A stretch of 64,000 bases of DNA from a virus (lineage: Duplodnaviria; Caudoviricetes): the IMG/VR virus record IMGVR_UViG_3300010355_000588. The stretch is one strand, 5' to 3'. Within the stretch, counting starts at the first letter, position 1, and each line of letters starts with the position of its first letter. The position numbers were made by a program, and so were the translations under genes. This document shows positions 1 to 64,000 of the stretch, piece by piece. Under the pieces are notes generated by a model. It did no database searches. It saw nothing but the letters and a program-made list of their open reading frames with translations, and was not told the origin of the DNA.

Positions 1-1
1 T

Positions 2-1198
2 AACATTTGCAAACGAGCTCTGAATTAAAATATTCGCCATTGTATTCGACTTTCCAGAACCCAAAACGTAACATGCTGTTATGATTGGCATAATACTAGA
101 TGTGATTTGTATAGCACCTGCTATGCCAGTGGTGTCAGCAACTTGTACCTTCATATATTGTACTCGTGGTCTATCACAGTCTACGATATATATAAATGAA
201 CCACTACCAGAAAAGTTTAGAAACACTGCTTTGGTCGTTGAAAGAGTGTTATCAGCTGTATTTCCCCTTATGAATAATAGGCCATTTTTAAAGCCTTGAA
301 AAATAAGTCTAGCATTTAAATTGTATGTTCCATCAGCAAACTGAAATGTCAGAGATTGACCATTTAAATTCTTTGGCTGCGAGTTGATTATTTTTTGAAT
401 GTCTGCAGCAGACATTGAACTGTCTAAATTTACAGTTTTAGCTGCTGTAAGGTTTTCAATAAGCATACAATCAGCATTATTAATAATATTATCAGTAGAT
501 CCTATCATCGGACTGCTCGAAATACCTAAAATTCCATTATTAATAACTTTAGCGCCAGTTGTTGGAAGTGTACCAGTCGTATTACAATTAGATATTCTAC
601 CAACACCACCTGATATATATACACCCTCAGTCATATTTGAAAAATAACAATTGTCGATCCTATGCCCAGCTCCTCTAAATATTTGTATGCCATAGCTTGT
701 ACTATTAGATTTGCCAGAACCTAAACAATAGCAATAATTAGGACTTTGGTACGAATTAGTAGAATATCTTATGCATGCAGCATTACTTGAATCAGAACAA
801 GATATTTTTAAATAATATGTATAAATGGTTGCTGTACACCAACTAAAATCAAGAACAGGGCTTCCCGATATCGATGAACCATTTAAAAATACCGCTTTAG
901 TAGTTGATAGTGTATTATCTCCTTCATTGCCTTGAACAATAAGGAATCCATTTAAAAAACCATAAAAATCTAAAGACGAATCTATGGTATATTCACCATC
1001 GGCAAACTGGAAAGTTAGGATATATCCATTCAAATCTTTAGGCTGCTGATTTATCAGTGCTTGAATCTCAGAAGCAGTCATTGAATTATTGAGGTTAACT
1101 GTCGTATTTTCTGTTAGTTTTGAAGCTACCGACAAACCGGTATCTGGATCATATACGTTTATGCTACTTGCTTGAAGATTTCCAAATTTGTAGGCCAT
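2..1198 (-). CDS. Tailspike/fibre-like protein with tandem beta-helix-like repeat units (5' part; runs off the left edge)
   Basis: Absent from the ORF track; hand-translated from ATG at 1198 (MAYKFGNLQASSINVYDPDTG...), fully to about nt 600 and spot-checked below that. Two copies of a unit (TVNLNNSMTASEIQALINQQPKDLNGYILTFQFADG / TVNLDSSMSAADIQKIINSQPKNLNGQSLTFQFADG), each followed by Asn/Gly/Cys-rich strands like a pectin-lyase helix. Confidence 0.7.
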   Translation of the reverse strand, partial: MAYKFGNLQASSINVYDPDTGLSVASKLTENTTVNLNNSMTASEIQALINQQPKDLNGYILTFQFADGEYTIDSSLDFYGFLNGFLIVQGNEGDNTLSTTKAVFLNGSSISGSPVLDFSWCTATIYTYYLKISCSDSSNAACIRYSTNSYQSPNYCYCLGSGKSNSTSYGIQIFRGAGHRIDNCYFSNMTEGVYISGGVGRISNCNTTGTLPTTGAKVINNGILGISSSPMIGSTDNIINNADCMLIENLTAAKTVNLDSSMSAADIQKIINSQPKNLNGQSLTFQFADGTYNLNARLIFQGFKNGLLFIRGNTADNTLSTTKAVFLNFSGSGSFIYIVDCDRPRVQYMKVQVADTTGIAGAIQITSSIMPIITACYVLGSGKSNTMANILIQSSFANV

Positions 1199-1209
1199 TT
1201 ATCTATTCC

Positions 1210-3236
1210 TTATTTCTGTATTATCAGATGATATGTGTCAGCTGACGTCGGCTTATCCAATCCATCAAAGTCAAACCTAGCAGAGACATTACTTGCGAAT
1301 GGATCCACTTGTCCTGGCAGATATGTATTGCCACTTACGTCGAAGAATCTATACATGATATAGTGATCGTTCAATCCATGGTTCACTACAAGTTCGTCGC
1401 TATCCCAAGTTATGTTAGATCCACCGAGATCATCAAAACTTCCAACGAACTTATAATTGTCGAGATATGCAAGCGACTTCTGAACAGTATCTGCCGACGT
1501 TGGAATATTCTCGAAGTCAGAGGTATCGACTGCCACCTGAGAAGCATTTACGCTTGTCAGAAATGCTCCAGCTTGAGATATGGTCAACGCCCGACTTCCA
1601 GTGAGCGATCGTGTCTGTTCTATCTGCCAGTTTCCACCAACATATGAAATGATTATCTGAGCTATGAATACGAACTCGGGCGACAAGGTCAGAAGTTCTC
1701 CGACGTTCAGATCGAGTGGACTCAAAGCTTGTTGAGAAGCGAGATTGCCAACCGATTGCCCTGGCATGAACAGGAATCTATGTTTCTTAGATTTGGCATC
1801 AGAGGTAGCTTCTAAAGCAATAACCCAGACACTCATGCGCTGATTGTTTGTCATGGTAGTCAACTGCCAGCTATTGCCAACAAATTGGTTCCATTGTGGA
1901 ATTCCACCGTTCAATGACACTATTTCAGTTTGGTCAGTCAAGAAGTTCGCTGTATTAGTAGATGTCAGCCAGAATCTAGTATATTGGTTTCTAACTGCCA
2001 ATGCTTGAAGAGTAGCTGGGTTGTCTTCGTCGAAGATTCTACACTGGGTAACTAATGGTCGTCTATTGTTTGCAGTAGTGGAATTGAGAACGAATCCGGA
2101 CAAATCGCCACCAGAATCTCTAAAGGTTCCAATCTTCTTGTGTAGAACTTCATGTGTCTGCCATGGCATGAACCCGTGAATTTCTTTCTGAGCAAGCAGA
2201 AAGCCCCAGTGGATTTGTAGCAGACATAAGCGATCTGGGCCTCATAGAAGTTCCAGGGATCGGTTGACCATTCGAACTGATTGGCATTATATTTTAAGAA
2301 TAATGGAGCAGTTGGAGATTCGTCATGCGGATCAGAGGTCCAAGTAGTTCCAGAGGTTTCTGGAACCAACTTACCATGATAATATAGATCGATGTTGCCA
2401 GAAATAGTTATAGTTCTAGCTAATTCGTCGTAAATGACATCTACTTGTTCTGGATATTCGAATCCAGTGAACTCATGGGTGATGTCTCCATTACTGTCGA
2501 AGGTTCCACTAAGTTCAATTACTGCGTCAACTACTTCATCATGGTTAGCAGCTGTCTGTATGTTGACGAAAATTATGCCATGATTTTTGTTTTCATATAA
2601 ACAATATCCAATTTTTATGGCCTTATTTGGAAAAGTTGGCCGAACATTAATGAACTTTCCAGCTTCGGTCGATAGCCATAATTCGTCGCCGGCTGTAATT
2701 CCATCAGTATCCACATCACGAACTAAACCAAAAGAAGTAACATATCCAATTTTATCGTTATCTATATCGTGAGTAGCTATCCCTATTGTCTTTTCAGCGC
2801 ATTCTACTAATGAACCACAATCAATTTTTTCAATAGTTGGTCTATTTCCATGGGCGCCATTTATATAGACAACGTCTCCATTTGATATGTCTACTCCAGA
2901 TCTATTGTCAACTCGAATCCAATTTTCTTGTCCAATTTGAAGCGATACGCCAGAAATATCTGGATATATTGAAAGGGTTTTGTCGGAAGCATCATAGAAC
3001 ACACAGCCTTCTTGATATTCTGGTTGTCCGTTGACTTCAAAATATATTCCATGGGTGTGTATGGCAGACAACGGAGTTGCTTCAGAACCAATAACAACTC
3101 CACTTATAGAAGGAATTATATTGCCATAAAGCTGATCAGTTCCAGACAATGGTAGATATTTAGAATTTGTGATATCCTGATGGTCATGGCTAATTGGCTT
3201 CCCGAGGAAGACGTCGAAAGTAGGCGCAAGAGACAT
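1210..3236 (-). pseudogene. Fibre-associated structural protein split by a frameshift (ORFs 2052..3236 and 1210..2169)
   Basis: The ORFs overlap in different frames. The -1 frame reads FLLAQKEIHGFMPWQTH continuously into the downstream ORF, whose ATG lacks an RBS. The N-terminal YLPLSGTDQLYGNIIP matches repeats in the 699-aa fibre. Confidence 0.55.
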
Positions 3237-3246
3237 TAGCTACCTC

Positions 3247-3651
3247 CTAGTAGTTGTAAGTTAATCCAGATAGAGGCGGAGTAGCTACTTGATTAAATTG
3301 AGCATTGCTTGCCCATTGTCTTGAACCACTTGGGAGAATCTTTTGGATCTGCCACTTCGCTTCAGCCAATCCGGTTCCTGGTGGAGCAAAGGCCATGTAG
3401 TAATTAGATCCATCGGTTTCTACTATCCTAGAATAGATATCGTAGACGTTGGTTGAATCGACGTTGATATCTCCAGACAATTCTATAGGAGTAGCGTTGA
3501 CCTGATAGGTAAGCATGGCGAACTTGGCAGAGACCTCTCCAACGTTGGCGTCGAGACCTTCTTGACCGAGAACCTCCTGAATGTCAGCATCGTTAAGATG
3601 CATCCATCCTTTGGTTTCAGCTATTCCAGAATGTGCGTTTGGGTTGTACAT
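3247..3651 (-). CDS. Small virion/fibre-associated protein
   Basis: 134-aa ORF with a GAGGA RBS in a tightly packed fibre operon. C-terminal APPG...WQIQKI...WA motif typical of phage fibre accessory proteins. Confidence 0.6.
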   Translation of the reverse strand: MYNPNAHSGIAETKGWMHLNDADIQEVLGQEGLDANVGEVSAKFAMLTYQVNATPIELSGDINVDSTNVYDIYSRIVETDGSNYYMAFAPPGTGLAEAKWQIQKILPSGSRQWASNAQFNQVATPPLSGLTYNY

Positions 3652-3678
3652 TTAGAGTTCCTCTAGTTAATCGATTCA

Positions 3679-5778
3679 TTAGGTGACATTCCAGGTTCCG
3701 GCATCGCTGGTTCCATACCATTCAGAGGTATTTATGGCGTATATAGATAAAATAGAACCAACAGTGGTAGATTCTACATTTCCATCAGCCGCTGATTCTG
3801 TTCCAGCTATTCTAATGGTATTTCCATTTGTAGCATTTATCTGGAGTCCATTGGCATCCTGACAGATAAATTTGAAGTTCAATCCAGGAACTGCAGAAGG
3901 CAATTCGAACCAGACCACTGACGATGCACCTTCGTTGGTGAATATAGACCCTGAATCGATAGAAGTTAGAACCCGTGGATCGCCAGAAAGTGAGACAACT
4001 TCTTCTACGTTAGATAATCCATTCAATGGTGTCCAAAGAGAGAAGTCAGCTGATGGCAGATCAGGATCGTTGTCAGTCACTGTAATAGCTTGTCGGAAGA
4101 AGATCTTTCCAGATAGTTCCGGATGACCAGTCATGGCCAACTGAATGATATGGTCTGCTGATAGATTATCGAGGTCTGTCTCTCTATATAAGAAATTGAG
4201 CACATTGAATTTAGCTAACCATCCACCACTGAGAACATCAGCAGATAATTGGTACATTCCAGTTTCTAATCTAGCAAAGTCAAGTTCGTCTATTGGCTGA
4301 TATGGATTGTCGATGGCTGACACTTCAGTTTCTAAGACGTTATTTCTTAGATATTTGATGTTTCCTAAGGAGAATCCTATTTTATCGCCTGGGGTCAATG
4401 CGAAGTCAGTTGAGAAATCCATTCCAGAGGCCGGCGAAATGGACGCTCCGTTGTTGAAGATATTTTCATAGTCTCTATTATAGAAGTCTGAGCTCAACGT
4501 GTTTATGGTTCCTGTGACCGATCCATATCCAGTGAGAAATAGATCAGCCCAGGTGTTTGTCGAATCACCTAAGGTATTTCCAGTGACGTCGAAAGGTCTG
4601 AGATTGCCAGATACTAGATTGGATCCATCAGCCTTGACAAAATCATCAGCATCATAATCTCCAACCTGAGAGGAGAGCGACGCCATTTGACTTTCTAAAT
4701 CGAATATTGAGTTCCCATGGCCAGAAACGTCAGCCTTTAGAATTTCAACATCAGCGCTTAGCAGATCGACTTCGAGGGCAATCTGACTGATTCCAGATAC
4801 GTCGATTAGATCTATAGCTGCTGAAAGGGAATCGAATTTGGAATCGAGATCAGCAGATAGGGTTTGAGCACTGGTTTCCAAGAGTTGAATGAGTGCGAAG
4901 TTCATGTCAGCAATAGCTGAAACGCTATCTATATAAGTGGTTAGATCCCCAGAAACAGTATCTACCTTCAGATCAAGCGTATCGATGAATCCAGAAAGAT
5001 TGATGATGTCTTGACCATATGTAGCAGTATCTGCTGATAGATACCCAACCTGTGCAGATAGAACCCCTATATTAATGGAGTTCATCGATATAGATCCGGC
5101 AAGTGATGTTATGTCTGAATCAAGGGTGTTTAGCTTTCCAGATACGCTGCCAAAGTTACTGATATATAGATCGCCCCAACGTCTTGAATTAGTTCCAAGA
5201 GTATGGGTGTCAGTTACATTTGGAGTAAGCTCTCCATATATGGTGTCTGTTCTAGATAGCGGAATGTAGCTTGAAATGGATCCACCTATTCCAGCAACCA
5301 TTATTTCAAGGGCGTCCAAATTTCCGGATACAATACCTAGTCTTCCGTCGATATCCGATATGTCCGCCTGGGCGATTGACATGTCTGATTCAAGATCAGA
5401 TATGTCTGAAGCGTTGGCTGAGACGCTCGATTCTATAGAAGTTATCTTAGTTTTGAGCGAATATCCAGACACATAGATATCTCTAAAAGTTCTAGAAATA
5501 GATCCAAGGTCGAGGGTGTTGGTGACAGCTGGAATAATATTTCCAGTTAGCTCAGTGGTTCCAGATAGAGGCAAGAAATCTGCAAAATATCCTTCGAGCA
5601 CTCCATCCTGAAGCTGAAGAGAAGCAACGTCTCCAGACAGAGTAGATATGTCCAATCCATGCTGATCTAAATAGTCTTTTATAGAAGCCAGTGAGGTGAC
5701 TGGAATATCCTGGGCTCGGAGAACGTCGTTTGTATTGGCCCAAGTGAGTTCGACAAATCTTCTAGATATTTTAGACAT
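3679..5778 (-). CDS. Long coiled-coil tail fibre/whisker-like protein
   Basis: 699 aa of acidic heptad segments interrupted by GNIIP..TLDLGS..R.F.DIY-type knob repeats. Late-promoter motif at 5807-5814. Confidence 0.7.
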   Translation of the reverse strand: MSKISRRFVELTWANTNDVLRAQDIPVTSLASIKDYLDQHGLDISTLSGDVASLQLQDGVLEGYFADFLPLSGTTELTGNIIPAVTNTLDLGSISRTFRDIYVSGYSLKTKITSIESSVSANASDISDLESDMSIAQADISDIDGRLGIVSGNLDALEIMVAGIGGSISSYIPLSRTDTIYGELTPNVTDTHTLGTNSRRWGDLYISNFGSVSGKLNTLDSDITSLAGSISMNSINIGVLSAQVGYLSADTATYGQDIINLSGFIDTLDLKVDTVSGDLTTYIDSVSAIADMNFALIQLLETSAQTLSADLDSKFDSLSAAIDLIDVSGISQIALEVDLLSADVEILKADVSGHGNSIFDLESQMASLSSQVGDYDADDFVKADGSNLVSGNLRPFDVTGNTLGDSTNTWADLFLTGYGSVTGTINTLSSDFYNRDYENIFNNGASISPASGMDFSTDFALTPGDKIGFSLGNIKYLRNNVLETEVSAIDNPYQPIDELDFARLETGMYQLSADVLSGGWLAKFNVLNFLYRETDLDNLSADHIIQLAMTGHPELSGKIFFRQAITVTDNDPDLPSADFSLWTPLNGLSNVEEVVSLSGDPRVLTSIDSGSIFTNEGASSVVWFELPSAVPGLNFKFICQDANGLQINATNGNTIRIAGTESAADGNVESTTVGSILSIYAINTSEWYGTSDAGTWNVT

Positions 5779-5836
5779 AGCGTTCCAATTGTTTCATGGT
5801 TTAGTTTATTTATCTCAACCTTCTAGAAAAGATAGA

Positions 5837-8800
5837 TCATGGGGTGTTGGCGAGATTTGGATGATCTATATCAGCCATTAGAATAGCCCAACCGGTTTCA
5901 GATCTTGATCTTACGCTAAAGAAGAAATATTTGTTGGTGACATAATCAGCATATGGCGAAGGAATAACGAGAGTTCCTCTGATGACCATTCCTCGATTTC
6001 TATCAGTGTTTAGTCTAATATATAATAGATCAGTCTTGGCGCCAAGCAAGGTTCCATATGAGATTTTCATGCCGTCTTCTTCAATAGCACCTGGATTTAT
6101 ATTCCGCATGATTAGACAGAATTTCACATATAACTTATGGATAGAAGCTTCAGGTATCAAGTTCGAACCAGCCCCTTGAAATAGACCGCCTATATTTCTC
6201 ATATTTCTAGAATCAGTATAATCTGTCTTAGATCTAACTGCTGATATATCGGCAGTATAATCACAATAATGCTCTCTATAAGCGTCTGGGTTGGGAGTAC
6301 CATCCATACCATCGACGTGTCCAGATCCTCTTATTTCAGTATCAAAATACGGTATGGAGATCATAGGTCCATAATTGACATAATCCCAAACAGTTGGATG
6401 TAGATTCGGCGGAACACCACTATCTATAGAAGCATATTTGCAATCTTCCAAATAGCAAGATAGATAAAGATTTTCCTGTATTGAATTGCCGCCACTCAGG
6501 TGAGTAATGCCAGCAAATGTGTCGCCTGGAGCATCTATCCAATCAGTATTTCCACCAGTTGAAGAAGAAATATATAAGCTATTGCTAGGGGTAAGCGTGT
6601 TCTGACGTAGATGGCCTCTGAGAGTTTCTCCTCGATACCACGTCCTAGAATAAGCATAGACATTTGAATTTTCTTGAGTATTATTCTGAAAAGTGGTGGT
6701 TGGATTATTGACGTTAGCTACCCCTGGCACATATGGGGGGTTAGCTGCATAAGTACTGTCTCTCCATGCTATAAATTGAGAAGCTGGAAACTGAGAGTTT
6801 TGCCATCTATCTCTCGGAGAAGCAAGCGCACTTGAATAAGATATTGGATTTAAAGTTCCAACTACCGCGTTGTTCTTACCACCCTGTCCATCATAGACAC
6901 TCAATATATATGTTTTATATATTTTTAAGAATCTATATCTAACTGTAAAATCCTTTATATTGGAAACAGTTAGCGAAACATTTGCCAAAGCTACTCCAGA
7001 ACTAGATGCATATCCATATGTATCTACCCAGGTACCAGCGCCACCAGTATTCCAAGAAGGTTCGTCAAATGCTGTATCACTTGATTCTATTGGAGTGATT
7101 ATCTTTCTTCCAATATACTTATTTCTAGCTGAAAAATCAACATAATCAACAAATGGAGGCGTATTATCAATATTGACTTCTCTATATGCATAAACTGGAT
7201 CAAATAATACAGTGTCGCCAAGTGTCATTCTCACAGCGCCTCGCATAATATATCTAACTATAGTATTTGAAGCAAAGGACAAACTAGAAGCAGATGAGTT
7301 AGTTATTGAATAGAAAGAAGAACCCACTTTAAGCGAATCGAAATAATATGGTCTGATCGTGCAGGTAGGAACTTCTGTGCTAAAATCAATATTTAATATT
7401 CCAGCTCCAGTCATTAGCGCATTTGACGTATCTATCCAAGCATCTCTAAGAGTAGCTAAATTTCCCCAAGGGACTGCGGTTGGCGTAAATGGAACAGAGG
7501 TTGAGCTAAAAGCATAACGAGTTCTTTGAATGATGTCGGCTACTCCCCAAGCAGCTCCAGGACCAGTTGATTGTCTTTGATTTCCAGATTGTATCGAATC
7601 CGTCGCTGCTCCATCGAAAGGCCAGAACTCAACTATTTCATCGATCTTATATGCTATTCTGAAATTAGCAGTGACAGTAACTGCAGCTGCCGGCATAGAA
7701 AAGGTTGGGGTTTGACTGGTAGATCCATCTGGTGGGTTTACAGTAGCTGTCCATCCGGTAAAATAATATCTATACCCACCATATGTCAGATATTTGTTAG
7801 AGGCGTTATATGGTTCCAGAAAATTGGTGGTTGATCCTGGATCGGAATTCAAAGCAGCTGATAATTTTAGAGCCACTGTCGTTCCATCTTGAATAGTAGC
7901 TACAGTAGCTGTTCCATTTATAGCAACTATTCCGGACGGAGGTACACAATTGGCAGAATCTATCACAGCCGGAATAGCGGGAGACATTCCAACTGGATTG
8001 AAGGTAGCTATATTGGATAATTTGGTTTGTACTGTCAATAGATATCCAACCAATCTATAGACAGCAGTTACTGTTTTATTGCCTGGATCTTCATCGTCAT
8101 TTCTAACGTTGAATTGGCAGGTTGTTGAATAGGCGCTGGAAGAACCAAACGTCAGACCTGCGACAGATTGCCAGTAGTCAAATACATAAGTGCTCGACGT
8201 ATGGTATTCGTCTGCTATGGTTTGAACCGTCTCTCCATATCCAAGATATATTTGGCTATAGACAGTAGACTTACCAACTGGTCTAATTTCCACATGGCCA
8301 GGTGACACACCAGTAGCCGCTGCATATTGTCCAGAATTTACTGCCAATCTATAGTAGCGTCTTGCGATGACTCCTGGATAATAAGTGCCTGTTATATCTG
8401 GAACCACAAAAGTATGAGCAACTACGTCAGTGGATTTAGTTGCTTCATTGGTTATGGACACTGCAGTTGGCGACGATATGACACCCCACTGAAGCTCGTA
8501 ATAATATCTTCCAGAACTTATGGTAGCATACCGATAGTTCTTTCTGAAGGAATCAGAACTCGAAACGCTAAATCCAGTTTTTCTATCGTTATCAGTTGAG
8601 AATACAGAATTCAGAGTGAGGGTTAAGTTGCTGCCAACCTTTGCATAATATGTAGAACCCAATAGGAACCAGTCGCCACTGATAGCATATGGAATAGTTC
8701 CTGTAGTGATTCTTCTACCAAGTTCTGTTGGAGCATGATGTTTTTCGATTATGGTATATGGATCGAACACTACATATTTGTCATAAATGACTTCAATTTC

Positions 8801-9145
8801 TGAATCAACATTTCCCATCGTGACAGTAGTGGTTCTTGAAGAATTAGGAATGCCAGCAGGCGCTAGTGGAGAAATGGTGCAGTCACTAGCCTCGCTTGTG
8901 GTTAACACGCTTCTGTCAGTGAAGTCATTTCTTCGCCAAGTATTGAAAATAGCAGTTGGATATCTATTGTCAGATACCACCCTAACCGTCTGTCCAGCAT
9001 ATAGATATGCTCTATAGACATTCTTGCCATCAACTACGTCAGCTGTCACATCGATGGTCGCACCGGATGTAGAATATATCTTACCCCAGATAGATATGAG
9101 TTCTACCCGCTTTGGATTTTTCTGTTGCCTACTGTCTAAAAACAT
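5837..9145 (-). CDS. Large adhesin-like virion protein with InlB-B/Flg_new-like beta repeats
   Basis: 1102 aa, S/T/Y-rich. Contains YVFDYWQS...TVTAVY and YYFTGWT...FSMPAAAVTVTANF repeats. Confidence 0.55.
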   Translation of the reverse strand: MFLDSRQQKNPKRVELISIWGKIYSTSGATIDVTADVVDGKNVYRAYLYAGQTVRVVSDNRYPTAIFNTWRRNDFTDRSVLTTSEASDCTISPLAPAGIPNSSRTTTVTMGNVDSEIEVIYDKYVVFDPYTIIEKHHAPTELGRRITTGTIPYAISGDWFLLGSTYYAKVGSNLTLTLNSVFSTDNDRKTGFSVSSSDSFRKNYRYATISSGRYYYELQWGVISSPTAVSITNEATKSTDVVAHTFVVPDITGTYYPGVIARRYYRLAVNSGQYAAATGVSPGHVEIRPVGKSTVYSQIYLGYGETVQTIADEYHTSSTYVFDYWQSVAGLTFGSSSAYSTTCQFNVRNDDEDPGNKTVTAVYRLVGYLLTVQTKLSNIATFNPVGMSPAIPAVIDSANCVPPSGIVAINGTATVATIQDGTTVALKLSAALNSDPGSTTNFLEPYNASNKYLTYGGYRYYFTGWTATVNPPDGSTSQTPTFSMPAAAVTVTANFRIAYKIDEIVEFWPFDGAATDSIQSGNQRQSTGPGAAWGVADIIQRTRYAFSSTSVPFTPTAVPWGNLATLRDAWIDTSNALMTGAGILNIDFSTEVPTCTIRPYYFDSLKVGSSFYSITNSSASSLSFASNTIVRYIMRGAVRMTLGDTVLFDPVYAYREVNIDNTPPFVDYVDFSARNKYIGRKIITPIESSDTAFDEPSWNTGGAGTWVDTYGYASSSGVALANVSLTVSNIKDFTVRYRFLKIYKTYILSVYDGQGGKNNAVVGTLNPISYSSALASPRDRWQNSQFPASQFIAWRDSTYAANPPYVPGVANVNNPTTTFQNNTQENSNVYAYSRTWYRGETLRGHLRQNTLTPSNSLYISSSTGGNTDWIDAPGDTFAGITHLSGGNSIQENLYLSCYLEDCKYASIDSGVPPNLHPTVWDYVNYGPMISIPYFDTEIRGSGHVDGMDGTPNPDAYREHYCDYTADISAVRSKTDYTDSRNMRNIGGLFQGAGSNLIPEASIHKLYVKFCLIMRNINPGAIEEDGMKISYGTLLGAKTDLLYIRLNTDRNRGMVIRGTLVIPSPYADYVTNKYFFFSVRSRSETGWAILMADIDHPNLANTP

Positions 9146-9168
9146 TTAGATTCCTATCCAAGTGGCTT

Positions 9169-9513
9169 TTACTTTTTGAAGTTGGGATTTTCTTCGTTGT
9201 CTACTAAATCAAAAAATACATTAGAAATACCATTTGCTGCAGTATTTTTCTTTGCATTTTGAATGTTCTTAACTAAATCTTCTATTGTGCGCGGTTTTGT
9301 ATTGATTTTTTTCCTTCCCCTCTCATTTTGATAAGATTCGCCTGCTTTTAGGGTATTTGAATAATATTCAATAAGCTCTGGCAAAGTTCCAGATTTAAAA
9401 GAAAACTTACCATTGCTTCTTATTTGTTTGATTGTATAAATTTTAGTAGAATCTTCTTTTATACAATCAGCCGATTCTTTAATAATCTTTTCAACCAACT
9501 GTTCAAATTTCAT
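9169..9513 (-). CDS. Putative internal head protein (MKF leader)
   Basis: 114 aa; N-terminus MKFEQLVEKIIKE-S followed by a basic domain. Confidence 0.55.
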   Translation of the reverse strand: MKFEQLVEKIIKESADCIKEDSTKIYTIKQIRSNGKFSFKSGTLPELIEYYSNTLKAGESYQNERGRKKINTKPRTIEDLVKNIQNAKKNTAANGISNVFFDLVDNEENPNFKK

Positions 9514-9523
9514 TTTTATTCCC

Positions 9524-10861
9524 TTATGTTAGTGTTTCGCCTAGAATCTCGAACTTCAGAGTAACTAGCAGATTCTTGAAATTTATAGAAGCTGAAGTAT
9601 TATTCACTATTGCTATTCTATCGCCTTCGATAAAAACCCTATCTGCCGGTGTTGGGACACCACTTAGAATATCACCACTATATTGTGTTGGGGTGTCACT
9701 TGCTGATCTCGATAATGTACATATCAAATCTTCAGTAACTCCTCTAATTCTATATAAAGAAAATGAATAGCTGGTTCCATTTACTATATTCGACCATATT
9801 CCTTTAGTAGTGGCCGGAGATGCATCAGCATATATCTTGCCTCTAGGCAATCTCCAGAAGAAACTTGTACCCATGACTCCTCGAATCAAATCGCGTTCAG
9901 ATATTGATCCAGAATGTGGTATAGAAGATGATCCATTCCAGTTGTTCTGAAGCAAAAAAGATCCGGTGAAATGGAAATCCCTTTGGACATAACGGCATTC
10001 GTCTGAAAGATTCTTTAAGCGTATCCATTCTTGAGTTTCGCGTATTGCCTTTTCAGAAGGAACTACAAAATTTCTATCAAAGCTAGCAAGACATGAAGTG
10101 TTGTCTTTATTGACAAATAGACCTGATCTCTTTAAAAATCGACCTGCTGTCTTAGTTGAACTATTATATAACACGCATCCACTGGTAGTGGCAAAGTCTG
10201 ACGCATTTGGATCAGTGCGACCAAGATCAAATGCAGCTAACTCCATTTGTGCGGTGCGAGTTTGGGTTTCTTCTGGAGTATCTGGATCATTTGATGGGGC
10301 GCCAGGTCCTCTAACAAAGCCCATATAATCTCTGGTCCATTTCAGAATTCTACGCTCAGAAGGTACAAATAAATCGCTAGTAGACCCGCTCAAGTCTGTC
10401 CAAGACGATGTTAGATTTGTCCAGGCATTAGATGGCGACAGATCTGAAGAATCATCGACATGTTCTCTTGCATATTTCTTGAGGTACATAGCTGAGTCTA
10501 GCGATTTCTTCAGCTTAGTTCTGTCCTGAAGACCGGTAGACACGTCGGTTGGCCAACCGGTCACGTCGCCTTTGAAGATAATGATGCCTCTGTCAGTGGT
10601 ATTCTCTGGAGCATATACCTTCAAATCCAATTCAGCTTCGATAGTACGGACGTCTTCTACAGTAGAATCAGCATCTGGAGAAGGGATCGAGGTCAGATCA
10701 TATTCGATAGTGGGGGCCTTACCACCATAATGAGCAATATCGGTACTACCAGTACCTGGACCATCGCCTTCATATTCAGCATAGGTTATGTCCTTAGCTG
10801 ATAGAAAATCGTTTTCTCTCTTTGGATTGAGTTCTATCCAGCGTCTTTTAGTTCTGCTCAT
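9524..10861 (-). CDS. Virion structural (fibre-type) protein
   Basis: 445 aa. N-terminus resembles that of the 699-aa fibre (RRWIEL..NDFLSAKDI vs RRFVEL..NDVLRAQDI). VPSE+xI+ fibre motifs occur twice. Confidence 0.55.
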   Translation of the reverse strand: MSRTKRRWIELNPKRENDFLSAKDITYAEYEGDGPGTGSTDIAHYGGKAPTIEYDLTSIPSPDADSTVEDVRTIEAELDLKVYAPENTTDRGIIIFKGDVTGWPTDVSTGLQDRTKLKKSLDSAMYLKKYAREHVDDSSDLSPSNAWTNLTSSWTDLSGSTSDLFVPSERRILKWTRDYMGFVRGPGAPSNDPDTPEETQTRTAQMELAAFDLGRTDPNASDFATTSGCVLYNSSTKTAGRFLKRSGLFVNKDNTSCLASFDRNFVVPSEKAIRETQEWIRLKNLSDECRYVQRDFHFTGSFLLQNNWNGSSSIPHSGSISERDLIRGVMGTSFFWRLPRGKIYADASPATTKGIWSNIVNGTSYSFSLYRIRGVTEDLICTLSRSASDTPTQYSGDILSGVPTPADRVFIEGDRIAIVNNTSASINFKNLLVTLKFEILGETLT

Positions 10862-10879
10862 GATGGTTCCTTATCTTTC

Positions 10880-11143
10880 TTAGTACTTTGGATAATTACT
10901 GACCTTTTCAGCAATTTTATTAAGATCGCTTAGAATTTTACGAAACTCATATAATTCTATGCTATTATCAGATTTTACTTGAGCTAGCGTAGAATTAAGC
11001 AATTTGATATTCTTTGTCAAAGAATCTACCATATTAGAAACATCTTTCTTATCTACCTTGAATGTGGTAGAATGGCTAAATGTCATTTCTGAAATATCTT
11101 CCTTATTTCCAATAATAGTAGACACATGTTCTTGAAATTTCAT
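10880..11143 (-). CDS. Putative internal head protein (MKF leader)
   Basis: MKFQEHVSTIIGNKEDISE-M; translationally coupled to the upstream gene. Confidence 0.5.
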   Translation of the reverse strand: MKFQEHVSTIIGNKEDISEMTFSHSTTFKVDKKDVSNMVDSLTKNIKLLNSTLAQVKSDNSIELYEFRKILSDLNKIAEKVSNYPKY

Positions 11144-11145
11144 TA

Positions 11146-11817
11146 TCATACCTCTTTTTGTTCAATTTGATTTTGAGCATGCACAAACGGACGGATCAGA
11201 TTTTGTCCATCCTTTAGAATAGGAACAGCAATAGCCTTCTTATATGCTGCAAAGTTTCCAGCCCCTAGCCCAGACGAAGCGCCGATCTTGCTTTCTTCCA
11301 TCTGGCTTCTTAGACGCTTTTCCCAATATTCTGGTTGCTCATATTCCAATTGGCTATATGAGAATGGACCACCATTCTGTTGTTCTAGTTCGTCTAATAG
11401 CCGTTCGAATATAGTCAATTCCTTCATCTTTCCATTTATAGCCAATTCAATATCTTCAAGTTCCATATTCAGTTCTATCAGCTTCAGATCAAGATCAGCA
11501 TCGTCGTCAAAGTCAACAGACATTTGTGGATGGTCTATCTTGAATTGGATTCTATCTTGAGCTTTCTTTAGCTTTCTAGACACGCGTTCTTTATGTATCA
11601 GATCTTTCTTGAGCGACGTAAGCAACGCATAGCTATTATGAGCCAAATGGCGATATCTAGTGACCGGAGTGTGTTCGTCCAATCCGATGAACTTCTCAAT
11701 TTGAAATGAAGTTCTAGATTGGCTGAACTCCATCTCTCGTTCGTACATTTTTCTTACTTTTTCCTCGATCTTCGAGTAGTCGCCATTCTTCTCAAGAGAA
11801 CATGGTAATTTGGACAT
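11146..11817 (-). CDS. Coiled-coil phage protein, possibly a fibre assembly factor
   Basis: 223 aa with SFQIEKF...TP..RYR and EQPEYWEKRL..Q motifs; lies in the structural operon. Confidence 0.55.
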   Translation of the reverse strand: MSKLPCSLEKNGDYSKIEEKVRKMYEREMEFSQSRTSFQIEKFIGLDEHTPVTRYRHLAHNSYALLTSLKKDLIHKERVSRKLKKAQDRIQFKIDHPQMSVDFDDDADLDLKLIELNMELEDIELAINGKMKELTIFERLLDELEQQNGGPFSYSQLEYEQPEYWEKRLRSQMEESKIGASSGLGAGNFAAYKKAIAVPILKDGQNLIRPFVHAQNQIEQKEV

Positions 11818-11838
11818 GAACTATACCTTATCTTAATA

Positions 11839-12534
11839 TTAAACATCTAGGCCATCGCTTGACCATCTACTTATTGCATCGCTACTATCTTTTGGCGCCC
11901 AGAACGTCCCGTCGCCTTGGAACACCCACTTGAATTCGTCGTTATGCTTCACAAGAATAATTCTTGCAAAAGATCCATGGCAGTTGTCCGTTGAAGATTC
12001 TACCATCTGTGGATATGTTTCGTCTGGATCAGCATAATTCATCGAACCGAGAAAGTTGATGATATCTCCAGTGGTGTCGCGTTCTGAATATATGCGGCAT
12101 ACCTTAGTGCTAGCTGAAAGAGCACCTGCGTTGACTGCTGTAAAGGTATATGACTGTCCAATGTCGTCGTCGGTTAGATCTTCGTCAGCAGGCAATATGA
12201 CGATAGGACCATGAGTTCCACCATTATCAGTACCGACCATAAGAACAAATTTGCCAAAGTCATCAGTAGTTAGGCGCAGAACTTCGTCTGTCTCTACTGT
12301 AAGATTGCTCTCTGGTTTGAACGATTTAGTGGTTCCATATCCCTTCGAGACCTCAAGCAACTCTTCGACCTTCACTGCTAAACTATTATATAGTGACTTG
12401 TCATTGTTCAATAGCCGAACCAAACATCTATTGACTGTTTCGAACGTGATGAACTCGTTCTCGTAGACAATGATATTTTCTTGAGCATAATTTGGAAGTG
12501 CGTCGATGTTGGCCATTATGTGATTGTCTTCCAT
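11839..12534 (-). CDS. Baseplate/fibre-associated structural protein
   Basis: 231 aa; C-terminal beta domain resembles the C-terminus of the 699-aa fibre (LT..D.G...LP.....G....F...W...G.W). Confidence 0.5.
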   Translation of the reverse strand: MEDNHIMANIDALPNYAQENIIVYENEFITFETVNRCLVRLLNNDKSLYNSLAVKVEELLEVSKGYGTTKSFKPESNLTVETDEVLRLTTDDFGKFVLMVGTDNGGTHGPIVILPADEDLTDDDIGQSYTFTAVNAGALSASTKVCRIYSERDTTGDIINFLGSMNYADPDETYPQMVESSTDNCHGSFARIILVKHNDEFKWVFQGDGTFWAPKDSSDAISRWSSDGLDV

Positions 12535-15500
12535 TTACGGGTTTTATAGTCAAAAAATCTAAAATCTAACGTAATGCTTCCTTCTTCGATATTATTTACG
12601 AATACGAAGACATACGCTGTTCTAGAAGCATCTACGAACATTCCAACGTAATTTCCTATTCCACCTGGTATTTCAAGTGATCCAGGATATTTGTCTTCGT
12701 CGAAAGAGGTTCTAAAGAAATTCTTGTATATCTCATAATCCTGCTTGTTCAGACAATCATTGGAACCACCTTTATAGACCTCTTCGACCAATTCAGTTTG
12801 GAATATGTAGATCTTGTCGACATTTCCAGATATGGAATAGTCCTGCCCAATGACAATAAGATCTTCATTGACGCACCTGAAGTCATAACAATGGTTGACA
12901 GCCCACATTAGATTCTCAAACTGGCTATTGCCAATATTGAATTGCTGTAAGTTTGGATCTACTATTAGAAGCAACTCAGAATATTCGTTGGCTGGGTTGG
13001 TAGAAGTATCAGCATGCCATTGAGCTACCCTATATCCATCAGCAAGTCTAACCATGTCGTAGTAAGAATATGTCGAGCCTGAAATATTTCCAGCATAATG
13101 AGTAGAAGTTACTACGTCTGACCATTCTTCTTCGTCGCCTTTGATTAGAATATTGTTGTCTAGTAGCCAAGTCTGAGCATCCTCAAGCGATTCGACATTC
13201 TCGACAAATCCATAAGCCATTGGATATGGCAGTGGCCAATTTCTAATTCTAGTCCAGATTGTCCCAGGGACCAACAAATCGTAAGAAGTCTTATATAGCA
13301 TATGGCTGTTTCCAAATTGGTCGACATCATAAGCGGTTATCACCTTGCCATTGACGACCTCTTTATATGGATTTTCTCTCAGCCATGACGAATAATCCAT
13401 GCACATCTTATCATGGTCGTAGATCGTCTCTCCTGACAGGGCGACGATGTGGCTTCTGAAGAATTCCATCTTGTCCAGTTCTTCATCTGGGATGCTGTTC
13501 GTATAATTGATGAGCGACTTTATATGCTTATAATATCCAGACAATTCATTGTAGTCAGCTGGATCAGTTGTCTTCAGATAATCTCTTAGAACTGACTCGC
13601 CATTGAATGGACCTTCTCGATCCACATATTCGTTTTCCTGGAACTTGTAGTCGAGATTGTTCGATTCTTCAAACTTGGTCTGATATGCTGTAAATTCATG
13701 TCCATTGTACTTCCAAGAGTTCATCAGATTTCCACTAAGATCCACTAGACCATCGAGCGAATCGGTCATGGAGGTAGTGAGCGTCTGAAGGACTGTTGGA
13801 TATTTCAGATAGGCTTTCTCAACCAGATTCCAGATTAGCGGGGTGATAGCTATGGATGGATATACGGTGTTCTTGTGGTTGACCCAAGGAAGATCGCCAG
13901 AGGTCTGCCCTGAATATTTTCTATCTATCGGAGAAAGATCTACTGGAGAATTCACTAGATGGCTAGAAGGCACGTCCTGTCTTTGGTAGTTCCGATATTG
14001 AGCACATACCTGAGAGGTCAGATCTGGAATTATAGCATCTCGTTCATATCCACTGACAGCTGCCATCTTATCGAAGACAGTGCATAACAAACCATCGACG
14101 CCATCTAAGGTATCTTCTCCATATCTAACATCGTCTAGTCCAACATTTCTATAGAAGTCTCTAACGTCAGCCGAAGTATGTTCGGTGCTCAGCTTATATA
14201 GGAACATGTTCTCTGGATCCCAATATCTGACATTGCCACTTGTCTTTACTGGACCTAGCGACGAGTCAGGTCCATAGACGTCAGAGGTGACCATCGTGGT
14301 GGAAGATACTAGATTTCCATTGGTATCTATATAGACGACAGTGCTTGGAGATACGATATGGTCGATTATTCCAGTCTTATATGCCGTCTGTGCAGAGATA
14401 TTCATATATTCAGTCTTGTCGTAGTATTCGATAACTTCGACTGAAGATGCTGAGAGCTCTCTAATGGCGGGCATATAGGTGTTTAGGAATATTTCTGCAC
14501 TGATAGATTCAGTATATGATCTATTGGCAGTCGAATCGATTAAATCAGTGGTATCGCCAACATAGATGTTCCAATCAGTTGATTTGGAAAACTTTCTAAG
14601 CAACGTCTCCCCGAGAAGCTTTTCAACTGCCGCATGGCTGCCGAGCATGCTATATTTTTGGGACATGTTCTTGAGATTCTCGCGGTTCACATAGGCCTTC
14701 ATGCAGATATTGCGTAGAATCTTAGCTGATCTTCTAATCACGTCGCCAGACGTAGTCGAGTTGAAACAGATAGGCACGTCGAAGATAGAGTCCAAGAAAC
14801 CCAGATATTCTTGAGCTATGCCATATTTGTATATTTGATACTTGACGTCGTTGTTATCTTCGTATTTCTCAGGGTGGTCGATGTAATCTTGATCTATAGT
14901 AAGCCAACCTTCCATATTAGATCTGAATACTTGTTCGATAGTAGTGTCTAAGAAATAGATATAGTCTGACTTCCAAATAGCATTGGCAAAGGAATACTGA
15001 AGCCGGACATCGTCATAAGTATAATCGTCGGTCAGATCGTCGACGAAATGGTCTTGGTTCATCGTGTCGACAAACGCAGAAATGGACATGGTTTGGAAGT
15101 TAGTTACTAGATTGGACGACCATAAGGCACTGAGAACATCGTCATGCAGAAGCTTGTCATTGGCTAGAACCAGCGATGGATTGCACGAAAAGATGTTCAT
15201 GATATGGTCGAGATCGTGCGGATAATACATGTCGTAGGCGAACAGGTTATCCTGGTCCATTTCCTTAGACATGGAATATAGAGCATGCAGATTGCAAGTA
15301 TCGATATCCTTCAGGTTCTGGACGAAGTTGCTTATTCTTTCATATAGAAGTTCGCTAATCTTATCTGAACTATCCTGGATGACCTCCCAGAAGGTAGCAG
15401 CCTCAGCAGTCCATTCTTGGTTTCCAGCATATTCTTTGAGTTTGGCTGTAATGTCGAAGTCTTCGTTGACCTTATAGATTCTGAAGTCGTCCGGCAGTCC

Positions 15501-16247
15501 ATTCTCAAACGAGTGATAGATAATTTCAATGACATCTCCAGATCTGAGCATCCCGTCGAGACCTAGTTTGTTCCAGGCAATCGCATTTTCCAAGATCAGG
15601 TAGTCATATTCTGGAGATTGATATCCAGCTTTCTCGATGGTGAATTCCACCGCCCTATATCGGTTGACGACATTTGTCAGATTTATTCGCTTAGTCTGGA
15701 GCATTGTCGAATTGACGACGATCTGTTCCTTTACCTTCAGCTCGGCGTTCGTATATGGCATGGCAGAATATTCTACCACTAGCACGTCGCCTACTTCGAG
15801 CGCAGTAGACAGATCAGAAGCAGTCCAATAAATTCGAGTGCCAACTAGATTCCAGGTATAATCTACCAAGGGAATCTGAACCCCGCCTTTCCTGACATAC
15901 AATCCAATGCTGTCAGTATCTAGAGGGGTCTCTGGAAGATCGACATATCCATTTGAGATGTCTGAAGCGGTTAGAAGAGCTATGTAGTGATTTGAGACGT
16001 TGTTGGGTAGAACGGTTTCATCTTCTTCATAGTTTATCAGTACCGTGTGGCCGGCCAATATGTTGTTAGTGGCTAGGTTCCAATCGATGATTCGGCCATA
16101 CGCAGTGTAATCTATTCCATATATCCAAAATGGCTGTCCGCCAACAGCAACCTTTATAGTGGCAAGCTTCGGAGTTCTAGTCAATTCAAGTTGTTTTGCG
16201 GCAGCTTGACCTGCCGTCAGCTGAAAGACTTCGATGTAGTTTGTCAT
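12516..16247 (-). CDS. Large baseplate wedge protein (gp7-like) with three N-terminal Ig-like repeats
   Basis: 1243 aa. The ISNFVQNLKDIDTCNLHALYSM segment is typical of wedge proteins of large myophages. N-terminal G..Q...DY repeats are shared with 26803..29478. Late promoter at 16286-16293. Confidence 0.55.
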   Translation of the reverse strand: MTNYIEVFQLTAGQAAAKQLELTRTPKLATIKVAVGGQPFWIYGIDYTAYGRIIDWNLATNNILAGHTVLINYEEDETVLPNNVSNHYIALLTASDISNGYVDLPETPLDTDSIGLYVRKGGVQIPLVDYTWNLVGTRIYWTASDLSTALEVGDVLVVEYSAMPYTNAELKVKEQIVVNSTMLQTKRINLTNVVNRYRAVEFTIEKAGYQSPEYDYLILENAIAWNKLGLDGMLRSGDVIEIIYHSFENGLPDDFRIYKVNEDFDITAKLKEYAGNQEWTAEAATFWEVIQDSSDKISELLYERISNFVQNLKDIDTCNLHALYSMSKEMDQDNLFAYDMYYPHDLDHIMNIFSCNPSLVLANDKLLHDDVLSALWSSNLVTNFQTMSISAFVDTMNQDHFVDDLTDDYTYDDVRLQYSFANAIWKSDYIYFLDTTIEQVFRSNMEGWLTIDQDYIDHPEKYEDNNDVKYQIYKYGIAQEYLGFLDSIFDVPICFNSTTSGDVIRRSAKILRNICMKAYVNRENLKNMSQKYSMLGSHAAVEKLLGETLLRKFSKSTDWNIYVGDTTDLIDSTANRSYTESISAEIFLNTYMPAIRELSASSVEVIEYYDKTEYMNISAQTAYKTGIIDHIVSPSTVVYIDTNGNLVSSTTMVTSDVYGPDSSLGPVKTSGNVRYWDPENMFLYKLSTEHTSADVRDFYRNVGLDDVRYGEDTLDGVDGLLCTVFDKMAAVSGYERDAIIPDLTSQVCAQYRNYQRQDVPSSHLVNSPVDLSPIDRKYSGQTSGDLPWVNHKNTVYPSIAITPLIWNLVEKAYLKYPTVLQTLTTSMTDSLDGLVDLSGNLMNSWKYNGHEFTAYQTKFEESNNLDYKFQENEYVDREGPFNGESVLRDYLKTTDPADYNELSGYYKHIKSLINYTNSIPDEELDKMEFFRSHIVALSGETIYDHDKMCMDYSSWLRENPYKEVVNGKVITAYDVDQFGNSHMLYKTSYDLLVPGTIWTRIRNWPLPYPMAYGFVENVESLEDAQTWLLDNNILIKGDEEEWSDVVTSTHYAGNISGSTYSYYDMVRLADGYRVAQWHADTSTNPANEYSELLLIVDPNLQQFNIGNSQFENLMWAVNHCYDFRCVNEDLIVIGQDYSISGNVDKIYIFQTELVEEVYKGGSNDCLNKQDYEIYKNFFRTSFDEDKYPGSLEIPGGIGNYVGMFVDASRTAYVFVFVNNIEEGSITLDFRFFDYKTRKWKTIT

Positions 16248-16301
16248 CTAACTGTAGTTTCCTTAGGATGAATAATCTATAGACTTATTTATCTAAGGAG
16301 C

Positions 16302-16334
16302 AAAAAGAAAAGGCCTTCCCACGTCAGGAAGACC
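16302..16334 (-). terminator. Rho-independent terminator closing the early island
   Basis: Minus strand GGTCTTCC-TGACGTG-GGAAGGCC followed by TTTTCTTTTT. Confidence 0.8.
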
Positions 16335-16357
16335 CAGAGATTGGACAGATTGGGTTT

Positions 16358-16561
16358 TTAGCTACATGGAAGAAGAAACTTCACTGACTTTCCACACCAA
16401 TGGCATCTCACGTGAACTTCGAGAAGAGTAGAATCGCCATCTTTCTGAGATGAGACCTCAATGACGTTGCCACAATTTTTACATTCTTTCTTGCGAGTTT
16501 TGGCATGCTCCTTCCCAAAATCGTACATATTATCATCCATATTGTCAAGTTCATCAATCAT
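16358..16561 (-). CDS. Small Zn-ribbon protein
   Basis: AAGGAG RBS, then MIDELDNM...CKNC...CHWC (67 aa). Start re-assigned from the 123-aa ORF. Confidence 0.65.
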   Translation of the reverse strand: MIDELDNMDDNMYDFGKEHAKTRKKECKNCGNVIEVSSQKDGDSTLLEVHVRCHWCGKSVKFLLPCS

Positions 16562-16574
16562 TTCTCGATCTCCT

Positions 16575-16823
16575 TCATTTGATAAGAGGCGCCATTTCAG
16601 AAGCGTGATAATAGACGTTGTGCAGTCCATCAGCATGACCGTGATCCCAGGCGAGGGCGAACAACATGTCCCGCTTGGGGCTGTCTTCGATTCCAAGATC
16701 CTTGTAGAGGTCGGTTTTAAACTTTTCATGCAGGCGACTTTCTTCTTCGTACCATTCTTTCCGTTCTTTTGAATTGATAGCTTTATACGGTTTGGTATTT
16801 TTGTAGTCGTCGAAGTTCAACAT
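16575..16823 (-). CDS. Hypothetical early protein
   Basis: 82 aa with an AAGGAG RBS; AWDHGH motif. Confidence 0.7.
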   Translation of the reverse strand: MLNFDDYKNTKPYKAINSKERKEWYEEESRLHEKFKTDLYKDLGIEDSPKRDMLFALAWDHGHADGLHNVYYHASEMAPLIK

Positions 16824-16835
16824 TATTAGTCTCCT

Positions 16836-17072
16836 TTATTGCAGGTTAGACGTCCCATCGACATAATCTCCAAGATCGATTTCCATGGATTCAGCTGTCA
16901 TTTCATTATTTTCATACTTGGAATAAGCACAGACCGTCATGCGAATATCTTCTCCACGTTCATTCCCATAGTTAATAAAGTGGTTGTCAGCAGAAATTAC
17001 AGCGTCATGCTTCTTCAGAAGTTCCTTTAGTTCGTTCAAAAATTCGATTTCACGTGCATTCAGGTTTTTCAT
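16836..17072 (-). CDS. Hypothetical early protein
   Basis: Directly behind promoter-RBS cassette copy 1; ATG at 17072 (MKNLNARE). Confidence 0.7.
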   Translation of the reverse strand: MKNLNAREIEFLNELKELLKKHDAVISADNHFINYGNERGEDIRMTVCAYSKYENNEMTAESMEIDLGDYVDGTSNLQ

Positions 17073-17075
17073 CGT

Positions 17076-17156
17076 CAATCTCCTTTAGTTATTTCAGCAT
17101 AGTATATAATACAACCGAAAGGAGGATTTGTCAACAGGTTTAGCAAAAAAACCTCT
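17076..17156 (-). promoter_or_regulatory. Sigma70-type early promoter plus RBS cassette, copy 1
   Basis: TTGACA-17 nt-TATTAT, then ATACTATGCTGAAATAACTAAAGGAGA; T-tract UP element upstream. Confidence 0.85.
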
Positions 17157-17382
17157 ACAATTTTTCATCAAAAATACCGTCGTCGCATTCATCTGCTTCT
17201 TCACCATCTACTTGAATCCATCCATTTGAAAAAGCCAACTGGTTGTTAGATGCTATCAAAGCCACCAAAACCCACCAACCAGAATGCCCAAGAAAGAATA
17301 CAGCGTAACCAAACAAACCCCATACTATAGCCTGGTAGCAGACAGAATAAATCATGTACATCGTAAATGCTTTATCGCTCAT
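17155..17382 (-). CDS. Small membrane protein
   Basis: 75 aa with two hydrophobic segments, an acidic tail and an AAGGAG RBS. Confidence 0.65.
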   Translation of the reverse strand: MSDKAFTMYMIYSVCYQAIVWGLFGYAVFFLGHSGWWVLVALIASNNQLAFSNGWIQVDGEEADECDDGIFDEKL

Positions 17383-17394
17383 TTTGAGTCTCCT

Positions 17395-18309
17395 TTAGTT
17401 GGCATGGTTTCTATTTACTTTGATTTCTACCCACTCACCAGTGTCTGTTGACAAATATGATGGAACAAATAAAAAATCATCCGTATCTTCGATGGAAACA
17501 TAACTAAGTGGAGTTGACTGCAGTAGATAATGTTGAAGAATCCCGTAGTCAGATCCAACGTTTATCCCACCAGAAAAGCAATTCTTCTTTCCAGATACGT
17601 TCTGTCCAACGGTACGGTTGTGGGTATGGCCGCAGATGACCCAGTCGAAGTCGAACCCCTTCAAGAAGTTTTCGCAGCCACTGTAGACAGTATATGGATT
17701 GTGTTGGAATGGCCAGACATTCAGTTCGGCGCATGGCACATGGTGGGTGACCAAGACCAGTTCTTTCTTCTGTCGTTCGCTTTTTGTCATCTTGGCCGTA
17801 TAGCCAGCATATTCGTTCTTGATCTTAAGAGCGCAAAGCTCATGATATGTCTTCCAATCTTTGCCAAAGCCCTTGATAAGTTTGTCCGACCAGGTTCCAT
17901 CGGCAAAGTCCTCGACCTTCTGACCTGGGTTGTGCTTCAGCAGCGATCCATCGAAGAACAACGCATTTCCAAAGAAGACCATGTCGCCAAATTCTACACG
18001 GCCAACGATATCTAAGTAATGCACGTGATATTTGTCTGGCTGATATTTTCTGATGTAGAAGCCAATGGTTTCTTCGTAGGTGCGGTTATAGAACTCATGG
18101 TTGCCAAGCGTACAGACAGCTGGAATACCTTGGAACAGCTCAGCTAAATCCTTATATGGACTTAGAACATTGCTTTCGTGGATGTCTCCAGAGCATACGA
18201 TTAGCTCTGGCTTCAGGGTGTCCAGCAACTTGGCGATTTCTTTGTCCTGCCACCGATTGCTTTTCTTGGTAGCTGAGCGATGCAGGTCTGACAGACACAG
18301 AATTTTCAT
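17395..18309 (-). CDS. Calcineurin-like metallophosphoesterase
   Basis: SDLH, SGDI, LGNHE, THH and GHTH motifs. Confidence 0.9.
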   Translation of the reverse strand: MKILCLSDLHRSATKKSNRWQDKEIAKLLDTLKPELIVCSGDIHESNVLSPYKDLAELFQGIPAVCTLGNHEFYNRTYEETIGFYIRKYQPDKYHVHYLDIVGRVEFGDMVFFGNALFFDGSLLKHNPGQKVEDFADGTWSDKLIKGFGKDWKTYHELCALKIKNEYAGYTAKMTKSERQKKELVLVTHHVPCAELNVWPFQHNPYTVYSGCENFLKGFDFDWVICGHTHNRTVGQNVSGKKNCFSGGINVGSDYGILQHYLLQSTPLSYVSIEDTDDFLFVPSYLSTDTGEWVEIKVNRNHAN

Positions 18310-18713
18310 TTAGCTTTGTCCTTTCTAAATAAATAAATAATGTTACTATATAAATTGAAAGATAGAAGATGAAGTTTGAAAATAAAATCCAAAGCATATT
18401 GAATGAAACAGCATATGCTGGTAGTTCAGGGGAAAAATTAAAAGTTATAGTAGATTTAACCCGTCCAAAGGATGGCCCGGTTGACATGCAAAAACTAATG
18501 AAAGACATTGATTTTTCTAAGAAGTATGGCTTGATTTTAGATAAAAGATCAAATCTAACTAATCCAGAAAAAGCTGTCTTTATATTCGATAACAGTTTAG
18601 AAATAAAGAAAGCATTTCTATCAGTATTATATATGAATGGGTTTACTGACGTAGACATAAAAAAATACGTTCATTTTGGCTCATATTAATTTTCATTTAG
18701 CTTTGTCCTTTCT
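18301..18713. mobile_element. Inserted single-gene cassette bounded by perfect 26-bp direct repeats
   Basis: AATTTTCATTTAGCTTTGTCCTTTCT at 18301-18326 and 18688-18713. Confidence 0.75.
18369..18689 (+). CDS. Putative internal head protein (MKF leader), antisense to the surrounding operon
   Basis: MKFENKIQSILNE-TA; AATAAATA late-promoter motifs at 18328-18339. Confidence 0.7.
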   Translation: MKFENKIQSILNETAYAGSSGEKLKVIVDLTRPKDGPVDMQKLMKDIDFSKKYGLILDKRSNLTNPEKAVFIFDNSLEIKKAFLSVLYMNGFTDVDIKKYVHFGSY

Positions 18714-19442
18714 GAACGAATATTTGTCATATCCCTTAGAAGCGGCGAGCACCTTGTCGCCACCTACGGGAACCGCTACTTCCTTTTCCTTAGCCAGGTT
18801 GTTGCCAAGGTACATGTCGATCTCTTGAGAAGCTTGATATGGATTCACCATCCTATAGAATTCGAAGTCCTTCAGACATGGATTCGTAATGAATCTGACA
18901 CATGAATTGCTATATCTGTTATTAGCCTTAGAAATCCGAATGTTTTTCCTGGCGAGCAAGAAGACCGGCGTATCGAATTCCTGGAACAGCTTAGTGGCTG
19001 GGACCTCTGACAGCTTCGAGAACATTTCCATAATCCTTGTCTTATATCCACTATAGAAGAATCCATCTTTGATCTCATCCAAGATTTCTTCGTGGTCGTA
19101 GATATGCCTGGTCTCTTCAAACACATTCCTAAGTATATAGTTTTTTGCGTGCACTTTAATGACTGGATACAATTTGCCACAAAATCCAAGGAAGAATCCC
19201 TCTTCGTCTTTGTCTACATCATGGATGGATCCATCCTTAGCAACATAATGTTTGTCATGGCCGTTACTATTAGAGGTTCTACCTAAGAACTGGTGGATCA
19301 GCTCTAGATCGATTCCATTGTAGCGCTTCTTCTGATCTAGAATAAGATCAGTTTCCTCAGACTTTCTGAGATAAGTAAGTCTATTGTCGGTGAAATCTAC
19401 CGTCCCGTCGTAGTAGTCTTTGAAGTCAGATATGATTTTCAT
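18693..19442 (-). CDS. Conserved-type hypothetical phage protein
   Basis: 249 aa, MKIISDFKDYYD...GFCGKLYP...GYDKYSFRK; ATGA-coupled to the upstream gene. Confidence 0.75.
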   Translation of the reverse strand: MKIISDFKDYYDGTVDFTDNRLTYLRKSEETDLILDQKKRYNGIDLELIHQFLGRTSNSNGHDKHYVAKDGSIHDVDKDEEGFFLGFCGKLYPVIKVHAKNYILRNVFEETRHIYDHEEILDEIKDGFFYSGYKTRIMEMFSKLSEVPATKLFQEFDTPVFLLARKNIRISKANNRYSNSCVRFITNPCLKDFEFYRMVNPYQASQEIDMYLGNNLAKEKEVAVPVGGDKVLAASKGYDKYSFRKDKAK

Positions 19443-19801
19443 TTTATCATCGATTCTTTTCTAGCAATGTTTTCAAGACACTCAACCATATAATCAGCAT
19501 CATGCTCAGCATATCTATAATGACTATAGAACGGCGAATGCTGTGGCCATGGCATGCAATTCTTGCCTCGATATTCTGGTTCTTCCCAAGCGTTGTCGTA
19601 ATTGTATCCACGTCTCTTCATCTCGTCCATGACTTCGCAGTGATAGACATATAGATAGATTGGATCGTATTTGAAGACATAGTCTACAGTAGAGTGCTTT
19701 CTACCCCATCCATTTCCACGAAGAGCACAACACTCTCGGTGTTGGCCAAGGATCCGCTGGTTGGAAAGATCACCAAGCATGTCTACGTGCCAGAGCCTCA
19801 T
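19439..19801 (-). CDS. TIGR02328-type protein (pyrimidine-dimer glycosylase/endonuclease V-like family)
   Basis: MRLWH...LGQHRECCALRGNGWGRKHSTVDYVF...EMKRRGY signature; start re-assigned to ATG 19801. Confidence 0.8.
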   Translation of the reverse strand: MRLWHVDMLGDLSNQRILGQHRECCALRGNGWGRKHSTVDYVFKYDPIYLYVYHCEVMDEMKRRGYNYDNAWEEPEYRGKNCMPWPQHSPFYSHYRYAEHDADYMVECLENIARKESMIK

Positions 19802-19802
19802 T

Positions 19803-20096
19803 TCAGTTTTCCTTTCTTTTAATATAACGGTCATATGCATGTCTTACAGAAGATGCTGATACCTCTCTTCCATGGACATGATATACCACAGAAGCTACGT
19901 ATTTCCAACCTTTCCAGGTAGCCGTAGTGTTGACACACAGATATACGGTATTAAGCATTCCATTTGTCCATCTTGTCCTTCTTTTTTTCTTATATGCTTT
20001 CAAACAATCCAAGCTAGCAAAGTTACTTTTGAGATGATCTACCATAGAAATTATCTTTTTTCCACAATATGGACATTTTTCAGTAAAATGGTTCAT
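19803..20096 (-). CDS. Hypothetical Zn-finger-like early protein
   Basis: 97 aa, CPYC...H...C, basic; AAGGA RBS. Confidence 0.5.
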   Translation of the reverse strand: MNHFTEKCPYCGKKIISMVDHLKSNFASLDCLKAYKKKRRTRWTNGMLNTVYLCVNTTATWKGWKYVASVVYHVHGREVSASSVRHAYDRYIKRKEN

Positions 20097-20127
20097 CGTC
20101 AGTTTCCTTAGTTATATTATGTCAAGC

Positions 20128-20286
20128 TTAAACCCCAAATGGAACGTCATCTTTATCTTCCACAGAAATCCAAACATGGCCAATAATGGCACGGCTTCCC
20201 CATTGAGTCATAATCTGCTTGCCGATTTTTCCAAGATTTCCATATAATAGGATTCCATTTTCCAATTTTGTATAAATCGTTTTCAT
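20128..20286 (-). CDS. Small early protein (52 aa, below the ORF-track cutoff)
   Basis: Hand-translated as MKTIYTKLENGILLYGNLGKIGKQIMTQWGSRAIIGHVWISVEDKDDVPFGV, directly behind cassette copy 2. Confidence 0.65.
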   Translation of the reverse strand: MKTIYTKLENGILLYGNLGKIGKQIMTQWGSRAIIGHVWISVEDKDDVPFGV

Positions 20287-20290
20287 TTTT

Positions 20291-20370
20291 CAATCTCCTT
20301 TAGTTATTTCAGTATAGTATATAATACAACAAGTATTCGGTTTTGTCAATAGGTTTAACAAAAAATCTCT
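20291..20370 (-). promoter_or_regulatory. Sigma70-type early promoter plus RBS cassette, copy 2
   Basis: TTGACA-17 nt-TATTAT...AAAGGAGA; 57 bp (20293-20349) identical to copy 3. Confidence 0.85.
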
Positions 20371-20902
20371 ATTTATTTTTAATATTTTCAATAAACACTT
20401 CAAAATGGTCCCTACCATAACCAAGCGTATGAGTTACTTTTCTGGCATGTTCTTTTATTCGCTCTTTGTTATAGCTTTTGATATAATCTTCCATATTAGA
20501 AAGCATCCACTCTCCATGATATCTAATGCTAGATCCGCCTAGATGATGCCAAAGCATTCCATTATGTTCAAACACATGTGGCCGTCTCATCTTCACGTAA
20601 TATTGATTTGTTTCTATATATGCTTCTCGTTCAGCACCTGTCATGGATAGGTAATTTTCTTCCCATTGCTTCTGTATCTTTTCATTCTTCCAAACCACAT
20701 GATTGCCATCGGTGAATTTTTCACATAATTCATGACGTTCTGGCACGAAGATAGACTTATAAATCAAAAACTTCTCAACAGTCTTTTCTGGGAATGCATA
20801 AATTCCGTATCTGGCTGGTGGAGAGTGGAATGTCCCTTTGCCTGAACTATCATAACCTTTTTGCTTAACGGGATTCAAACCACCCCATCTAATAAAGCGC
20901 AT
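20369..20902 (-). CDS. Hypothetical early protein
   Basis: 177 aa, MRFIRWGGL...FHSPPARYGIYAFP...LWHHL...DHFEVFIE. Confidence 0.75.
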   Translation of the reverse strand: MRFIRWGGLNPVKQKGYDSSGKGTFHSPPARYGIYAFPEKTVEKFLIYKSIFVPERHELCEKFTDGNHVVWKNEKIQKQWEENYLSMTGAEREAYIETNQYYVKMRRPHVFEHNGMLWHHLGGSSIRYHGEWMLSNMEDYIKSYNKERIKEHARKVTHTLGYGRDHFEVFIENIKNK

Positions 20903-20912
20903 TTGTCAATTC

Positions 20913-21095
20913 CTATTCTGTAAGATATTCAAGTGCTTCCAGATCTTCATCAAGAAACCATTCTTGAGCATTGAAATAAAGCTCGCCACATTTGTCACAA
21001 AAAAGAACAACCTCTCCTTTATAGCCAACTTTCTTTTCATCACGTTTCCAAACGTTTCCACACTCACATTTGATTTTTTCAGATTCGATTTTCAT
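20913..21095 (-). CDS. Small Zn-ribbon early protein
   Basis: MKIESEKIKCECG...CDKCG (60 aa) behind cassette copy 3; start re-assigned. Confidence 0.7.
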   Translation of the reverse strand: MKIESEKIKCECGNVWKRDEKKVGYKGEVVLFCDKCGELYFNAQEWFLDEDLEALEYLTE

Positions 21096-21101
21096 TTTTC
21101 G

Positions 21102-21158
21102 ATCTCCTTTAGTTATTTCAGTATAGTATATAATACAACAAGTATTCGGTTTTGTCAA
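21102..21158 (-). promoter_or_regulatory. Sigma70-type early promoter plus RBS cassette, copy 3
   Basis: Identical to 20293-20349. Confidence 0.85.
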
Positions 21159-21167
21159 CCCCCTAAA

Positions 21168-21175
21168 GATAAATA
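21168..21175 (+). promoter_or_regulatory. T4-like late promoter (GATAAATA)
   Basis: Variant of T4 TATAAATA upstream of the baseplate operon; the same motif precedes other virion operons. Confidence 0.65.
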
Positions 21176-21222
21176 ATTGTAAGCAATATCAATTTGATTC
21201 AATAACTTGGAGCAGGATCTAC

Positions 21223-21684
21223 ATGAAGAACACTTTTTATGATTACTTTATTCGCCTCCTAGAAAAGGAAGAAACTGGAGAACCGGACAAGGATGCTAAG
21301 GACGATAAAGGCAAAGAAAAGCCAGAGGCCCCTCCTGAAGAAGAAAAGACCCCAGAAGAACAGGAAGCTGAAGAGGTCGAAAAGAAGCTTAGAGAGCTAT
21401 CTGAAACTGGTTTTGCTAGATTCAAAGAAATCTTCGATAAGAAGTCTACGATTATCTTAGACAAGATCCGGAATGAAGGAATCGATCTAGTAATGAAGGA
21501 CTTCATAGACAAAGTATTCTTGCCAACCACTTCTACTGACGAGCAGCTATTCATCTCTCTAAGATATGACGAATTCATCGAGTTCATGATGGAACAATTC
21601 TCATCTGCAGCACTTGCTGTAGTAAAGAAACCAATGGCTAATAAGCCAGCCATGCTACAGACTACCAAGAAAGAATCCAAATAA
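21223..21684 (+). CDS. Acidic protein with a leader-like N-terminus, possible head/core protein
   Basis: MKNTFYDYFIRLLE followed by an E/K/P-rich linker. Confidence 0.55.
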   Translation: MKNTFYDYFIRLLEKEETGEPDKDAKDDKGKEKPEAPPEEEKTPEEQEAEEVEKKLRELSETGFARFKEIFDKKSTIILDKIRNEGIDLVMKDFIDKVFLPTTSTDEQLFISLRYDEFIEFMMEQFSSAALAVVKKPMANKPAMLQTTKKESK

Positions 21685-22112
21685 TGGGATCCTTCGTTTT
21701 AGATCTAAGCAACGAACTAAACCGTAGGTCTACTGTAAAGAACTGGGTCTTTAAAGATGTAGCGTCTGACTTTGAAGCATTGCCAAAGGACATAAAGGAC
21801 AATGTCGACCGAGCTGCCATCCAGGGTGGAATCCGCAACATGTTCTCCTGGCGGCGCGGCGAACGAATAATCAAGCCTGAATTTGGCAATACCCTGCTTC
21901 GGTTCGTCCACGAGCCAATAAACGATCTGAATGGAAAAGCCATAGCCAAAGAAATTCGCTACATGTTCGACCGTTGGGAGCCAAGGGTAAATATACTAAA
22001 GATAAACGTCTATGCTTTTCCAGAAGACAACATGTATCAAGTCGAGGTCTTTTACACCATACCAAAGCTGGACAACGAAACGCTGACTTTCAATTATACT
22101 ATAGCTAGGTAA
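21684..22112 (+). CDS. gp25: Baseplate wedge subunit, gp25-like
   Basis: AIQGGIRNMF...GERIIKPEFG...WEPRV motif. Confidence 0.92.
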   Translation: MGSFVLDLSNELNRRSTVKNWVFKDVASDFEALPKDIKDNVDRAAIQGGIRNMFSWRRGERIIKPEFGNTLLRFVHEPINDLNGKAIAKEIRYMFDRWEPRVNILKINVYAFPEDNMYQVEVFYTIPKLDNETLTFNYTIAR

Positions 22113-22118
22113 CTCAAC

Positions 22119-24062
22119 ATGTCCAACAATGTCAACGATTATCTAAGATGGAATGCTGACTCGGCTGTCGAGTTTATGACGATGAAGCTGATCGAGAGCG
22201 GAAAGTTCTCTGACCAACTATATCCAGACTCGAATCTAAGCATCATCATCGATACCTTCGCCCACCTCTACGAAGCGCTCATGTACAATCTAAACCATGG
22301 CGCGTCTGAGGCCATCTTTACTGACACCCAATATTATGAGAACATGAATAGATTGGTGAAGTTGCTTCGATACAATCCAAGGGGCTTTATCACCGCTTCT
22401 ACCATCTGTGACATTTCGCTCGATCCGAACAATCCTCTTTCTACCGGTGGTTCGATATCTTCGACAAGTTGGAGCATACCAAGATATGCTTCTATTCTCC
22501 TCAGTGGACAAGATTCTAAAGGCAATCCGATTCGCTATTCGTTTGTCCAAGACTATCGGTTTGTCGTCGAGAATGGAACAACAATCAGTTCGAACAACCA
22601 ACAGCCCATTCTATATAATGGCACTTGGAAATTCTACAACAAGACCCTGGTTTCTTCTGGACTTCCATATGAGACAATCGTAATGTCGGATATCAATCCC
22701 GATCTAACTACTATCGCATATCCATTCATCAATGTCTATGTCAAGAAAGCTACGACTGGCATCTTTGAAGAATATTTCTCGACCAACAATATCTACGATG
22801 CTGTAAAGACAGACAAGGTATTCGAGATCCGAATGAACGAAAACAAATACTATGAGCTAAAGTTCGGCGACGACATAAATGGAAGGAAGCTTGACCAAGG
22901 CGACGTCATTTATGTTCTATATCTCGAGACCAATGCAGCCGATGGACAGATAGCAGTCGGGGCTATCGATGGAGAAAAGAATACAACACTTTATGTCCAG
23001 GGTCTGAAGAACTCGTTCATTCTTACCTCTATCTTAGGCGACGAGTTCGACCAATATTCGTCTGAAGCTGAACTCCAGAACTTCTTGGATAAGCTTTCTT
23101 TCTACAACTATCAAGCTTCTACGTTCATCAATGACATTGAGACTGTCGACGAAATGAGAGAGAACGCTTCCAACTGGAACCGCTTCCGTGGACGGCTGAT
23201 AACCTCTGACGACTTCAGAAAATATCTGTTGACCACCAACGCGAAGAACAACGAGATCCACGACATATACGCCATGAACAACTGGGAATATCTATCTCAG
23301 TTCTACGGATGGCTATATCGCTTCAATAGAATCTCAGCTGACATTCGGTACTTTGGATATCCATATACCGATTCATGCGACTTCAACAATGTCTATATCT
23401 GGGCCAAGTCCTCGTCCAACGATGGATACAACATCTCAGATACCTCCAAGCGTCTCATCGAAGAACAATGCAATGATCTAAAACCACTGACATCAGAAAT
23501 TGTCATGGTGGATCCAATTCTAGTTAACTTCATACCATATGTCAACATCACAGAATTAGAAGCACAACGGGGCGGAGACTTCATTGGAGATGCTACCAAC
23601 AAATACTACAAGCCATCGTTTGAATTTCTAAACGAAATATCAGATAATAAGAATCACAAGATCCACATCGTCCGGGAAGTTAACTCACTTATATCTGCCG
23701 AGAGAATCCAACGTCGGGTCTACCAACTAATAAAGGATTTCTTCTCTGTATCGAACAACTCTCTTGGACAGAAAGTCGATATAGCTGATCTATATAGATC
23801 TATAATCAATATCGATGGTGTAAAGGAAGTAAAAACCAGATATGCCCCAGATAGAAATGACAAAAGTACATGGGTAGAATTCGATGGTCTATCCTTTGCC
23901 TGCTGGTCGCCTCTACTCGTTTTAGGCGACGACTTCCAGGTGGTCAATGGCGTAATAAAATTGAACAACTTCCAATTTCCATATCTATTCGACAGAGAAG
24001 GCCTATTCGAGCGAATCGTTGTCGACACAGAAAACTTCAAAATCAACCAGGTCGAATACTAA
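22119..24062 (+). CDS. gp6: Baseplate wedge subunit, gp6-like
   Basis: 647 aa, FSDQLYPDSNLS...FGDDINGRKL...RLITSDDF; follows gp25. Confidence 0.88.
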   Translation: MSNNVNDYLRWNADSAVEFMTMKLIESGKFSDQLYPDSNLSIIIDTFAHLYEALMYNLNHGASEAIFTDTQYYENMNRLVKLLRYNPRGFITASTICDISLDPNNPLSTGGSISSTSWSIPRYASILLSGQDSKGNPIRYSFVQDYRFVVENGTTISSNNQQPILYNGTWKFYNKTLVSSGLPYETIVMSDINPDLTTIAYPFINVYVKKATTGIFEEYFSTNNIYDAVKTDKVFEIRMNENKYYELKFGDDINGRKLDQGDVIYVLYLETNAADGQIAVGAIDGEKNTTLYVQGLKNSFILTSILGDEFDQYSSEAELQNFLDKLSFYNYQASTFINDIETVDEMRENASNWNRFRGRLITSDDFRKYLLTTNAKNNEIHDIYAMNNWEYLSQFYGWLYRFNRISADIRYFGYPYTDSCDFNNVYIWAKSSSNDGYNISDTSKRLIEEQCNDLKPLTSEIVMVDPILVNFIPYVNITELEAQRGGDFIGDATNKYYKPSFEFLNEISDNKNHKIHIVREVNSLISAERIQRRVYQLIKDFFSVSNNSLGQKVDIADLYRSIINIDGVKEVKTRYAPDRNDKSTWVEFDGLSFACWSPLLVLGDDFQVVNGVIKLNNFQFPYLFDREGLFERIVVDTENFKINQVEY

Positions 24063-24065
24063 TAA

Positions 24066-24992
24066 ATGACACCACTTGTTCAGCAGTACAATTATGACTT
24101 CGACATCGTTGGAGTCATAACCCAAGAGGTCTTTGACTCTACCGACGCATTTGCTACTACAGGCACCGTTGGTCTATGTCCTGCTTTATGCGCCGAAGCT
24201 GCCGGTCCAGTAGAATCCACTTTATCTGGAGTGGTTAGCGAATATGGAGTTGTCAAATCCATAGAAGACGTCAAAGAACAGATACAGTTCAATGGCTACA
24301 ACATGCTCCCTGAGAATCTATCAGCCAATACTATGAATTTGTTCGATAGATTCGAAGACAACAAAGCATATTTCAGAGAGCTTCGAGTCAAAAGTGGAAG
24401 CGAAAACCGCATCGCCATAGAAGAAGTGGATGCTGAATATCCAGAAGACTTCGATGGAGACAAAGCTAAATCGATTAGAATCGCCTTGGACGGCAGACGC
24501 ACCTTAGCAACCACTTTCAAGACACCCACTGGTAGATCTAGTGGAGGCGCTTTCAACTATCACAAAGACGTGCCAATGGTAGCATCAGCCTGGGAAACCT
24601 ATGGTTCGTTATATAATACTGTTGAGAAATATAGCACGTTGCTCGACGATGGATCTTGTGGAAGCGAATTATGGACAAATGGTAGATTGCTAATCCAACG
24701 AATAGATGTCTACATATCTACAGCATTTTCTGTGAATAGACGCATTTATTTTTGTACTGATAAAAATTTGTTATCTGGAACTTTTGACAAAATTCTTGGC
24801 TATTTCGATTCTGGCGTAGGAGTTACTGGTTGGAAATCGATAACTAATATGGAATCAATGCAGACTAATGGATATCAGTTGCTAACATATCCAAAAAAGA
24901 TCTATTGCGTTTATTCTGGATCTCAAACACTGGTTGGAAGATTCGAATATAAAGTATGGTATGACATATTAACCTATAGCAATAATAGTTAG
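24066..24992 (+). CDS. Baseplate-associated fibre protein
   Basis: 308 aa; shares the A....GLCP.L motif and a C-terminal beta domain with the next two genes. Confidence 0.55.
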   Translation: MTPLVQQYNYDFDIVGVITQEVFDSTDAFATTGTVGLCPALCAEAAGPVESTLSGVVSEYGVVKSIEDVKEQIQFNGYNMLPENLSANTMNLFDRFEDNKAYFRELRVKSGSENRIAIEEVDAEYPEDFDGDKAKSIRIALDGRRTLATTFKTPTGRSSGGAFNYHKDVPMVASAWETYGSLYNTVEKYSTLLDDGSCGSELWTNGRLLIQRIDVYISTAFSVNRRIYFCTDKNLLSGTFDKILGYFDSGVGVTGWKSITNMESMQTNGYQLLTYPKKIYCVYSGSQTLVGRFEYKVWYDILTYSNNS

Positions 24993-25000
24993 GCTTTCAA

Positions 25001-26803
25001 ATGATTTATCTTTCTGCAGATATAAACAATCCAATAATTGTCATAAGCCAACTTGCCAACGAAAAGCAATATGGTCTATGCCCAGTTCTTAGAACAAATA
25101 TCCGTGACCATTTAGAAGCTCCAGACATGTCTGCTTCAGTTGTCTGTGAAGAGGCGCTTAGTCTTGAGTTGGCTCAGATACCTATTCCATATGTTTCTGG
25201 TTGGAACTATGTTTCGTTGGCAGAAAACAGTGCCAATGTCTTCGAATATTCGCAGCCTCACAATGACTTCTTCTTCAAGGCAGTCCAATTGTCTGGAATG
25301 CTTTATGTCAATAAGACTCAGGAGGATATCTACGAAATATGCACGCCTCTTACCGGAGAACCTGCTGATAGAATAGAAATAACCACTGAAACTACTAATG
25401 GTGGATCGCTAAAAGAAAGCTTTATGGTCAAATGGGAAGACTTCTATAATAACTCGAATGAGGTTAGCTTCAACTTGCCTTCTAACCATATTATAATTGG
25501 CAAGATATTCGTCGAAGTCATCGAACCATTCTCATATCCACTTGATCCAGAAATCATGTGTAGTTCAGCAGGGTGCATCATCGATGACTACACTGCTAAA
25601 TATACTTCCTTCAAAATAAAAACCGATTCAGAAGACTTCGTCGAAACGTTCTTCTGCCCAAGTTCATCTGGCGAAATCAAAGGTATTCCATATGCAGCTA
25701 AGGCATTCTATCCAAATGGAGAGCAACTCAAAATCGTAAAGACAAGCAATACTATAGATACCGATGGACTATTTAAAATAACCATCCATTATGACAATAC
25801 CAACTACATGAACGAAAATGATAGAAGCTTAATTTGTTTTGGTGGTAGAAAAGATAGTTCGATATCGAATGAAATAGAAATATTGGATCTATATACCATA
25901 ACCGAATCGTTCATTAGACATAATCTAACGACCCAGCGAGCAGGCGGAGCTGCTCTAAAAGGCAAGAATGATAAAGAATATGCGATTATTGGCGGAGCAA
26001 CTTCTCTTGATTCAAATCAATATACGCTAACTGATAGAAGACAGATATTTTATGCTATAAGTGGAAGTATTAGCGCGAACAACGCATCACAATCAAATGG
26101 AAATAGATTGAATGCTGCAGCTGCCGATGGAAATACATATGGTTATATGATAGGTGGCTTTACTACATTTAAAGAAAGCACCACTATGTCTTTCATTATC
26201 TCAAATACAATAAGCAAATATGAGAGAATCTCAGCAAGCTTATCGTCTATTTCATCTACACATCGCGTTGCTGGTGCAGCTGGTTGCGCTGACTTTCCCA
26301 ATATGGAATATTGTTGGATATTTGGTGGAAGAACCGAGGCAACCGCTTCGACTGTTGAAGAATCACACTTTACAAATGGAATAAGCAGAATGGATTTTGC
26401 CACCGAAACTGTAGAATCTAATGTTGCTTATATGCTCAATTCGTGCGATGGGGTAGCCGTGATACAAGATATGACTAAATTCTGGATAATGGGTGGAAAT
26501 GACAAATATTCCAGTTCAGTAAGAACCCACGGTGCTCCTCTTAGTGAAGTGCAGACATTTGATCCAAATACTTCGGTCATCGCTCTAAAACATGGAGCGC
26601 CTCTATCCCAACCACGCGGATATATGGCAGCTAAAACTAATATTGAACGATCTGCTGCGTTCATAGCTGGTGGCGGAAACATAAGTACTAACGTGGACCA
26701 ACAATATAAGTGGATTGATAAGTTAGAACTAGATACCGACACTATCTGTATCCGTTATAGAAGTAGATTGACCGACGACAAATCTAACATCTGTGGAATC
26801 TAA
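25001..26803 (+). CDS. Fibre protein with a C-terminal Kelch-like beta-propeller
   Basis: Repeated hydrophobic-GG motifs (CFGG, IIGG, MIGG, IFGG, IMGG, IAGG). Confidence 0.7.
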   Translation: MIYLSADINNPIIVISQLANEKQYGLCPVLRTNIRDHLEAPDMSASVVCEEALSLELAQIPIPYVSGWNYVSLAENSANVFEYSQPHNDFFFKAVQLSGMLYVNKTQEDIYEICTPLTGEPADRIEITTETTNGGSLKESFMVKWEDFYNNSNEVSFNLPSNHIIIGKIFVEVIEPFSYPLDPEIMCSSAGCIIDDYTAKYTSFKIKTDSEDFVETFFCPSSSGEIKGIPYAAKAFYPNGEQLKIVKTSNTIDTDGLFKITIHYDNTNYMNENDRSLICFGGRKDSSISNEIEILDLYTITESFIRHNLTTQRAGGAALKGKNDKEYAIIGGATSLDSNQYTLTDRRQIFYAISGSISANNASQSNGNRLNAAAADGNTYGYMIGGFTTFKESTTMSFIISNTISKYERISASLSSISSTHRVAGAAGCADFPNMEYCWIFGGRTEATASTVEESHFTNGISRMDFATETVESNVAYMLNSCDGVAVIQDMTKFWIMGGNDKYSSSVRTHGAPLSEVQTFDPNTSVIALKHGAPLSQPRGYMAAKTNIERSAAFIAGGGNISTNVDQQYKWIDKLELDTDTICIRYRSRLTDDKSNICGI

Positions 26804-29478
26804 TGAAAGACAATAGTTATATCTCAATCTTCAATGTCACTTCCCAGAGCGTGGCTGACAAATATCTAGACGTCATAGTCAATCCATTATTTCCTGATCT
26901 TCCACAGATTCAGCCGAGAGATCTACGAGTATTCGTAGTAGGTGGACCCCAGCTCATATATGGCAGAGACTATATTCTAATAGAACCAAATAGAATCTCA
27001 TGGAACGAACTTCTACTAGATACTAGAATTGGCATCGATGCCCCTAAGAGAACTACGACTATAGATGAGCGGGATTTCTTGGCCATATTATGGACCGACA
27101 AGGGCACCTACAACATATCCAAATCAGAAACATTTACCATAACCGATCCAACCGTAGTTCGAAGTGTTGGATATCTTACCTTGGCCGACGCCCCAAGAGA
27201 TGCTGACGACATTCATATAGAAATCCAAGGATCCCAGAGCCATGCTATATATTATGCTGACTATGCTGGATCTAATCCATATGACGCTGACTACATGGTT
27301 GAAGAGGCTGATCCAAGAAAGATCTGGTTCAAAAACTTCAAGATGGGCGTCGAATTCGCCTATGATATTTGGAACCCAGGGATTGGCGACACCATAACTA
27401 TAACCTATGGTACCGACAAACTGTTCGGACGCAGAATTAGAGAGAACCATGATCTTACTGAAGAAATCGAACTGACTAATGGACGGATATATCTCAGGGA
27501 CAAAGTCAAACTCGAAGGATCAGTCCACGCAGTGGTCAAAGGTGGCGCTACTCAAATCCGCGAAATGGACTTTACCGTAGAGGATAATGAACTTATCTGG
27601 GCAGGCAAGCAATTAGAACGAGAATTGTTCACAGGTCTCCCGGACGGAGTTCTAGATCATCTCGAAGTTGTTTACCATACTGACATTGGTGGTCTTCCAG
27701 TCAAATCGATTCTAGAATATGCCAACGCTGAACGCCAGGGTCTATGTCCACGTCTCAGGAAATACGTGAGAGACATCGAATATGCTCAAGACTACGAAGT
27801 GCCATCTGAATTCGCCATCCGCGACAGGATCGAAAAGATCAATACCAACATAGACTACATAATTGGTCCTTCAGCTAATACTATAGATCCAACCTTCGTC
27901 GAGTTGGCTAAGCCCATAGGCATCTTCGGAGAAATTAGTTCTCAGACTGTCGAACTTTCAGCAATGAAGTTAGATCCAGACACTCAGCAATATACGAGAC
28001 TAGTTACTTGGCCAAAGTATGAGCAATCGGCATTTTTCAAGCCATTAGAAGTTTCTGGCGAGTTCCTGGCGATGGTTTCAGAACCTAGCGCCATTGTCAT
28101 TGTGGGCCTGGCTGAAGCAGACCTGGTTATCGATGATGTTTCTTTTGTCAAGAGCCAAATTCAAGGCGGGGTAAAACATCGGCAGATAGAAGTTCTCGAA
28201 TCTACAATATCTGCGTCTGGAATGCTATTGGCTGAATTTGAAGCAGGCGTTGTTCTGGGCAAAGTGACCATGTATATTGGACAGGAATTTCTCAGCGAAT
28301 CATCGATATATTCTATCGGAGTTTCTGGAAATACAGACTTTCTAGTGAAGCATTTTAGATTAGACGGAGATGTTGGATTCTTCAACAGGTTCGAACATGG
28401 CGACGACATAATCGAAATGGAATCGAAGCTTCTCAGAGAGACTTCTGCCATATATCTATTTCCGGTATCTGCCACCTCTCTCGGCGAAGGATCAGGCAGG
28501 GTGTTCATCGATATTTTCTATGACGAATATGTCTCTGAATATATGCAAGGCTTTGTGGTGGGTACGTCTGGCAATCCAACCACTAGACTGAACTTCGCTA
28601 CGGATGTGGCTCAGGTCAACTCTTCTACCACTGTCAATGAAGATCGTAGACACTTTGCAGCTGCTGCCGATGAGCGTAACAATATCTACATGAACAACTG
28701 TCTGAACAATGCTGACTTTATGGTGTTGAATCCAAATATCGATTTGTTATCTGAACTAGTTTCTGAACTGCCGGTAGCTGTCGATTATCCAACCTCTTGG
28801 AATTCAAGCACAAAGATGTGGTTTGCAGGTGGGTTGACAAGTGGCAATCCAATTTCTTATATTATGGCAGCCTCGTTTGCTGATGGAACCTTTGCCATAG
28901 AAGCTGAAATGGCCACCATCGAACCAACAGAGCTGACCTTTGACGAAGACGACGACGAATATTTGGACCCGCCTGGACTTGAAACGTTCGTCATATCTGG
29001 ATATTCGTTTGGATCAGCTAGAATAGATGCTTTAGAAAGAACCTATATCATTGGCGGAGCTATCTTCGACAACAACGACTTGTTAGCTGACTCGCAAAAA
29101 ATCCAAGCATATGACGAAACGACATATACTGCTTCTGAAACTTCTTATCAGCTGACAGAAGCCAAAAGATCAGTAAGAACCACTATAAAGAACAATGCTA
29201 TCTATATTCTAGGTGGAAGCGCCTCTAATACGAATACCGATACTGTAGAGAAGATCGATCTTGAAAATGGAACAATATCCATATATGGATCGATTCCATT
29301 CGCCATTCGAAGTGGTTGTCCATTGAAATATTCTACTGCTACTTATTATGCAGCAGGATGGCTCAATTCTATCGTAAGTAGGTCGGTGTTGAAGTTCGAA
29401 GAAGATTCGAATGTCTGGAGTCTTGCTGGAGCTGTTCTACCATATAAAGATGCTGATGGTGGATGGTCAGCTATTTAG
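26803..29478 (+). CDS. Fibre protein with N-terminal Ig-like repeats and a C-terminal Kelch-like propeller
   Basis: 891 aa; FAGG, IIGG and ILGG repeats; N-terminal repeats paralogous to 12516..16247. Confidence 0.7.
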   Translation: MKDNSYISIFNVTSQSVADKYLDVIVNPLFPDLPQIQPRDLRVFVVGGPQLIYGRDYILIEPNRISWNELLLDTRIGIDAPKRTTTIDERDFLAILWTDKGTYNISKSETFTITDPTVVRSVGYLTLADAPRDADDIHIEIQGSQSHAIYYADYAGSNPYDADYMVEEADPRKIWFKNFKMGVEFAYDIWNPGIGDTITITYGTDKLFGRRIRENHDLTEEIELTNGRIYLRDKVKLEGSVHAVVKGGATQIREMDFTVEDNELIWAGKQLERELFTGLPDGVLDHLEVVYHTDIGGLPVKSILEYANAERQGLCPRLRKYVRDIEYAQDYEVPSEFAIRDRIEKINTNIDYIIGPSANTIDPTFVELAKPIGIFGEISSQTVELSAMKLDPDTQQYTRLVTWPKYEQSAFFKPLEVSGEFLAMVSEPSAIVIVGLAEADLVIDDVSFVKSQIQGGVKHRQIEVLESTISASGMLLAEFEAGVVLGKVTMYIGQEFLSESSIYSIGVSGNTDFLVKHFRLDGDVGFFNRFEHGDDIIEMESKLLRETSAIYLFPVSATSLGEGSGRVFIDIFYDEYVSEYMQGFVVGTSGNPTTRLNFATDVAQVNSSTTVNEDRRHFAAAADERNNIYMNNCLNNADFMVLNPNIDLLSELVSELPVAVDYPTSWNSSTKMWFAGGLTSGNPISYIMAASFADGTFAIEAEMATIEPTELTFDEDDDEYLDPPGLETFVISGYSFGSARIDALERTYIIGGAIFDNNDLLADSQKIQAYDETTYTASETSYQLTEAKRSVRTTIKNNAIYILGGSASNTNTDTVEKIDLENGTISIYGSIPFAIRSGCPLKYSTATYYAAGWLNSIVSRSVLKFEEDSNVWSLAGAVLPYKDADGGWSAI

Positions 29479-29759
29479 TCGCTAAAGACCAAAGTATCTC
29501 CGACAACCACTGTATGGCCACATCTTGCTTTATCGCCTTGTCTACACACGCCTTTGCCATTGATGAATAGCAATGTAGAGGCTTCTACCATTTTAGTTAG
29601 GCCATGTATTGGATTTTCAGGAAATGGCGGATGCGGAGCTACTTTCTCTCCTTGAATAGCTATCTCAAAGCCATTAGTAAATACCATTGTCTGAAGTGGA
29701 TTTCCAACGAACCCAATGGCGTCGACAAAATCTAAATTATCCCTGGCTACCCCTTTCAT
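29475..29759 (-). CDS. PAAR-type spike tip protein (gp5.4-like)
   Basis: VFTNG..IA..G...H...H...INGKGVCRQGD...CGH, directly after gp5. Confidence 0.9.
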   Translation of the reverse strand: MKGVARDNLDFVDAIGFVGNPLQTMVFTNGFEIAIQGEKVAPHPPFPENPIHGLTKMVEASTLLFINGKGVCRQGDKARCGHTVVVGDTLVFSD

Positions 29760-32407
29760 CCCTTAGCCTTCGAAAATATAGTAGAGGTAGCTTTGTTTAG
29801 AGTGGGCTTCAATGGTCCAGTATTTCCAAGTTTTCCGTTCTTCATGACATCTTTTATCTGATTGTTCTTCATCTGCATGGACTTTGTAGTTTCCATTAGT
29901 TTTTTGGAATCAGCACTTAGATTCATCTTATTTGGCATCTGTTCGCCAACTATCTTGCCGACGTTCATGCCTTCTTGCAATAGCTGATTATAGCTAATGT
30001 CTCCCAAAGTGCCAGATTCGTACATGCTCTTAGCTGTCTTTAGGAATTCGCTTTGAAACATCGATTCAAGATTGGTTGGAAGATCAGATAATAGACTTAG
30101 ATTAGCCATTTGGGTTATGTCAGTGGTCTGAATTAGATTCTTCATCTCATCCATATTGACAGCATCCATTACTGAACCAACGTTGACTGATGCGATATTC
30201 GTAGCCTGTAGTTGGAATATCTTATTTTTCAATTCTTCAGCCTGGATTAGATTTGTCTTGGTTTGGTTTAGTTGAGAGTTTACCATGCCGCCGACCGAAG
30301 ATATGTCGAAGTTGTTGGTTTTGGATAATTGTTCTTCTAAACCTGGTTTCATCGCAGCATATACCATCTTTACGTTCGAATCTGGATTGGCAGCGACTGC
30401 CCTGTCAGCTAGCTTCATGAAATTTTCTTTAGTGACATGTTTGTCTATTGCGTTGTTCATAGCTGAAGTCACGTCAAGATCAATGGAATCGAACGAATCG
30501 AATTTGAACTTCTGAATAAGACCTTCTATAGATCCACTCGCGCCAAGCTGTTTAGCCAAATCTGAAACGTCGCCAATTCCGGCTTGATTAAGCATTTCAG
30601 AACCAGGTAAATTAGCAGCTAAGTTAGAATCAGCCAATATGTCTGGGCCTGCAGCAACCACATCATCCATAGATACGCCATCGCTCAAAATGGAAGATAG
30701 ATCCGTATTTAACGCAGAAGTAGCTAGGATTGTTGCTTCTGGAGGAATCGATGTCTGACTTCCTGAAGCACCTAATAACTTTTTCTGATTGCTAGATATT
30801 AGATTGGTAATGTCAGAAAATTCTCCATTCGCCATTACCTTCTTGGTATTGAAAGTTCGAGCCTCAGTAGCTGAGGCATCTCTAAGAACAAGAACGTTTT
30901 CTGTAGTGCTTTCTTCTAAATTTTCAGTAAGTATTCCACCTAGTTCTTCGTCAAGTTCTAGATCTTCTATAGTTTCTTCAAGCGAACCCGTAAGCTCTTC
31001 ATTGGTATCTTCGCTATATGGAGAAGCTTCAGATGCTTCCACATCCGCATCGAGATCCTCAGCTAATTCTTCAGCTTCTTCTAATATGTCTGGCAGTTCG
31101 CCTTCGATTGCTTCTTCTTCGAGTTTGTCATATCTATCCTCCATAGCAGAGAGATCTTCAGCGATGGTTGTGGCAATTTCTTCTTTCTTGGTCTCAGCTG
31201 CTTCTTCGAATACAGCTGCTGGTGATGGAAAGGCGATAGTACTTGGCATGACAGGTGGTGGAACAATCGCGCCATTCTGATTGTTGAATATAGCTATGGC
31301 GTTGTGGTTGGTAATTTGAGAGAACGTATTGACGATAGGAGCTGACTGTTCGTAGATGCCTGCTATGGTGTTCATAGCAAGTTTTCCACCTTCAGTATAT
31401 ACAGTAGCTCCTTCCTTAGCTGAAGCATAGAATACCTTGGATACCGAAGTTAGATTGTTTAGAACAGTTATTTTCTTGTCTTCGAATACGTCTTCTTTAG
31501 AGACTTTGGAAACTCGTTCGAACTTGTTCTTTTCGACAATTTCTGTTTTGTCGCCTTTAGTATTCTGATGATAATTTCCAGTGTAGAAATGGTCAACATT
31601 TCCCTTGACAAAACTTGTCTTATTTTTGGTAATAGTTTCAAGATTGTTTCCTTTGTTTAGAAAGGTTCTATCTCCCGTCTGTTCTTCGACATAATTGCCA
31701 TCTTGAATGATTTGGACATCTCCGACATGCTTTCTATATAGATTCCCAATATGTGTCTCATGCTTGTTGCCGACGATATGCTCGTAGACATCGCCTTCTA
31801 CCTTTAGATTGACGTCGCCGAGTATCTGGAGGTTCAGAGCTATTCCAGGGGCTCCCCATATTTGAATGTCCACTCTGGTGGGTACGTTTTCCTTTGTATG
31901 GTTCTGTTTTGATAATTCAGTGCACTCTTCATTATAGGTGGTGAATTGTTGGGTCGATTGCTCGTGAGTTGGTTCTTCATCTACTACGATCTTGACGTTG
32001 TCTGTCTTAATCACATGCTGATATCTATGTTGGGATGCCCATCCAGGTCCTGACTGGCAAGAAGCAAAGTACTTTGGATAGTTAGGATCAGCAGATTCAA
32101 AGAATACCCAAACCTGAGCGCCATCGCCTGGAGTAACCATAGACGTATGTGGAACGGAGCTAATTCCAGTTTCCTGGTTTAGATCAGTAGTAGATTCAAG
32201 CCTGTCGTTCTTCCAGCTTCCACCAAATAGTGACATGACAGGTTCAGCCCATGGCAATTTGGCAGGTTCAGTTTTCCAGATTTCTGGATATACTCCGAAG
32301 ACAAAGATCTTAACTCTGCCTAAGAACTCTGGATCGTAATTGTCGACGACTATTCCACGTTCGATCGAATATACTTTTTCTTGCAATAGCTTGTGTTCGA
32401 AATCCAT
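29756..32407 (-). CDS. gp5: Baseplate central spike gp5/VgrG-like with a long C-terminal extension
   Basis: N-terminal OB fold (GIVVDNYDPEFLGRVKI...LPWA...VWVFFE..DPNYP) and 8-residue VxGN beta-helix repeats, then about 500 extra residues. Confidence 0.85.
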   Translation of the reverse strand: MDFEHKLLQEKVYSIERGIVVDNYDPEFLGRVKIFVFGVYPEIWKTEPAKLPWAEPVMSLFGGSWKNDRLESTTDLNQETGISSVPHTSMVTPGDGAQVWVFFESADPNYPKYFASCQSGPGWASQHRYQHVIKTDNVKIVVDEEPTHEQSTQQFTTYNEECTELSKQNHTKENVPTRVDIQIWGAPGIALNLQILGDVNLKVEGDVYEHIVGNKHETHIGNLYRKHVGDVQIIQDGNYVEEQTGDRTFLNKGNNLETITKNKTSFVKGNVDHFYTGNYHQNTKGDKTEIVEKNKFERVSKVSKEDVFEDKKITVLNNLTSVSKVFYASAKEGATVYTEGGKLAMNTIAGIYEQSAPIVNTFSQITNHNAIAIFNNQNGAIVPPPVMPSTIAFPSPAAVFEEAAETKKEEIATTIAEDLSAMEDRYDKLEEEAIEGELPDILEEAEELAEDLDADVEASEASPYSEDTNEELTGSLEETIEDLELDEELGGILTENLEESTTENVLVLRDASATEARTFNTKKVMANGEFSDITNLISSNQKKLLGASGSQTSIPPEATILATSALNTDLSSILSDGVSMDDVVAAGPDILADSNLAANLPGSEMLNQAGIGDVSDLAKQLGASGSIEGLIQKFKFDSFDSIDLDVTSAMNNAIDKHVTKENFMKLADRAVAANPDSNVKMVYAAMKPGLEEQLSKTNNFDISSVGGMVNSQLNQTKTNLIQAEELKNKIFQLQATNIASVNVGSVMDAVNMDEMKNLIQTTDITQMANLSLLSDLPTNLESMFQSEFLKTAKSMYESGTLGDISYNQLLQEGMNVGKIVGEQMPNKMNLSADSKKLMETTKSMQMKNNQIKDVMKNGKLGNTGPLKPTLNKATSTIFSKAKG

Positions 32408-32420
32408 CAGTGCTCCTTGC

Positions 32421-33683
32421 TTATGAGAACGATTCGCTAGACATCGTAGACGTATCCATTTCTTCAGAACGTATTAGTGATAAGTCCTGGGTGAACCGGT
32501 TCTTCGTTATCTTTCCAATTATTCTAGATATCAGCCACTTGCCGAAGAACCTATGGTAGTCTACGCTTGACTGATTGTCTACCATAATAGTGAACAGATC
32601 GCCGGTGTTGCGTTGGACAAATCCAAAGACAGTGACTTGCACACAGTTCATCAGTTGAAACAGAGTGATGAACTTCTTGCCATAGTAAGAGAAGTTATTA
32701 TGGAATTCAGTCTTAAAATTTCCATTTTGCTCATACCATGTAGACGATTTTCTATATAGATTCCTCATTGGAGAGATCAGGTCTGGGCTAGATGGTAGAT
32801 ATTTCGAATACTTGTCGAAGTTCTTTTCTTCCTTCTTCCATTCGCGGGTCTTGTAGTCAAAGTAGTTGAGATCGATTGGCTTAGTGTGTTCTATCATGCC
32901 CTTGCCTGTAATGAAGTTGTTCTGCATGACATTGTTGGCATATGATTCCAGACCTTCTGGAAAACCAAACTTGGTGGGCATCTTCGTAGCATTGAATTTC
33001 TTGTTCTTATTGGTATCGAATTCTTGAGCTATCGAGATGACCTTTAGCTGATCTTCATTTAGATTGTAATTGAGCATATAGATGCCATTGGTCTCATCAA
33101 CCGCTCTACCCATTAGATAATCGGTATTCGACTTGATAGTCCAGTTGACTGGAGTTATGTAGTCGAACTTATTAGAAGAATGGACCATCTCTCCATTGAA
33201 GACAAATGGAAGCCCAGATCCATCTAGAATGTTTTCGATAATCTGGGTTGCTGGAAGCGGATTGTCTGACTCGGTGCTATACCACTTCGTGCTTAGATTA
33301 AAGATCGGCCGATATTTGGATTGCGCCTTTATTTTAAAGATAGCTTCCTGGTTGCTAAAATCGACTAACGAAATATCATCTATTACGAAGAGATGGGTAA
33401 ATTCGTTCTTACCTGCTACGTTGACATGGTTTCTAAAGTAGAATGAGACTCCATATTCGCCATTAGCTTTGAAGCGGTTTATGATACGGTTGTCGGTGTC
33501 CTTGAACGTAAAGTCTAGAACTGGAAATGGAGAATATAGATCTAGCGAATACTCGACGTTGTTGATGAAGTCCCAGGGCAGAACCAACTGGTCCTTTTCT
33601 TCGAGATATTCCATATCCTCTGATAGGCGCCCAAGAGAAAGCTCAATGTCGAACTTTTCGTCGTTGAGAGTCACTGTTTCCAT
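32421..33683 (-). CDS. Baseplate hub protein (gp27-like)
   Basis: 420 aa between gp53 and gp5; C-terminal G...R.TGD...GKWLISRI...F...L.L hub motif. Confidence 0.65.
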   Translation of the reverse strand: METVTLNDEKFDIELSLGRLSEDMEYLEEKDQLVLPWDFINNVEYSLDLYSPFPVLDFTFKDTDNRIINRFKANGEYGVSFYFRNHVNVAGKNEFTHLFVIDDISLVDFSNQEAIFKIKAQSKYRPIFNLSTKWYSTESDNPLPATQIIENILDGSGLPFVFNGEMVHSSNKFDYITPVNWTIKSNTDYLMGRAVDETNGIYMLNYNLNEDQLKVISIAQEFDTNKNKKFNATKMPTKFGFPEGLESYANNVMQNNFITGKGMIEHTKPIDLNYFDYKTREWKKEEKNFDKYSKYLPSSPDLISPMRNLYRKSSTWYEQNGNFKTEFHNNFSYYGKKFITLFQLMNCVQVTVFGFVQRNTGDLFTIMVDNQSSVDYHRFFGKWLISRIIGKITKNRFTQDLSLIRSEEMDTSTMSSESFS

Positions 33684-33692
33684 ACTGTACCT

Positions 33693-34064
33693 TTACTTGG
33701 CGTTGCGGATTTGCTGGAGAATTCGTTCGACCACCCTCTTGTCCAGGATTTTCAGCTCAGTGCCCACCGATGGAGTAGACGTAGCATCGGTCAGTTGGTT
33801 GGTCTTCAGAATCACCCACCATAGATCGATGGTGCCATATAGCTTGAACGAAATGCCAGGCCATGAATCGCCTTCAACTATAGTATAATATGACACAAGT
33901 TCGTTTGGAATGTTTTCGAAGTCTTTGATGTAGATAGTCTTGTTGAAGACATACTCGTACTTGTTGGTATCTGGACTATAACCAACATTGAAGAAGTTCG
34001 CAAGAGTAGTGGTTGGAAGTTTCACCCAACGTGCTTGATCTTGTTTGGTTATGATATTCTTCAT
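33693..34064 (-). CDS. gp53: Baseplate wedge gp53-like (LysM-like)
   Basis: YTIVEGDSWPGISFKLYGTIDLWWVILKTN motif. Confidence 0.85.
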   Translation of the reverse strand: MKNIITKQDQARWVKLPTTTLANFFNVGYSPDTNKYEYVFNKTIYIKDFENIPNELVSYYTIVEGDSWPGISFKLYGTIDLWWVILKTNQLTDATSTPSVGTELKILDKRVVERILQQIRNAK

Positions 34065-35342
34065 TTATTCTTTTCTTCCAGTTGGTCTTGAAATACCTTC
34101 AGTTTCTCCTTTAGCTGCGCTTAATGCGTCGTCTTTAGTTGCCTTTAGACGATCTATTACCATTCCAAAATAATCTCCAAGACCAAAACGTTCGATCTGA
34201 TTTCCAACATATACCTGGTCTCTGTTTGTTCTATCGTAGAAATAATTAGCATACATGTTGAAGTTGTTGGGAACTAGACTGTTGATCTTTATAGTCATCT
34301 GATAAGCATCTGGATATAGCATTTCGTTCTCATCTGGCAATCCATATACGCTATGTACTCTCTTTAAGAAAGAAGTAACTTCTGGATTCGTACGAAGTCT
34401 ACCCATATATTTCGTATGTACTCCCATACTACAGAAATATAGATGTTGTCTACCTGGAATTTCTACGTCATATAGATTAGGACTACGTTGAATGAAATCC
34501 ATCTGAATCCAAAAGGCGCCAGATACGAACGAGTGGAGAAATTTGAAGTTCTTCTTTAGATGGTCGTTGTTGTCATTTATCAAATATAGAGTAAATTCGA
34601 AGGATGGCTCATCAGAAGACGAGCCCTTCTTCCATACTGGAGCTGTTGGGAAGTTGATATTGTATTCGTTTTGAAGCACCTGTTCCAGTTCAGATCCTAT
34701 GATATTTCCTGATCCACCCATTGACCATCCATTCGTGGTATCTGCTTTGATATAGTCATCTCCGAGATATGGCAGTTCATAAGATCCAAGATATCTACCA
34801 GACAGAAGACGTTTTACCATTTCGACTGGGTTACCTAAGGCAGGATGCTGTACCTGACCGTCTTTGAAAGAAAGACCAGTGGCATATTCTCGCATTAACT
34901 GATTTTCAAGGTACCAAGAGACAGCTTCTCCAACAGCGGCCGGCGGTGCAGTAACTAAACCACCTACTAATGGTATAGATCCAATAAGCTCGCCTGCTTT
35001 TGTTATAGAATTTGTTATTGGTTTCAGAATGGCTTCCCATTTGAATGATCTATCCGGTTGGAACTCAGTAAGAATAATTTTAGGCACTACCATATTCTGC
35101 CTAGACGAATCATAGACCATGTTCAGATCAAAGATTTCTGACCAATTGAAGTCAGATAATTTGTAAGATCTACTACCAGCCTGAATGTCATTCTCATATG
35201 AGAAATTGCCTTTAGATGTAGAAGACCTACTCCCATCTGCGTCGAACTTAGATAAGTCAGATTTCGTAGCAGCCCTAAAGGTCAAAGCGGATCTAATGTC
35301 GCCTTTTAGTTTTGATTCGTCTACCGTAGATGTGTCCGCCAT
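34065..35342 (-). CDS. Baseplate tube-cap protein (gp48-like)
   Basis: 425 aa between the tape measure and gp53 genes; FEFTLYLIN...SPNLYDVEIPG...YPDAY tube-fold motifs. Confidence 0.6.
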   Translation of the reverse strand: MADTSTVDESKLKGDIRSALTFRAATKSDLSKFDADGSRSSTSKGNFSYENDIQAGSRSYKLSDFNWSEIFDLNMVYDSSRQNMVVPKIILTEFQPDRSFKWEAILKPITNSITKAGELIGSIPLVGGLVTAPPAAVGEAVSWYLENQLMREYATGLSFKDGQVQHPALGNPVEMVKRLLSGRYLGSYELPYLGDDYIKADTTNGWSMGGSGNIIGSELEQVLQNEYNINFPTAPVWKKGSSSDEPSFEFTLYLINDNNDHLKKNFKFLHSFVSGAFWIQMDFIQRSPNLYDVEIPGRQHLYFCSMGVHTKYMGRLRTNPEVTSFLKRVHSVYGLPDENEMLYPDAYQMTIKINSLVPNNFNMYANYFYDRTNRDQVYVGNQIERFGLGDYFGMVIDRLKATKDDALSAAKGETEGISRPTGRKE

Positions 35343-35350
35343 AAAATTAT

Positions 35351-38302
35351 TTACCCCGCGTAAGCTGTAGCAAGATTCTGAATGTTAGTTCCCTTCACGA
35401 CCTTAGTAACGATAGGACGTTCTTTCTTGTTGGCTATTTTTTCTAGATTTTCGTTAGTTCTTTTGGTTTCTGCTAATTGCTCTTGTGATAGATCTCGCTC
35501 TGGTCTAACCATCTTAGTTTCAGAAGCCACGGTAGCTTCCTTTTGCAAAGACTCTACATATTTTTTATCTTCTGTACGATCCTTATTCTTTTCTATAATA
35601 TCTTGTCGTAACTCTGGATTATTTTCAGATATTTTTTCAAGTTTTTCATATTCTTTATTAGATTCAATATTTTCTAAAACTATATCTGAACCTACTTTAT
35701 CCTTCTTCTGCTCTTCGATCAGCATCGCGCTCTTTTCTTTACGTCTTTTTAGATCTGCTATTTTATTCTGCAATTCTTTATTATCATAAAAAATACCTCT
35801 AGATTTTTCTTCTGCATAATCATATAAATCTTTTTCAGACATTGTAAGCAGTGTATCATATTCTTCATCCCCAGAATCGATTCCCATGGATCCTAAAAGT
35901 TCTTGCTTTCTAGCAATGGATGCTTTCTCTAGTCTTAGCTCGGCTTCTTTATCAGAGATGCCAACGCCTGCTTGAAGCTTTTCAGACGTCTTAGTTTGAT
36001 CTTCTTTGCTAAGGCCTAGCTCCTTCGCTTTCTTAGCTGCCATTGTTTTAGCTGTAGCTACCTCGACTTCTGATTTTTTATTATGGGCTTCTATCTGTGC
36101 TTGATTGTATTTGTCCTGAACATCTTTAAAGACCTTATCATATATAGCTCCGCCAAATTTGTATCCAACATAAGCAGTGGCTGCCATGGCGGCGCCCTGC
36201 ATCAACAATGGATTTGTGGCGATGCTCATCAACTTTGGGCCAAGCGCAGTGACTAATTTGCCACCAAACTTGGACATCAAGCCGCCTAACTTGTTCTTAA
36301 GGAAGTTTTCTATAAATCCTTGCTTTTCGTCGCCCTTCTTTGCTGATTCTTCATCGATCTTCAATCCCTTTCCACTAGCTTCAGCAATGGTTTCCAAAAG
36401 TTCGATTTGTTCTTTATCCAAATCCATCTTTTGTTGTTCAATTGCAGCCTGAGCTTGTTGTTGTTGGCTCAATTCAGCTTCAGACGTCACGTTTGTTTTT
36501 TCTGGAACAGCCATATCCATTTTTTCAAAAAAGGCTGATTCTCCTAAAGCATCAGAAATTTTCTCTATTGCTTCTTTAGATAAACCAGCCTCAGGCGATG
36601 CTGTCTGTTTGTTAGATTCTATTTCAGTTTTTCTAGCGGTGTCTACAATATCTAAAGAATCTCGTTTTTCGTCGCTTGTAAGACCAGTAGAATCTGGTGT
36701 TGGATTTATTTCTTCTTTTGGTTTGACGTTGAAAAATAATTCTTCTGATTTCTGCTTTACTTTTTCTACAAACGCTTGTTGTTCTAAAATAGGCGCTTCT
36801 AACTTAGCAAGTTCGGATTTATTGGTTTCTATTTTTTCAGCAATGGCTGTAACTGCCTCTTTGTCTCTAGACATGTTCAAAAGGCGTTCTCTAGAAGCAA
36901 TTGTTTGTTCTATTTCTTTTATCTTCTCTAACAGAATTTTAGCCTCTGCGTCTGTTTCACCATCGACGCCTGGAGTAGTGATTCTATCTTCGTATTTAAA
37001 TTGCGCTTCTTTCAATTCATCTCTTGACTGATTTTGTGCTTGTAATATTTTTTCTTCTTCTTTAGCCCTAGCTTCATCAGAAGACTGCATCTTTGTTATT
37101 GTCTTGGCCATTTCTTCAAGCTGTTTTATTTCATCCCTTTTTGACTCAACTTCAGCCTGTTGATCTGGCGAAATAGCTGTTCTAAATTTTTCTAATACAT
37201 CATATTCTTTCTCAGATATAGCTAATTTTTCTTCAAACTGTGTCGTCAGCGACGCAAATAATTCCCTAGTTCTAGAATATTCTTCATTGACTTGTCTTTG
37301 GGAAGCTAAATATTTTATTAGTCTTTCATCTTGTATGTCTCTAAGCTCTATCTCACCTTTAGTATATTGCTCTAGCCATTTTTCTTTATCTAGACGTTCT
37401 GTCCATTCTAATTGTTTTATTTGTTTGTTTGCTTCTTCTATTTTTCTCTCTGCTTCAGCTGTTAAACCTTTTTTGTTTAAGATTTCGTCATTTTCTATTA
37501 TTTCCTGTTGTCTTATTTCTTTAGCACGATCAGCTTCTTCAATTTTAAGCTGAGATTCTTCTTTCAATATCTTAAACGTGTTAGACAACGCCTTTATTGG
37601 AGATATTTTTTCTAATCCTCCAAACGCTTTCGTAGCAAGCGTTGACCCCATTTTAGAAAAGGTTTTGTCCAAATTTCCCTTAAAATTAAGTATCCATGAT
37701 TCTTCCCTAGATGCCTCTGTCTTTGTCTTACGTGCTTTTATTATTTCATCTTTACGCCTGTCTTCTATGTCTCGTAATTTGTCCTTCATATCGGTAAGCT
37801 TTTCAAGCGAACCCTTTAGATATAATTCTATTTGTTTGTCTGTCTTATATTTTTTCTGTTCTAATTCTTTTAGGCTACCTCCAAGTTCTACAATATTATC
37901 TGTTAATTCTTTATTGAAGGTCTGTAATGATTGCTCAAATCCTTCTCTGAGTTTTTTGAATTCTGTTTTATCTCTAATGGCTGCGTCTTTAGCGGCTTCT
38001 TCTTCTGCTTTTCTATATTCCGAAGTTTCAGCATTGAACTTATCAAAAAGACCTTTATATTCAGTTCTTGTAGCTTTTTCGTTGCTTTCTAATTTTTTAG
38101 ATAGTTTTTCGAATGCTACGTCGTTGTCATGCGCTAAAGACTGCATTTCGTTTTGAATGACATAAGCAAACGTATTTTCTGCAAAATTCTTAAGCTGTTC
38201 GCTAGTGCTTTGCATGTATTTTAGCATCTCAGAATTTTGCTTCTGCTGAGCGATCTCACCAGGCAATTTCATCAAAGCGTCTGCACCAACTATTTCAGCC
38301 AT
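35351..38302 (-). CDS. Tape measure protein
   Basis: 983 aa, E/K-rich and helical, with one G/A-rich hydrophobic segment; downstream of the chaperone pair. Confidence 0.75.
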   Translation of the reverse strand: MAEIVGADALMKLPGEIAQQKQNSEMLKYMQSTSEQLKNFAENTFAYVIQNEMQSLAHDNDVAFEKLSKKLESNEKATRTEYKGLFDKFNAETSEYRKAEEEAAKDAAIRDKTEFKKLREGFEQSLQTFNKELTDNIVELGGSLKELEQKKYKTDKQIELYLKGSLEKLTDMKDKLRDIEDRRKDEIIKARKTKTEASREESWILNFKGNLDKTFSKMGSTLATKAFGGLEKISPIKALSNTFKILKEESQLKIEEADRAKEIRQQEIIENDEILNKKGLTAEAERKIEEANKQIKQLEWTERLDKEKWLEQYTKGEIELRDIQDERLIKYLASQRQVNEEYSRTRELFASLTTQFEEKLAISEKEYDVLEKFRTAISPDQQAEVESKRDEIKQLEEMAKTITKMQSSDEARAKEEEKILQAQNQSRDELKEAQFKYEDRITTPGVDGETDAEAKILLEKIKEIEQTIASRERLLNMSRDKEAVTAIAEKIETNKSELAKLEAPILEQQAFVEKVKQKSEELFFNVKPKEEINPTPDSTGLTSDEKRDSLDIVDTARKTEIESNKQTASPEAGLSKEAIEKISDALGESAFFEKMDMAVPEKTNVTSEAELSQQQQAQAAIEQQKMDLDKEQIELLETIAEASGKGLKIDEESAKKGDEKQGFIENFLKNKLGGLMSKFGGKLVTALGPKLMSIATNPLLMQGAAMAATAYVGYKFGGAIYDKVFKDVQDKYNQAQIEAHNKKSEVEVATAKTMAAKKAKELGLSKEDQTKTSEKLQAGVGISDKEAELRLEKASIARKQELLGSMGIDSGDEEYDTLLTMSEKDLYDYAEEKSRGIFYDNKELQNKIADLKRRKEKSAMLIEEQKKDKVGSDIVLENIESNKEYEKLEKISENNPELRQDIIEKNKDRTEDKKYVESLQKEATVASETKMVRPERDLSQEQLAETKRTNENLEKIANKKERPIVTKVVKGTNIQNLATAYAG

Positions 38303-38305
38303 TGT

Positions 38306-38500
38306 CTAAGTACCTCTAGTCCTTCGTTCGTTTTCAGCCTTTATCTTATTTAGGATCAGATTGTAAAAAACTGCTTCATCGTTGCAAAGCATTTCATCTA
38401 TCTCGGTCAAGGAAAATCCACCGTGCTTCTTCAAGAACAACGCTGTATCGAAACTATCCTTGAAGAATTCGACGTCGGACTCCTTTAGTCGGTAAAAAAA
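38306..38500 (-). CDS. gp51-like tail assembly chaperone extension, probably reached by -1 frameshift
   Basis: Hand-translated as FFYRLKESDVEFFKDSFDTALFLKKHGGFSLTEIDEMLCNDEAVFYNLILNKIKAENERRTRGT. The frame opens exactly at T TTT TTT. Confidence 0.75.
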   Translation of the reverse strand, partial: FFYRLKESDVEFFKDSFDTALFLKKHGGFSLTEIDEMLCNDEAVFYNLILNKIKAENERRTRGT

Positions 38501-39297
38501 CTATCCAAATCAAAAAGACCCTCCTTAGCATCTCCGCATTTTGAGCAAGATACTATTGGAAATACTTTATCAAGCCTGTCAAATGGATAAGCGTTTAGAA
38601 TTAGACTAAATAGATTCGACTCGCCATATTTCTCAACATCGATAGAATTGTCCTGGATATGGTTCTCGACAAATAGTAGTTTGTCCACGAAGTTGTTGTC
38701 AGACCAGTCTTCGATTTCATTGCCAGTTATGAAAATCTTCTTTATGAATTGGATCGGATAAACTGACAATAGCATTCTCGTACGTTCTTCTTTTTCCTTG
38801 ACATGTTCTAAAATACGGTAGAAAGAAATATGGTCAGTCAAAGAAGCTTCTCCTAAGACAAACGAAATATCTCCAGTAAGCAACTCGACTCTTTCGAATT
38901 TTGGTTTTTCGGTTGCTGCTTTTGCGCATTTTTCGACGACTTCGCAAAGATCAAAGACATAGCGGAACTTGGAATCGCACTTCTTGCAAGTTATGGTATA
39001 TGTCAAAGGGGCAGCAATATTGTTCAATCTAAGCTGAGCAAGGGCTGACACGAAATCAAGTATGGTCATCTTGTCAATGTCCAACTCTGGGCAGCAATCC
39101 TTCATTAGACCCAACTTAGCTATCTGATAATCAGAATTTTTGTTATCTTCTTCTCCGAGAGCTACCTTAGCTAAGTTCTTCCGTTGGCGTAGGTTGAAGT
39201 GTTTGAACAGATTAGTAGATCCATTTGGCAATTTTACCTCGAACATGCTGCGATTGTTCTTGGCATCCATCATTTTGATTGCGTCGTCTAACTTCAT
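38485..39297 (-). CDS. gp26: Baseplate hub assembly chaperone, gp26-like
   Basis: FEVKLP...F...F...RK.L, two CxxC pairs and a C-terminal DSFF. Confidence 0.75.
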   Translation of the reverse strand: MKLDDAIKMMDAKNNRSMFEVKLPNGSTNLFKHFNLRQRKNLAKVALGEEDNKNSDYQIAKLGLMKDCCPELDIDKMTILDFVSALAQLRLNNIAAPLTYTITCKKCDSKFRYVFDLCEVVEKCAKAATEKPKFERVELLTGDISFVLGEASLTDHISFYRILEHVKEKEERTRMLLSVYPIQFIKKIFITGNEIEDWSDNNFVDKLLFVENHIQDNSIDVEKYGESNLFSLILNAYPFDRLDKVFPIVSCSKCGDAKEGLFDLDSFFTD

Positions 39298-39312
39298 ACT
39301 GATACTCCTAAA

Positions 39313-39996
39313 TTATGTTGGCTTTGGAACACCTAGAATTTCTGAGATAAGATCCCAGATTCCTAGACTAGACTTGTTTTTGAAATTGGTTATTGGCAGA
39401 ATCTTGTTGAACTCGAAGCCTACTGATCTTGTCTTTGGAGTAGTGGCTGCATAATCGGAATCAGGCGTATCGACAAAAGTCGGATATGCTCCGTATATCT
39501 TGTAGATAAGCGAAATGTCGTCCTCAGACGCGAGTTTTCCTGCAGTAGATTCGTTCCAAAAGTAATAGAGTTCTATAGTAGAACGAACCAATGGATATCT
39601 TGATCTACGCTCAGACCTAGCTTCTACGTTTTCCATCATCCATGGCACGAAGAAGTTTTCAATGACTGGATATTCAGTGTCCAAAAAAACCACAGAAAAT
39701 GTCTGTTTGTCAGCAGCTATTGGATTTGAACCAGGACCAATGAAATTTCCTGCGAAGTTCGAAACGTTGGGCTGACCCTCTGGATTGATTTGAATATTCG
39801 GAAGATTGCAGCTGACGAATAGATATGATAGATCGTCTATATTATACTCTGTAGAACTTAGAAAGTTAGGTCTGCTGTTGTCTTCGAAGCTGAGCTTAAA
39901 AACGCATTTGGGTCTGAACGCGATGGTGAATTTGCCATCGTCAGACCCAGAATTGTTCTGAAACTTGGAATACCATTCGGCTAATAGGGACATCAA
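39313..39996 (-). CDS. Tail tube initiator (gp54-like, tube fold)
   Basis: SCNLP...FSVVFLDT...PWM...YKIYGAYPT...VGFEF; paralogous to the tube protein. Confidence 0.65.
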   Translation of the reverse strand: MMSLLAEWYSKFQNNSGSDDGKFTIAFRPKCVFKLSFEDNSRPNFLSSTEYNIDDLSYLFVSCNLPNIQINPEGQPNVSNFAGNFIGPGSNPIAADKQTFSVVFLDTEYPVIENFFVPWMMENVEARSERRSRYPLVRSTIELYYFWNESTAGKLASEDDISLIYKIYGAYPTFVDTPDSDYAATTPKTRSVGFEFNKILPITNFKNKSSLGIWDLISEILGVPKPT

Positions 39997-40036
39997 CCGC
40001 TCCCTATGTTAAAGGTTCGTATTTCTACTATCCGAA

Positions 40037-40606
40037 TTAGGCACGGCCTGGGCCAGAAGCTTCGCCAAGCGGATCGCCTTTGTCTTCTGGATAGAAGTAC
40101 TGATATTGAATTCCCAATGTGAATGTAGCAACTCCTGTATCTGTATGGCTAAGAGTAATTTCACCAGGAGAAGTTGGCCAAATTCCAACCATGACATAAG
40201 ATTTCGTGATTTTCTCAAGAGTCATGTCGAGAACATCGATATAAGCCTTATATGCTGGGATTTTCTTGTTGCCTCCACCGGATTTCTTGAGGTCAGCAAA
40301 TTCGTCCATCCATTCGTCGACAATGTCACGAATCTTGAGTTCGGCGTCACATACGACCTCAGTCGACCAAGATCCAGAGAAAGTCAAGTTGTTGGGAAGA
40401 TTGAACGTCATTCCGAAGAACTGCAAAGGCGCTGGATTCAGAGTAGCTGCTGGAATTGGACCACCTTGGGCGTGGAAGGTGAAGCGGTTATTGTCGCCGA
40501 ACTTGTCGCTGATAGGCTCGATAGTAATCTGGAAATGATTCTTGAACTGAACCCCGTTTTGGACGAGGTTGTTGTAGAATTCCGAAAGTTTTCTAACATC
40601 TGCCAT
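40037..40606 (-). CDS. gp19: Tail tube protein
   Basis: NHFQI...IPAATL...FFG...LP.NLTF..W...IRD..DEW...GIWPTSPGEI.LS...F....YQY. Confidence 0.9.
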   Translation of the reverse strand: MADVRKLSEFYNNLVQNGVQFKNHFQITIEPISDKFGDNNRFTFHAQGGPIPAATLNPAPLQFFGMTFNLPNNLTFSGSWSTEVVCDAELKIRDIVDEWMDEFADLKKSGGGNKKIPAYKAYIDVLDMTLEKITKSYVMVGIWPTSPGEITLSHTDTGVATFTLGIQYQYFYPEDKGDPLGEASGPGRA

Positions 40607-40638
40607 GGTATTTCTCCAAGTTAATTAGTTGTCAGCAA

Positions 40639-40663
40639 TATTTATAGATTAGATATATTTATG
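40639..40663 (-). promoter_or_regulatory. Late promoter(s) for the tube operon
   Basis: TATAAATA at 40639-40646 and CATAAATA at 40656-40663 on the minus strand. Confidence 0.7.
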
Positions 40664-40677
40664 CGAACTGTCTGAAG

Positions 40678-42280
40678 GCCAAAAGAAAGGGCAGTGGTTC
40701 TAGATCTTGTGTCAAAGTGTAATTATATTCATGCACAAAATAACTAAAGGAAAAGCTAATGGACACTATCAATATCGAAGCATTGAAAGCAACCATAAAT
40801 TCCAAGAGAGACAAATATTCGCCATTATCCATCTTGATTAAAGACAAACACCCAGACGTCTACCAATATCTCTCTTCCATCGATGGAGAATTCTCTGAAA
40901 AGCTATATCTATTGCTTAATGGAGAACGGCCAGTCTGCGAATATTGCGGAGGTCCAGTAAAGTTCAAGAACTTCCTAGATGGATTTGCTAAGACATGTAG
41001 CAAGAAATGCGCTGCCAAGAATCCAAATCGGTCAGAAAAGATCAAGAAAACCAATATGACGAAGTATGGCCAATCTTGCTCATTGCACGATACCACTAAT
41101 AAAGCCAAGACGAAAAGAACTTTAATGAAAAGGTATGGAGTCACTAACGCTTTCCAGATTCCGGCAGTTCAAAATAAGTTAGCTGAAAAAGAATATGCCA
41201 ATTGGTTAAAGATATTCGAAGAGCTGAAATTGAGTCCACTGTTTTCTTTAGAACAATATAGAGAATCTGAAAAAACCAAGCCGTTTGAATTCAAGTGTCT
41301 GGTTTGTGAAGAGATCTTTTCGGCGTATATCTGCAATGGATGGCGTCCGAAATGTCCAAATTGCTTCAAGAAGACAAAGCAATCATCCAACTTCCAGCAA
41401 GAAATCTACTCATATTTAAAGCAACTGTTCAACTACGAGACCAGCATTAGAATAAACGACCGACAGGTTCTGAATCCACTTGAGCTGGATTTCTATCTGT
41501 CAGAATATTCGACAGCCATCGAGTGCGACGGGACTTATTGGCATTCAGATGAGCGAAAGCCAAAAAGCTACCATGTCAAGAAAACAGAAGCATGTCTTGA
41601 AAAAAACATCAAGTTGATTCATATTCTAGAATCTCAGTGGGAAACTAAACAGAAAATAATCAAAGCAAGGCTGAAGCACTCCTTCCAGAAGACCAAATAT
41701 TCTATCTATGGAAGAAAGTGCGAGATCAGACATATCGACAACAAGAAATGCTCAGCTTTCTTGGACAAGTACCATATCCAGGGAAGCGATAAGTCGTCAG
41801 TGAAATATGGAGCGTTTTACAAGAACCGTCTGGTAGCTGTAATGACTTTCTCAAAGGCCCGCTTCGATAAGAAGGCTGAGTGGGAGATGGTTCGCTTTTG
41901 CACCATCGCTCACTTCAATGTTCTAGGCATAGCTGGAAAGTTGCTGAAGCAATTCGAAGTAGATAAAACTCCATCTAGTCTAGTGACTTATGCTGATAGA
42001 TCTTGGTCTGAAGGATCCAGCTATCTAAAGCTTGGATTCAAATTTTCTCATAACTCCTCGCCTAATTACTGGTATTATGGAGTTAGATCGTACAATGGAT
42101 TGAAACTATCTAGAATCCAATGCCAGAAACATAAGCTATCTAAGCTACTGAAGAAGTTCGACCCAACTATGTCTGAATATGAGAACATGAAGGCTAATAG
42201 CTTCTTCCGGGTTTGGGATTGTGGCAATGCTGTATATAAGAAGACATATTGAGAAGAAGCCAAAAGAAAGGGCAGTGGTT
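40678..42280 (+). mobile_element. Free-standing endonuclease insertion bounded by perfect 22-bp direct repeats
   Basis: GCCAAAAGAAAGGGCAGTGGTT at 40678-40699 and 42259-42280. Confidence 0.75.
40759..42252 (+). CDS. Hef-like homing endonuclease (Zn-finger/KYG repeats, Vsr-like nuclease, GNAT/Mom-like C-terminal domain)
   Basis: CxxC motifs, KYG repeats and ELDFYL...AIECDGTYWH, then YHIQG...LVAVMTF...EWEMVRFC...TYADRSWS...WDCG. Confidence 0.8.
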   Translation: MDTINIEALKATINSKRDKYSPLSILIKDKHPDVYQYLSSIDGEFSEKLYLLLNGERPVCEYCGGPVKFKNFLDGFAKTCSKKCAAKNPNRSEKIKKTNMTKYGQSCSLHDTTNKAKTKRTLMKRYGVTNAFQIPAVQNKLAEKEYANWLKIFEELKLSPLFSLEQYRESEKTKPFEFKCLVCEEIFSAYICNGWRPKCPNCFKKTKQSSNFQQEIYSYLKQLFNYETSIRINDRQVLNPLELDFYLSEYSTAIECDGTYWHSDERKPKSYHVKKTEACLEKNIKLIHILESQWETKQKIIKARLKHSFQKTKYSIYGRKCEIRHIDNKKCSAFLDKYHIQGSDKSSVKYGAFYKNRLVAVMTFSKARFDKKAEWEMVRFCTIAHFNVLGIAGKLLKQFEVDKTPSSLVTYADRSWSEGSSYLKLGFKFSHNSSPNYWYYGVRSYNGLKLSRIQCQKHKLSKLLKKFDPTMSEYENMKANSFFRVWDCGNAVYKKTY

Positions 42281-42289
42281 AGCTGCCCT
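42262..42289 (-). terminator. Rho-independent terminator after the sheath gene
   Basis: Minus strand AGGGCAG-CTAACCA-CTGCCCT followed by TTCTTTT. Confidence 0.8.
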
Positions 42290-42290
42290 G

Positions 42291-42314
42291 GTTGGTTAGT
42301 TAGTTAGTTAGTTA
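42291..42314. repeat. (GTTA)n microsatellite
   Basis: gttg gtta gtta gtta gtta gtta, between the sheath stop codon and the terminator. Confidence 0.7.
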
Positions 42315-44588
42315 GATAATTTCGTTAATTATCTCGGAGAAGTTGGCTCCAACGCGAGTCGCGTAGAAATCACAGAGGATGAACTCTGCGCTTCGAACAG
42401 GATTCACAAGGAATGCTGCTCGCATTTCATTGTTTTCAATGACGTCGGGTGGGTTGTTGGTCTGGTCACAAATGATCTGATAGGCATATAGACCACCAGC
42501 ATGTAGAGCATTCTTGAAGATAGGATCAACTGTGTCCTTGAAACGTCTGCGGGTGAACACATTATTGGGCTCATGCACAAAGTAACGTGCTACCTGATAG
42601 ACATAACGCTCCAGGCGCAAGAACAGCCGTCTGACGTTGACCCTGTCGAACGCAGATTTCTTCACCTGGGTCGTTTTCTGTCCCATGGCGACGATGCCTT
42701 CGACTGGATATAGCTTCGCATAGTTGATGCTCTTGATGTAGAGTTGGTCCGTTTCCTTCTGATTTGGAGCGAACGAAATATCCACTGCTGTGTTTATGAC
42801 GCCGCGGGTCAATCCAGCTGGGTCGTTCCAGATCTGGAAGTTTGCGTCGGTATAACAATAGATTCCACCCATCCAAACAGACTGAGGCATCCAGGTTTGC
42901 GCTCCAGAATAATCGTCGATAGCCTTCAACCATGTAGCATAGAGAGCAGCATAGGAGCTATTCAATCCAGTCACATAACGAAGTTTAGGAGCGATCTTAT
43001 TGCTGAAGGTGTTCGTGGGTGCTGTCTTGCGGATGTATTTTTCGTTCTGTTCCAATACGAGGTTTCTAGGAACGTCAAGAATCGCCATACAGTCTTTACG
43101 AATGTCTTGGCAGAACGTGATAAGTTCCTGACAGACTGCGCGCCAATATTGGACGTCGTCTGCCGATGCGATTTCTTTCTTATATTGGCTTGGATCATAC
43201 TTGAGTCCTTCAGTATCAGTGAAGCCGTTCGTGACGGTTTGGCTGACATTCCAGACCTGGTTCGATTCGTCGTAGACATATTGAGGAAGACGGATCAGAG
43301 AATCGAGATCGTCATATCCATCAGCGTCTGCGGTGAACTGAGCGATAGTGGATAGACCAGCGTCAAGAACAATGTCCAGTTGGAGGGAATCGATGTCGCC
43401 GACCTTTTCCAAAATCTTCTTGATCTCAGCTTGCATGCTTTTGCCATTGATGATCTTGACGACATCGGATTCGCTGAAGCCAAAGAACGAATATTCTGAA
43501 ACATCGTTGATAAGAACGACGTCACGGTCAACGCGGGAGATCGCGGGGTTAGTAATCGTGTTGTATTCGTTCTTCGAGGAGACGTTGTAGTTCTGGGGTT
43601 TCGCGTACATGCGGAAATATCCAGAATTCTGATTGACGATGTCTCCGATATATGCAGATTTTCCAGTCGAGTTGTCTTTAGCATATTTGTGGATGCTGCC
43701 AACAAACGATTCGACGACGGAGATCTGATATTTGCCTTGGTTCTGAGGATCTTTGTACGAACGACAAATCATGAGACCGATATGGTTCGAATAATCCTTG
43801 ACGATCGAAGTACCATTTTCTGAGAATTCGATGGTTGGGAAGCGCTTCGCAAGGTCTTCTGAGAGCGAAGAATAACGAAGCTGATTAGAAAGCTTAACGT
43901 AAAGTTCGTCTTCAGACATCGTAGTAATGCTTGTGATGACCTCTGAAACATCAGTATCAGAAGCAGCTGCTGCTAGATATTGGACCTTGATGGCGTCGAC
44001 TGGATCTACTAGAACAGCAATCATGCCTTCTTTAGCAAGTTCGCCAGAGAGGGATGAGTTTTCTGTTCCATTGACCGATTTGGTTTCGTCGACAAGCAAG
44101 AAGTCGTATGACTCGAGATTTTCGTCGAAGATATTGCCGAGCTTGATCAGGTCATATGCTTCGTTCGCGATAGAAATCGCAGAATGATTGATTGCAGAAT
44201 ATTGGCTATAGAAATCAGCAGCGCCAGAAACTTCCTTCTGGAATGTTCCACCCGTGATGGCGCCTGGTTCGCTGATCGTGATTCCATACGCCTTATAGTT
44301 CTTAGCCTGGATGTTGTTGTAGGGAAGTTTGCCAACGACGGGAACCCCGCCATTGTTGATAACTTCTTCGATTGCATAATGGAAATAGCGTTCTGCTTCG
44401 TTCGTTGGTTCGCCAAAGTTGGCGACTTTATCTGAAAGCGAAGAAAGAATGACGGGTTCGGAATCAGGGCCGCGAGAGGCATATCCAAGTACAAGGGCAT
44501 ATGTTCCTTCTAGGGTCTGCGCATATTGTGACAAATCGTGCTCCCTTATCTCTACACCTGGACTCTGAATATTTCTTAACATTTTCAT
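42312..44588 (-). CDS. gp18: Tail sheath protein
   Basis: SPGVEIREHDLS at the N-terminus; PAGLTRG and GQKT...SAFDRVNVRRLFL...EPN at the C-terminus. AGGAG RBS before ATG 44588; AATAAATA at 44622-44629. Confidence 0.95.
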   Translation of the reverse strand: MKMLRNIQSPGVEIREHDLSQYAQTLEGTYALVLGYASRGPDSEPVILSSLSDKVANFGEPTNEAERYFHYAIEEVINNGGVPVVGKLPYNNIQAKNYKAYGITISEPGAITGGTFQKEVSGAADFYSQYSAINHSAISIANEAYDLIKLGNIFDENLESYDFLLVDETKSVNGTENSSLSGELAKEGMIAVLVDPVDAIKVQYLAAAASDTDVSEVITSITTMSEDELYVKLSNQLRYSSLSEDLAKRFPTIEFSENGTSIVKDYSNHIGLMICRSYKDPQNQGKYQISVVESFVGSIHKYAKDNSTGKSAYIGDIVNQNSGYFRMYAKPQNYNVSSKNEYNTITNPAISRVDRDVVLINDVSEYSFFGFSESDVVKIINGKSMQAEIKKILEKVGDIDSLQLDIVLDAGLSTIAQFTADADGYDDLDSLIRLPQYVYDESNQVWNVSQTVTNGFTDTEGLKYDPSQYKKEIASADDVQYWRAVCQELITFCQDIRKDCMAILDVPRNLVLEQNEKYIRKTAPTNTFSNKIAPKLRYVTGLNSSYAALYATWLKAIDDYSGAQTWMPQSVWMGGIYCYTDANFQIWNDPAGLTRGVINTAVDISFAPNQKETDQLYIKSINYAKLYPVEGIVAMGQKTTQVKKSAFDRVNVRRLFLRLERYVYQVARYFVHEPNNVFTRRRFKDTVDPIFKNALHAGGLYAYQIICDQTNNPPDVIENNEMRAAFLVNPVRSAEFILCDFYATRVGANFSEIINEII

Positions 44589-44683
44589 TATAGAAAAACT
44601 CCTAATTTGAGTTGTTAGCATTATTTATTCAAAGCGTATCAAGAAGGATAACAACTCAAAATAAGAAAGTTGCTGTGAATATT

Positions 44684-45556
44684 TTACTTAGAAGAAGCTT
44701 CTAGGAGAGAATAATCGAGTTTTCCATCTGGAGATATCTTCAACAGCAACATTTCTCCTCTGTCTCCTCTGTAGTCTGTCTGGTCGCTGCAGAAGTTTCC
44801 AAGGCTATATGCCGTCAGATGGTCTTTTCCATTTATCTGGAATTTGTCTACGCGCTGGGGCACGTGCGGGTGAGAGCCAATTATGACGTCGAACAAATTG
44901 TTCTCATGTAGATAATTAGCTATTTCTAACTGATCTTTATTTGGCTTATGAGAATATTCTGAACCCCAGTGCATGTAGCATATTTTGAAATCTACTCTAA
45001 GCTCTTCAGCCTTAGCTACGTCGTTAACCACGTCTTCATATGAGAACATATTGACAATTGAAGACAATGGCTGAGGTTTTCTATTCAGGAGCATAGTATA
45101 GTTAGAAATGGATATGCGTCTTCCTTTTCTTTCTACTATCAGTGGGTTGTTTTTTTCCTTGTCCTTGTGGTCTATGAACGCGCCGGTTCTTCCGACCTTC
45201 AGCCAATCCAGGACAGAAACCGTACGTATAAGACCAGATTGGCCACGGTCTAGAATATGGTTGTTGGCGTTTAGAAAAACGTCGAAGCCTTCTTTGCGGT
45301 GTAAATCTATAGCGAATTTGTCAGGAGCTGAAAATTCTGGAAAGCCTCGAAAAGGAGCATCGCCCAACACTGTCTCAAGATTGACGACCTTTAGATCAGC
45401 CTCTGGCGTCTTTGGATATTCGAAGTGCCATCCATTGCCACCCTTTTCAGGCTTCCATGCTTTCCTCAGGGTTTCGTCATGGACCATAGCATCGCCAACA
45501 AACAATATAGTCAGCGGCTCTATCTGTTTTTCTAAAAAGAACCGTTCGAACTTCAT
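44684..45556 (-). CDS. CapA/PGA_cap-family metallophosphatase-fold protein with MKF leader
   Basis: VGD.M, NLET, ANNHILD, HWGSEY, IIGSHPHVPQ and YSLGNF motifs; no signal or transmembrane anchor. Confidence 0.9.
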   Translation of the reverse strand: MKFERFFLEKQIEPLTILFVGDAMVHDETLRKAWKPEKGGNGWHFEYPKTPEADLKVVNLETVLGDAPFRGFPEFSAPDKFAIDLHRKEGFDVFLNANNHILDRGQSGLIRTVSVLDWLKVGRTGAFIDHKDKEKNNPLIVERKGRRISISNYTMLLNRKPQPLSSIVNMFSYEDVVNDVAKAEELRVDFKICYMHWGSEYSHKPNKDQLEIANYLHENNLFDVIIGSHPHVPQRVDKFQINGKDHLTAYSLGNFCSDQTDYRGDRGEMLLLKISPDGKLDYSLLEASSK

Positions 45557-45855
45557 TTAAGCTTATCGCCTAGATATTTGACGTCTACGTTGCTATAGTG
45601 ATTGTCAAATTTTCTGTTGAAAGTCAAAAGTCTATATATGTCTACCATTTTGTCTTCTACCTTCTTAGAGACAGAATGTACAAAGCCAGCCAGGTTGCCT
45701 TCTTTCTTCAAGGTCTGAACTCGTCTGCCACCAATAGCATTGTCGCTTTCGATGGAATAATATCCATCCTTAGGAAAGAGACGGTCGATGGCAGCCTGTT
45801 CTTTTGAACTTATAGAATATTCTAGAATCGTTTGGATTTTTTCTTCGAACTTCAT
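45553..45855 (-). CDS. Putative internal head protein (MKF leader)
   Basis: MKFEEKIQTILE-YS; leader nearly identical to that of 18369..18689. Confidence 0.65.
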   Translation of the reverse strand: MKFEEKIQTILEYSISSKEQAAIDRLFPKDGYYSIESDNAIGGRRVQTLKKEGNLAGFVHSVSKKVEDKMVDIYRLLTFNRKFDNHYSNVDVKYLGDKLK

Positions 45856-45867
45856 AATAGATTTCCT

Positions 45868-47442
45868 TTATTGATGCTTAATTGATTCTTTCCACCACTG
45901 TGGCATCAGCCGTTGATTGTATTTATAGAACCACAACCAGTCACTATCAAGGATATAGGCGTCAGCTTTGTCGGTTTCGGTACGTACTGAACGTCCAGTC
46001 ATCTGCATGAGCGAAATGATGGTGTTTTCGTTATACCATTGTTGTGAGATTTCCATGCGGCGCTTGATCCAACGGTCTCCGAGACATCCAAATGGCAGCT
46101 TACAGACAATGGTGAACCTCGAGAGGTCGTCTTTAAGGTCGATGCCTTCAGTCAGTGAGGGACTGATCAGCACGACGTCCTTGGAAGAAGAGGAAAGAAC
46201 CTTTTCAAGATCCTGTTGGCGAGTAACCCCCTTAGGCATGACTAGACGCTTCTTATATTTGGAAGAAATGTTTTGGATGATATATTGAGCGAACTCATAG
46301 GAGACAGTATGAATGATGCCGCGTTGGCCAACGTGCTTCTCGAGAATTTCTTCGACGGCACGGACGAGCTTCGGAAGGGTCTGCCACTTGTTCTTATAGG
46401 ATAGACTGCCAACCGACTTGATATAGATAGGACGGTTTTCCTTCGGGAAGATGGCAGGTGCCTGGATGAAGATCGTTTCCTTCGGATCGAAGTTCATGTC
46501 CTGACAATAAGTTTCCTTAGAGAGGATGGTAGCTGACATGCTGAGGGTGCGTTCTCCAAAACGAGTGAGATATTTCCTGGCGACCGGACCAGAATAGAGA
46601 AGCTTGAAGGAGATTTTCCGTTCCTTTTCGTCTTGAGTAATGACCGAGGGACGGCCTTCCAAATATTCAGCCTTCAGTTTGTTCAGCTTGTCACAAGCGT
46701 TGAAGAAGTATTTGACCTTCTTGCTTTGTTCAGTCCATCCACGCTCTTTGTGGTCCATGGATTTGAGAATTTCTGCTTCGCGATCGAGCTCGACCTCAAA
46801 GGCCGGCTGCACTTCGTCGAACAACCACTTCAGTTTGGCTTCGTCCTGGTCGTTGGGCTGAGGGAAGTTTTTTATAACATTGAAGTTGATGCCATGCTTG
46901 AGCATTTCTTTCTCGGAAATGACGGACGAACAGACGTCAACCAACATAGCGGAGATGCCATGTGCCTCATCCATAACCAGCAACTTCCTCGGCTGTTGGA
47001 GAGGGGTGAATCCCATGCGAAGGAAAATCGCATAGTTGAGGATTCCGACGGTCGAGTTGATGTAGAGGTCGTCCCGGAATTTCTTGTAGACACACGGACA
47101 GTTTTTCGTGTCTGTTTTTTCGCAAGGGGCATCGTCGCAGTTGAATTCGGGAAAAACAGAGCAAGGATAATTGGACTTGCCTTTGAGTTCAGGAATCTGG
47201 AAGTCCTTGACATATTGCGCCTGGAGCATCTTCTGGCTGGTGAGAATATACGCGGAGTCAAAGTAATTAGCTACCGAAATGCCAATGATGGATTTGCCAA
47301 TTCCAGTAGGGGCAGAAAGAACTACGTGTTTGATTCCAGCTTCATAGGCGCCAATGATTCCTTCAATGATCTCCCGTTGGTGTTTCCTGGGCTTCTCAAA
47401 TGGAAAGATCCTCGCGAAGTCTTCGTTAGTCAGTTTGAACAT
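45868..47442 (-). CDS. DinG/XPD-like SF2 DNA helicase
   Basis: APTGIGKS, a Cys cluster, DEAH, MSAT, EGIDL and QMTGRSVR...D motifs. Confidence 0.9.
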   Translation of the reverse strand: MFKLTNEDFARIFPFEKPRKHQREIIEGIIGAYEAGIKHVVLSAPTGIGKSIIGISVANYFDSAYILTSQKMLQAQYVKDFQIPELKGKSNYPCSVFPEFNCDDAPCEKTDTKNCPCVYKKFRDDLYINSTVGILNYAIFLRMGFTPLQQPRKLLVMDEAHGISAMLVDVCSSVISEKEMLKHGINFNVIKNFPQPNDQDEAKLKWLFDEVQPAFEVELDREAEILKSMDHKERGWTEQSKKVKYFFNACDKLNKLKAEYLEGRPSVITQDEKERKISFKLLYSGPVARKYLTRFGERTLSMSATILSKETYCQDMNFDPKETIFIQAPAIFPKENRPIYIKSVGSLSYKNKWQTLPKLVRAVEEILEKHVGQRGIIHTVSYEFAQYIIQNISSKYKKRLVMPKGVTRQQDLEKVLSSSSKDVVLISPSLTEGIDLKDDLSRFTIVCKLPFGCLGDRWIKRRMEISQQWYNENTIISLMQMTGRSVRTETDKADAYILDSDWLWFYKYNQRLMPQWWKESIKHQ

Positions 47443-47495
47443 GTTCCAATCTCCTTCTATTTGTCCAATATGATCTATAATTTTTCAACAATATT

Positions 47496-47524
47496 AATAT
47501 AACATCTATTAGTAGCTTTGTCAA
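47496..47524 (-). promoter_or_regulatory. Sigma70-type promoter for the DinG-like helicase
   Basis: TTGACA-17 nt-TATATT on the minus strand. Confidence 0.7.
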
Positions 47525-47535
47525 TAGGGCTTTAG

Positions 47536-47760
47536 AATTATTTTCAAATTATTTTCAAATTTTTTCCTCTTTTTTGCCAAACCTCCGCAAAATTGGAAAA
47601 ACTTTGAGTAATAGTGATTAGTATAAGGTTGGACGTTGAATGGAAGTAAGTTGTTTTAAACAGTATTAATAGTTATTAATAGAATTAAGAGCTATTAATA
47701 GTATTAATGCTATTAAAACTATTAATAGCCGGCCCGGCTACTAGGCTCTAGCTACTAGAA
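47536..47760. repeat. AT-rich intergenic repeat array (TATTAAT x7) with a GC palindrome; candidate origin
   Basis: AATTATTTTCA twice; TATTAAT-like units every 9-10 bp from 47664 to 47726; TAGCCGG-C-CCGGCTA; GCTACTAG twice. Confidence 0.55.
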
Positions 47761-47795
47761 CATGCTACCAGCAACTATAAGTAAAATTGTACTAT

Positions 47796-49253
47796 ATGAA
47801 CAACCAAACCAAACGCATAGATTATACCTTATCTGGATCCAGGGTCCGGTTATCCAACATCGACCCGATGCTTCTAGACCAACTCAGACAAGCATATTCC
47901 ACCAAGAACACCAAAAGCAGATACCAGAAGCACGCGTCGGACACAGTCTGTCCAATCTCGGCCCTGGGCTCCTTCAAGATTGGAATGACATATGAGATCT
48001 ACCGATGGCTGAAGAACAACTCGCCTCGGACGCTTGAGCAGCATCTGTCGACAGATCTAAAGAAGAAGCTATTTCCGCTGAAGCCATTTCAATATGACAT
48101 TGAACTGGTCAGATCTGAGACCCACCCATATAGAGACTACCAAGAAGAAGCAATTCTGGAAGCGCTTAGATTAGGCCGAGGAATCGTCAAGCATGCCACC
48201 GGAGCCGGCAAGAGTCTCGAGATGTGGGGCATAGCCATGTCTATATTGAACTCGGTTCCAGACACTCAGATTCTAATTCTAGTACCAAACGTCCAGTTGG
48301 TAGTCCAGATATACGAAGACTTCCTTAGCTACGGCTCCACTGAGGAAGATGTCCAGATGTATTCCTCAAAAAGTACGGCCAATGCCACCTTTCGTCCGGT
48401 CGTAATAACCAATAGACAATGGATGGAGAACCATGCCACCGTCCTGCCACGTTGTTCTGTAGCCATTGTAGACGAAACTCATTTGCTGAGGAAAGGAAAT
48501 GCAGTGTCTAGCTTCATTGACAAGTTGGACACCGATATCAAGTTCGGGTTTACTGGAACCCTGCCGGAAGACCCTGAAGACAAGTGGAACATCGTGGGAA
48601 TAATCGGAGACATCATCCACGAGAGAGATCCCCACGAACTGCAAGAGGCTGGGTGGCTTGCAGATTTAGAAATAGTACCGGTTAGGATGAAGTTCAAAGA
48701 GACCTTCCACCCTGTCTTGGAAGAATATGACGACTTCAAGAAGTGGTACAAGAGGGAATGCGACTGGCTAGAGACGAACGAGCTATTGCTGGCGAAGATA
48801 GCTGAGCTTGTTGGAAAAGTTCCGGGCAACGCCATTCTCATCTTCGACCACATATCACATGGCAAAAGACTTTACGAAGCGATTAGCACTGCTTCAGCAT
48901 CGCGAGTTAGCTACATAGATGGCTCAGTAGATGTTCTAGATAGAGAAGATGTTCGCAGTTTGGCTGAAGATAGCAGTGGCAACATAATAGTCGCCAACGC
49001 AGCCTGCTTTGGAACTGGAATCAACATCAAGAACATCCACAACATCTTCCTCTGCTGCTCTGGAAAGGCAGCCACTAAGATAATTCAGATAATTGGGAGG
49101 GGATTGAGAACCCATGTCTCTAAGAAGAAGCTATATCTATTCGACGTCCATAGCAATCTGAAGTATTCCAAGAGCCACTTCCAAGATAGACTGAAGCTAT
49201 ACGAAAGATTTTATGGAAAGCAGAATCTTCCTATAAGAGAGATTTTACTTTAG
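47796..49253 (+). CDS. uvsW: UvsW-like SF2 helicase
   Basis: YRDYQ, ATGAGKS, LVP..QLV.Q, DETH, GFTGTL, GTGINIKNIHN and QIIGRGLR motifs. Confidence 0.92.
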   Translation: MNNQTKRIDYTLSGSRVRLSNIDPMLLDQLRQAYSTKNTKSRYQKHASDTVCPISALGSFKIGMTYEIYRWLKNNSPRTLEQHLSTDLKKKLFPLKPFQYDIELVRSETHPYRDYQEEAILEALRLGRGIVKHATGAGKSLEMWGIAMSILNSVPDTQILILVPNVQLVVQIYEDFLSYGSTEEDVQMYSSKSTANATFRPVVITNRQWMENHATVLPRCSVAIVDETHLLRKGNAVSSFIDKLDTDIKFGFTGTLPEDPEDKWNIVGIIGDIIHERDPHELQEAGWLADLEIVPVRMKFKETFHPVLEEYDDFKKWYKRECDWLETNELLLAKIAELVGKVPGNAILIFDHISHGKRLYEAISTASASRVSYIDGSVDVLDREDVRSLAEDSSGNIIVANAACFGTGINIKNIHNIFLCCSGKAATKIIQIIGRGLRTHVSKKKLYLFDVHSNLKYSKSHFQDRLKLYERFYGKQNLPIREILL

Positions 49254-49577
49254 ACTAATTCCAAGACGTGCTTCAGCTAGTTCTTCAGCAGCTATTGCCT
49301 CTGGTTCTAGCCGTCTGAACAAATTCAATAAGGCCCATTTTATTAGTGGCATTCTTTGTCTTTGCCGACGATGTATAAGTTCGTGGACGACACATGGAGT
49401 TAGTTCAAATAGCATATTGGGAGCGTCCATTAGACGGATTCTATCTTGCAAGTAGTCATACGCTCCGAACTTACACTTTGGATCGAAGAAAATTCTAACG
49501 TCAGCCGGGAGACCAAAGCCAGCTTTCTCGACGTAAGACTTCAACTTGTCATATTGTTTTAGAGTTAGCTCTTTCAT
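49245..49577 (-). CDS. Small HExxH zincin-like protein
   Basis: VVHELIH motif with a downstream E.EA. Confidence 0.6.
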   Translation of the reverse strand: MKELTLKQYDKLKSYVEKAGFGLPADVRIFFDPKCKFGAYDYLQDRIRLMDAPNMLFELTPCVVHELIHRRQRQRMPLIKWALLNLFRRLEPEAIAAEELAEARLGISLK

Positions 49578-50386
49578 CTTTCTGGTGGAGAATTCTTATA
49601 TGGATGTATAAGAGGGAGTTTGGATTGAATATTCCATTTCCAAGCCAAATATCCTTCTATTTTTTTATGCAGATTATTATTGCTAAACGACAAATCATTA
49701 GAAAAAACTAAAAGTTCGCCAATATCTCCATTGAATCTTTGAGAGAAATATCTACCTAAAGTAGAATTTAAATTTCCATCTTTAGAACCCTTATCGTTTG
49801 CTGTCGAGCCTACTGATGAAGCATTTAAAAACATTTCTTTTCCATAACTTCCAACTCCGCCATAAACAAACGATAACTGATCTAAAGAAGGCGTGGAATA
49901 TGGATACGTAGAAGTTGAATAGTAATCATTTCCATAATGACCATGCATTATTAGTTGATTTCTCCAACCTAAAACTAACATATTAATGCTTCCATCAAAA
50001 CCGACTACTCCCCAAAACACGTTATCTGAAGAAGTGTTTGCTCCATATTCTGCCGTTCTTGTAATGACACAATATATTGAATATTTTTGGTTTCCACCCA
50101 AATATGGAGAAACAAAATTCATATATTGGTTACCAGAAAATCGAGCAACTGGTTTGGATCCATATGCTGAAACTACATATGAAGGTTCCTCTCCTGCTGG
50201 AGCGGTAGCAATTCTACCATTTTCAGACTTGTCGGCAATACTTTCTATTGCAGTCGAATCTAAAGTCAACGTAGAATAATCATCTATGTCTAACCAAAAT
50301 TGTATGTCTGGAAGATCATTTATGGTTGGTATCCAATATACGGGCATTCCTATTGATCTTCTTCTAAATGGATAAAAAGCTTGCAT
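49574..50386 (-). CDS. LamG/ConA-like lectin-domain virion protein
   Basis: FWLD..D...DKS.NG...FNGDIGELLVF...IEGYLAWKW...LP..HPY. Confidence 0.75.
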   Translation of the reverse strand: MQAFYPFRRRSIGMPVYWIPTINDLPDIQFWLDIDDYSTLTLDSTAIESIADKSENGRIATAPAGEEPSYVVSAYGSKPVARFSGNQYMNFVSPYLGGNQKYSIYCVITRTAEYGANTSSDNVFWGVVGFDGSINMLVLGWRNQLIMHGHYGNDYYSTSTYPYSTPSLDQLSFVYGGVGSYGKEMFLNASSVGSTANDKGSKDGNLNSTLGRYFSQRFNGDIGELLVFSNDLSFSNNNLHKKIEGYLAWKWNIQSKLPLIHPYKNSPPER

Positions 50387-53044
50387 CTATCTAATCCTCA
50401 TCGAATGTGGTCTTGTTGGTGGAATGAAGTTAGCTGTATATCTTGCGATGCCTTTGGATATGCGGAGGTCGTCGATAAGTCGTGTTTCAGTTGAAGTGAA
50501 GTATGAATCAAATCTAAGACAACGACCAATAGCAGCCGACGTAGGAATAAAGCAAGTGCCTGTCCATGTTTTTTCTGCTTTATTTATACCATTTATGAAT
50601 AATCTAAACGTATTACCATATCTAACAAACGCTACATGAGTCCACGTTTGATTAGAAATAGAGTCTGCAGATTCACATTCGACAGTGTACGCACCAGATA
50701 CTATAATATAACCAGAAGGCTTTAAATTGGACGTTCCAAACAATATCATTATAGACGTATTTCCATCTATAGAAATATCTATCATTCCAAAACCTCTGTT
50801 ACCGCTAGTGCCTGCTACAAATACCCAACCTTCTATAGTAAAATCCATATTAGAAAACGACAAATCTGACATATTATCTAGATTAACTACATCTGTACCT
50901 ATATTGTTTATTTGTAGACTACCTTTTCCGAACTTTGGTCCAGTCGTACTGATTTGGGCGTTTCCACTAGGAGTCAAGACATGTCTTTGAGCAAGGTCTT
51001 TTATTCCAGAGTCAAAAGAGCAAAGTAATACTGTATACGGATCGATCTGACCTTTTTGGATATACTTATCGAAAGGTCTGCCTTGAGGTGTGAAGTTGGA
51101 AGTATATCGAGCAACACCATTAGTAATTCGAAAACCATCAAATTTACCATTTGTATATGCTGCTATACTACCGCCATATCTATCAGCTCCAATTAATAAG
51201 GTAGCAGCTAAATTTGGAAATGTTCCAACTGACGCACTACCTATGACCGTTCCATTAATATATGCTTTAGCTGTACCACCACTCCAAACTAATGCTATGT
51301 GAGACCAAGCACCCGTAGATATACCATGAGCAGCAACAAGATTTAGTATGTTAGGAGATGCAGATGCTGAAAACGATTTGAAATTTAAATTTGTCGCATC
51401 AAGAAAACATAGCGTTCTGTTGTTGTTATCAACATATTGATCTACAATTGTTTCTTCCGTTAGAGTAGAGGGATAAAACCAAGTTTCAATCGTTCCTTCT
51501 GATCCAAAAGCCCAATCAGCCGAGTCGAGAATTGATATATAATCTCCATTGCCATCTAATATAAGACAACTATTTCCAAACTTCTTATCAGCAGTAGTTA
51601 ACTTAGCATCTCCAGCTGCAGTCAAGGTGTGTCGGCCTGCTTCATCCACAAACTTCGTCGAGTTGTTTTCCCCTTCGAAATTACTGAGAAGAACTGTATA
51701 TGGATCAACGTCGCGTTCCTTAGTAGGAGAAAGAGCTCTTGGGGGTGGAGTAAAATTCGCAGTATATCTAGCTACGTTTGAAATGCGCAAATCGTCGAGT
51801 TTGCCGTTAAAATGAGCTGGATAGCCAGAATTTCTATAGCCTAGAAAAACCGGTTCCGATGAACTCAAAGAATGTGCTGATGCTGACGATCCGTCTTGCA
51901 CGCCGTTGACAAAAAAACGCAATGTTCCAGACGCCCTACATGCAGCGATATGCACCCATTGGTTTCTTGTCATAGCTGCAGATGAGTTTAGTATATATGA
52001 CGCACCTGTTCGAAAACTCAAAAGATCACCGCCTGCGTCGCTCAAAATTTGCCAAGACCATTGCGACGCAGTTTCTGGATTTCCTCTCGCTATTATTGTC
52101 GTATGTTGTGATGCTGGATTGTAATCCCAATATATCCATACCTCCAGGGTAAAATCTCCCGTTCCAAAATCCCAATCTGCCGAATCTACTATACTCAAAT
52201 AATCCCCTGTACCATCAAACAACCCACACCCAACACCGTATTTAGGACCTGATGTAGTAATCTGAGCATCACCCTGAGCCGCTGGTGTATGACGTCCAGT
52301 AGAATCAGAAAAATCCTCATCAAAGTTCATCAATAGAACTGTATTTGGATCTACCGGATTCGTTTCAACGTATTTGGTAAGCCTCTTAGGTGGAATGAAG
52401 TTAGAAGTATATCTAGCAATCCCCTTTGATATTCGAAGATCGTCGATCTTACCATTAAAATGCGCGGGATAGCCTGCATTTCTATATCCAATAATAAAAT
52501 CAGCTGCACTTGTCAAATTAGTTGAATTGGTAGCACTACCGTCTTGCACACCATTTATAAATTGTCTTAATGATGTTCCTTGCCTACTTAAAACAATATG
52601 AACCCATTGATTTTTACTAACAGCGGCGGTAGAGGTCAATATTGTGCTACCACCAGATCTAAATATTAGCTTATCACCACCACCTTCTGACAATATAAGC
52701 CATGACCACTCGCCCGAAGTTTCCGGATCTCGTTTACCCATTATTGTAGTATGTTGACCAGCAACATTATTATTCCAATTAATCCAAGCTTCTAGTGTAA
52801 AATCAATAGTACCAAAATTCATATCAGAACTACTAGTAGCACTAATATAATCCCCATTACCATCCAATAGCAAACATCCTTGACCATATTTTGGACTAAC
52901 TGTAGATCTTTGGGCATCTCCTGTGGGTGTTAAAGTATGCCTACCAACATCATCAACAATTGAAGAATCAAAACCACAAAGTAGAACCGTATATGGATCT
53001 ATTTCTCTCTGCTTAGATTTTCCTGCAGTAGCCGGAATTATCAT
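50387..53044 (-). CDS. Receptor-binding protein with four tandem LamG/ConA-like domains
   Basis: Four repeats of DP.TVLL..F...DFT.E.W...W.H.A...F.NG...IDDLRISKG.ARYT.NF.PP. Confidence 0.85.
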   Translation of the reverse strand: MIIPATAGKSKQREIDPYTVLLCGFDSSIVDDVGRHTLTPTGDAQRSTVSPKYGQGCLLLDGNGDYISATSSSDMNFGTIDFTLEAWINWNNNVAGQHTTIMGKRDPETSGEWSWLILSEGGGDKLIFRSGGSTILTSTAAVSKNQWVHIVLSRQGTSLRQFINGVQDGSATNSTNLTSAADFIIGYRNAGYPAHFNGKIDDLRISKGIARYTSNFIPPKRLTKYVETNPVDPNTVLLMNFDEDFSDSTGRHTPAAQGDAQITTSGPKYGVGCGLFDGTGDYLSIVDSADWDFGTGDFTLEVWIYWDYNPASQHTTIIARGNPETASQWSWQILSDAGGDLLSFRTGASYILNSSAAMTRNQWVHIAACRASGTLRFFVNGVQDGSSASAHSLSSSEPVFLGYRNSGYPAHFNGKLDDLRISNVARYTANFTPPPRALSPTKERDVDPYTVLLSNFEGENNSTKFVDEAGRHTLTAAGDAKLTTADKKFGNSCLILDGNGDYISILDSADWAFGSEGTIETWFYPSTLTEETIVDQYVDNNNRTLCFLDATNLNFKSFSASASPNILNLVAAHGISTGAWSHIALVWSGGTAKAYINGTVIGSASVGTFPNLAATLLIGADRYGGSIAAYTNGKFDGFRITNGVARYTSNFTPQGRPFDKYIQKGQIDPYTVLLCSFDSGIKDLAQRHVLTPSGNAQISTTGPKFGKGSLQINNIGTDVVNLDNMSDLSFSNMDFTIEGWVFVAGTSGNRGFGMIDISIDGNTSIMILFGTSNLKPSGYIIVSGAYTVECESADSISNQTWTHVAFVRYGNTFRLFINGINKAEKTWTGTCFIPTSAAIGRCLRFDSYFTSTETRLIDDLRISKGIARYTANFIPPTRPHSMRIR

Positions 53045-53054
53045 GTAGAATCCT

Positions 53055-54866
53055 TTAGGTTACGTCGTAGTTTGGAACTATCCAAGCATTTTCAGATATT
53101 CTCTTCAGCGTACATCCCTGCCACTGTGCAACAACTACATATCCACCGTCAAGTCCGTTGAGAGTCACACCAGCATCTGCATCGATGAGCAAGTTGCCTG
53201 CTCCAATGTTGTCGATGTCTAGAACGGATCCATTGACATATGCGGTATTTGCCTGAGTCTTTATTGCAAGCGTAACATCGGTAGCCTTATTGGCTCTAAG
53301 GCCACCCTTAGTGAAGTGAACTAGGGCTAGGTCAGTATTGGCAGTAATTTCAGTGGTCACTATATTGCCAGCATCTACTGCCACTGAATCTCCAGATACG
53401 TCGCCTCTAATGTATTGACCATATTCGGTTATGGGGCTGTCAAATCCACCAGTTGTTTCTCCGCCCAATAGACTTTCCAAGGTAATCCGTTTCTTGTTGT
53501 AGGAGTCTTCCGAGTCCTCAATAATCACGATGTCTGCAGAGACAGGAGTTGCCTTCAGATCCAAAGCATATATTTCTCCACTGACATTGAAATGAAACGC
53601 ACTAAGGTCAGTCCCAACACCAGATTCTCCAGAAACTCCGTCAGCGCCGGGGGCTCCAGATAATCCTGCGGGTCCAGTTATCGTCGATAAGGCAACTAGA
53701 TTTTCCCAATCAGATCCACTCCGAATATCTTTCCACATCAAGTAGTCGCCAGACTGTTGCAGTGATACCGGAGTAAAGAATCCGTTCAGAGCATCCTTGT
53801 AACGAACTTTGAGACCTAGAAGAAGAGCATCTCCAGTGTAAGTGTCAGTTCCAGATTCAGCATCACGTTCTACTGATACATATATGAGATCGTCGTCTAC
53901 CGGAGTTCTGTTGAAGCCAATTTCGTTCGTAAGGGTGGTATAGTGCAAGCCACTGACGTCAGTAAAGATATCAGTGACCGTATGTTCCGAACCCCAAGTT
54001 CCAGTTATTTCTTCGTTGTTTCCAACTGCTCTGGCCTTTAGTTTCCATCTGACAGATCCGGTCGTTTCGTCGAATCCAGTCCAATATAGCTTGGCTCGAA
54101 ACGATTCCTTGTCCCAGGTATTTGGCATAGCTATCTTGAAGTAGGCATTTGAATTGGTATCTGGTCCAAAGGTCATTAGATCTTGGACAGAGTCAGCAAA
54201 TTCGAACAGGTCGGCACTTGTCGGGGCAAGCGGAGCTAATGCCCCGGCATCGACCCAGAAGTGTCTATATACTTCAATGGATTCGACCATTTCTGAAGAT
54301 ACCGCGGCAAGAGAAGCCAACCCTAGAACATATGGAGAGATTTTTTGTTCTTCTCCATCAGCAGCTGAATGCAATCTAAGCAGGTCGTTGGTTATGTCTA
54401 AACTAGTTACTGTGCTTAGATCGATTATCGGAGTGTATGAACTATGTCCAGAGATGACTGAAATGACATTGTCCAAGGCATCCTGGACGTTTTCAGCAGA
54501 TAACATTCCAGTAGTGTCTTCATAAGAAATATTAGAAGCTGATAACGAAGGAATTCTATCTTTTAGTTCATCAATAGCATCTTGAACGTTTGTGGCAGAT
54601 AGCTCAGATGTTTCATTGTCATAACTAATATCTTCAGCAGTTGCGGTCGATCCTGTACCTACTTCACGCCATAATGGATTGCTAGCTGTATTTCTATAAC
54701 ATTGCCAAATTTTGTTGGGAACCGTCGAAGTGTCGATGGCAAGGTCCCCGATTCTAGCTCCCTTGTCAGCTCCGGTATAGTTTATGTCGATGTGGTTCGG
54801 CGCTTCTCCACCACCAGAGAACAGCCATTTCTTTGGAGATAGGGTATTTAATTGGACATTAGCCAT
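53055..54866 (-). CDS. Tail fibre/adaptor protein with a short collagen-like segment
   Basis: A..ISY.....LSA.NVQDA.D repeats and GPAGLSGAPGADGVSGESG; late promoter GATAAATA at 54901-54908. Confidence 0.7.
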   Translation of the reverse strand: MANVQLNTLSPKKWLFSGGGEAPNHIDINYTGADKGARIGDLAIDTSTVPNKIWQCYRNTASNPLWREVGTGSTATAEDISYDNETSELSATNVQDAIDELKDRIPSLSASNISYEDTTGMLSAENVQDALDNVISVISGHSSYTPIIDLSTVTSLDITNDLLRLHSAADGEEQKISPYVLGLASLAAVSSEMVESIEVYRHFWVDAGALAPLAPTSADLFEFADSVQDLMTFGPDTNSNAYFKIAMPNTWDKESFRAKLYWTGFDETTGSVRWKLKARAVGNNEEITGTWGSEHTVTDIFTDVSGLHYTTLTNEIGFNRTPVDDDLIYVSVERDAESGTDTYTGDALLLGLKVRYKDALNGFFTPVSLQQSGDYLMWKDIRSGSDWENLVALSTITGPAGLSGAPGADGVSGESGVGTDLSAFHFNVSGEIYALDLKATPVSADIVIIEDSEDSYNKKRITLESLLGGETTGGFDSPITEYGQYIRGDVSGDSVAVDAGNIVTTEITANTDLALVHFTKGGLRANKATDVTLAIKTQANTAYVNGSVLDIDNIGAGNLLIDADAGVTLNGLDGGYVVVAQWQGCTLKRISENAWIVPNYDVT

Positions 54867-54925
54867 GTTTTGATCTCGCTTAGGTTATATTGTACTATAG
54901 TATTTATCTATATTTAGGAGCAGCT

Positions 54926-55345
54926 ATGAAACGAAACACCAATATGCTATCTAAAAGATTGCTTGAAATAGAAGAAGAACTTAGAGCAGATCTAGAGTTG
55001 TCTGAAATAACCCTCCATGACAAAAGCATGAGGTGTCCTGGCATAAAGCTGAAGTGGCTGAAGATCCAGTTCGAAGAGCAACGAATGCTGGCTAGACTCG
55101 AGCAAGAAAAGGAAAAGATTCAAGATCAGTATAAGGCTTCTTATGGCGACCGTGGAGAGAAGACATATGTAGCAGCTTCCAATATTGCCAAGAAGCTCAA
55201 AGCAGATGAGAACTACGACAAGATCGAACAGGCTATTGAACTACAAAAAGAAGTGCTCCGTTTTTTAGACGGAGCATTGAAGTTGATGCGTGAGTTTTCG
55301 TACGATATTTCTAATTCTATCAAGATCGTACAACTGGAGAACTAA
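54926..55345 (+). CDS. uvsY: UvsY-like recombination mediator
   Basis: 139-aa helical protein, DLEL.E..L...S...P....KW...FSYDISNSIKI; AGGAG RBS before ATG 54926; same strand as uvsW. Confidence 0.7.
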   Translation: MKRNTNMLSKRLLEIEEELRADLELSEITLHDKSMRCPGIKLKWLKIQFEEQRMLARLEQEKEKIQDQYKASYGDRGEKTYVAASNIAKKLKADENYDKIEQAIELQKEVLRFLDGALKLMREFSYDISNSIKIVQLEN

Positions 55346-55354
55346 CTATTTCAG

Positions 55355-55654
55355 TTATTTCTTTTTCTTTCCTTCTACCTTGACGACGACTTTCTTTTCC
55401 TTCTCGCTATCTTCATCGTCTTCGTCGCCTTCCTCTTCTTCGCCTTCTTCATTTTCATCGTCCTCGTGGTCTTCGCCTTCTTCTCCTTCACCATCCATAA
55501 TCATTTTCTTGGTTTTTTTGCTGTCGCACTCTTTCTTTTTCTTATCATCAGCATCGCCATCTTTGCTGTTGTTGATAAGTTCCATTGTGGTTTTTTGTTT
55601 GGCTTCTTCGAGCTCAAGCACTTCTTCGACAAACTGCATAAAATTCTTCTTCAT
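55355..55654 (-). CDS. Highly acidic/basic small protein, prohead core-like
   Basis: MKKNFMQFVEEVLELEE-A followed by a D/E-rich low-complexity stretch. Confidence 0.6.
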   Translation of the reverse strand: MKKNFMQFVEEVLELEEAKQKTTMELINNSKDGDADDKKKKECDSKKTKKMIMDGEGEEGEDHEDDENEEGEEEEGDEDDEDSEKEKKVVVKVEGKKKK

Positions 55655-55683
55655 GGTTTCACCTTTAGGTTGTTTGTAAATTG

Positions 55684-56073
55684 TTATCTAAAATTCGAAT
55701 GCGTAACACGAACTTGCGGATATCCATCATTAGGCAGATCCACCACTATCTTTGCGGTAACTGTTTTGCCATTTGGGCGTTTTACAGTTCTTGGGGCGGA
55801 CTCCATACTATCAACGGCAGGCATCCAACCTTTCGAATTTTTGACTTGTTTGAAGCCAATTCCTTTTAAAGCCTTGATAGCATCTTCTTTTGAAGCAAAT
55901 TCTAACGTAGGACCACCTTCACCTGGAGCAGGATTGGTATTATATCCACTACGGACGTTGAATTTCTTAGCTAATTCAAGCGCAATAGTAGTGCTTGCTC
56001 CCCTAGCAAGTAGATCGTCAGAAATCTCAAAAGATTCAGCAATGATTTGTTCGACAAATTTTAAAAATTTCAT
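55684..56073 (-). CDS. Putative internal head protein (MKF leader)
   Basis: MKFLKFVEQIIAE-SF; AATAAATA at 56093-56100. Confidence 0.65.
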   Translation of the reverse strand: MKFLKFVEQIIAESFEISDDLLARGASTTIALELAKKFNVRSGYNTNPAPGEGGPTLEFASKEDAIKALKGIGFKQVKNSKGWMPAVDSMESAPRTVKRPNGKTVTAKIVVDLPNDGYPQVRVTHSNFR

Positions 56074-56095
56074 GAATGTATCCTTACTAATTTAT

Positions 56096-57187
56096 TTATT
56101 TTATTTGAAGCCCAATTCTATCTTTCCATCCATTGGTAGAATTCTTGGATCTAAATTTGACCTTTAGATCTGAGCCTTCTTTGATAGAAAACGAAGGTTT
56201 GGATCCTCTCAGATTCACCATAACATATTTTACCTTCAAAAATTCATTTATGGTCTTCTCAAATATTTTAACGTACTTATCGCCGTTCAGTACAGAAATG
56301 GCAGCTTTCTCTATAGCATATCGTTGAGCTCCGTCGTCCATGTTCGAAGAATCATACTTGATTCCAAACATGTCAGCCAAATCATATGGAGCCATTTTTA
56401 TGCTAGACGTCGAGAGTATCTCTATGATTTTAGATATCTCGTCGTTCTTGTTTTGGAATAGATCAGCAATATCCTTAAGCTTTATGACGTTTGTAGTAGA
56501 GGCGTCAGCCTTAACTGAATATTTCTTGTCTCCATCCTTAGTTCTTATCATGAAGTCTATGAGTGGATAGTTTCCAGCCTCGGGAATGAATATGTATCCA
56601 TTTCTTGTCTGCTTGGCTGCTTCAATGGCAGCCAAAATTTCACCAAAGTTCTTTTCGACCTGAGCCAGATCCGAACCAAGTTCTTTAGCTAAGGTAGCAT
56701 ATTCTCTGGACGAACCGGTGGTGGTTGCTTCAACTGCTGCCTTTAAGAACATTTTCACCTTTTCTGGCAGATCAATTCTATTGTCTATGGAATTCATAAC
56801 ATTGCTAACGAAAGTTTTTACGTCATATTCTTTTCCGACGACGCCTTCGAAGTCCTGTGGTTTTACCTTCAATCCTTCTGAGCTTTTAGCCCATTTCATA
56901 TTGACGTCTTTTGGAGAAGTGGTGTCAGAAGTAGTATATATGATTAGAGCAAGTTTGGAAGTGCTGGAAAGGCAGCGCAATAGAAAGCCATTGTTAGATT
57001 CTTTCTTGAATTTTCTAACTTCGTCGAATTCGGATACGTTGGGAGGCGAAGTGAACCGTTCTATAGAATCCAACACATATTTGTGGCCACTACTCAAATC
57101 TTGCAGTTCGTCGCCAACATGACTTGCGTGAGTTATCCCACGCCCTTCGTTCAATCTTTCGTCAAAATATTCCAAAAATCTCATCAA
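56096..57187 (-). CDS. Putative internal head protein with a PD-(D/E)xK nuclease-like motif
   Basis: MRFLEYFDERLNE-G leader; KNFGEILA...P..GNYPLIDF...YSVK pattern. Confidence 0.55.
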   Translation of the reverse strand: MMRFLEYFDERLNEGRGITHASHVGDELQDLSSGHKYVLDSIERFTSPPNVSEFDEVRKFKKESNNGFLLRCLSSTSKLALIIYTTSDTTSPKDVNMKWAKSSEGLKVKPQDFEGVVGKEYDVKTFVSNVMNSIDNRIDLPEKVKMFLKAAVEATTTGSSREYATLAKELGSDLAQVEKNFGEILAAIEAAKQTRNGYIFIPEAGNYPLIDFMIRTKDGDKKYSVKADASTTNVIKLKDIADLFQNKNDEISKIIEILSTSSIKMAPYDLADMFGIKYDSSNMDDGAQRYAIEKAAISVLNGDKYVKIFEKTINEFLKVKYVMVNLRGSKPSFSIKEGSDLKVKFRSKNSTNGWKDRIGLQIK

Positions 57188-58203
57188 TAATCTCCATATA
57201 CTGAGTCTGAGTTAGTCTTATCAACCGCATCAACTTCCGTTAGGTTATAGTCAAATATGTCCTTAGCTACGTTGTTCTTATCTATGCTGTCTTTAGCTAG
57301 TTCTGAGTCGTTCGTTCGAATTTCCTGCTGGAGCTCTCCTACCACATTTTCCTTGGACGGGGTTCTCCTTACCATACTACACTTCCAGATATATTTAGCC
57401 AGCAACGGATTCAGCCCGTCAGTCTGAAGGTCCCTATCAGCTACCCTGGTTATCTCATATTCTTCCTTATTGACTGGATCGAAATCTATCCTAAAGAAAT
57501 CCCCAACCTGAGGAGCCACTCCCCAATTTGTGTTCGAATCGATTGGAATGGGGGCATAATAGTTTATCTCTCCAATAGCAACTCCAGACACGTTTCCAGA
57601 AGCATCTATCAGTTCGTAGTCTCCCTCCATGTCGCCAGATACCAGAGGAGTCCATGGATATTCGTTTGGCCAAAGCAATCTTCCATTGACTTTACGCTTT
57701 TGAGGAATCAGATCAGATTGGAACAGATACGAATCTGAATCCCCAAATGCTGAGACGAAACCAGTCAATGTGTCATTGAAGGCATATCCAGAGACCAATC
57801 CAGAGACATTGCCATATAGATTAGCTGACATGGTTTCAGCGGTGATGGTTCCGAATCTGTCGCGGAATTGCTCATCAAAGTCCTGGATGGTGAAGTAGAT
57901 GTTGGCTTGTGCATCAGTCTCGATACCAAACTTGTTAAGAAGAAATGAGTCGCCCATCATCTCCATGTAGACAACCATGTTGCCAGATAGATAATAGGCA
58001 GCGGTGGTATCTTCTCCATATATCGGGCACGCATAACCAGAAGGAGCTTCGAAAAATCGATTCAACTTTCTAAAATATATGACATCAATTCCATAGGAGT
58101 AAATCTGGTCTCGGTAATATTCTTTCTGAAGATCCTGTTCGCTTTGCAGCATGGACCTCTTTAGAAAGCGAAGTTGATTGCTGTTGAAAAGCGAGTTGTC
58201 CAT
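57184..58203 (-). CDS. gp14: Neck protein gp14-like with an internal insertion
   Basis: EYYRDQI..YGIDVIYF...YGED...LLNKFGI...PQVGD; follows gp13. Confidence 0.75.
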   Translation of the reverse strand: MDNSLFNSNQLRFLKRSMLQSEQDLQKEYYRDQIYSYGIDVIYFRKLNRFFEAPSGYACPIYGEDTTAAYYLSGNMVVYMEMMGDSFLLNKFGIETDAQANIYFTIQDFDEQFRDRFGTITAETMSANLYGNVSGLVSGYAFNDTLTGFVSAFGDSDSYLFQSDLIPQKRKVNGRLLWPNEYPWTPLVSGDMEGDYELIDASGNVSGVAIGEINYYAPIPIDSNTNWGVAPQVGDFFRIDFDPVNKEEYEITRVADRDLQTDGLNPLLAKYIWKCSMVRRTPSKENVVGELQQEIRTNDSELAKDSIDKNNVAKDIFDYNLTEVDAVDKTNSDSVYGDY

Positions 58204-58205
58204 TA

Positions 58206-58967
58206 TTACATCACCAAGAATCCATAGATGCCGCCTTCAGTGGCTCTGAGTTCTTCTTCAAGTTTGTCACGTTCTTCCTTGCCTTCAGATCCAATTTCTG
58301 CGTTTATTGAGCCACCACCTAGAAGCTGGGTGCCCTGGAATTTAGAGCGGATAGTGCCTAGCAGGATCTTGCACTCAGCTAGAGCATATCGCTTCACCCA
58401 GAATTCTCCATTCATCTGTTCTTCTGGACGCAAGATATGACAAGAGACAATGATATGACCATAGTGTCCAGCTTTCTTTGGATCTGGCGTAAGCTTAAGA
58501 TATTTGGTTCTTGGGTTATATTCGAACTGAAAGCCGCCGCCAGTCATTTTCTTTAGCAGTTCGATATATTGCATGGATAGATCCCAAGTGACCCAACCAC
58601 CTGCCTGCCGGAACATAGAAGAGCCAGGGATTGCTGTAGTTCCAGAATTGAATAGCTGATTGGGAACCGAAAACAAAGTATTGATGCCTTTTCCCATCGA
58701 TACGTCGTTTTCTTCCAAGGCATGTACAGCTACTACGTTTGATGGAAGCTGAACCCCAACGCCCTCGACATATTCTTCCAAGTCTATAGCATAATGGTCT
58801 GATCCCATGTCAGCATATTTGGAAAATAGTTCGATGGCGTTGTCGATGCAAAAGTCAACTTGATCTTCAGTAAGCTCCACCCTGATTAGAGGAGCTCCCA
58901 ACATGTGAAGAATCCAGCGCTTCAGATTGTCCCTGGTTTTTACTCCAAAGTCTAAATAGGTAGACAT
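58206..58967 (-). CDS. gp13: Neck protein gp13-like
   Basis: LGAPLIRVELTEDQVDFCID.A...WVKRYALA..K..LG.IRSKF...L.GG...N. Confidence 0.88.
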   Translation of the reverse strand: MSTYLDFGVKTRDNLKRWILHMLGAPLIRVELTEDQVDFCIDNAIELFSKYADMGSDHYAIDLEEYVEGVGVQLPSNVVAVHALEENDVSMGKGINTLFSVPNQLFNSGTTAIPGSSMFRQAGGWVTWDLSMQYIELLKKMTGGGFQFEYNPRTKYLKLTPDPKKAGHYGHIIVSCHILRPEEQMNGEFWVKRYALAECKILLGTIRSKFQGTQLLGGGSINAEIGSEGKEERDKLEEELRATEGGIYGFLVM

Positions 58968-58976
58968 TAGATATCC

Positions 58977-59351
58977 TTATTTCTTACGACCAAGATTGCC
59001 CTTAATTTTGTCTAGTGCGTCTTGTTGTTTGGGAGTCAAGAATTTATTCTCATCCAAGAAATCTTTAAGACCCTTCAAGAAGTCATGAAGCTTCTTCAGT
59101 CCATCGTTGTCAAGCAGGTCATCGATGAATTTCTTGGTGTTCTTGACATAGTCTTCGTTTTCCTTGAGAACCTCTCCTGCCTTCGCATAAAATTTGCTGT
59201 TCATTTCCAAAGCCTTCCTTTTTTGTGCTTTTATTTTGCGATAGTTCGTATAAGCCCTATCTTTCAAATTGTCCTGTTGGAGAGTTGAGGACATTGCCCC
59301 AGGTTGTTCCCCGACAGCTTCCATTTCTGAGATCTTCAAAAACTTCATCAT
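58977..59351 (-). CDS. Putative internal head protein (MKF leader)
   Basis: MKFLKISE-M; C-terminal FLTPKQQDALDKI. Confidence 0.55.
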   Translation of the reverse strand: MMKFLKISEMEAVGEQPGAMSSTLQQDNLKDRAYTNYRKIKAQKRKALEMNSKFYAKAGEVLKENEDYVKNTKKFIDDLLDNDGLKKLHDFLKGLKDFLDENKFLTPKQQDALDKIKGNLGRKK

Positions 59352-59611
59352 TCCATCTCAGCAGCGATGGCGTCGACGAAAGCAACCAGTTCTTTGTCGG
59401 ACATGGTGTCTTTGAAGCCGATCTTCTTGAGATGCTTCCTAATATCCGAAGCCATTCCCTTCCAATCGTCGGCATCACGTCTAGGAGTGCCTTTGCCGTC
59501 TACTATATTGAAGATGATTTTCTTGTCTTTGTCTGAGAGTGGAATGCTCTCATCCATATCTTTGTCGCAGTCGTTCTTCAATAACTTTTCGCATTTTTCG
59601 AGAAATTTCAT
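59348..59611 (-). CDS. Putative internal head protein (MKF leader)
   Basis: MKFLEKCEKLLKNDCDKDMDE-S. Confidence 0.55.
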   Translation of the reverse strand: MKFLEKCEKLLKNDCDKDMDESIPLSDKDKKIIFNIVDGKGTPRRDADDWKGMASDIRKHLKKIGFKDTMSDKELVAFVDAIAAEME

Positions 59612-59627
59612 GGTATCACAACATCCT

Positions 59628-59789
59628 TTAGTTTATGTCGAAGATCAAATATAGATAATTGTCAAATATAAAACTTGTTGCTAATCTTTTAGGAATAGTT
59701 AGCGCGGCTTGGAGTTCACATTCTAACTGAATTGTTTCTATCAGCTTCTCGTCGAGTTTTATCTTTCTGACGGTTACTGTATTTTTCAT
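59628..59789 (-). CDS. Small hypothetical protein (53 aa, below the ORF-track cutoff)
   Basis: Hand-translated as MKNTVTVRKIKLDEKLIETIQLECELQAALTIPKRLATSFIFDNYLYLIFDIN; ATGA-coupled and fills the gap exactly. Confidence 0.55.
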   Translation of the reverse strand: MKNTVTVRKIKLDEKLIETIQLECELQAALTIPKRLATSFIFDNYLYLIFDIN

Positions 59790-60709
59790 GCTTCGTCATC
59801 TCCAAACATCGCAAAGAATTCTTCGAAGGTGCTTTCCTTCATGTTCAATTTGTCATAAATGGGCTTCATGCTCATTGGTTGGAAGAATGTCTTCGAATCC
59901 ATGCGTTCTAAAGTATTTATGTTATTTAGGTCCATGGTGCACCAGATCGGACGGTAGTAAAGGGTTAGCTCGCTCGGAATAATCATCAGTTGTCCAGTGG
60001 TCAGCATTATCGATGAACCATGCTCATGAGCGTGACGTCTGAGGCGGATCGGATTCATTTGGTTGTCTTTTTTGTTGCTGACATCTGAAATAGCATCCAA
60101 CATATGAGAAGCTTCTTCTATTGTCTTGATGTCTTTTTCAACCTGCTTCTTACGAGCTTCTGAACTTTTTCTAGCATATCGGAAGTGTTCGTCTTCTGAG
60201 TCAGCCTGATATCCTGCCCAGGGAAGCCAGATGCCGTGGTTAGTTCTGACGATGGTCTGACTTTGTTTGATTTCCCTGACTTCGTGCTTGAAGACTTGCT
60301 CGGAATTTAAGGCGCCTTCCAGGAGAAAAGCTCGGTCCTGGTTGAAGATGATGGTGTTGCCGTTGAATTCTCTATCTATGAGATAGTTGACGGTATCTTC
60401 GATATCCTTTTCTAGCAAAGCCGTCCGGATGTTCTTTCCATCTGGACTTGCAAATTCTTCTCCGCGAGGCTTGGACGATTTTTGTCCTTCCTTCTCGTCG
60501 TTCTTCACAAGGGTGGCTGCTGATAGAATAGAGGTGCCAAATTCGTTGAGGCCTTCAGTATATTTGGTGTTGGAGTCGTACATGTAAAGCCGCTCAATGT
60601 CCTGGCGGAACGATTGCTTAACGACTATCCGAGGTCGATAATTTCGATCGCGATTCTTAGCACCTGTCCACCCTTTGTCTTTAAAATATTTCAGAGCCAC
60701 TATGCACAT
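59786..60709 (-). CDS. Ntn-hydrolase (Cys2 nucleophile; NRDE/peptidase C45-like)
   Basis: MCIV...AKNRDR...EGLNEFG...VRTNHG...SS.AR; late-promoter motif at 60740-60747. Confidence 0.75.
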   Translation of the reverse strand: MCIVALKYFKDKGWTGAKNRDRNYRPRIVVKQSFRQDIERLYMYDSNTKYTEGLNEFGTSILSAATLVKNDEKEGQKSSKPRGEEFASPDGKNIRTALLEKDIEDTVNYLIDREFNGNTIIFNQDRAFLLEGALNSEQVFKHEVREIKQSQTIVRTNHGIWLPWAGYQADSEDEHFRYARKSSEARKKQVEKDIKTIEEASHMLDAISDVSNKKDNQMNPIRLRRHAHEHGSSIMLTTGQLMIIPSELTLYYRPIWCTMDLNNINTLERMDSKTFFQPMSMKPIYDKLNMKESTFEEFFAMFGDDEA

Positions 60710-60811
60710 AAAGTTTCCTTTTGTAAAACGGTTGGATAATATTTATCCAAATATGTGGGGTTGACTATAAAGAATAGGGATTGATATAAAAATAAAAGAA
60801 GGAACTATTTC

Positions 60812-62476
60812 ATGGAAACTATCAAAACAACAAATCTCCAACCCCAAACTCTAAAAGAAGAAATTTTGAAATATCTAGAAATTAAAAGTAAGAATATTTT
60901 AATTTGGGACATATGTAAAGAAAGAACAAAGTTAGCCACCGAAATATTGAAAAATACTGAGTTCTTACCAAAGAGCACGAAACCTCAAATTAGAATAGAA
61001 TATTGCCTTCAGGAATTAACAGATATAAAAAGGTGTAAGTGTGGTTGCGGATCTGAAGTTTATATAACAAATAGCTATTTACCTGGACATGCTAGACGAG
61101 ACGAAGAATCTAAAAAGAAATGGTTAGAAAAAATGCAAAAAACATCTAAAGAAAGATATGGAGACGACTATTTAAAGCAATTCCTTGAAAAAGCAAAGGA
61201 ATCTACTAGAAAAAATTATGGAGTAGATTATTCATTTCAAAGCAAACAGTTTCAAAAAGACATACAAAAGATAATAAAGAAGAAATATGGAGTTTCAAAC
61301 GTTTCGCAATTAGAATCGATAAAACAGAAAAAGAAAGAATCGTTTGCTAAAACTTTTGGTTGTAGCGTAGAAGATTACAACAACGCTGATGAATTTCTTA
61401 AAAAAATAGTCAAAAGTAGATATAAAAACACATTCAGTAGATTTGATAGATTTTCTAAAGAAGTTGTTCCGATGTTCTCTTTAGAAGAATATAATGGTGG
61501 TGGTTATGATAAAGCATATAAATGGCTTTGCAAAAAATGTGGAAATGAGTTTGAACATTGGTATTGGAATGGTTGTATTCCAAAATGTCCAACTTGTTAT
61601 CCGATATGCTATTCTTCTTTTGAAATCGATGTTGCTAATTTTCTTAGCTCGTTAGATAACTCTTTAGAAATTCTAAAAAATGACAGAAAACATATTTCTC
61701 CGTTAGAATTAGATATATACTTGCCTTCAAAAAAATTAGCCTTTGAACTAAATGGTAACCATTGGCATACGGAAAATATAGGAGGTAAAGATAAAAACTA
61801 TCATTTGAACAAGACAATTGAGTGCGAGCTTAATGGAACAAGACTTATACATATTTTTGAAGATGAATGGCTAGAAAAAAATAAGATATCAAAAGCCAAG
61901 ATAAAACATCTATTAGGTCAGACAAGATATTCTATTGGCGCTAGAAAGTGTGAAATTAGGCAAATAGATAACAATATTAAAAATGTTTTTCTGGACAAGT
62001 ACCATATCCAAGGCCGCGACAAATCGTCTGTCAAGCTCTGAGCATTCTACAAGAACCGGCTAGTAGCTGTAATGACCTTCGGCAAGTCTAGATATGACAA
62101 GAAGATAGAGTGGGAGATGATTAGATTTTGCACAGTAAACAACTTTAACATAATTGGAATATGTAGCAAACTCCTAACTTATTTTGAAAAGCATTATTCT
62201 CCGTCTTCTATTATATCTTACTGTGATAAAAGATGGAGCACGGGAAAAACGTACGAAAATTGTGGTTTCAAATATTCCGGAGAATCATCGCCGAACTATT
62301 GGTATAATAAAAAGGGAGTAAGACGGATATCTAGAATGCAATATCAAAAACACATGTTAAAGGACAAATTAGAGGAGTTTGATCCGACGCTAACCGAGTG
62401 GGAGAATATGCAAAAGAATGGTTTCGATAGAATCTGGGACTGTGGTAATAAAATATTTGTCAAATCTTTTAGTTGA
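60812..62476 (+). pseudogene. Second Hef-like homing endonuclease, interrupted by an in-frame TGA
   Basis: ORFs 60812..62041 and 62072..62476 are in the same frame. SSVKL*AFYKNRLVAVMTF aligns with SSVKYGAFYKNRLVAVMTF of the intact paralog. Confidence 0.85.
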
Positions 62477-62498
62477 AATAATTCCAAGTTGTTGAAAG

Positions 62499-62506
62499 TA
62501 TAAATA
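62499..62506 (+). promoter_or_regulatory. T4-consensus late promoter TATAAATA
   Basis: Exact consensus upstream of the lipoprotein-terminase operon. Confidence 0.7.
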
Positions 62507-62534
62507 TTTCTACCAATTATTCGACGAGTATCCG

Positions 62535-62816
62535 ATGTATAAATTATTTATTGTGGCTTCTATGGCTCTGTGCATGTTCTTGAGTGGTTGCCAATATACT
62601 ATCGTCGATTCTGACGCACTCACCCAGAGACACTACATATTCGGCTTCGGTCGAGTGGAAGTTAAATCAGTAACTCCCCATTGCGTAGCCACTAAGAAAA
62701 CCCTGTTTGGCCTAGACATATTCAAGTCGCACCGTTTTGGCATAGGTCTTGGATATAAAAACGAGACTGAAGTGATAGCTGACGAGCAGTTCGAAGGAAC
62801 TATAGAAATAAAATAG
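62535..62816 (+). CDS. Small lipoprotein
   Basis: Signal peptide with lipobox FLSG-C and a beta-rich mature part. Confidence 0.7.
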   Translation: MYKLFIVASMALCMFLSGCQYTIVDSDALTQRHYIFGFGRVEVKSVTPHCVATKKTLFGLDIFKSHRFGIGLGYKNETEVIADEQFEGTIEIK

Positions 62817-62832
62817 GAAGGAACTTGAAGAA

Positions 62833-63450
62833 ATGAAGAAATATCTAATTGGGCTTGCGATGTTGCTGGTGGTTGTCTTTGGTGGTTGTAGATCCCAGAC
62901 TTGCATCGTCACGAGCACCATCTCTGGTTTGGGCATAGATGCTTCATTCGATCCACATACTCAGGTGCCACATGGTAGAATTGGTTATATCAGATCTGAA
63001 GCAGCCATTGTGCCTACTAATAGAAAAGCCGATGGAGACACTGGCGGTTCAGTTGGAGGCGGAGCAAAGGACGCCCCGAACGTCTTGCTTGAAATGAATA
63101 CAGGTGGCATCTTCAATCTATTCACTGATTCGCTCATATATCAGCGGCTTGCTATTGGAGAGACTGCAGTATCTCAACCGGGGGCTGTGGCAATGTTCTT
63201 GAAAAATAAGGATGGTGCTGTCGATGAGAAAGCCGTTGAAGCAGCTAAGGCGTTGTCTGGACTCGTCGAATCGAACAGCGACAAATTGAAGGTGAAGAGA
63301 GATATCCTAAATCTTACCGCTGACGAAAAGATCAACGCAAAGCTAGTAGAAGAACTCAAGAAGCTTAATATGGATCTCGACAAATTCATTGACGAGCAAT
63401 CCATGACAGAAAAGGAACTCAAGGAATTGTTGGACCGTGTCAGAAACTAA
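62833..63450 (+). CDS. Lipoprotein
   Basis: MKKYLIGLAMLLVVVFGG-C lipobox; beta N-terminal half and helical C-terminal half. Confidence 0.75.
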   Translation: MKKYLIGLAMLLVVVFGGCRSQTCIVTSTISGLGIDASFDPHTQVPHGRIGYIRSEAAIVPTNRKADGDTGGSVGGGAKDAPNVLLEMNTGGIFNLFTDSLIYQRLAIGETAVSQPGAVAMFLKNKDGAVDEKAVEAAKALSGLVESNSDKLKVKRDILNLTADEKINAKLVEELKKLNMDLDKFIDEQSMTEKELKELLDRVRN

Positions 63451-64000
63451 ATCACCCATAGATCTCGGGGTTATCGTATCGAAGGCTAAAGGCTTCCTGA
63501 GAGGCAACGTCCAGATTAAGGCCCCAAACCACGTCGAGCATGTCTCAGAAGATATCTTCAAGAACCGCGTCCGGGAAATCATGAGGTGTAAGGAAGATAT
63601 TTGTTACTTTGCTGAGAAATACTTCACTATTGTGTCGCCGGCTAAGGGCCAACACATTATTGAGTTATATGATAAACAAAAAGAACTGATAGAATTCTTC
63701 AAAAACACAGAACGAGCAGTCTGCCTGGCCAGCCGCCAGTCCGGAAAGACAACCTGCTATAGTATTTATATATTATGGATGATATGTTTTCACTCAGATA
63801 AGAAAATACTCATATGCGCAAATAAAGCTCAAGCTTCTTTTGAATTCGTTGGTAGAATTAGACTTGCATATGAGTTGCTTCCAAACTGGTTGAAGCCAGG
63901 TGTAAACTCATGGAACAAAAGCTCTCTTGAATTGGCTAACGGATCGAAGGTAGAAGGAACAGCTACCTCAGCTGATTCTTCAAGAGGGCGCTCCTGTAAC
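63437..64000 (+). CDS. gp17: Terminase large subunit (5' part; runs off the right edge)
   Basis: Hand-translated from GTG 63437: EIMRCKEDICYFAEKY...LYDKQ...ASRQSGKTT (Walker A)...ANK...RIRLAYELLPNWLKPGV..WNK.SLELANGS...SFRGRS. Confidence 0.93.
   Translation, partial: MSETKSPIDLGVIVSKAKGFLRGNVQIKAPNHVEHVSEDIFKNRVREIMRCKEDICYFAEKYFTIVSPAKGQHIIELYDKQKELIEFFKNTERAVCLASRQSGKTTCYSIYILWMICFHSDKKILICANKAQASFEFVGRIRLAYELLPNWLKPGVNSWNKSSLELANGSKVEGTATSADSSRGRSCN

Follow-up and report, generated by a model that had tools for sequence, protein, structure and literature searches.

The locus raises the question of how one small AT-rich gene came to stand between two phage genes with the same 26 bp on either side of it, and what kind of event left this arrangement. 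The window analyzed here is the whole 64,000-nucleotide (64-kb) stretch of the virus record IMGVR_UViG_3300010355_000588. The 26-mer AATTTTCATTTAGCTTTGTCCTTTCT occurs in it as two exact copies, at 18301–18326 and 18688–18713 (plus-strand coordinates), and no third copy was found in the window, even when up to 3 mismatches were allowed. Shuffling the sequence 100 times gave 0 matches, and the chance expectation is none. A local null was obtained from 266 random gene-sized intervals of the same window, for which the longest flanking direct repeats were 7–12 bp. Both edges of the 26-bp repeat are sharp. Past the edge on the right, 6 of 9 further bases are identical; a longer, decayed duplication was considered on these matches and set aside as unconvincing, their estimated chance probability being about 0.03.

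The reverse complement of the 26-mer, AGAAAGGACAAAGCTAAATGAAAATT, contains the end of the 249-aa gene, its six final codons followed by TGA. On this minus strand, the TGA overlaps (ATGA) the ATG AAA ATT start of the metallophosphoesterase gene. Each copy of the repeat serves one neighbor (Table 1) and carries a relic of the other. In the left copy, the relic consists of the final codons and stop of the 249-aa gene, which have no function there; in the right copy, it is a useless remnant of the metallophosphoesterase start (ATG AAA ATT). From these reciprocal relics, we infer that the ancestral state was a single ATGA-coupled junction. On evidence drawn entirely from within the locus, 361 bp were inserted with a 26-bp target duplication into this formerly coupled junction. 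The preliminary description had proposed just such an insertion between neighbors that both stayed intact; the reciprocal remnants bear out the former point, and the complete 304-aa and 249-aa genes the latter. The flanking repeats are copies of one unique target sequence, and the duplication runs from the RBS through the stop codon, which is all that both neighbors need to remain functional. The metallophosphoesterase gene now lies 387 bp from its former coupling partner. The start of a 17-codon remnant ORF still ATGA-overlaps the stop of the 249-aa gene, and ribosomes may re-initiate there.

Table 1. Coordinates of the features of the insertion locus and of related features elsewhere in the window.
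Feature	Position	Strand	Description
Metallophosphoesterase gene	17395..18309	-	304 aa, intact; Pfam Metallophos E=8e-19; phrog_1649
Left 26-bp copy	18301..18326	-	Working RBS (AAGGA) and ATG AAA ATT start of the metallophosphoesterase gene
AT-rich insert leader	18327..18368	+	Promoter motifs and weak purine-rich RBS GAAAGATAGAAG
Two overlapping late-promoter motifs AATAAATA	18328-18335, 18332-18339	+	33 and 29 nt upstream of the ATG
TATAAATT	18349-18356	+	Within the insert leader
106-aa cargo ORF	18369..18689	+	N-terminal leader MKFENKIQSILNE; GC3 0.26; predicted alpha/beta fold
Remnant 17-codon ORF MKINMSQNERIFLCLRQ (then stop)	18643..18696	-	Starts at the duplicated metallophosphoesterase ATG and enters the insert
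Right 26-bp copy	18688..18713	-	Functional 3' end (six codons and TGA) of the 249-aa gene
249-aa gene	18693..19442	-	Function unknown; phrog_4243; intact
M[KR]F leader genes (five, otherwise unrelated)	starts 9513, 18369, 45855, 56073, 57184		Candidate capsid-targeting or propeptide leader
Second footprint	40678..42280	+	Perfect 22-bp duplication GCCAAAAGAAAGGGCAGTGGTT at 40678-40699 and 42259-42280
Hef-like homing endonuclease gene	40759-42252	opposite strand	497 aa, between the genes for tail sheath and tail tube

The insert (18327–18687, 361 bp) stands apart in composition. Its GC content of 28.3% is in the lowest 0.14% among all 361-bp intervals; the genome average is 40.7%, and the flanks have 42–45% as compared with 28% in the insert. 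The GC3 value of the 106-aa ORF was 0.26 versus 0.50–0.52 in both neighbor genes. This ORF occupies nearly the whole insert, and the last two bases of its TAA are the first two of the right repeat. The chance of a 106-codon open frame in 28%-GC DNA was estimated at about 1e-4. We found no terminal inverted repeats on the insert, no second copy of it within the window, and no transposase, integrase or recombinase gene inside it. In the window scanned, the cassette thus lacks what marks a DNA transposon or a miniature element, namely multiple copies and terminal inverted repeats. No terminator-like site was found downstream of the 106-aa ORF on the plus strand. Structured RNA was rejected as the content of the insert: Rfam gave no credible match in 17000–21500 and none in the insert, no tRNA was found, and the folding z-score of the insert RNA was an unremarkable −1.7.

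The promoter motifs of the insert leader were judged against the distribution of [ATG]ATAAATA over the window. Twelve of the 16 sites lie at most 80 nt upstream of a same-strand start, in a window of which merely 6% is non-coding. The sites are concentrated 19–64 nt before gene starts (for example at 5807, 16286, 21168, 40639, 44622, 54901, 60740, and 62499) and include those preceding the sheath, the tube, and the 1243-aa virion-protein genes. This positional concentration identifies NATAAATA as the probable T4-type late promoter of this phage. The 106-aa cargo gene has a NATAAATA motif at the canonical (usual) distance. The insert had been described as a minimal unit of late-promoter motifs and a single opposite-strand gene with an MKF leader, lacking a transposase and inverted ends. 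The first part of this description agrees with the present results, and the second was confirmed by the ORF and terminal-repeat checks.

The genome is T4-like. Besides UvsY and two helicases, the window encodes a tail sheath, a tail tube, and two baseplate proteins (one gp25-like, the other a T4 baseplate protein), and it has the late promoters described above. The window ORFs scanned included no integrase, and a Pfam scan of ~38 window ORFs detected no recombinase or transposase family. The locus does not differ by a single letter between an ENA contig (163,887 bp) and a Logan contig from SRR5007225. The same structure in two assemblies excludes an assembly error, which settles the concern over an artefact raised in the preliminary description. 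The contigs are 100% identical over 3.2–10.7 kb and hence show no population variation; all contigs with the flanking genes (6/6) also carry the insert. The assemblies are circular permutations of a ~164-kb genome. The window would overrun the end of the 163,887-bp ENA contig, in which window position 18369 lies at 142,907.

A megablast search of 50,697 phage records returned no match. With the 249-aa protein as a query, tblastn matched jumbo phages only (26–28% identity), IMG/VR contained one locus at 28% identity, and the nearest homolog in a search of 5.8 billion proteins was 36% identical. The gene order was not kept on the contigs of two distant homologs of this protein. An exact scan of IMG/VR and JGI metagenome contigs for the 26-mer gave 0 matches. 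Neither an empty-site allele nor a close relative was found in the databases searched (phage records, IMG/VR, JGI, and protein clusters).

The 106-aa protein matched only itself among 5.8 billion clustered proteins, and a full HMMER pass over 1.84 billion representative proteins yielded no relatives. The one other HMMER match, P0089 (E = 1.6e-5), was discarded: it is a TPR-repeat protein, and its score is a 24-residue helix match summed over the repeats. Pfam gave nothing above the curated cut-offs (three sub-threshold matches, E 0.05–0.09), there was no PHROG match, and neither Foldseek (against the PDB and BFVD) nor the ESM Atlas produced a match better than chance. As judged from the Pfam, PHROG, and fold searches, the cargo ORF does not encode a nuclease, which sets it apart from a homing-endonuclease cassette. 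A single-sequence AlphaFold model of the protein was fairly confident (pLDDT 75.7, pTM 0.68) and showed an alpha/beta fold.

The N-terminus of the cargo belongs to a leader that recurs in otherwise unrelated proteins of this phage. Residues 1–36 are 50% identical to the N-terminus of the 100-aa gene at 45553–45855 (E = 6e-6). The leader M[KR]F-x(3-10)-[LI]-x-E was found at 5 of the 64 N-termini in the window versus 1 of 373 internal Met residues. By sequence, the leader MKFENKIQSILNE resembles T4 capsid-targeting sequences. The internal proteins of T-even phages are a very diverse injected anti-restriction set, whose only common feature is a capsid-targeting leader (PMC3012670). IPI, IPII, and IPIII of T4 are likewise small, diverse late proteins with only a short N-terminal leader ending in (L/I)-x-E in common, and their genes show a cassette-like variation between related phages. 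The cargo carries a leader of the T4 kind, which has 10–13 residues, ends in (L/I)-x-E, and is common to unrelated proteins; it has no sequence or fold similarity to T4 IPI*. By analogy, the cargo is a putative late payload protein that is possibly capsid-loaded. As in T4, the protein may enter the capsid, be shortened there by the prohead protease (with a predicted cut after ...SILNE), and leave together with the DNA; an anti-defense role would be one example. The gene of this protease lies outside the window. If the cargo is indeed capsid-loaded and ejected, the locus would represent a phage adding a new candidate anti-defense payload.

The late promoter of the phage's own type and the N-terminal leader argue that the cargo came from the T4-like phage gene pool and not from host DNA. 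The gene capture assumed in the preliminary description is therefore retained as an insertion and abandoned as an uptake of generic foreign DNA, the cargo having a late promoter and a leader of the phage type. Two further genes of the window have a similarly extreme composition. The 114-aa MKF-leader gene at 9169–9513 has a GC3 value of 0.235, about as low as that of the cargo, and the second Hef-like/DUF7487 gene at 60812–62041 (409 aa) has one of 0.246; both are without flanking repeats. The very low GC3 of the cargo, 114-aa, and 409-aa genes suggests a common low-GC donor pool. No other low-GC or MKF-leader gene in the window was found to have flanking repeats.

The preliminary description had suggested a scan for 20–30-bp direct repeats around single genes. 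Carried out over the window, the scan uncovered a second case, a 22-bp repeat around a Hef-like gene (Table 1), which is the single additional unique perfect repeat that brackets a lone opposite-strand gene. The same genome thus holds a second event of the same type with a different cargo. The 497-aa gene product matches phrog_3339 (2e-108) and is annotated as Hef/homing endonuclease in Campylobacter, Klebsiella, and Shewanella phages. The right copy of the 22-bp repeat corresponds to the 3' arm of the sheath terminator together with its T-tract. In the left copy, a remnant, the second terminator arm is missing, and no function is obvious. Because this copy is a functionless half-terminator, selection by itself does not account for the 22-bp duplication, which is a product of the mechanism. 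We considered the footprint as a trait of Hef-like endonucleases in general and rejected this, because around the Hef-like genes of other phages (n = 5) the flanking matches were at the chance level of 9–11 bp, as they were around the second Hef-like gene of the window. Two of these five genes are also opposite-strand insertions, located between gp23 and gp24. A GTTA/TTAG repeat run, GGTTGGTTAGTTAGTTAGTTAGTTAG, lies at 42283–42316 between the sheath stop codon and its terminator hairpin.

With these results in hand, we consider it probable that the 361-bp cassette of a late promoter and one gene was inserted once, without an element-encoded transposase or integrase, and that 26 bp of the target were copied to both sides. 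The insertion would have hit the ATGA-overlapped junction of two early genes in a ~164-kb T4-like phage. It could have occurred through break repair, in which the staggered ends were filled in and a foreign linear fragment was joined, or through a template switch of the polymerase, which resumed 26 bp upstream. We favor break repair or replication template switching. Staggered nicks followed by fill-in and blunt joining would give the same product and are not separable from the favored routes without the donor sequence. Illegitimate double-strand-break repair at microhomologies is a documented route of introns to ectopic sites in T4 (PMC2988022). The junction features visible here are the 2-nt overlap at the stop codon and the 6/9 matches past the other edge.

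Only insertions in which ~18 bp or more of the junction, from the RBS to the stop codon, became duplicated would have survived selection. Most positions of the 26-bp repeat are under selection in one or the other copy, and about 8 of the 26 are free to drift. With only these positions free, the perfect identity of the copies does not support the term recent, which the preliminary description had applied to the insertion. The 26-bp repeats would permit the loss of the cassette, or its transfer as a 387-bp circle, by homologous recombination. A precise loss would leave ...GACACAG, one 26-mer, GAACGAATA..., and the circle junction would read ...GGCTCATATT, one 26-mer, AAATAAATAAAT...

Of the known systems, insertion with long target duplication (Nobusato et al. 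2000, Gene 259:99; Furuta, Abe & Kobayashi 2010), which is independent of a transposase, fits best; the cargo here would be a moron-like late gene. Such insertions have been described in bacteria, where they involve restriction-modification genes, orphan methylases, and a lone HNH mcrA gene; their long target duplications are variable in length, come without mobility genes, and often extend over a translation start or stop, and the suspected cause is DNA breakage (PMC2853133). The present locus agrees with them in that a unique target is duplicated around an insert of deviant GC, no transposase, integrase, or inverted repeats are present, the repeats span a start or stop, the neighbors survive, and the repeat length varies by event (here 26 and 22 bp). 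The published cases, however, lie in bacterial chromosomes, involve restriction-modification or related nuclease genes, and have duplications of 30 bp to several hundred bp, whereas the present one concerns a virulent T4-like phage, 26 bp, and a small, non-nuclease cargo without relatives. At 26 and 22 bp, both duplications are below the arbitrary working threshold of Furuta 2010 (>30 bp) and above the usual transposon duplications. We found no description in the literature of this footprint in phages; it is known from bacteria. The locus adds a case in a virulent phage, with a non-nuclease cargo, to this known, mechanistically unexplained kind of insertion.

Classical morons are genes of temperate phages that are active in the prophage and generally come with a terminator. 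The morons of tailed phages, a subject connected with Juhala et al. (2000) and Hendrix, are reportedly extra single genes with their own promoter and a deviant composition, placed between genes that belong together. The cassette is similar in having its own promoter and a deviant GC content between otherwise contiguous genes, the contiguity being deduced from the ATGA remnants. It differs in its T4-type late promoter and visible insertion footprint, and the terminator and prophage setting of the classical moron are missing. The PeSL cassettes (Arbiol et al. 2010, PMC2839356) are also few-hundred-bp ORFan genes between direct repeats in T4-like genomes, and excision as a ~400-bp circle, as in the PeSL mini-circles, is possible for the cassette. 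PeSLs, however, are early promoter/stem-loop motifs that are dispersed in many copies per genome, whereas the 26-mer is a coding junction and unique.

The mini-circles offer a different account of the duplication. A 387-bp circle with the cargo and one 26-mer would have integrated by a single homologous crossover with the resident junction. T4-type phages form ~400-bp ORFan mini-circles through recombination of flanking repeats (PMC2839356), this phage encodes UvsY, and a PeSL-like 70-nt promoter cassette is duplicated 809 bp apart in the window. We nevertheless regard the circle as an unlikely source. The 26-mer is a unique coding junction and not a dispersed regulatory cassette, it occurs only twice in the window, and the IMG/VR and JGI scans revealed no other genome with it. 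Moreover, a circle that carries the 26-mer has to be excised from a genome in which it is already duplicated, so this route explains the spread of the cassette and not its origin. Movement in trans by a transposase or site-specific recombinase has an even smaller chance of being correct. In that case, the 26-mer would represent either a target-site duplication as long as those of IS1630/IS30 (19–26 bp) or an att-like core. The two insertions do have similar duplication lengths (22 and 26 bp), and variable duplications of 19–26 bp are reported for IS1630 (IS30 family, Mycoplasma fermentans; cited in PMC2853133). IS1630, however, encodes a transposase, is bounded by terminal inverted repeats, and uses inverted repeats as its targets; the cassette shows none of these. 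The insert has neither terminal inverted repeats nor conserved ends, the two inserts have no end sequences in common, no recombinase family was detected among the window ORFs scanned, and the target sequences are unrelated except for a CCTTTCT heptamer.

The 106-aa ORF has no homologs and its RBS is weak, as would be expected if it were not a gene and the repeat were an assembly artefact or a product of chance. We consider this extremely improbable. The structure is identical in two assemblies with different pipelines and accessions, and the repeat is far below the assembly k-mer length. Against a chance repeat stand the zero matches in the shuffles. The estimated open-frame chance of ~1e-4, the phage leader motif, the late promoter, and the confident fold prediction all speak for a gene.

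The gain of single accessory genes by virulent phages has mostly been deduced from mosaic comparisons, and fresh insertion footprints are seldom observed. The intact footprint reveals the exact ancestral junction, and how the duplication rescues two translationally coupled genes. We can raise only as a doubtful generalization that this lineage, and perhaps large DNA viruses and bacteria generally, might have an active transposase-free insertion route that leaves 20–30-bp target duplications and moves selfish nuclease genes and capsid-targeted payload genes alike. If such a route is real, the two perfect footprints would be direct traces of ORFan acquisition by virulent phages.

The window also contains a 70-nt repeat pair, 99% identical, at 20280–20349 and 21089–21158 (809 bp apart). 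Each copy comprises TTGACA-17-TATTAT, AACTAAAGGAGA, and ATGAAAA, and drives a small early gene. This repeat is a dispersed sigma-70-type promoter and RBS cassette, the equivalent of the PeSLs of T4-type phages.
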